Part shown: positions 1 to 64,000 of the stretch, in pieces
How positions within the stretch are numbered: the stretch's first letter is position 1
Layout: every line of letters starts with the position of its first letter
NCBI GenBank assembly: GCA_012295275.1
Contig: CM022671.1
Location: forward strand, 3,472,001-3,536,000
Direction: 5' to 3'
DNA from: Chrysomallon squamiferum
Taxonomy: Eukaryota > Animalia > Mollusca
Length of the DNA: 64,000 nucleotides
Translations under genes and position numbers: made by a program
The notes under the pieces: generated by a model
Seen by the model: only the letters and a program-made list of their open reading frames with translations
Database searches by the model: none
Told to the model about the DNA's origin: nothing

Positions 1-29
1 AATTTTTAAAATTCTTTTTTTTTCCTCAG

Positions 30-83
30 GTGTCAAATGAAGTCTATAAAATTCTGAGACTAGTAAGTGAAATTTTGACTTAA
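30..83 (+). CDS. Possible terminal (or 33-nt internal) exon of an unidentified gene entering from the left
   Basis: Strong acceptor (T-tract + cctcag) at 15-29, then open frame VSNEVYKILRLVSEILT-stop. A gtaagt donor at 63 gives an alternative 33-nt exon. Protein not recognised. Confidence 0.35.
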   Translation: MSNEVYKILRLVSEILT

Positions 84-1877
84 AAAAGGGCATTAATGAT
101 AGAAAGAAATATATATTATATTTCGTTATTAGTGCATTAACATTGGTGGCCATTTTTAATGATGATGAATGTGTAGAAAATTTCTCATTCTGTAACTAAA
201 TACATTAAATTACAAATGTGGTGATATATATTACCTAAACATATATGATTGTTTTCTAAATATAAACTATAACACTAATAGGATGAGCTTGTGAGGGGAT
301 ATAGAGACTTATATTTTATCATTTTCACAATATTGCACTAAACAGAGACATTTAAATAAAAAAAAAAAAAAAAAAAGAACTTGATGGATTGAATATGCTG
401 CTAATATCTGCAGTGAAACAAAAAAATATCAGTTTCTATGCACCCTTAAACATCTTGTTATTTTGTAATTGCACTTTATTATTAATAAAAGTTAGTTTAC
501 AGAAATAAATAACACGTACAGATTAAATATAATACTGTCATACCAAACTATGCATAAAAAATAAGTATAAAATAGAAAAACTTTAAATGCAGTTTCACCA
601 GACGTGAAAGCATTTTTGAAAGTCGACTTGATCATTTCATCAAAGGCAATATTGTAACAGTAACTGTATTAAACCATAAACAATTTTTACAAAATACAAC
701 TTTAAATGCAGTTTCCCATAAAAAAAAAAATTACAGTATTTTTAAAAGTCCACTCCATCACTTCTCATTTATGTCACAAACAAAAGCTTTAAGTTTGACC
801 TGTGACACACATTAATTCATATACCAAACTGGTCGATACAACACAACTTTTTATTCTGAATAATCAATCTTCTCTATGCAGAATTTTAAAATGGATTTTA
901 CTTGTGCCCAGTTATAATAATAATGGAGTTAAAAAGGAAAAATATGACAGACAAATTACAGATTTAAGAATTAAGATGACATTTACTAATTTTTTCACAG
1001 GGATGTGTGTGAAATGTGCTTAAAGGTGAATATCAAAGTCAGGTTATTATTCATGTTAATGTTGTATGTCCTGATAATTCAAAATAACCATGCAGCAATG
1101 TTATTTCCAGATTTCAGAATGACTTTTCTTTATCTCATGCTGAAGACGTTAAATTCTTATTTCCTAGTCTCAAAATAAATCACTGACGTTTTCAAAGCCA
1201 AGTCAGAAACTGAGATGCAGAGTCAAAGATTTGAACTATGGTTAGAAGTGGAAGACACCCAGGCATTGTATTGCACCAGTGAAAATGATGAAAACATGAC
1301 ATAATAAACCTAAATTTGTTTATAACTAATACAATGTGACCATTAGCTAAATCACAAGCACACAATAAAAGTAATCAGAAAAGTTAAAGGTAACTTGTTG
1401 CTTCATTTATATTATTATTTTATTTAAGCAAAGACATTAACCTGATTTTGTAAAAGCAACATTTTCTTTTCTTACAAATTCAAGGCAACAGATCTTTTAT
1501 ATTAGTATTTTATGAGTGTAATAACCTTACTGATATTTCTTACACTTGCATTATTTATTTTTATGAGAAATGAAACTCAGCTGACCATTTACATTAATAC
1601 TTGACACTGACATTCCCAGCATTGGTAAAACTTACACTGATATGTTTTACAATAAAAGCAACACAATGGAAACTTTATATAACACATTCTCAGACTGGTA
1701 TTTTATTTTACAACAAAAGTGATTAAACAGAAATATATTTTATTATTTTATGTTACAATATCTAGATTGCTTGTATTTGTGGAAAGTATTAAAAAAAAAA
1801 TATATATATATATACAAAATTCCTACAGACATTTACAAATATTAGAAGAAAAAAACAAAAGTTGTGCAGAACTGTCA

Positions 1878-2200
1878 GTACTTGTATAACTATTTAAATA
1901 TTTGAAAATCTATTTAAATACTTGAAAAACTATTTAAATACTTGTATAACTATTTAAATACTTGAAAAACTATTTAAATACTTGTATAACTATTCAAATA
2001 CTTCTAAAACTATTTAAATACTAGAAAACTTATTTAAATACTTGTAAAACTATTTAAATGCTTCTAAAACTATTTAAATACTTGTAAAACATTTTAAATA
2101 CTTGCATAACTACTTAAATACTTGTAAAATTATTTAAATATTTGTAAAAATATTTAAATACTTGTAAAACTTTTGAAATACTATTTAAATGTATTTGTAT
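1878..2200. repeat. ~20-bp minisatellite (tacttgtaaaactatttaaa)
   Basis: About 15 tandem, slightly diverged copies are visible. Confidence 0.9.
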
Positions 2201-3485
2201 GACTATTTTAACACTTTTAAAACTTCTTTTTAACAAAAGCAACTTTTTACTAGTTACTAGAATAAAGTCAGTGGTGATTATCATAAAATATACCCTTTTT
2301 TTCACTTTTTAAAATAATTTTTGTTTTAATATTTTACCAAATTAAAGGCAATGGTGATAATTGTAAAAGCTACTTATTTCCAGTTTTTAAAATAAAAGTA
2401 ACATTTAATAATTTACTGAATTAAAAATATTGGGAAAAAATATTTTCCACTTTTTAAAATAAAATTAAAACCTAATATTATAATATTATACTAAATTAAA
2501 GACAATTGTAAAAATCAAGAAATAATTTACAGTTAATTTATCTTAATATTTTACTAAAACAATGATATTCGTAAAACGTAATCATCTATTTTTTTTTTTA
2601 CAACAAAACTAAGTTAAATAGATAAATTATTTTAATATTTATAAAACTTATCTATCATTTTTACAGCAAATCAATGTCAAAGAGATAATACACAGATAAT
2701 TTATCTCATTATTTTACTAAAACACTGACACCACTGATATTCAAAAAATCGTTTTGTCTATTTTTACATACAAAACCAAATTAAACAGATAGATAATATA
2801 TTTGATTATCTTACTAAAATAGGCCTACCTGACTGATATTAGTAAAGTGAATTTGACAGTTTCTACACCAAGACAAGTAAAACTGATAATTCGTTTTAAT
2901 ATTTCAATAAAATGCCTCCCTGACCGATATTCACATAAAAATGTATTCGACAGTTTTTACAATAAAAGCAAGTCAAACAGACAATTTGTTTTAATATTTT
3001 ACTTCGACTACGACAACGCTGATATTTATAACGGTTAAATTCCCACCTCAGTGACAAATGAATAATTCGATAGCTTTGAAAAGCCCCACACGTGAGAAAA
3101 ACCATTAGCGAAGCGGTATGAGGATGCAGTTAATGGTTTTCTCTGAATGATCATTTTATCACAATTAGCAACGTCAATTCACTGAAACCATTTTCTGTCA
3201 CCTGCTGTACATTTTATTGTAATGGAGACACCTCTGACTTGAGTTCAAAAAAAAAAAAAAAAAAAAAAAGAGTAATAATTAGACAGGGTTTTTGGTGGGT
3301 TTTTTTTCATTTTTTTTGAGTAAGAGTAGAATATAAGAAACAAAGAATTAAAATTTTCTGTTATTAAAATATATTTACAAATATTTGAAATTCTTTTTTG
3401 ATTTATTTCATTCTTTGTCTTCTTTTAATTTTAAAAATTTTGAACCTATATATTAACTCTAGAAAGCATTATTAGGCAAAATTTA

Positions 3486-3520
<35 letters not shown>

Positions 3521-5364
3521 TAATTATAATTGTAATAATTTAAATAATAAATAAATAAAACAATTTTAAAAACTAAAAAACAACAATTTAATAAATTTAA
3601 AAAAATATAAATCTTACTAAATTTTACAAAAACACCTCTAATTAATCATGAAATCAAATGGAAAACTACATAAAAGTTACTATGACATTCACGTTCATCA
3701 CACTGTGATAAGTACACTTCTGCCTCATTATAATGATGACTCTTGGAAGTAGCCATAACTTCTTGTATTAGCTAATTTAAAGCACTGCACATCAATAAAT
3801 ATGTAATATCTGTCTACTGCATTCCCTCACTTACAACAGCAGGCCTGTGTATCATGCTAAGGTGCTGGCATATGAAAGGCATTGTTATATGCAATATGCT
3901 GTTATATGAAAGGTGTTGTTATATACAATATGCTTTTATATGCAAGGTGCCATTATAAGTGAAATATACTTTATTCAAGACAGCCAGATATCACTGGGAT
4001 TTCGACTGAATGGCACAAAATATGAAACTTCATTTATAAGATTTCAAACTTTCCCTTGGGTCACATCCACACACTCCTGCATTCTGCTACAAAGCCCCAC
4101 CTGGTGAGAAGAGGTACAACTACAGTGTTGAGTTGAAGGAAGACACAAAGGCCTCTCAGTTAATGAGTTATCAGATAACAAAGAAAAAGCAAAATGAGTA
4201 AATCTTGAATGTTTGGTTGATAAAGATTGTGTTTTCAGCTCACTTTCTGTCTAACATTAAATTTGTGCACTCCTAATGCAGAACAAAAAAAAACCCCTCA
4301 AAAATAAGGAAAAATTTTCATTTTCCCTCACTTACAAAGGAATGCCATCATGAGTGAAACAGATCTTTTAAAAAAATGACAATGACATGCCATTATAAGT
4401 GAGTTACATTATAAGTGAAATAAATCTTTTTCTGAAGACAAACTTCCAATGACAGTCCATTGTAAGTGAGAGTAGCATTATAAGTGAAACATTCTTTTTT
4501 TAAAAAGAATCTACATAAGTGGAGAAACACAGCAGAAGTGAAACCAAACATACAAGTCAGCTCTAATTTACTTTACATTTCCCTCAGTACAAATGAACTT
4601 AAAGTGTATCTATGATAGAATGATATATGCAACATGTATCTATACCATTTATGTTTAAATATATATTTTCTAGCAGTATAAATAACTCCAATCTATAGCA
4701 TATTGAAAGTTTTTTGTAGCGCTGCTATGAATAAATTGTCTAAATCTAAACTGAACACTTTTGAACGTACATCTTGCAGTATGAACTAATTGTCTAAATC
4801 TAAACTGTACATAAATGTACTTGTTCTAGTATAAATAAATTGTCTAAATCAATGCTGTATATTTTTCAGTGTGCCTGTGTGGTCAAATGTTGTAATATTT
4901 TACCAGACCAGAGATACAACTAATATTTGTAACACTGATAATTACACACTTCTGTCTCTAGATGATAGTAAAGGAAGATATGTTAATACAAAATAATGCA
5001 GAAAAGAGACCCACCCCACAAAAAAAAAAAAATTGATTAAACACTGAAACATCCATTTCATATTATTACCAAATGGCAAAAAAAAAAAAAAAAAATTGAT
5101 TAAACACTGAAACTAATCATATATGAACGTCTGTCTGTGTGTATGTGTGTTTCTGTTTGTGTCTAGGTATATAACCACTAACACATTCACTCTAAAGTAA
5201 TATTAATAATTAGTCTTACCTCTTTCTTCAGATCCCTGTCAGAATCTCGGATGAACGATATTACAAGCAGTTTACTGCAAAATAAAACACAAACTTTGCA
5301 TCTTTATGTCAAAAGACCTCTGTGTTACAAATATCATAAATCATATAATAAATCTTAATGTTTA

Positions 5365-5685
5365 TCACTGTATTATAATTCTTAATGTAATACCATTGTA
5401 TTTATGTTTTACTGTCATATCTTTGTATTATAAATCTTAATGTCGCATCACCACTGTATTATAAATTCTTAATGTCGCATCACCACTGTATTATAAATCT
5501 TAATGTCACATCACCACTGTATTATAAATCTTAATGTCACAACACCACTGTATTATAATTCTTAATGTCGTACCATCACATTCTAATTTTTGATATCACA
5601 ACACCACTGTATTATAATTCTTAATGTTGTACCATCACATTCTAATTTTTGATGTCACATCACCACTGTATTATAATGTCACAAC
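5365..5685. repeat. ~30-bp minisatellite (caccactgtattataaatcttaatgtcacat)
   Basis: Tandem copies of accactgtattataa(a/t)tcttaatgt. Confidence 0.9.
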
Positions 5686-6134
5686 ACATATGATGTTTTA
5701 CTTTCTCTGATAATTTACTGTTGTGCTGTTTTAATCACAATATAATCACCACCTACTCCTTCTGTTTGTCATGTTGTAAAATATGTACCACGGACATAAG
5801 CCATATTGATTGGACAGGAATGGAGATGAATTTCATACTAACAAGCAACTAATGAGAACGAATTCTTTTTCTGGATGCTGTATACTCGATAAATTGTATT
5901 GTTTACTGACAGGTCAGTGCCCATAAACAATACAAAGTATAATTTTAAAAAGTGAAGTAAAACAACAACAGAAACAATAATGGTGAAAACAAATAATTTC
6001 AAACTATATCAGATAGTGTATTAAGCAGCTGCAGAAGATGGATGAATGAATAATTAAGTAAGTGTTTGTTTCAAACACATTTAACTGTTTTGATATTTAT
6101 AAACAGATGTCAAAAACGTGTTGTGTGAATTAAG

Positions 6135-6310
6135 ATGTGACAGAGGAAACCTACTACTCTCATTCTTTTGGCTACTTTTTTTTTACTGATTTGCAGCAGC
6201 TATTTTTTTTAAAATGTACCTTCCCAAAGACAGGAAAACAATACCACAACCTTTAATAAACCAGCAGAGGCCCTGATTGGAACAGGAAAGAACACTGAGG
6301 AAAATTGATC
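6135..6310 (-). mobile_element. Degenerate dispersed repeat (SINE-like) remnant
   Basis: The reverse complement reads ctggtttattaaaggttgtggtattgttttcctgtctttgggaaggtaca...gtagcc...ggtttcctct. It resembles segments at 16760, 34655, 42765 and 48905. Confidence 0.55.
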
Positions 6311-7585
6311 ATGAAACCAATAACACCTCAGCTTCTGCTGCATAATGATGAAGATGAAAAAAAATATGATGATAATAATGATGATAAAGGTGGTGGTGAT
6401 AACAATGACAATAACAGTCATTAACCAAAAAAAAACTGATGTCAATAATAATTTTTTAAAATGTGATAATAATAAAAACACATCAGTAACCTCTATAAAA
6501 CATATAAATGATACAAAATAAATGAAAAGCTGTGAAATATGTGAAATAAAGAATCAAACTCACCTCATAAATCACGTACATTGTGAGCTCTTCATTTTAT
6601 CTTGTTTGTTGAGTCTTCTCCATACTTCACACAAATATTAAACAAAATAACCGTTTTCTTCGAGTATTTCATTAAAAAAATTAAGCACGGCAAAAAATAT
6701 TTCAAACGATTATTACGAAAATTGTTTCCTTGAAATTGATGCCATAACATAAAACTTCAAAAAAATTTTTTTTGTAAAAAAAAAATATATATGCAATTAT
6801 CTGAATAAAACAAAATTATATTATATTTAATAAATAAATAATATATGATTCTTTTTTCTTTGTATATAAATAAAACTTTTAATTTTTATTTGTTCTATAA
6901 AAGCATGGATGATGTGCTGAATAGTTTAAGTACCCAAGTCATCTTGATTTTGCAAAGATCCTCTTCTCAAACTATATTCTTTATAATTTGACCTCAGTGT
7001 TTTTATACTGATCTGCAAACAGCTGATAGGTTTAAGAAATAAATCTGACTCAGTTTGAACAGTATATTTGTGATAGGAGCTAAACCAAAGCCTAATAATA
7101 TTTTATTTTCTTCACAAGATATCTTTCCAAGCAAGCACATAAGTAAGATTAAAAAATAATAATAATAAAATAAAATAAATAAATACATAAATAAAAAATT
7201 AAAAATATAAATAATAATAATAATATAATAACAGTAATAATAATTATTAAAATAAAAAATGAACAAAATCATGTAAAATAATAACAAATCTTTATGAGCA
7301 TTATTTTATCTATTACATATGATTGACTATCTAGATACTTCAATAACACAATTCCCAGTCTTTCAAAATACATATATTCTGAAAGAAAAACTTTAATAAC
7401 AATAATTTTAACATGATCAAAATAAACATACAAAAATGACATTTGTATCCTGAATGATGATCCTCAATAATAATTTCATATAGACTGAAATAAAAAATAC
7501 ACATTCTGAAAGAAAATCATGGAAAACAATTTAAAAAATAGTAATAAAGAAATAAAAATAAAAGCAGAATAAAACAAAAACTCAC

Positions 7586-27852
<20,267 letters not shown>

Positions 27853-28327
27853 GATTCTTGAATCCTGAGGAATTACAAATAATTATTCAAACATTTATAT
27901 TCATCCTTATCAATATTTTACCATAACCATGAAACTAATAATAAATCATGAAGTGGAATAACATTAAGCACACTATGAGGATTGATCCTGCAAACCATGG
28001 AATCTGAGGTTAGCACTGTAATTAATTTAACTGATTTGAATGCATTCAGTAATATGGCTCATATTATCTGAACAATCATATATGTCTCATTTGATCATCT
28101 TTTTTCCTCTGTTCTTTTCATAAAGCAATCTGTAATTTTCTAATAAATATAACTGAGAAGTAACCTAAATCCATGAATGATTCATACATTCTCTTAAATA
28201 TATACTTTTTAAAATAATAATAACATACATTTAAATATGATTTTCTGTTGTATTATGCGAATTGTCCCAACACAATATGCAATAAAATATTAATTTGTAG
28301 TGTAAAGATTTTGTTTATAAAACATAC

Positions 28328-28380
28328 CTTGCACACACTGGAATCGAACCCACTACTATGCCGCCATTTCACCGAGACGG
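28328..28380 (-). other. GTF3C1: Putative non-coding first exon of GTF3C1 (5' boundary uncertain)
   Basis: GC/CpG-rich patch ending in AAG|gtatgt. A matching acceptor cctcag lies just upstream of the ATG exon (exon starts at 27864). Contains the YY1-like AAATGGCGGC. Confidence 0.7.
28340..28350 (-). promoter_or_regulatory. Perfect Pol III B-box (GGTTCGATTCC) with no tRNA body: candidate extra-TFIIIC (ETC) site
   Basis: Plus-strand ggaatcgaacc is the reverse complement of GGTTCGATTCC (consensus GGTTCRANNCC). Confidence 0.7.
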
Positions 28381-28969
28381 TATTCTGTTATATATGTTTA
28401 AATGCATATAAATGAACAGCTCAAGTGAACAGAAAATATTAATTAAATTAATAGTACGATCATAAAATTTGTATGATACGAAAATGCACTATTCTAATTT
28501 AAGTTGGGGTAATTTTTTCTTCTGACCTAAAGTAAAATGAAAAGATGACATTTATGTTAATTTCGGCCATATTAAGAGAGCATCTATGTAAATTTCAACA
28601 ACATTCATATTTCAATATTTGTATTGTATTCTTTTTTTCTTGCAAAGATTTCTTTAATACTTTTTCCGTAAATCAGATTTTTTATACAACTATTTTCACG
28701 ATACTCGCTAAAAACATTCTCCATCTGAAATAAAATCTAAATTGTTTGTTTCACATGAAATGTAAAACAGTACCAACTCTGACCACATCAGAATTGGATT
28801 TACTAATTTAACAAAATATTTCTTCATGCATAAGTCAAGAACCATCGGAAAGTAAACTAGAAAATGATTAAGGGTTCTTTAGGTTTTCAAAATACAATTT
28901 ATTTCTTTATGCTTTAAATTTATGTTACATGATGGTGGAAAATACAAAACAGAACAAAAAGACAACAAA
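28380..28969. promoter_or_regulatory. Bidirectional promoter region GTF3C1 / TMEM115
   Basis: Head-to-head starts ~0.6 kb apart, with YY1-like AAATGGC at both ends and a cggaa ETS-like core near 28846. Confidence 0.7.
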
Positions 28970-31059
28970 ATGGCCACTTCCATGTCACAGCAAAAAATAT
29001 CATTTATGAAAGAACAATTATCTGCTGCTTTTGGCAAAAGCAGTGTTGTTGTGAAATTTGTAGCCATTGCAGTGACAATTGGATATTTTCTGTCTTTCCT
29101 AGAAACAGCGAAACCGTTCATTACTGTAACTCCAGGTTACGTAGTTCCTCCAAACTTCAGAATTTATTCCTTTTTCACTTACTGTTTTGTTGAATTTCAC
29201 TTTTGGGATGTTCTTATTGACATCGCTGTAGTTATATTATGTGGAAAGTTGCTGGAACCATTATGGGGTGCATTGGACATGTTAATATTTTTCCAAATTG
29301 TGAATGTTTCAGTTGGCATCCTTGCTTCGTTTTCGTATCTTTTAATTTACTTAGTAACTGTGAATGAGCAGTATCTCTTTGAAGTTTATATTCATGGATT
29401 AGCAGGCTATATAGCAGCTTTTTCAGTGGCAGTCAAGCAAGTGATGCCAGATCATATTCTTGTGGCATCGCCATTTGGAAAGTTACGCAACACACACATT
29501 CCGTTGCTTCTGTTTATAATTACAATTATTCTGCGAGTTCTTGGACTACTGCCTGGGCCGTATCCAGTCATGTTTGGTTGGGGCGTTATTGTCAGCTGGG
29601 TATACCTTCGATTTTATCAAAAACACACGAATGGAAATCGTGGAGACATGGCTGATAATTTCAGTTTTGCTAGGTATTAATACATTCATTTTACTATTTT
29701 AAAAAGTATGTTTTTATGCATTCATATTAACTGAAAAAAAAAAAATGTAATAAATAAAAGTATGCTTACAGACATATGATCAAACATGTATAAAAAGAAA
29801 CTTTATTTTTGTATTCTGTTAGTGTCACAATTTTAGAATTAGCTTATACACACCACCACTTTATAAAAGTTATATGATTATAAATAACAGTTGTCGTTCA
29901 GAATAATACATGTTAATTGTAATACCATTTATTTCAGTAAAAGGGAAAAAGCTGAATTATAACATTTTATTACCATTTATAAATTCATTATCATTACTTT
30001 AATGTAAAGTGACTTAAATGCTATAAGAGGGAATTACCTAATATATAATAAAAGAATCACTTTCAAAAAGAAAAATATTTATTACTTAAAAAATCAAATA
30101 ATGTCACAATGTGTGTGTATGTGTGCGCATGCAGGTGCATATGTACAGATTTTAGTATTTCATAATTATTTTAATTAATTTATTCTATTATTATGTATCT
30201 ATTTTTTGTATTCAGCTTCTTTCCTGGACAAGTTCAGCCATTTATCTCCATAGTTTCAAGCACAGTGTTTCTTGCATTGGTCAAAGTGAAGGTGTGTAAA
30301 AAGCCACAGAGACACTATGACGTCAGTGCACCGAGTACGATAACCATCAGCCTACCAGGCACAGACCCACAGGACGCTGAACGAAGAAGGTGAAATATGT
30401 TGTTTTTTTTTTTATGATTTAATTTATCAAACAAGTTCATATTATTATTGTTATTATTATTATTATTATTACCACTATTACTACTATGGTATGTTATGGT
30501 ATAAATGTGTTTTCAATGTAATTGATGTTACTGAAATATATGTAACATTGTTAATGTTGTATCCAGTTATAATTTACAGATGGAATGTAATTTAGACCAA
30601 TATTATCAGTAGTTTTATTTTAAATTGTTTTTCAAATAATTTTGAAAGTTAGCACTGCTAAGGTTGCATTTTATACTAATCATAGATACACAGAGTAGTG
30701 AAGTTGTTAACATAACATTTACAAATGTATAATATTTACACACCCACATATACACACCATATTTTCACAGCACCCAAAACCATTGATCTGTACTATAAAT
30801 AACTATAATTTTTATTGATTTATTTTTATTTCTGTCTTTTTTAATCAGACAACTGGCTCTGAAAGCTTTGAATGAGAGACTGAGCAAAGTGGACACACCA
30901 GCAACATGGCCATCAATGGAAGAGGAAGGAGCCACTGCTGCACAGACTGAGTCTTCTACAAACAAGACTGTACCACAGAAATCAGAAACAGCTCCCCCTG
31001 TAAAACTTCCCGTTCCAACCTTCTCAACACCTGAACAGCCAAACACAGAAAAAACATAA
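28970..31059 (+). CDS. TMEM115: Transmembrane protein 115 (Golgi rhomboid-like pseudoprotease); exons 28970-29673, 30216-30389, 30849-31059
   Basis: Motifs GKLLEPLWGALDM, AVKQVMPDH, SWVYLRFYQKH..GDMADNFSFASFFP, ITISLPGTDPQDAERRRQLALKALNERL. GT-AG junctions keep the frame. Confidence 0.95.
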
Positions 31060-34000
31060 ATGTGTTTATAGTCCTCTTCGTAAATGTGTTACTTCATTCT
31101 GTGTACAAATTGCTCATCAGATATCTGAATGATACAGATTTTAAAACACCCTGTAGTTTGTGTACAAAAACTGTCAGTGTTTGGGTGGTCAAAATATTAA
31201 TAAAACTTATATGTTCAGATCATAATTTTATATATATATAGAGAGAGAGAAACTTTTCTTTCCTTACTGTACATTTATTCGTTAGATTCTGCGTTTTGTT
31301 TTCTAAATATTATTTAATCTTTCTTTAGATTGTTGTTGTTGTGTTTTGTTTTTTTTCTCAGATTTAGTTCTGTGTTATTCCATTTTTAAAATATATTATT
31401 TCATGAATGAATGAAAAAAACATTACTGGGAAAATATGCTGATATATGCTTGCTTTTATTGTTTGCAATTTTGAGGGATGTTTTATTTGCAGCTTACACC
31501 TTTTCATTTGCAAGTTTACTAAAGCTGTATATATGTGTGTATTGTTTATTACACAGAAAAATAACTTGTATAAATCTGAAAATTGTCAACATTTGCTCAT
31601 CATTAAAGATATATATATATATATATATATAGATATAAAGATATATATAGATATATTAGGATCATCATGCAGCACTGAGACTTACATCATCTCAAAATTT
31701 TGTTTGTGTTTTTGTTTTGACAATTTATTCTTTGTTATGTGTTTAAGGTGACTGGGACAGCAAAAATGTTAGTGTCACACTAATCACATCAGCTTTGTTT
31801 TGATGTTGTAAATAATGGCTAAGTAGACTGAATTTCTAGCTCTGATAACTATAAAGTTTACCATCAGTTGCTGTATAGTCTTTATTCATTCCAACCTCAA
31901 AACTGATAAGAAAATTAAAAAAAAAATTTCACTAAGAATATTTATATTCTTTATTATTAAAATATATTGTTTCTGAATATGTTGCTGTATAAAATAGTAC
32001 CTAGAAGACTGAAAAAACCCAACAAATAATAATAATAAATCAAAAATCAAAAATCAACCTCAGAATATCTAGTTTAATTTGAGTACACTTTATATTATTA
32101 TTTATAAATATTCCAGTTTGTTCAGTGCATTGTTTTGATGATACTATTAATATCTTTTAGTGATAAGTTACTGATTATTATATTTATTAGCTGTTTATCT
32201 GTTGCTTTCTCTCTGTCTCTGTCTGTCCCTCCCTCCAGTTGTTGACAGTTAATCCTCAGTTTAGTATAACTAGTCTTGGCGTGTTTGTATGTGGTGGAAG
32301 TATAATGAGATATTCATTTTAGTCTTGTTCTTTTTTCTTTGTAAATATTTAAAAGCTAAGGTATTTATTTTTTAAAATATTCATATTTATGTCGTTGATG
32401 TATGTTTATGTAACTTGATGAAGGGTATCAGAAGCAGGACTTGTTATTTTTTTTCATGTGTTTTTGTTTCAGAAGTTTCAGATGATGAGAATGTGTAGAA
32501 ATAGACTGAATATATTTTGTATACTTCCAAATTATAATTTAATTTCTTTCTTGTTAAATGTACCTGTAGTGGTGTGAACAAATATTTAAAAATGTTTTAT
32601 TACCATTCAAACATATAGTGTGTTTTGTTTGTGCATTATTATATTATGGTGATTATGGAAGTTGCCAGTTAAATTCTTTTATTTGTACACACTCACACAC
32701 AGACACACACACACACACACACACATTCAGAATTATTGCTTGTTTTACATTTGAAAGCATTAACAATGATAGTTCTTAAGCTAAAAAAAGAATTTGTTTG
32801 AAAGTTTATGAAATTATTGTAAACTGTTTCTTGTCATCATAAGATATGTGTTTCAACAAGAAACAACTAAAATAATTACTTTGAAGAATTCAAAATTTGA
32901 TTTAGTCTAATTGCACCACTACAAGTACAATTTAGCTACTTATAATTATATAAATTAATTAAGAGGTGGCCTTTTCATTTTCTCATTGATTTCTTTATTA
33001 TTTGTTGAGTTTGTGTAATAAAATTTTATTCATAAGTAAGTATTTAGATTTTATAAATGATTGGATAAGTATAGGTGTGTATATTTAAATCTCTATAAAG
33101 TATTGCTTACAATTTTATTTATATTTATTTTTGTTGTGTGTGGTTTTGGCTTATTGTGTATGTTTTTTGCATAATATTACCCAAAATATATGTAATTATA
33201 TGTGTTACATAACTATTGAGATTAGTTGTTAGATTTGTAATGGAAACTGACAAGTGTGGGATTAAAAGTAAAGCCTCCTTTATGCTCTCAAGATCTGCAT
33301 AAGATTAAAGACTTATCTGATAATTTAAATTTTAGATGACTGTATCTATTCAAAAAAAAAAAAAAAACCCACACACACACATTTCTGCCATGTTTTGTAT
33401 AGCTGTTTTGAAAAAACATTTTGGTTTCAGCTGTTGACAGGCATCACTTAGCACACATAAAGAAATGTAAACAATAAAATTAAACATTCATATCAAACAT
33501 GTTTCACTGTGCTTGCAAGTTGAAGTTTGATGGTGAGGACAAAGTTGAGAGTAAGGTTATATAAATAAAATATATTTTTGTGAGTATCTGCTAGTTAGAT
33601 CATAATTTAGAAGAATAAAACAATTTTAATTCATACACAAATTAGTTGGTACTTAGATGAAATATATATATTGTTGAAACGAACAAGTACACTTTAGCTT
33701 TATATAGATCTTGGCTTTGGGAAAGACAGCATTTCCTAGTTTCCACTAGTGAAAAAAATAAAGATAGATAAAATACCAGAAGCTATTTTAGCTCACTAAA
33801 TCAATGAAGTTATGTTTGCAAAATTGCTTTTCTCCATTTAAAAAAAAAAAAAAAAATATTATTTTTTTTTTGTCTAAAGGGAAACAATATGATTGACATT
33901 CAGGCCATGACACAATCACAGAAAACAGGTTAAACTGATAAACTGAACAACCTCTAACATTTTAAATAACCTCGTGATTATTATTACATTTGTAATGGAG

Positions 34001-34654
34001 CAGAAGTGTGTTTTTTGAACATAGGTCATTTAAAAAATTATCAAATAACATTCTTTAAAAAATTTGCCTGCAATAAAAGTTTATTTGTAAAGAAAGTAAA
34101 ACCACAGAAGTCATTTTTAGATAATAAAAATGTGTATTTTTAAACTTATTTTAAAAATGTTTTGATAAGATATACCAAATTAAATTGTTCTAAATATTGA
34201 TGTACCTGTTTTCTTTTTATTGAAATAAGAGATGTTGATATTAAAATATTTAATAAAATTAGAATAGTTATAAATAATTACTAAATTTGAAAGTATTCTC
34301 CATTTCCATCAGATACTTAATGATTATTAATGTAAATAAAATTTGAACTTGTTTTCATGGTATGTAAATATAGCTTAACACCATTTAGTCATAAGTTTAA
34401 AAGTCAGATGCATGAGATTTCTTAACTGGTTCTAAATAAGAAATTTTATTATCAGTTTTAGATGTTCAAAATGAACATTTTGCATATTTATGACCTGTCT
34501 CATGAAAAGGTATTCAAGTAAAAATTTTAAAGCCTTTTTTTTTTTTTTTTTATTGTTACTTTTAATTAGTTAATATCTTTATTCAGAACTAAGAAACTGT
34601 TTTCATTATAAACAGTTTTATGATATATCAACATTCATCGTTCATTAATAATGG

Positions 34655-34835
34655 GACATTAATAATGGTCTGTTGTTTTCCTGTCACTGGCAAGACAGAT
34701 AGTAAAGAGAACTTGATGATAATTGAAAGAGTAGCCCATCATGAGGCAGATATTTCTCTCTCATTATCTGTATGGTTATTAGCTATATGCGATACTAAGT
34801 AACAGATTATAAATATGTTGACTGCCTCAGTAAAA
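34655..34835 (+). mobile_element. Degenerate dispersed repeat (SINE-like) remnant
   Basis: atggtctgttgttttcctgtcactggcaag...aaagagtagcccat...tttctctctcattatctgtatgg shares core and tail with the 6135 and 42765 copies. Confidence 0.55.
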
Positions 34836-36800
34836 TATATATAGTTTTAGTAAATGTATAATCCTTTCACTGCCATTGGCAAGGTATCTCAACATAATGC
34901 ACTAGTTTTATATATAAAGGGGTAAAGGTAGGGAAGCATGTCTAATGTCAATAGGTACCTTTTCATGCAGCAGGTCATGTTTACTGTTAAATAGCACAAT
35001 GGCCTTTCACAAATTTATTCTTATGTACAGTTATTCATATTGTTTAGATGAATTTACCACAAATGTCAAGGATTTTAAATATATTTTTTAATGTTTGTCA
35101 AAGATTTTTCAGGTTCACAGTGGGAAAAGCCAGTTTAACATACAATAACACTTAACCATTACTGCTGAATTTAAAATCCAGATATTAAATTCAGTTTTGT
35201 CATTTCTTGTATATTGCATAATGGAACATATGCTCACTGGGTTTCAATAAACTTGATGCTATGTAAATAATGAACAGCTGTTGTATTTTCTGTTGATGTA
35301 ATAGGTTTAATAAAACAAGTTTCCTTCCAGTTGTTACCAATAAATTGTTAGGATCATGTTTTCTGATTCAGTAGATAGGCCGAGTGGAGTGTTATTATAC
35401 AAGTTGGGTCTATGATGGATTATGAGATTAATCCTTGTTGGTGTACTGTTTGAATAAGTTCATGTTCTAGCAAATTTAATGATTATTTTCATGTGTATAG
35501 GAGGATCATAACAATAAAATATGCCAAGCTGCTGATTGATCAAAGACAGCACAAAGAAAAGCAACAGCTGGTTTCCCATATCATAAAAACAATAAAATTT
35601 AAAGCCAATTTAAAAAAAAAAAAAAAACGCCTTTAATTTTGTATTATTTACATTTTCAGCTGTTATTATTATTATTAAATGAAATAAGAAAGAAATTAAT
35701 TTTCAGTTAATACTGATTTTTATTAAATTAACAACAAAATCTTCAAAAACATGTTCAAAACCTCGAAATGTATGTTAATACATTTTTCATTCTTCTTATA
35801 TATAACAAAAACTATAACTGATTAAAAAAATTCAGAAATTTACACACCTGAAAAACTAAAAACCAAATAGTACTGATCAATAATTGTGCATCTGGTCTCT
35901 GATAGATAAAGCATTTAATACTTTTAAAAAGAACAACATTTTTTTTTTTTTTTTTTAATCTAACTGAACTCATATTTAAATATGTAAATATCAACAGAAT
36001 AGAAAATGTATCAAAACTTGCATGAAATTTACTCTAATATAAAACAGCAAAATCTGAAGCTAAGTGAGATAATTAGCTTATTGAAAATGTGTATATAACT
36101 AATTAAATGATCAAGGTATGTTTTGCTTTGATTTTACTGTTCAGCAAAACCATATTTGAATATGTTCCAAAGATATATTTAATAAAGTAAGCAATAATGG
36201 AAAGAAAAGAAAAATAATAAAACAACAGATTATCAACTGATGTGAACTTGGACTGGTAGTCATAAACAAAATGCTGATGTGTAATAGACTTGCTGAAAAG
36301 CAGAAGATATCACAAGTATTGTTATTTATACACTAATATCACAAACAAGTACATATTTTTATGCTAAAAAGCCTTGTGCAAGTTAATAATATAATAACTA
36401 ATGTGGCTAATGAAGAATTGATGATGAAAAAAATCTTGAAAAAATAATAAATTTAATAAGCATTTATCAAATAAAATAAAATGCTTTCAATTTATCCTTC
36501 ATTGTAAAGCACCATAGAAACCAACCAATGAGAGCTTTTGATAGAATTTTCCAGTTTTATCTTTATGCCCATTGTGAAATACTTTACTGCTCTGCTATTT
36601 TGTCTTTATACTTGTTACCTATAACATCTTGTTTTTGTTTCTTAAGTTGCTCTGGGTACCATCTATCCCAGTTATATATCTGTCAAAATACATGTCACTG
36701 TTACTTAAGATAATTGTCTTTTTATTAAAGATCTTTACAATATTGGCCATTTTATGGCAAAAACATTTATGATATACATTTGCTTGCACTTGCACTCTTT

Positions 36801-36831
<31 letters not shown>

Positions 36832-37070
36832 TCAAGAAAAATACTCTAATACTGTTTCATATAGTTGCAATTATCATCATTATTAACTTTTTTTTAAATG
36901 TATCCTTTCAGTTTCTTGTCATGCAGTCTTAATGAATAAACAAAGGATAATAACAAAAGAGTACATTTTAAATAATAAGAAATTTACTGAACATACCTTC
37001 GGGAAGATAGATATAAATAAATGCAATAAAATATTTTTCCATTAGAATTCACACATTTTCAAAATTCTGT

Positions 37071-40000
37071 TTACCAGTGTGACATATGTTTGATATATTC
37101 TTTCTGTTTTTGAATCAGCATCTGATGGACCTTTTCATACTGCTGGGACATTCTTGGTAATGGTTCCTGAGGAAAGGCATAACCAGGTTGTGGAGGAATA
37201 TAGTTGCACGTTATATCAGGCTGGACAGGATAAGTGGGGAAACTATTCTGAGGTGAATAATGAAATCGACCATGACCAGGATAAGGATTTGGCAAAGGAA
37301 GACCTGGGTGAGGTGGATAATGTACCCACTGAGAACTGAGAGTGTAGGGAGAGTTTGGATCCCACTGTTGGTAAGGATTCAGCTCTTGTTGCATGTTTTC
37401 ATATGACGGGTCTCTGAAAGGAGGGACACTCTTGAAGTAGAAGAGTTCATCTTCAGCACACAGTGACTTCTCTTCAGAACTCATCACTGGATGTTCTCCA
37501 TATGGATAGTGAACTTCAGAAAACTGGTTCTCACTGGATGGAAGTTTGCCTTGATTAATGAAACTCTCTTCTTCAGGAGAAAAGTGGTCTTGATTTTCCT
37601 GACATTGATTTTCTCCAGATGAAGTCTGATCTTGAATTTCCTGAGGAGAAAACTGTTCTGAACATTCCTGATGTGGATACTGTCCTGAATTTTCTTCATG
37701 AAGAAAATTCATCTGGATTTTGCTGAGCAGAAAGCTCATCTGCATTTTCCTGAGTAGAATACTCACTTGAATTTTCCTGATCACTATACTGATTTGAATT
37801 CTCTTGATCAGAATACTGATCAGGGTTTTGCCCATATGGATACTGAACAGGATTTTCCCCACACGGATAAATAATTGGATTTTCACCATATGGATAATGG
37901 ACTTGTCTCCTGGTAGTATTCTGTCCAGCATCAGCTGAATGACTAATCAAGTGACTAGAAAATATACCATTTGGACTGCCTTCAGTTCTGCTCACTGTTC
38001 CTCTACCATCATCTCCTGCCCGCATCAGCAGGTTGTCTTCATGGTAAGGATGTTTAGGATCAGTATATGGTCCAATGGACCAAAATGTGCTGTGACTATT
38101 CTTTTGTTCCAAATCATAAGATACTTCAGACACTTGTTCACCATTACAAGATGATCCAGGTTCATGTTTGTTCTGAAGCCTTTCTGCTTCAGCTGCATAA
38201 CTATTCTTGTAGACATCTTTCTCATACAGAGAACTGAAGCTAGAACTGGAGTCTGACTCATAACCCTCCTGACTTTCAGAGCTGTCACCAGGACAACGTT
38301 TTCCACACAGTTTTAAATTAGCAAGGTTCTGGACCATAGCGTCTGAATAAATCAAATTGTCAGTCTGTCCAGAACTTTGTTCCAAGCCAGACATAACATA
38401 CTGATTGGTCTTTGAAAATGTTACAGATACAATTTTATTCTTGTCGTAACTATCTGGATTATTTTTCATGTTTTTGTCTCTTGTTTTTCCTGGTGGTTTT
38501 AACACAGATTTTAATGCTAAATCACTTGGTGGAAGTCTCTGACTTAATGACTTGTTAGGTTCTGGTTTTTCATTGAATTCTCTGTGAAATTTATTCAGAT
38601 GTTGAGAAACCAAAGCATTTAAATCCTTGTCCTCTGTCTTCCCACTGTCAGTAATCTTAGTCTTTATCAAATCAATTAAAGAGATTTTCTCTTCTGGCAA
38701 TTTACCTTGCTGTTTAAATCTGTCCAGGCTTTCCACTGCTGAAGTATAAGTAATGTTACAGTCAACTCTTTCATAGCCAATACATTCTTGGTAAGAAGGG
38801 ATTTTCAAGACGCAGCCTGACCTGCTACTTCTTGCAGGACTATCATGCAGCGTCTTTGGTTCTGTGTGGTCTTGATCTTTTCTCCAAACCATTTCTGCTT
38901 TCTCAACTCTCCTCCAGTTTGGATCATCACTCCTCTGTTTCTTTTTCTTGTATTTGTCTTTAGAATTTTCAGTAGAATTATTTGTTAAATTATTACTGTC
39001 TTTATTCTCTTGATCATACAGTTCATCACTGATAAAGTCTGAATTATGCGAAATTTGGCCTTTAACGTTAGTGTTTTGTTTCGTTCTACATTTTAGTTTC
39101 CAATTTTCAGGAACTGAGACATCAACTCTAATTCTATTCTGTTCACTGTTACTTTTTTCTCCTGATACAAAAAGCTGATCAAAACTGTCATATCCATCAC
39201 TTTTTACATAATTCTGATCCTCATCCTCAGTTTTTCTTCCATTCAACACATTTTTCTTCAGTTTGTTTCTTCTTGATAAAGATACATCACTAGAATCATT
39301 TCTGCTGCCAACAAACAGTTCATCATCATCTTGAACTTTGTGATTAATATTTGTTTTATTTTGTTTCAGTTTTGCCCCAGCAGGCACCAGAGCACTCCGT
39401 AATGCAGTGTCAGAATGAGCTGACTTGCTGTAATTTTCATTTAGTTGGACATCATGACCCCCAGATTTATCTTTGGTTTCAGATGACTGGACATCAGCAT
39501 GAACAAAAATTTTAAAAGCTTTGTCTAAATGGACATTAGAATTAAGAGATAAATGAAATGTTTTATCTACCAGGACAGTAGGAGTAACAGAATCATCTCT
39601 GTTGTTTATAGGCACATTATCATTTGCGTTAAAATAGGCATCATATAACTGATCAGGTTCTAATTTATCACACACAGTGGCAGGCATGTCCAGTTGATTT
39701 GGATTGGGAGTCGAATCATTTGAGGGTAAGTGTATCAAAACCTCACTTTCTTGGGCACTGGAACGGTCAACTTCCTCATTGTCAACTAAAATCTGATCTT
39801 CACATTTATGGGTTTCACTTTGACTTAAATCAGGTCTTGTTATTATCTGTTCTGTAATTACAACATCTTTGGGTTTGTACGGTAAATTTATCTTCACTAA
39901 GTCAACAGGGACAGGATCTGAAATACAAAAAGCACACTACAGTTAGATGAAAGTAACAAGTGCTGTTGTCAACATTTTATGGTCAACATTTTTTGGTCAA

Positions 40001-43000
40001 CATTCTAAAAAGAAATCTTAATGCATTTAATTCCTTCTGAAGAACTCATAACTTTGATCTGCTTCTACTAAAATTCAGTGTTTGTTGTACCAAGAATCAG
40101 TGTATTTTCAACCAATTAATCAACAATTTGAAATATGCTCACCTGAAGAGAACCTCGATTGCTTGCTGAGGATAGTATTAAGGTGTGTGCAAGTATCAAG
40201 ATTTCATCCAAGCATTTTAAGGTTATAGGTTTGCCTACAGAGCAGCACTAACTGGTGATTTATTATAAGTAATTATCTGACATCCTGACTATTTTTCTAA
40301 CAGTATTGTGAGTATTGTAATTTTTTACCTGGTAATGGGTAAATCCAAGTGTTGCATTTGTATTCCAAGATTTTCAAGAGCTTTTCTTCCTCTCCATTGC
40401 TCACTAAAGTAATTGCTGCTCCAAATGAACCTAAAATAAAAATAGTATTTTATATTCAGATAAAATTCTTTTAAAAAGTACAGGTGAATAGGCCATCAGT
40501 TAATTTCATGCACAAACACACACACACACATTTGGGTAAAAAAATGGCTGCACCATGAATTTATTATTTTACTTAAAATAAAAAATTTAAAACAAATTGG
40601 GATATATACAAAATTTATGAAGTTATTGTATCATCAGTATAGTTACAAAGAAAAATCAAATAAATAAACAAAATAAGTTTGGCAAAATAAGTTTAGCAAA
40701 ATAAGTTAATGCAAACAAATAAAACAATCAGATGCTTAAAAAATTATGTAGTTTATTTGTATAATTTAATGAAAGTGAACTCACCAAATCTGCCTGCTCT
40801 TCCAATCCTGTGTAAGTAAGTTTCATGATCTTTTGGAACATCAAGATTTATAATAAGATTCACTTTCTCAGCATCAATTCCTCTTGCAGTCTACAAGGAG
40901 AAACATTACGCTCTCTCATCATACCATCAATCTGTAATTATCTAAAGTTTTATTGTCTGTCATTCCTAAAATTCTGAGATTTTTAATCAGATTAAATATT
41001 TCTAACATTTCTGAATTTCTGAATAAATATATTTCTGATTTTCTAAATTTGTTATTCATTTTATCAATATCTGTGTATGTATGTATCTAATATATGTGTA
41101 AACAATATTATAAATATTCCTTACAAGGTCAGTGGTTATCAGAACTCGACATTTGTAAGTCTTCAGTTTGGCCATTGCCTCATTTCTGTCTCTCTGGTCA
41201 AGGAAACCAGCAATACAAGCAGTCGGCCATCCCTGACTTAGCAGTTCATCAGACAGATTGTTTGCTCTGCAATAAGACTCAATAGTTTTAAAAACCTTCT
41301 TACATCTTCTGACACTTTCTGTAATTAAAAATATGTGTGTCTATCAAGATTTTAAATCTATTATTATTTTATCTTACTGGCAGCATATATTAATGTTTTT
41401 ATCCATAGTTCATATCTAGAACCAAATAAAATAACTGTACAGAAATTATACAATTATATTTTTGTCTGTAAGAAAGAAAGAAGACTAAATCACCTATTTT
41501 GTAGGTTAGAAAACACCAGACATTGCTGAAAACTGATATTAGACAGCAACTCCATCACTGCTTTTGTTTTGTTATCAAACTGCTGTTTTGCCATAGAATG
41601 GAAATCTACCATTTTGTAGTACTGCTTAATACCTAGAAGATACAATAAATTAAAATTAAAATTAAAAAAATATATATATATATAGACATTTACTTTAATT
41701 TTTGTTTATTCTGCAATGTTTTCAGCAATTATGATATATTTAGTTACATGTAGTTAGCCTTTAATAAAAATTTAATGAAATATTCTTTTAAAATCTAGAT
41801 ATTTAAAGTGTCTGGACACTTACTACTTATTAATTACAAATACATGGCTCTCTCTATATATATACATAAATTATGTCAAGATATGTAATTTTGCAAGAGT
41901 CAGTATAGGACCACTTATTCACTATTTGACACTTGAGACCCCATCAATTAGAACTCATAAATTTAATTTACAGAAGATGTATTTACCCAACAGTGCAGGA
42001 TCAGATTTACTTAATCTTATAAATGTTGGGTTTCTCATGTACTGGGTAAGATGCTGAGCTAGATATTCAGGATATGTGGCAGATAGAGCCAGCATTTGTT
42101 TGTTTTCAGGCAAAGCAGAATATATCCAGCTGAAACAACACAAATATTTTATTTTATACTCTGACATTTCAAGTATTTTTTCTACGTTATTTATGATGAT
42201 TATCACCCAACAGTTATAATAATCTGTGTTCTGCAATCAGTGGATTTTATATTCAATAACCTGAGTGTTTCTGATATGTTTACCTTTCTTTATTAAACAA
42301 AATAATTTAAATTATATTTATTTAATTTATAAAACTTACGTGGGAGTTTGAATGAATGAATTATATCATTATATTCCATATGTATAAATAACAAGAAAAT
42401 TAATGAGACCTGGAATTAAAAATGTTCAGACAATCGTATAAAATGTATCACAAATAATATAAATAGATAATCTAAATTTCTTTTTTTTTTTGCATACATC
42501 TAAGTAAAGCATTTACTTGATCTGCTCTTGAAAACTCTCCTCCAGTAGTTTGTCAGCTTCATCGAGGATAAACAGTCTAATACTTGTAGTCTTCAAGATG
42601 CCATCTTCTATTAACTGTTTAATTCTTCCTAGAAATCAAAGATGAAACAGCAAAAAATGAAACTAAAATAAGTGAAATAACAGTATAAGATTTAAATATA
42701 GACATACTCACAGCCATGTATTAATATATATATATATATTAACTGAAGTAACAATGAAACACATGCTTAAAGGCTGTGATGTGTATTTACATGTCTAAGG
42801 GTAGGTCCACATAAATGATCCTAGTTTCCAATTATATATATATGCTGTGGGTTCCTCTTCTATTATCTGTATTGTAACAGAAGAAAAAGTATTCTTCTAG
42901 TAATATAAAGGTTCTAATTTAAGGAAAATAAAAGGAAAGAAGTGATTAAGATGCAGTGTTACTTTAATATTAATAATATAATAAAAAGCAAATATATTAA

Positions 43001-44503
43001 ATATTTACATAAATAAATTATCAAACTGACACCAGTCGTATTTACCTGGAGTTCCAACAGCAATGTGACAGACTTTTGCTTTCTTTTTATCTGCAGACAG
43101 AGGCATTCCTCCAATAAATAACTGACATCGGAGAGATGGAATTGAGGCACCAATTTTGCTGATTACATCCCAAACCTGATCTGCAATTTCTCTAGTTGGT
43201 GCTAAAACCAACACCTTTGAAATAGAAACAATGTGTATTTAAAAACAATAACAATGCTGATAAAAATAAACTGAAATTTTAAAAAAGAATCAGTTTATTA
43301 TAAATAACTGCATACAAATCAGATGACAATTTTTATCTATTCCTTTTGAGTGCTAATGTAAGATAATAAATCTTATGACACACACAGTATGTAATGTCTT
43401 CACCTGTTTGCATATTTGTCAATGGCCAGAAATAATAAAACAACTGAAAACAGTAGCAAATAAGATTAAAATGTTAATTTTACTCTTTCTTTTTTCAGTG
43501 AAATATATCAATTTGCAGACTAAGGTCGAATAAAATTAATGCAATAACTTTTTTGATTGTTACAAGGTTATGTGCGATTTTTATTCAGACTGTTTCAAGA
43601 GTAATAGTATAAATATTAATAATCATCTACATGTCTGCTAGATAAATCATATTAAATGTTTTGTAAAGTGCCTTTTGAAATGTATTTACCTGAACTGCTG
43701 AGCTGTCTAATAACAAGGATTCCAGTGCAATTACAGCAAAAACACAAGTCTTCCCTGTCCCAGATTTGGCCTGCACAACTAGATCTTAATGTTTAGTGAA
43801 AAATAAATTTAGTTTTTTCATCCATAATTATTTTACAATATACGTTCATAATTATATGTAATTAGATTTATTATTTTTAAAAAGGAAATTACAGGCAGTA
43901 AATGGATAAACAGATACAAGTATAATTATTATATTTAATTATTTGTATCTTTTTCTAATCAACATGTCCAAATGATTAAAAAAAATAGATATCTAGCTAA
44001 TGTTTAAAAAATTACCCTCCTTGGTAATTCTATAATTTACGCCATTCATAATTGTGTTGAATTTTTTTTTTTTTTTTTTTTTTTTAAGTTTCCGCCGTTC
44101 ATAAAATTTGAAATTTAAAAAGAATATAAAAATTTACCTCTTTCTTTATTAAATAACTGAAAAGTCACGGTTATGATAAATCATGATAATGGTCATCGTA
44201 TTTTAGCCATCCATCATGTAAAAAACAAACATTGTTTTCATTGTCAATTACGATTTCTTAGCTTTAGTTCTTCTTTTGATGATTTATAATTTAAAATTTT
44301 CAATTATAATCAGTTAACTTACCAAGGCCACATCTTCCAAGTGGTATAGCTTTTAACTGTATAGGTGACGGTTTTCGAAATCCAGCGTTTTTAAGCCCTT
44401 TAAGAACGTAATCTGTCAATAACAATCCATCAAAATCAACATTTTCAGCTATTAATACATCAGAAGTTCTATGAGCTTCTATTACTTTATGTGCTATCGA
44501 CAT
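37071..44503 (-). CDS. DDX20: DEAD-box helicase DDX20/Gemin3; 10 exons; last exon 37071-39917 carries a +1 frameshift at ~37696
   Basis: Q motif [33 protein letters not shown], then [56 protein letters not shown] and [12 protein letters not shown]. The RTSDV N-terminus and SATYP are typical of DDX20. Exons ~44322-44503, 43690-43784, 43046-43214, 42518-42628, 41987-42129, 41494-41632, 41125-41266, 40785-40890, 40329-40431, 37071-39917. Confidence 0.93.
37600..37900 (-). repeat. Coding 27-bp (9-aa, ~GENPxQYPY / QENSxQYSx) tandem repeat in the DDX20 tail
   Basis: Visible in ORFs 37696-39897 and 37071-37931; the repeat continues across the frame change. Confidence 0.85.
42765..42875 (+). mobile_element. 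Degenerate dispersed repeat (SINE-like) remnant in a DDX20 intron
   Basis: taaaggctgtgatgtg...gtctaagggtaggtccacataaatgatcc...gggttcctcttctattatctgt resembles the other copies. Confidence 0.45.
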
Positions 44504-44834
44504 GCTAGGGAGAATTAGTTTATATATGTCATATTAATAAAAAAAATTAGAACATCAGTTTTGTTTTTCTCGCCATTTTGAATCGCGTGCCAAAACTTAG
44601 TTGCAAGATTGAAAATCATTGGATAATGCATATTCTTTATCCAATCACGATAGTTGTTTGAAAGACGTTCTTTATTTTTCGAAAATTAGAAATGATTGGT
44701 GAATGTTCCTGAAATTGGTCCAATTAAGGTAAGCTTTGCAATTGTAGAAGCAGGCTGCGGTAGAGGGCGTTGCCTCTGTGCTAATGAACATTCACTTCCG
44801 CGTTTGTGAACTGAGAAGTAACAACACGTGAAAA
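44504..44834. promoter_or_regulatory. Compact bidirectional promoter DDX20 / twinfilin
   Basis: 331 bp between the two ATGs. CpG-rich, with YY1-like cgccattttg (44571), several CCAAT/ATTGG boxes (44618, 44641, 44694, 44714-44723) and ETS-like cacttccg (44793). Confidence 0.85.
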
Positions 44835-47800
44835 ATGTCTCATCAAACAGGAATAACTGGTAGATATGTTGTTTTTTTAACTTGATTAACATACATTTTC
44901 ACGTAGAAATCGCGATTGCATTTCTTGCATCAGATATTCATTATTTTACTTCTAACAACTAATAAACAGCAATGAACTTGAATGGTAAAGTTAAGATCTT
45001 TTAATACTTTCCTTATTACGGTTCCCATAACTAAAGTACCACATAGTATGCATGCATTTCCTTATACATTTTTTAAAGAACGATTTACATTCCATTCCGT
45101 TAGTATTTGCACAAATGGTTACTTCTTTGAACTGTTGCACAAACAAACTTAACAAGTTCAACTTCAGGTGCACATTTTAACTTTAAGAGTAGTTTTAAAA
45201 TATTTTCATTTCATGCTTCTAACTAATTTTTCTGTCTTCACATGTTTGTAGATTGTTGATGAAATAAAGAGTAAAAAAAAGTATTATAGGTCACTAGTAG
45301 TAGTAATGGTGCATCAGTTTTCTCTCATGCATCTTTTCTCATTCCCATATGATTAACCCTTTGAATGACAGGAGTAGGCTTCTGTTTTCATGTCTTTGTG
45401 TATAAGTGTATCGATGACAATATGTGTTTAAGATATACTTCACAAATTAAATATTTAAAATGATAATAATAAATCAGTAGTACTGAAAAACTGTTTTTAT
45501 CTTTGTAATTAATTTATTAATTGTGACTGGTTTGTTTCAGCATCTGATGATCTCAAAAGTTTCTTTGCTCGGAGTAAGGATGGAAGTGTTCGGATGATGA
45601 AGATCGTTATTAAAAATGGTAATATTTGAAAATGTAAATATTCCCATAATTATGTCATTTCAGATGTGTGTAAATTTAAAATTACATAATAATCTATAAG
45701 ATTACGCTATCTAGTGACAGCTGTATGTTTAGTTGTTTTTTGTTTGTCCATTTGTTGTTTTATTTTGGTTGTCTTTTTGGATGTTTTTATTTATGTTTTT
45801 TTTTCTTTTTTTTTTTTCTTTCTCCCCAGACATTTAGTTGTACAACAAAATATTTTTACAGCTAAGTTCATTTAATATTAAAACTAGCTATGGTATTCTT
45901 AATGAAGTATGCCATCCTATCCTGTGAGGATGAGAAAATGTTTTAATATTTTATACAATTATTTTCTCTTTGTAGAAGAGTTAGTTCTTGAATGCAGTGA
46001 GCCCCCTGTAAGCAGCTGGGAGAAAGATATCCTTTTTTAAACCCCACCCTATAAGAACCCCATCCCACATACACTTTAAAACAACACTGAAATGTACTTC
46101 AACTGAGTCTCACTGTACCACCCACAATATATTCAGATTATTCTTACATTCAGCAAATACATTCAATGACAACTACATAAAGAACTATTTTTTATAAATT
46201 TTTGAAAAATGAAAAAAAAAACGTTTTCTGTCATTCACATCTGTTGTACCACATTAAAATTATTCTACTGTATCATACATTTTATTTTTAAAATTTATTA
46301 TTTCATAAAATTTATGCAGATTTTTTTTGTAGAGGATTTTCTGCTAACTGCACAGTTGAAAATAGTTCTTATCAGGGCAGATATATTATTTATAAATTGA
46401 TTTTCACAGAAACTTGGATAAATTTGTTAGTGGTGAATAATTTAACATTGTTATTGGTGACAGCTGTATTTAACCACTTTTAGAATGTATAATGTTTGCT
46501 GTTACTGACATACCATTATTATTATTATTTAATATTGGGATAGCAATCTTAAAAAAAAAATAGCTTCACGATGGGTATATATAATTCCTGAAATGGATCA
46601 TTTCAGAGTATAAAGTAAAAATCAAAACTGAATATTGCTTGTATAAGATAGGGAAAACAATACTGATCACAATTTCCCAGTGATCTGTTTTCAAGTTAGC
46701 TGTTGATTTTAGTAAATTCCACTGTAACATATTTGGATTATATAGCTTAGCAGACAGTTTAAACAAAAAATCAAATAACAATTATGATTCTAAACTGAAA
46801 TCCAAAATATTAATTTATTTCAACATTTCATTATTATTTTCATTTGCTTATACGTGTACAACAGGCGTCAATTATAGAATATTAATTTCAGGATTTTTTC
46901 ACTACATTTTCCAGTTAAAATTACGAAAATTAGTTTAAATGTAACATCTTTCTGTTGTAAAAGATTTAATTTATTTCAGGATTTTATACATTTGCTTGTG
47001 TATTAGGGTTACTGTTTGTTTTGCTTAACTTGCTCACATTATGACAAACTGATTTTGAAACAACTGGAAGACAAACAGCCATGTTACATCCTCTACAGAA
47101 TGGATGAACACACTCCACAGGGATATGAATGGATCTATCTGGCTTGGTCTCCTGACTTTTCACCTGTAAGTCTTACCTGTAATTAGTTTTCAGTGATATT
47201 GTTGTTAAATTACCTTCATCATCTGTAAGTAAATTGTTGATACAATTTCTCTAAGATGTGTCTTATCTGTGTATATTTGCCACTTAAATATATTTTAATA
47301 CCCTTATTTATTGATTCTTAATTAGTGATTTGGCCATTTGCACGAATTAGAGCCCAGAAGGTCATGAGTTACAAATTTAAGTGCCTCACATATGCAAAAA
47401 AAATAATAATATTAAATAAGTAACTAACTAATTCTGGGTAAGAATAATGCAAATTTATTTACTTAAATTATTAACACAGACAGCTGTAAACAAGATTATG
47501 GTCCAACATGCCACAAACTAAGCTGTAATTCTTACAAAAAAAAAAAAACCTTCAAGTAAAATCTGAGAATAAATAGTGCAATGATTTGGGACAGAAATCC
47601 TTTAAAGTCCAATTCTGATTACATATTTTATTTCTTGTTTTGTTTTTTAAAGGTTAAACAGAAAATGTTGTATGCTGCTACAAGGGCCACACTTAAGAAG
47701 GAATTTGGAGGAGGTCAGATCAAACAAGAACTGCATGGTACAGTAAAGGTAAAAAAAAAAAAAGACAGCTTCCTCTCTACTCCTTTCTATTCATTATTTT

Positions 47801-49684
47801 TTTTATCAATATCTGAATCATAAAACATTATTTTAACTCATGTATAATTATTCTTAAATAACCATGTTTTGATGCTAACAAGAGTGGTCTGTACTGTTTC
47901 TCAGAATAAAAATTAATACCAAACATATACTTTCATTTTCATATTTTTAATATCCATAAATTATTATTATATTGCTCTGTGTTTAGCTAAAAGAATAAAT
48001 GGATGTTTAATGATATCCAATGTTTAAAAGTAAGTTATTTATGTCAGGCTAGTACTAGATAATTATAAGGCAAAGCCTGTTAAGAAATTTTAGATTACTG
48101 AGAAAGTAAAACTGTGTTTTCTGTTGTACACCTTAATAATTTGTATGTTCAAAGCATAAAAATATTCGTTTTTGATTTTATTGTATATATAGCAGTAATT
48201 TATTATTTACATACCTGATTCTAATTTGGTGAGGAATAATACCCATTTTCTAAATGGTCTCTGTTATTCTCTTCTAGGATGACATCAGCTTCAAAGGTTA
48301 CCTCAAACACATCGAGTCTCAGAATGCCCCAGCTCCTCTCACTAATCAAGAAGAAGAACTTGACATTATAAAGAAAACAGAGGTAGTTGTCTAGAAAATC
48401 ATTTCATTGTTTTTATGTTTTAAATACGTAAATACATGTACTTATATATTATTTCATTATTTTGTTTTTTACATGTTTATGCTATCTGCCAAATAATTTC
48501 ATCTATAATTTTATATTTTACACATTTTCACAGAAATAGTAAATCATTTCTTTACTTATTTCTTATGCTATTGTGTTTATAAAGTTATAAATTACAAGAA
48601 AATCATGTCATTAGAAAATCATGTCAGTTTTATCTGTTTACATAGAGATAAAGATATAGAAAATGCTTTTGTAAGATATTTTTTAAGTTATCTGATTATG
48701 GGGAAATAATGTCAACATTGTTCATTCGTTTCTTTTGGGTATTATATTAGTTTTGTTTTTTCATTAAGAATAACAGAAACAGCCCTAATTACTTTATAAA
48801 TTTAAACCAGGGCAAACAATTTAGCCTAGGGCTTCTTGGTTTCACACTTTCTTGGGGAATGGTGGGTTACAAGATCTGCTCTTCTTAGTGTATCAAATAG
48901 TCTGTATCCCTTGGTTATAGTATGTGCTTTCCCATCTATAGTAAGGTAGACATAAAATATTATTTACATTTGAATGCTTGATGACAATCCTATATGATTG
49001 TAAGATGCATTTTTTTTTTACAATTATCATGGGATGAATAGCTACTTTAAAAAAAAAAAAAAATTATTGTTTCTTTAATAATAATTTTAAATATGAAAAC
49101 TTCATTCTTTTTTCTTTTCCTTTTGTTATTTATTCGTATTTTTTAATAATAAAGATATCTAGCTAAGGATGGGTTATTTACAGTTTTTATGTTTTGTTTA
49201 TCAGGAAGCTATGTTGCGGGATTTGGTAAAAAGCCTTAGCTCTATGCATCGTGGTGTGTGTTGTTCTATGTACGAGACTTGAAACACATTTTACTGTTGT
49301 GTTCAGATATTTAGTGTAGTAGGTGATCTTGAGACTCCCAACATCACCTCTCAACAGAAAACATTTCTTTATTGTTGTGTGTTTATAACTAGCAGTATGG
49401 AAGTTTAGCATATGTGTGGCCGTTGTTCAACTCACTGAAAAATCTAAAGATTTGTTTCGACTGTTAATATGTTTTAACTTACAAAAATGCTTTTAATTTT
49501 GCTTATTAAACGTGTATTTCTTTTTTATCATTAAAAAATATAAAACTTATAAAATTATATTAATATTTTTATAACAGATCGATAGAATAATTATGTATAG
49601 AGTATCTGATTATTATATAAATATATTCAGATGAATACATATGACGTATATTTCATGCAGAAAGGTCATATTTTTTAAAGTCTG

Positions 49685-49746
<62 letters not shown>

Positions 49747-52088
49747 TTTGGTAAAAAACAGTATTTTTATCAATATTCTTAAGAATATAATAACATGCAG
49801 TTTGTATTTGAGACATTACAGAATCAGTTGACAATAACAGCGAAATTTCTCTTTCAATGTTTTTTTCAAAAGAAACATCTTGTTTGTTCAAAACTTTTTT
49901 ATGTTGATTAACATTAATTGATATCATTAAAAATTAATTAATGTTAATTGGCATGATATATTTTTATTATTGCTGTTATCTTTAAAACAGTTAAACAACA
50001 AAGCTAACAAAATATTTTGTTTTTGAAATGTTTTTCTCCCTTTTTTTTCTGTTCTTAAGACAACCCATTACTATAAAATTTTAGTGTCCATATTAACTAA
50101 TAAAACATCTCTAACTGTTACTTTCTATTAACAAATGCATGGAGTTTTCTCATTGTCTGGTAGATTTTTAAACTTCTCAAAAATTATTATTCTTTCCAAA
50201 ATGTGTTTATTTCTTTACCAAATAGATTTAGAAATTTGGAAAATGAAAAAAAAAAAAAAAAAAAAAAAAAACAAGAACAAATACTTTTGTAATTCAGCAT
50301 TTATTTTTTATTTAAATTTTAATAATTTATAATTTTTTTTATTAATTTCATTAATTTATAAAATTAGCTTTTGTTCTTTATTGTTTTATACTAAATAATT
50401 AGTTATATTTAAATTCCTTGCACAAGGTGAGTGGGTTTCATAACTTTTAGATGTATGTGATGAACTTCTAAAATTAAAATTACTTTTTCAAGGTCCATGC
50501 TGAGATTAATGTTGGGTCAAAACACCAGACAATGCAGGGTGTGGCATTTCCTGTGTCTGAGGAAGCATGGGAAAAACTTCAACAGCTCAGAGATGGTCAA
50601 ATTTCTTATGTACAGTTGGTAAGAAAGGGGAGATAATTATATCATCCTTTTTTCATATATAGTTTTAAATTAAAGGCTTTTTTAAAATATTATTATTCTT
50701 CATGAATAAAATTAATTTAAATTACCTAATCTGATTTATTTGCATTTGCAAATATTAATAAATTAAATATATAAAGGTAAATGAAATGAGTTTTCAACAT
50801 TATGCATCTTTGGTAAATCAATTTAGCAGTGTAATAATATATGTTTGCAATATTTTAATGGATTCAAATTTGACCATTTGCTGTAAGGAACCACAAACGT
50901 AAACAAAAGAACACAATAGAAATTGCTAAGTAAGCTTGATTTAAATTTCTCAAAATTATTTTCTTCCTCTTTATCTCATTACTTATTATTATTATTGATT
51001 TATTTTGTATTTCAGAGTCTTGATCTGAAGAATGAGGTTGTGAATTTAGAAATGGCAGAAAATATTAAAGTGGGTAGTCTTCCCTCCAAGGTTCCGAAAG
51101 ACCATGCACGATACCATTTGTTTACTTTCAAACACACACACGAAGGAGACTACATGGAAAGTATAGGTAAAATATTTCGATATTAAACAGAGTTTTGTAT
51201 TTCTAATTTTATCTATAAATAACTATATCGAGGCTTGGTTAAACTAAACAGATATTTTTTATTTGCTGTAAAACACGAGAGCTAAATTTCCTATCAGTTA
51301 CATCTGTCATTAAATTAATTAATAAAGATTTATACAGTTACAGTTTTTACATTTAAAAAAAATTAATAATAGTGTTTTGGAAAGCAGTAATGGGAGATCA
51401 CTCTATTTGTGCTAAATCTACATTACACAATGACAGTTATTCTTATTACTGTTACTCTAAATGTTTTTACTGCACTGTTTTCTTTTTTTCTTTATGGTCA
51501 TCTCTGTAACTGTTAGAGGTTAAGAGAAATATCTGTTTTATTGCAGTGTTCATCTATTCAATGCCTGGTTATAAGTGTTCAGTTAAAGAGAGGATGCTGT
51601 ATTCCAGCTGTAAAGCACCATTAACCTCAGCAATAGAACAAGAGTTAGGAATAGAAATTGCAAAAAAGGTACAATTTGATTTTCCAAAAATTATTATTAT
51701 TTTATTAGTATTATTGTTTTTATTATCGATTAGTCTCCACAATATTTTATCTTTCTGCACCCGTCATTCTCTTAATAATTTTTAATCACTTTTATAAAGA
51801 TCTTTATTTCTATGCCTTTCTTTCAAATAAGAATATTTTTTTCTGCAATTAAAAATATATTGATTTACCTAATAAAAGTATCAGTCTGGTGTAGATAAAT
51901 TCTGGTATTTATTACTTTATTTACAGATTGAAATAGATGATGGTAAAGAATTAACAGAAAAATTTCTAGATGAAGAAATTCACCCAAGAAAAAACGTTGC
52001 TCGTCAAGCGTTTGCTAAACCTAAAGGACCTTCTAACCGAGGTCCACGCAGGATACACAAAGGAGGACAGGAAACAGATCATTCTTAA
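44835..52088 (+). CDS. TWF1: Twinfilin (two ADF-H domains); exons 44835-44859, 45541-45618, 45976-46026, 47038-47165, 47653-47748, 48278-48382, 50493-50618, 51016-51166, 51547-51668, 51927-52088
   Basis: MSHQTGI start, [61 protein letters not shown] and C-tail [14 protein letters not shown]. The frame is continuous over all junctions. Confidence 0.96.
46027..47037 (+). other. U12-type (minor spliceosome) AT-AC intron in twinfilin
   Basis: 5' end ATATCCTTTT, branch point TTGCTTAAC at 47021-47029, 3' end CAC. Removal joins GAG AAA G|AT TAT GAC (WEKDYD) in frame. Confidence 0.93.
49205..49225 (+). CDS. Candidate 21-nt in-frame alternative microexon of twinfilin (EAMLRDL)
   Basis: ttttgtttatcag|GAAGCTATGTTGCGGGATTTG|gtaaaa inside a phase-0 intron. 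Confidence 0.5.
49687..49743. repeat. (GT)n microsatellite
   Basis: Directly visible. Confidence 0.95.
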
Positions 52089-53506
52089 AAAGAATATTCT
52101 GCTATTTTTGTTTATTTTTAGCTGCTGATATTGAAGTCAGAACAATTTGCAATATAGAAAAATGTACAGCCCTTGTTTTATGAGAGACAGATTTGGAAAA
52201 TGTGATATATTTTGTGTAGAATGATATTTTAAAGTATATTTATAATAGATAAAAGTATTTTAATAAATCTGGTTTCCAAAGCTTTTTTTTTTATTATTTT
52301 GCTTCAGATTCATTTTTAAACCTTTTTTGATTATTATTTTCATAAAAGAAAAATAAATGCTTTTTTTTTTTAAATATTTAATTTCCATCTAATTACTTTT
52401 GTTATGAATTTAGTTGCTCAAGATATAACTTCTTTATCGTTTTTAATAAAATTTGTTAAAATATATTTTTTATTATTAATATCCTCAGTGTTCATTAATA
52501 AATGGAAATCTTTTTATGATGAGTAAACATTGGTATGTTAGATGTGCAAAGAATAATCATTTCTGTTTCCTGCCTTAATACATCTCAGATTTAATACTGA
52601 TGACATTCTTTCATCTCGGGTTTCTTATTTTCTGGGGTGTTACTGAAGTTTTTTTTAAAGATTTTGGAATCCCATGATCTACACATTTAATTATCTTTAT
52701 TTTAGGTGAAATAAATCAAAATGAAAGAAAAAACAAAGAAAAAATAAAAATAAAAATTTTGAAACAGTGTATGAGGTTACAAAATGAAATAACTGTAATT
52801 TTTCCTAAACTTAATTTGTTTATTGATTGAAAAAAATACATATTGGTTGATTTTATATCCATTACAGTCAGTATTACTAATTAGTGAACAAGTTTTAAAA
52901 ATAAAATGATACTTTCCTGTACATCTACTTTTAAAATTATTCCTTAATTACAAATATCTGTCATTTTGAGTTAAAGTTTCTTTTTATGTTAATCAGCATC
53001 AGTTTCATTTGATTTCTACACTGACCAGAAATATCTTGTCCTGAATTTTAAAATTATTTTATTGTAACCTTTCTAGATGAGTATTAATTACGTAAAAAGA
53101 AAAGAGAGAAAAAAGAAATGTATATGACACTTAAACACAGTAAATGAAGCTAAACCATACAGTTCAATATTCTCTGTAGAAATTTCATGGCTGACATAGC
53201 CATCATTATGTTACCAGTTTAAGTAAATAATTTTTTGTATTCAGGATTGACATGCTCTATTTTTTCTTCCTCATTCAAGTCATAAATATGTGATGAGACC
53301 TCTGAAAGGTTAATACCAGACTCTTCTGCATCAACACATTCTTATTTCAAACAGCATTCTATCCCACACAATCATTTTTACAGTTAACTGAATCATTGCA
53401 ATCCCTTCCGTCCAATGAATTATGGAATCATACTGAATAAGGTGATAAAAACTTGATCAACTTGTTAATTTCTTCTTTTTTAAAAGTTCAAATTGTGTTG
53501 GTATGC

Positions 53507-53541
<35 letters not shown>

Positions 53542-56500
53542 TTATTATTATTATTATTATTATTATTATGAATATTTTAATATACATAAAGCATACTAAT
53601 TCAACTATTTTAAGTGCCTATTCTTTTTAGCATACCAGATGATTTATATAAACACTGTCAAGAACACAACAGGAGATTATCTTTCTGTCTAGTCCCAGAA
53701 TTCAACTTTTGTGTTAAATCATTATTTGAAACTTAGGTTTATCATTTCTTGTCCTACCTAATTATATGATTGAATAATTAATATGTTTTTCAGTTACTAA
53801 TCTGGCTCAATTTTTATGTGCATTTTTTGTTATTTTAATTTTTTTTCAGTTACACTACTTTATGAGTTAATTCCATATATTTCTTAGAAAACTGTTCAGG
53901 TCTGCTTATTATGGGCACAATCTCTGCCTTTGTCAGAGTTCTGTATTTTATTTATTTTTTAAATTAAATATTTTATATTGGTTATTTGTCTTTGCCCATA
54001 ACAGGTAAAAATAAGGAATCAAAACAATTTTTATGTATTAAAACAAAATCATTTGGCCACAGTTTGTAAGACAGATCATGAAAACATGAAAGAAGATATA
54101 TTTTATTTATATTATTTAAAAATTCATTAGCTGTAAGTAAACTGTTCTTTATTAAAACAAATTAAGAAATATAAAATGAGAAATATGTTCTACTAATGCA
54201 TTTTTGATTTTTGTTTTTTTAATTGTTCAGATTCAAGTAAATATTTTTTTTTTTTTATAAAACTAGGCCTTTTTAAAAAATAAATTTATTTGTTAACTGA
54301 AAAAAATATTTTTCTTTCAAACTTTAATGTTTTTGTATGAAAATGTTGTTACATACTAACATTCCTAGCCTAACTAACCTCAGTACATTTTGTCGTATAC
54401 CTATTTATGATGGTGAAGGTGGAGATACAAGTTGTGACAAAAAAGGAACAAATTATTTTTATACAGTTGACAGTTTTTGTACTGATGTTCCACAAAATAT
54501 ATTCAAGTGAATAAAATCCTTAATAAAAGTATTAATTGAAAGTCATATCAATACACTGCACATAAATGGATAGAGATAAAAATAATTTTATCATTTTTGT
54601 CACATTCGTGTAAAACTTCAAGTACTTAAGTTCACTGTTAAAATAAGATTGTGATTTATAATTTAAATTCATTTTGTTGAAATGTTTATGTTGTGTAGTA
54701 AATAGCATATGTTGAAAGTGGTTTGGTTAATACTAGTTTACAATGATTGTGAAGATAGTTTGTATAGTTTTTATTTTGGTGAGGTCTATATTGGTGATGG
54801 TAAAGATATTTGTGAAATAGTAGTAAAAAAAACATTTGGATAAACACCTATTTTGCAACCATTCACAGAAATAGTATGTTTTGGCAACATTAAACACCAG
54901 TTTGCTGATATTATTTAATAATGTTTCAATAACTTTAATTTAAAGAGTATATTTTGAAAATAATATACTTCACCAATGATCAGGATTTTTGATCTAGACT
55001 ACTGTGATGGTAAAAATGTTTTTATAGTAAACATTTGCATAGAGAGACGTCAAGGATAAAATAAGCATTTGTTTATTATGATAATATATCAGTTTATTAA
55101 TATTGTGTAAACATTTGTTTACTATCATAATATTTTGCTAAACATGAATTTAGAGTTTTGAATTATAAAATACTTAATAATAAATTTGTTCAAATTTTAA
55201 GAATGATAATCATGACAATGTCTAGACAAATATAATTACTTGTGGTAAGACAGTATTGAATAAAATAGTCCACATGACAGATTTATCTATATGTGGTTAT
55301 TTTATTTTGATATTTCCTTAGTAATGAAACGTTTCATGCAGAAATAACCCATCACTATTTAATTATCCATTATTAGCTCACAACATAAGATATTCACCAT
55401 TGTTTGAAATTTTTGGATTTAATATTAGCTACATAAGCTCTAATTTCAGATAACTTTTCAATTTACACTAAAAAACCTGGGATAGTTTTATATTTTGGCA
55501 TTTACTAACACGTTTATATTTTCTACAGAATAATTTTTTTTTTACTTTGTGAACTTTGTTGACGATTAAACTAGTTTAACTTGATAATCTAAATGAAAAC
55601 TTAAAGTACTATTACTAAGTATTTATGAAATACGCTGAAATAATCTGATCATTGAAAAACAAATATAATATTTGTATGATTTCCTGAATGTTATACAGGG
55701 TTTTTGTATGTGTGTCTGTGTGTATGGTGGATATTGTAAATACTTCAAAACAATAACATATTAAGCCTGAGGCAAGCCTCTAATTATTAAATGTTTAATG
55801 AATCTAAAACATTTGATATTAAAGATTATTACGTTGTCACATACATGGTAACAATTATTAACAGTTTATCATATAATTTTTGTATAATGATGATGTGAAA
55901 TAGAAAACTTAAAGATGCACATGAGCTACTTTAATCAATTAGCACAAAATAATTTGTTCAGCCTTTCACATATACACTGTGAAGCATTGGTTGGGATATA
56001 AAATATCTCACAGAAATAAGTCTGTGAGTGTCAACATATTAACCAATGGATGATGTACATTTGCCTACATTTATTAATCATGAAAAAGTAAAATGATAAA
56101 TAATAAAAACAAGTAAATTTTAAATATATATATATATATATATAAAATAAAGCAAGAGAGAGAAAAGAAACCTTTAATAATAATATTTTTGACTGTTTTC
56201 TTAGAAATGTTTGTAAATGTCTGGTATCTGATAAAAGTGTATCCATATAGATATAATAAATAGCCTAAATACATTTTGTACAATTAATATTGTTACTGGA
56301 GACCATTGGTAAATGTAAAGTATGACAGTACACATTAATGATCAAGTTAAATAAACTACAGTATAAATACTTCCAGTGTTGATAACTTTGTCATTTTAAT
56401 TTTATTTCATTTTATTTCATTTCATTTATTAATTTTTTTTTTTTTTTTTTAATGTTTGTTTGTTTCTTCGAAACATGTCACTTTATGAGCAGAAAAACAA

Positions 56501-57162
56501 AGAAAAATGACAACAGTATTAGTGTTGTACTTTATTATTAACAAAGAATGGTCTGTAGTAACAATGTCTTGAAACATATGTATCAGGCTTTATAAGTTCT
56601 ATAACGGGCAGACAAACAAGTATTTTTCACAATTTTTGCAGATGAAATGTCAGAAATAAAGTACTTAAAAGTAAAGGTTAATCTCTTACTGGCATTGAAC
56701 ACTAAATTTTTCAGGTTGGAGAAATCTATGTTAATACATGTAGTAGGATTGTTTTGCCTTGCTGTTTTTGTTTTGCTTTCAAAGCTAAGATAAAATATTA
56801 AAAACCATAACATGATGTTATACTGTATATAAGTTACATCAGTATTTGTTGATTAAGTTTTAATATATTTCAGAATAAACATTTTGAAATGATTTGTTTT
56901 GGGGTTTTTTTTCTAAATTAATTATTATGGGCTGTTTTAATACGCTTGTATTCATTGAAAATAAGCCTATAATAAAACAGACAGAAAGTACAGGCTACAA
57001 AGGGAAATAACCCTGTGTATAAGTAAAGTAGTTTTCTTTTTATTATTTGAATCATTAACAATCTGATTTAGCTTCATTTTATTTTGTAACATTGTATTTT
57101 ACAATAACAGTAAAAATAATAATAATATTGTCATTATTTATGTTATTTATTTTTTAAATATC

Positions 57163-57222
<60 letters not shown>

Positions 57223-57229
57223 CTAAAAG

Positions 57230-57610
57230 ATGTATTTGGGACATTCATAGCTTCACCCAGAATTCATTTTTCAAGAACATGTTCTGTATTATCCACTCTT
57301 CAAGCAGGTGTATCATCACTCACCAGGTGATTGATTCACTGCCACTGCATTCAAGGTACAGAGTGGCTTTTCAAGGAGCCTTGGAAATGGTAAGGAATAA
57401 TCAAGGGCTGCCTGTCCTGCCAAATGTGAGTGTCCCATTCTAATATTTAAACACCTCAACATTCATAAACGAGTTTAAAATTTTGGGTCATGAAGTACAG
57501 AGAACCCCCATCCCAACACCTCGAACTGACGTCGCTTCTCCGACGTTGGAGCGCGGACGTCACAGAAAGCACCTTAGCCTGTCCGTGAAATAAAGTCTCC
57601 ATCATGGAAT
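57230..57610. other. GC-enriched island upstream of DENND6: promoter element and/or structured non-coding RNA
   Basis: Much higher GC/CpG than the flanks. Inverted repeats gggacatt(57238)/gtgtccc(57430) and tgacgtc...gacgtca(57527-57562). Confidence 0.35.
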
Positions 57611-58247
57611 TGTCTTTTTGTCTTCGAATCGTTTCCGTTTTAAATATTAATAATGTGACACTACTCCAAAACCTGTATACGTCCATATTTTTGTCATAAC
57701 TTGATCACTATTCATCGTTGTGAATGCTTGGTAGTATAGTTTGACTGTATTTACAACAGCCTTTGCTAAAAAAATTAAATTGACGAACTCGAAATTTTTT
57801 TTCTTCGAAATTTAACGAAAAAAACTATTACATTATTTTTAAGAAATACTGCAAATAATAACAACAACAACAACAAAACAACAAATTTAAATAAAACAAT
57901 AATAATAATAAACTACAAAACAACAAAAACAACTACTACTTAACGAAATGTAAAGCATAGAGACATGATTATGCTGTTATTAAATTCTTAATTTTCTAGG
58001 GACAAAACAACAACAACAAAAAAATATTAAATTAATTACTAATTAGTTATATACATAATTTTTTACTTTCATAATAAAGTTTTTGGCTATTTTATTTAAA
58101 TACATATATTTTTAAAATGTTCGTTCTCTCATAAAAACAAATAAACAACAGAAGAAAGAATAATAAAATATTTAAAATTAAAACACGTCAGTGGCTGCGG
58201 TGTCGTTTAAATTAGGGAGGAAAAAAGGAAGCAAAAGAAGAATCAAC

Positions 58248-58972
58248 ATGGAGGAGGAATCGACAGATGAATCGGGAATTCTGAACAAAAATTCGGAAGA
58301 TGGAATGCACAATTCCTTGCTACCTTGGGACTTATTTTCAAACTGGTTACATTGTGCCTGTGTTGTCACATTTGATCTTGAGCTCGGTCAAGCGATGGAG
58401 GTAAATGATATATTTTATGTATTGTTTAAAACAAAGTTAGTAACGAATGTAAATCTACTAAATGTTTAGATTAGTCGATCTCCGAATTACTGCAATCAGT
58501 CACCGAAATCGTATCAAAAAAATAAAATAAATACAAAATAAAAAATTAAAATAAAAAATGTATTAAAAGTAGTCATTAATTGTTTAGATCTGCGATACTG
58601 CCAGTATTTTTGAAGATAGAAAATCGAATAGATAGCAGAATTATTCAGTAGGTAGAATACACACTACACAGCACAGATTCTTTAATTTTACGTTTTCGGC
58701 TTAATCACAGTGACATACAAATCTGAAGCTTTGGTATAAAAATGAATAATTATTGTAATTTTTTAAATAAAAGTTGAAAATTCTTTAAAAAGTTTATATT
58801 GTACAAAACTATATTTTGAATATACATTAACAACCATCAATTTTTTGTTTTATGACAATGTTATTATTTTTATTAATATTATTATAAATCATAATGGTGA
58901 TCAGATATTCACTTTTTAATATGCCATTAGTTTCAATTTCAAATCTATACAGGATTTTGCAGTATGTATGTA

Positions 58973-59013
<41 letters not shown>

Positions 59014-62000
59014 TACTTTTCATTTAACACATACCATTATTTGTTTTCAGCTAATATATCCTAGCCATGTTAAACTTACAGAAAAAGAGGTATGTGTGAG
59101 TGTAGATATAGATAGACTGATAGATAGAACCCTGTAATACTTAATGAATATATTTTCATTTCTTTTTAAAAATGTAATATTTATTTATTTATTTATTTAT
59201 TTATTTATTAGTTATTATTATTATTATTATTATTATTTTATTATACTTTTATATAAAAAACATTTTTTAAGTTTGCTACATATAAAAATTTTGTGTACAT
59301 TTATCAGATTTGTTTTACTTCTGTGAATGTTAATTTTTAACTATGCATCATAATTAAAGTTTATAATACTTCTAAATGACAGTGATTAAGTCTTAAAATG
59401 AGATTTTGATGTCAGATTATTATTTTTAGTGTTTTGTATATGCACACTCTCAGGTTTCAGATATAGACTGAAGAATATTAGGAACACTGTTTACTTTTAA
59501 CTTAATTTTAACTGAAGCATTACAGTGTCAGAGTTGTATTGTAAACTGTTGACTTTAAGATCAGGTACATAATTAGATTAAGTACATAATTAGGTTAAGA
59601 ATTTGATTGTTTTTAAGCAACAGATTAATCATATTTGTAGCTTCTGTTGAGTCATTACTGATATACTGTAATTATATGTTTTTAAAGTTTATTTAATTTT
59701 TGTTTTAATATTTTTATAATTAGCATCAAGTAATTTTAGCATTAGATTTAATGGCAAATAACCTGATCAAGGCTAAATTTGATAGTTTGTGCTTGTTGAC
59801 ATTGTCTGGTTTCCAGTACTTTCAAATACACAATCACTTTCATAAGACTTATTATTTTTTTCAGAAAACAAACATTTGTTACTTGTCTTTTCCAGATTCA
59901 AATTCAGGTAAGTTTAAAAACATTTCAGGTGATTTCTGAAGTAAACAAGTATGTTTTTGATTAACATTATTAGTTTTATATTAAGTATTATTATAACCTG
60001 TGTTCAAAAAATTATTTATTTACATTTTTGAATTGTTTCTTATAAATATTCCACAAAATATATTTCAATCTGTTATTTATAATATTTTATGATGAAATAC
60101 TTTATTTTAAAAAGCATATTAAAAGAATACAAATGACTGCAATAAGAAATGTGTTTACATTATATTTTTCAGGATGTATGGGTGATACACACTTTCATTT
60201 TAGAATTCGCCAATGTCCTGGTCGCAGACAAACAATTCCTGCTCATTTCCAGTACAATCGAGACTGCCCAGTGTCTCTCCAGGTAGACTTAACTCAACTC
60301 ATTTGCCATTTTTCTTTGTAAATACAGTCCAATGAAATAAAAATGAAATCACAAAAACTACATTTTGTTTCACTGATACAGTAAGACGTGTTCACAACAA
60401 TAATCACTGTACAGTACGTTTTGAGATGAGAAGATCAGTGAGTGAATTGAATATTTGAAAACGGGTTCAAGTTGATGTCTTATGGAATTAGATAATCATA
60501 AAGTGATTACAATTTCTTTTTAAGTCAGTAATTTAACAAACTGATACAGAAGCTGGTACAGTGTTAAGATTTCTTTTGTGATTGTTATCTTAAAATGTTT
60601 GTCTTGATGTAACTGTGTTTGTTGTTACAGCTAATATCACAGGTGATAAATATATTTTTTATTTTTACAGACTGACAATGCTCATTACTATGGATTTGTA
60701 TATTTTCGTCAAACCAAAGATCGGTCAATACGTAGAGGATATTTTCAGAAGGTTTGTATTTTATTTCAAGTGTGTAAGTTATTTTCAGTGTCTGAAAAAT
60801 ATTTGGTTGGTAAATATTCATTTACTAACTGTATGACTGTGTTCAACCCAATTAACTTTGCAGACAAATTTTTCAATACAAAGTATATAGCATGCAGGAA
60901 TCACTTCAAGAGTGAAAGGTTTTCTTTCTAGCAGGTTCTCTATTTTTTTTCTATGCTTCCAGTTCTTTGTGGACATAGTTTATTAATTTTTAACATTTTT
61001 TTTTTTGGCAGTTTTAAAGAATGTTTGCTTTCAAAAAGAACAAATTTCATTCAGTACTAATTTTAAAAATTCTTATAGTATGTTATTTTTCATTTATTTC
61101 AAACAGTAAATTCAGTGTGGAATAATATGAACTTTATATCATGTGATGAAATGATTAAAAAGTTTCAATCAGTATGTTTCAATAAGCATATTTTATATAC
61201 ACAAAGCTATACGTGTATGTTTTTGAACAGAGTGAATATTGTTGGTGTGGCTGCTATATACATTATTTGAAATTGCACTTATCAAAAATCACTGTTATTA
61301 TAAAAAATAAATGCACAATATATTATAAGTTTCACAATTTTGCTGCTTGTTTCTTTCTAAATGTGCAATATTTGATATTAATCAGCAGCTTGCAGCTTAC
61401 ATCCACAGTAAAAGGTGTTCTTTACTAGTGCTAGATGGACTGTCTATTATTCCAACTCTTGATTCATAACAGTTTTATGTCAAACCTGCATACCTGTTTC
61501 TGAGAATGTGTTTATAAGGGATCACAAGCAGTTAAGGAGATCATTCTCTATACCAAAATAAATGATTAACATATTATAACCATTAATAACAAAATATGTT
61601 AAAATTTCATTATTTTAATCAATAATGAATATTTAACACCTATTGTTATTTATATTTTCACACCTGTTCTCACTTACCTGTGTTTACTGTTTCAGTCTGT
61701 GGTGCTGATTTCTCGCCTGCCTTTCATCTCACTCTTCACACAGCTAGTCAGTATTATTGCTCCTGAGTACTTCGACAATGGAGAACCTAGTCTTGAAGCT
61801 GGTGAGACTGACATTTATTAGTCCAAATAATTTAATCATTTCTGAAGTAAACAAACACATATATACAAACATCACATGATATGCATAGATGGATCATTCT
61901 GCAAAACTGTATATAAATCATACCTTATAGAGTATTAAAAGTGCCATAAAGACAAACAGTATTAATTGTTTAATTAAAAAAGAATCACTATGCAAATATG

Positions 62001-63532
62001 GCTCTACATTTGTAGAACTGGTATATGTTGGTGAATGTCCATATATCTAATTTGTGAAGCACTCACTGTTTTTTCATAAACATATAAATACACAAAATTT
62101 ACAAATCATAGTTGATGTATTATAATATATTGTCTTTAATATTTTGTATTCTGTTTACATTTCTTCTTAGGGTTAGGTACTTAGAATTATATTATTATTA
62201 GAGAACTTTGTTTTTGAGATGTCCTGCTAATAAAGATAAATTACTTAATCACTGTGTCTATATTTCAGCCTGTCATGACATAGATCAGTGGCCACCCCCC
62301 ATCCCAGGAGATACACTGAATCTACCCATAATGGGTACAGTATTACAGGTAATATACTGAATATTCATTCCCATGTTGTGTTCATTACTGGAAACATTAC
62401 AGATGGAAAATTATTACATTGTTTTTATTTTGTTGGGTTTCTTCTACCCCTTTCAAGTTGTTTTTACCAGCAAAATATAATTATTTCAGTGTACAGATAT
62501 TTCAGATTTATCCTTTTAACTGTGAAGTTAAGTGTCTGTTATAAACCATTTGAATTTTCAGTCTCCAAAGTTGAAATATGTCTTCAAAGATTGTGCTTTA
62601 CAAGTACAGAAATTTAGAAAACGGATGCATTGTCTTTTTTAATATAGCACTGAAGCTACCAAACTATTTAACTGAAATATCACTGGCCTAATAAACATGA
62701 ATATTTTTCAAAATCGTTCAACACCATCCAGTTTGTAAAATATCTAAAAAAAATTCCCAGTTTTTATTTTTTATCCTAAACATTAAGGAGTCAGTACAGT
62801 TTTGTTGTTTAATTTGTTTTTTTATTATTTGAATTTTTGTCTCTTTTTTAAGACACCATTTACTGCTTGGTTTGTTGTTTATGTTTATTTTCAGATTTAG
62901 TAAGTTTAGTCATTTGTATTATTTATCAGTTATTAAATCTTTGATTAAATTAAAATGTGAATTTATTTATTTATTTATTTATAACTTATTAAGTGTTGCA
63001 GATCATCAGTAAAAATCTTTATTATTATTAAATCAGATTTTACATGAGATTAAAAAATTTTGATTTAAACATTTAATTATTTCTTTCTGTCAATCCTTAT
63101 TCTTGTAATTCTTTGGATTATCAATGAAATAATTAATGTATTTATTTATTTATTTATTTATTTATTTATTATAACTGTATCTTTTAAGTGGTAAACATAT
63201 ATCATCTGCTAAAAATATTTACTTCCAGATAAAATAATTGCATTAAAATAATATATATATTTCTGTAATTTCCTTTTATTTCTGTGTTTCTTTGTTTATT
63301 GATTGATTGATTGACTGGATGATTGATTGATTGATTGATGGATTATTATTATTTGTTTTTTTGTGTACCTTTTTGTTTTTTGTTTTACCTGCTTGCTTTA
63401 ATTACATTTGGTTTAAAACGTTTGTGTTTTTTCTGTTGCAGTTTTTGTTTATTTGTTATCATGTTTTAGGTTAGGGTTTCCTCTCGTACTGACAAACTAC
63501 TGGGCTTCATTCAGCCCAAAACACAAAGACGG
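58248..63532 (+). CDS. DENND6A: DENN domain-containing protein 6 (Rab14 GEF family), 5' part; exons 58248-58400, 59051-59089, 59865-59907, 60173-60282, 60671-60751, 61696-61801, 62269-62348, 63470-63532; continues beyond window
   Basis: [96 protein letters not shown]. Paralogue (6A vs 6B) cannot be assigned. Confidence 0.94.
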
Positions 63533-64000
63533 GTAAGATTATCTTGCTTGATAAACACAACCTCATATCGGCCAGGATGCTCTGATTTTCATTTGTCTTC
63601 ATTGAAAGTTCACTTGTGGTGCTGCAAATATATTTGACTGTATCAATTAATTTAATACTTTTCAAGAGCTTTTCATTTTTATTGATTTTTTAACTAACTT
63701 TCATTTTTGTTTTACATAATAATAAAATGGTATCCATGTTATTAACAAGCCTTTGGTACTACCACAGAGATATATAATAAAAGGGGCACATATAATAAAA
63801 TATATTACAGCAATTATTTCTTAGCATTCAGAATTTATCTTTCCCACAATTTTGCAGTTATATTTTTGTAAAGAAAATTTACTGAAGAACCTTACAATTT
63901 TAGGGTAATAATTTAATAAAATAAAATAAACAACAACAAAAAGAAAATATTTCTGACATTTAAATAAGGAATTTTCACATAATTCTAACCCATTATTAGT

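Follow-up and report, generated by a model that had tools for sequence, protein, structure and literature searches.

The gene coding for GTF3C1, the TFIIIC subunit that binds B-boxes, carries a consensus B-box in its own non-coding first exon in the snail DNA analyzed here (the window, a single stretch of 64 kb). Our preferred reading, which we hold with about as much doubt as belief and which draws on sequence and analogy, is that this box would be a retained, probably tRNA-derived TFIIIC site giving weak negative feedback on GTF3C1. The principle is already known from ETC6 of the yeast gene TFC6 and from the mammalian MIR in Polr3e; the animal GTF3C1 case is new to the literature that we found.

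A B-box in the first exon of GTF3C1

An earlier note, made from the letters of the window, had named the host gene as GTF3C1. We found the Pfam domains B-block_TFIIIC and eWH_GTF3C1 above cut-off (WH_GTF3C1_N was below it, with E 1e-4) and a match of the exons to human GTF3C1 (PDB 8cli_A, E 1e-8), so the assignment stands. Protein trees place the gene among the molluscs, beside Haliotis, as a gastropod. The joint between exons 1 and 2 (28328 to 27864) is present in contigs of all three RNA runs (X1, X2 and X4, all from one study), the joint between exons 2 and 3 (27801 to 27534) was also found in RNA contigs, and both introns are GT-AG. The exons beyond exon 3 have protein homology as their basis. 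A DNA run (X5) holds short pieces of 18-25 nt and nothing more.

Contigs cannot show the start site; their upstream ends lie at 28391, 28519 and 28541, so that 41 to at least 191 nt of transcript precede the B-box. With this much RNA ahead of it, the box belongs to the transcribed 5' UTR and is not outside the transcript start. After splicing, the long frame begins with the ATG at 27852 in exon 2 and has an in-frame stop ahead of it, so that exon 1 is non-coding 5' UTR, which rules out coding constraint as the cause of the box. The features of the region are the following.

28328..28541, minus: GTF3C1 exon 1, 5' UTR (RNA contig joints and translation; the upstream end is that of the longest contig)
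28340..28350, minus: B-box GGTTCGATTCC in the non-coding exon 1 (motif scan, Markov models)
28332..28357, minus: the B-box with its flanks, 7 nt upstream and 8 nt downstream (11 of the 15 flank bases as in the L028 site described below)
28356..28367, minus: upstream ORF of three codons (M-A-A-stop), 5 nt upstream of the B-box (translation)
27865..28327, minus: intron 1, 463 nt, GT-AG, containing GATCAATCC (RNA joints)
27801..27864, minus: exon 2, with the start codon at 27852 (MDFMSDVVEEIALEGLDG) (RNA joints, translation)
27326..27534, minus: exon 3, coding for the first winged-helix domain (RNA contigs, Pfam, PDB match)
28957..29674, plus: exon 1 of the divergent gene, matching Pfam DUF1751 (RNA contigs begin at 28957-28964)

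The minus-strand GGTTCGATTCC is the sole strict B-box in the 64-kb window, and 12 bases (28339-28328) lie between it and the donor GT at 28327, the first of the gene; the position that the earlier note had reported was thus recovered by motif scan and RNA contigs alike. Both GGTTCGANNCC and GGTTCGANNC have a single match in the 64 kb, and a shuffle control gave a match in one of 100 shuffles. For the 1,170-bp 5' region, from exon 2 to the start of the divergent gene, Markov models give an expectation of 0.0002-0.0007 for GGTTCGANNCC, 0.005-0.012 for RGTTCRANNCC and 0.17-0.39 for GWTCRANNC. With an expectation below 0.001, the box is far above chance at GTF3C1. A second, weaker match had been pointed out in intron 1, GATCAATCC (27979-27987). 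It is real but at chance level, one of the 16 GWTCRANNC matches in the window against 9-22 expected, and since the loose pattern occurs that often we give it no weight and reject it as a chance match.

The divergent gene we take to be TMEM115-like, and its 5' end is ~600 bp from the B-box. Insulation of this neighbour, also raised before, is unlikely on geometry, because the box is part of the GTF3C1 transcript and not between the two starts. The longer 5' UTR has two further upstream ATGs, at 28407 and 28463. Overlapping the start of the short upstream ORF there is ATGGCGGC (within 28356-28369, minus), presumably a YY1-like motif. Run X4 differs at 27359, 27410 and 27437 in exon 3, probably as alleles.

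Tests for tRNA, A-box and repeats

No tRNA was detected by ARAGORN in the 64-kb window, Rfam gave nothing real there (a tmRNA T-loop match with E 3.5 and, elsewhere, a microRNA match with E 0.22) and blastn found no second copy of the B-box segment within the window. Beyond 13 nt upstream of the box, no A-box with fewer than two mismatches was found, and hence none at tRNA spacing; one-mismatch A-box-like words are confined to 2-13 nt from it. Within the window, then, the box has neither cloverleaf nor spaced A-box, as had been stated before, and no dispersed copy that would point to a SINE was seen in these 64 kb. We rejected a reading of the box as RNA structure, given a T-stem with just two Watson-Crick pairs and the tmRNA score above. 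Abutting the box, TAGTAGTGG (28350-28358, minus) resembles the 3' end of an A-box and, as pure speculation, the two could be a collapsed A+B element.

GTF3C1 loci of other animals

A profile built on 32 GTF3C1 N-termini yielded 29 loci from metagenome contigs, and removal of seven near-duplicates (L002, L005, L010, L013-L016) left 22 non-redundant animal loci, with no gastropod among these other animals. The GTDB and viral collections gave no GTF3C1 locus, and a homologue search with exon 3 of the window gave no match. In two of the 22 loci, L027 and L028, a sense-strand B-box was found shortly upstream of the GTF3C1 ATG, 316 and 154 nt, respectively, upstream of the codons for EVALEG. Specifically, GGTTCGANNC has two sense matches in 12,645 nt of upstream sequence and no antisense one, versus one in 224,792 strand-nt elsewhere in the 22 loci (p=0.0074). 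Four looser patterns gave upstream enrichment with p=0.045 to 0.13.

In the other 20 loci (14 arthropod-like, one fish, L004, two bivalve-like, L026 and the annelid-like L024) no strict sense B-box was found within 700 nt upstream, a soft absence given unmapped first exons and, in some cases, short contigs; the bivalve-like loci have 97 and 1,145 nt of upstream sequence (the latter is L021). One-mismatch sites are located at -1877 in L009, at -49 in L025 and, antisense, at -1747 in L026. On these sequences the B-box is clearly not universal near the GTF3C1 ATG, and the conservation across bilaterians that the earlier note wanted checked is partial, with the strict enrichment on one side and the 20 loci without a strict match on the other.

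Ahead of the L027 and L028 boxes, A-box-like words (CAGCCCAGTGG and TGGCTCAATGG) end 32-33 nt upstream, and the spacing of an A+B type-2 promoter, which fails in the window, is present in both. Nine RGTTCRANNC sites were listed across the 29 loci; these two, both ahead of GTF3C1, have an A-box at tRNA spacing, and the same regex found none at the other seven. At relaxed settings no tRNA fold was obtained at either B-box. The earlier description of a lone box that is not a tRNA remnant therefore holds for the snail window but not for these two loci, whose A-boxes make a tRNA-derived origin likely.

In the trees L027 and L028 come out as sisters (96-98 SH-aLRT), deeply split and with end branches of 0.5-0.6, and as such they may count as one event. 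Both fall outside the mollusc clade (99 SH-aLRT), their grouping with gastropods being rejected (AU p=0.004), and in a weakly supported spiralian group of a tree without cnidarian or sponge reference. When the alignment was anchored on the box, the flanks of the window and L028 were identical at 11 of 15 positions, the best of 34 other B-box-like sites (the next had 8); the 15-base span was picked after the data were seen, and wider spans gave 12/20 and 16/30 (p ~0.002). Window and L027 flanks agree at 7/15, which is not significant. In unanchored alignment of the upstream regions of window and L028 the box was the best match, not above shuffles (47/200; 2/100 with exon 1 alone), and nothing was found between L027 and L028 (90/200 shuffles) or between window and L027 (30/200). 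The B-boxes of the snail and the L027/L028 lineages may be homologous. A donor-like GT follows the box after 14 nt in L027 and after 1 nt in L028. We put no weight on these as a snail-like layout, as donor-like sites are frequent there (7 and 4 in those regions).

L027 has a divergent gene as well (762-977, minus), ~640 nt from the GTF3C1 ATG, with no match in Pfam, homologue or Atlas searches; we assume it to be ATP23-like. An extra intron in winged-helix 1 was seen in L027 (1950-2115) and L028 (906-1011) and is missing in the window, L020, L021, L024 and L026.

Comparison with known systems

ETC6 is located in the TFC6 promoter of S. cerevisiae (Kleinschmidt et al. 2011, as presented in PMC3334521, PMC3395662 and PMC4228148). 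In yeast a B-box suffices for TFIIIC binding and lost ETC6 binding doubles TFC6 RNA, and the commentary reporting this raised autoregulation of other TFIIIC subunits as a question (PMC3334521). The snail box is similar in being a tRNA-less B-box where a gene for a TFIIIC subunit has its 5' end, with a divergent neighbour and a proposed negative feedback. However, the snail gene is that of the largest subunit (GTF3C1, orthologue of Tfc3) and not of Tfc6, it belongs to an animal, its box is inside a spliced 5' UTR whereas ETC6 is upstream in the promoter, and the function of the snail site is a putative one.

In mammals, a tRNA-derived MIR located within intron 1 of Polr3e is a roadblock that lowers the protein 1.5-fold, with feedback proposed by the authors (PMC5358760). 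The likeness is that of a tRNA-derived (in the snail, probably) Pol III promoter element near the 5' end of a Pol III-machinery gene in an animal, although the reduction of output is only proposed for the snail. The MIR is antisense, intronic, provided with A and B boxes, transcribed by Pol III and placed in a polymerase subunit gene, whereas the snail element is sense, exonic and a B-box alone.

ETC sites of human, mouse, Drosophila and C. elegans have been described (PMC12409998, PMC4226948, PMC6950938). Like them, the snail B-box is outside a tRNA gene, and it has several sequence traits of such a site: a B-box with the bases read by TFIIIC220, no tRNA gene and no spaced A-box. The animal ETC sites are defined by ChIP, unlike the snail box, a candidate found by its sequence, and they are discussed as architectural; their exact role is described as undetermined (PMC12409998). 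The accessible parts of these three papers have no mention of a site at the GTF3C1 gene itself, nor do those of C. elegans TFIIIC papers (by term search) and of a Drosophila mapping paper. In the literature searched, with most subscription papers and supplementary peak lists outside its scope, no report of autoregulation or of a B-box at an animal GTF3C1 was found, which agrees with the earlier note, whose author knew of none for an invertebrate.

In human tauB the winged helices of TFIIIC220 read the B-box (G66, T68, C69, G70, G74) and TFIIIC110 holds the downstream DNA (bioRxiv 10.1101/2023.05.16.540835). The contacted bases G66, T68, C69 and G70 and the G74 partner are all present in the window, L027 and L028. 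As reference for the 10-base 3' extension of the yeast sites we used G19, G22 and C23, common to 8/8 yeast 23-mers and hand-read from a table. The window is a partial match, with G19 present and the GC one base early; L028 has all three bases and L027 C23 alone.

Possible feedback and alternative explanations

Under the feedback reading, free TFIIIC would bind the exon-1 B-box and thereby exert a weak repression on the gene of the very subunit with which it recognizes such boxes. The ancestral site would have been a tRNA-like A+B element, of which the snail lineage kept the B-box alone. Since no A-box is properly placed in the window, the tauB module is predicted to occupy the box without recruiting Pol III. 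With the site lying 41-191 nt into the transcript, bound TFIIIC would be expected to hinder Pol II initiation or early elongation, and the size of the repression would probably be ~1.5- to 2-fold, by analogy with ETC6/TFC6 and the Polr3e MIR. A broader proposal seems possible to us, if doubtful: GTF3C1 may have had a TFIIIC-sensing 5' B-box from early animal evolution onwards, or from before it, forming a homeostatic loop that would set the levels of Pol III factors. One spiralian-like lineage would have kept the A+B element in full and gastropods a lone exonic box, and arthropods would have lost it.

If the feedback were true, one animal ETC-type site would have a gene-specific job, and it would suggest repeated recruitment of tRNA-like promoter pieces for feedback by the Pol III machinery (TFC6, Polr3e, GTF3C1). 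It bears on the self-limitation of TFIIIC outside budding yeast and at subunits besides Tfc6. A single defined site in exon 1 of the gene for the DNA-binding subunit offers a one-base test in an animal.

The box could also be a neutral relic, without function, of a tRNA gene or the head of a tRNA-derived SINE in the 5' UTR, which we judge unlikely. The upstream flank keeps a G-T six to seven bases before TTC, which we take to be tRNA-like positions (tRNA numbering), the layouts at L027 and L028 look like decayed tRNAs, L024, L026 and L012 have SINE-like heads with B-boxes, and most orthologous loci miss the box. Nevertheless, a perfect box whose A-box, stems and body have disappeared does not have the look of uniform decay; moreover, a second copy is absent from the 64 kb, and in a second lineage the box is again found on this strand and at this place.

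Insulator activity and a frequent location between divergent genes are described for ETC sites (PMC3395662, PMC12409998), and L027 has a divergent neighbour too. That the box is a genuine TFIIIC site which serves architecture and gives no feedback (boundary, nucleosome positioning or start-site fidelity at the GTF3C1/TMEM115 divergent promoter) is nonetheless rather improbable in our judgement, given the position of the box within the transcript; it would leave unexplained that the sole strict box in 64 kb is at a TFIIIC gene and recurs beside the different neighbour of L027.

We consider very unlikely a nested Pol III unit that interferes with Pol II like the MIR in Polr3e. Pol II can be blocked by Pol III units in sense orientation as well (PMC5358760), L027 and L028 have A+B at tRNA spacing with T4 runs 48-64 nt downstream, and in the window a T4 run lies 18 nt downstream of the box. 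But an A-box at workable spacing is missing from the snail site and T runs are common in DNA of 27% GC; L027 and L028 suit such a unit better than the window does.

Finally, that the 11-mer arose by chance in a first exon rich in G+C and retaining CpG (38% GC and 4 CpG in the 100 bp around the box) is extremely improbable, for although the scan covers ~250,000 windows and readers seek such coincidences, the strict and RGTTCRANNCC expectations per GTF3C1 5' region are the small ones given above and the box recurs in other animals.

Other observations

TRNA-derived SINE-like heads with B-box-like words were seen by eye near or inside GTF3C1 in L024 (~5180-5290, minus), L026 (2300-2360, minus) and L012 (~7824, plus). 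L017 has two inverted AGTTCGA B-box-like words ~18 nt apart at 9376-9414, 3.3 kb into the gene. Local alignments of exon 1 to L006, L024 and L009 had high scores and were discarded as A+T-rich matches. Two proteins are probably annotation fusions: the pseudoscorpion GTF3C1 P0002 (3,185 aa) contains two copies of its N-terminal domain, and in the sea-spider P0180 ribosomal protein P0 is joined to GTF3C1.

Elsewhere in the window, exons of a further gene with no Pfam match, presumably DENND6-like, are located at 58182-60931 (plus), and a Cofilin_ADF exon that we take to be twinfilin-like at 51510-51782 (plus). At 37071-42236 (minus) a helicase gene (Helicase_C), presumably DDX20-like, stands beside an open frame of 746 codons, which ends in short repeated units rich in Q/N/P/Y/S and is overlapped by a frame of 291 codons.
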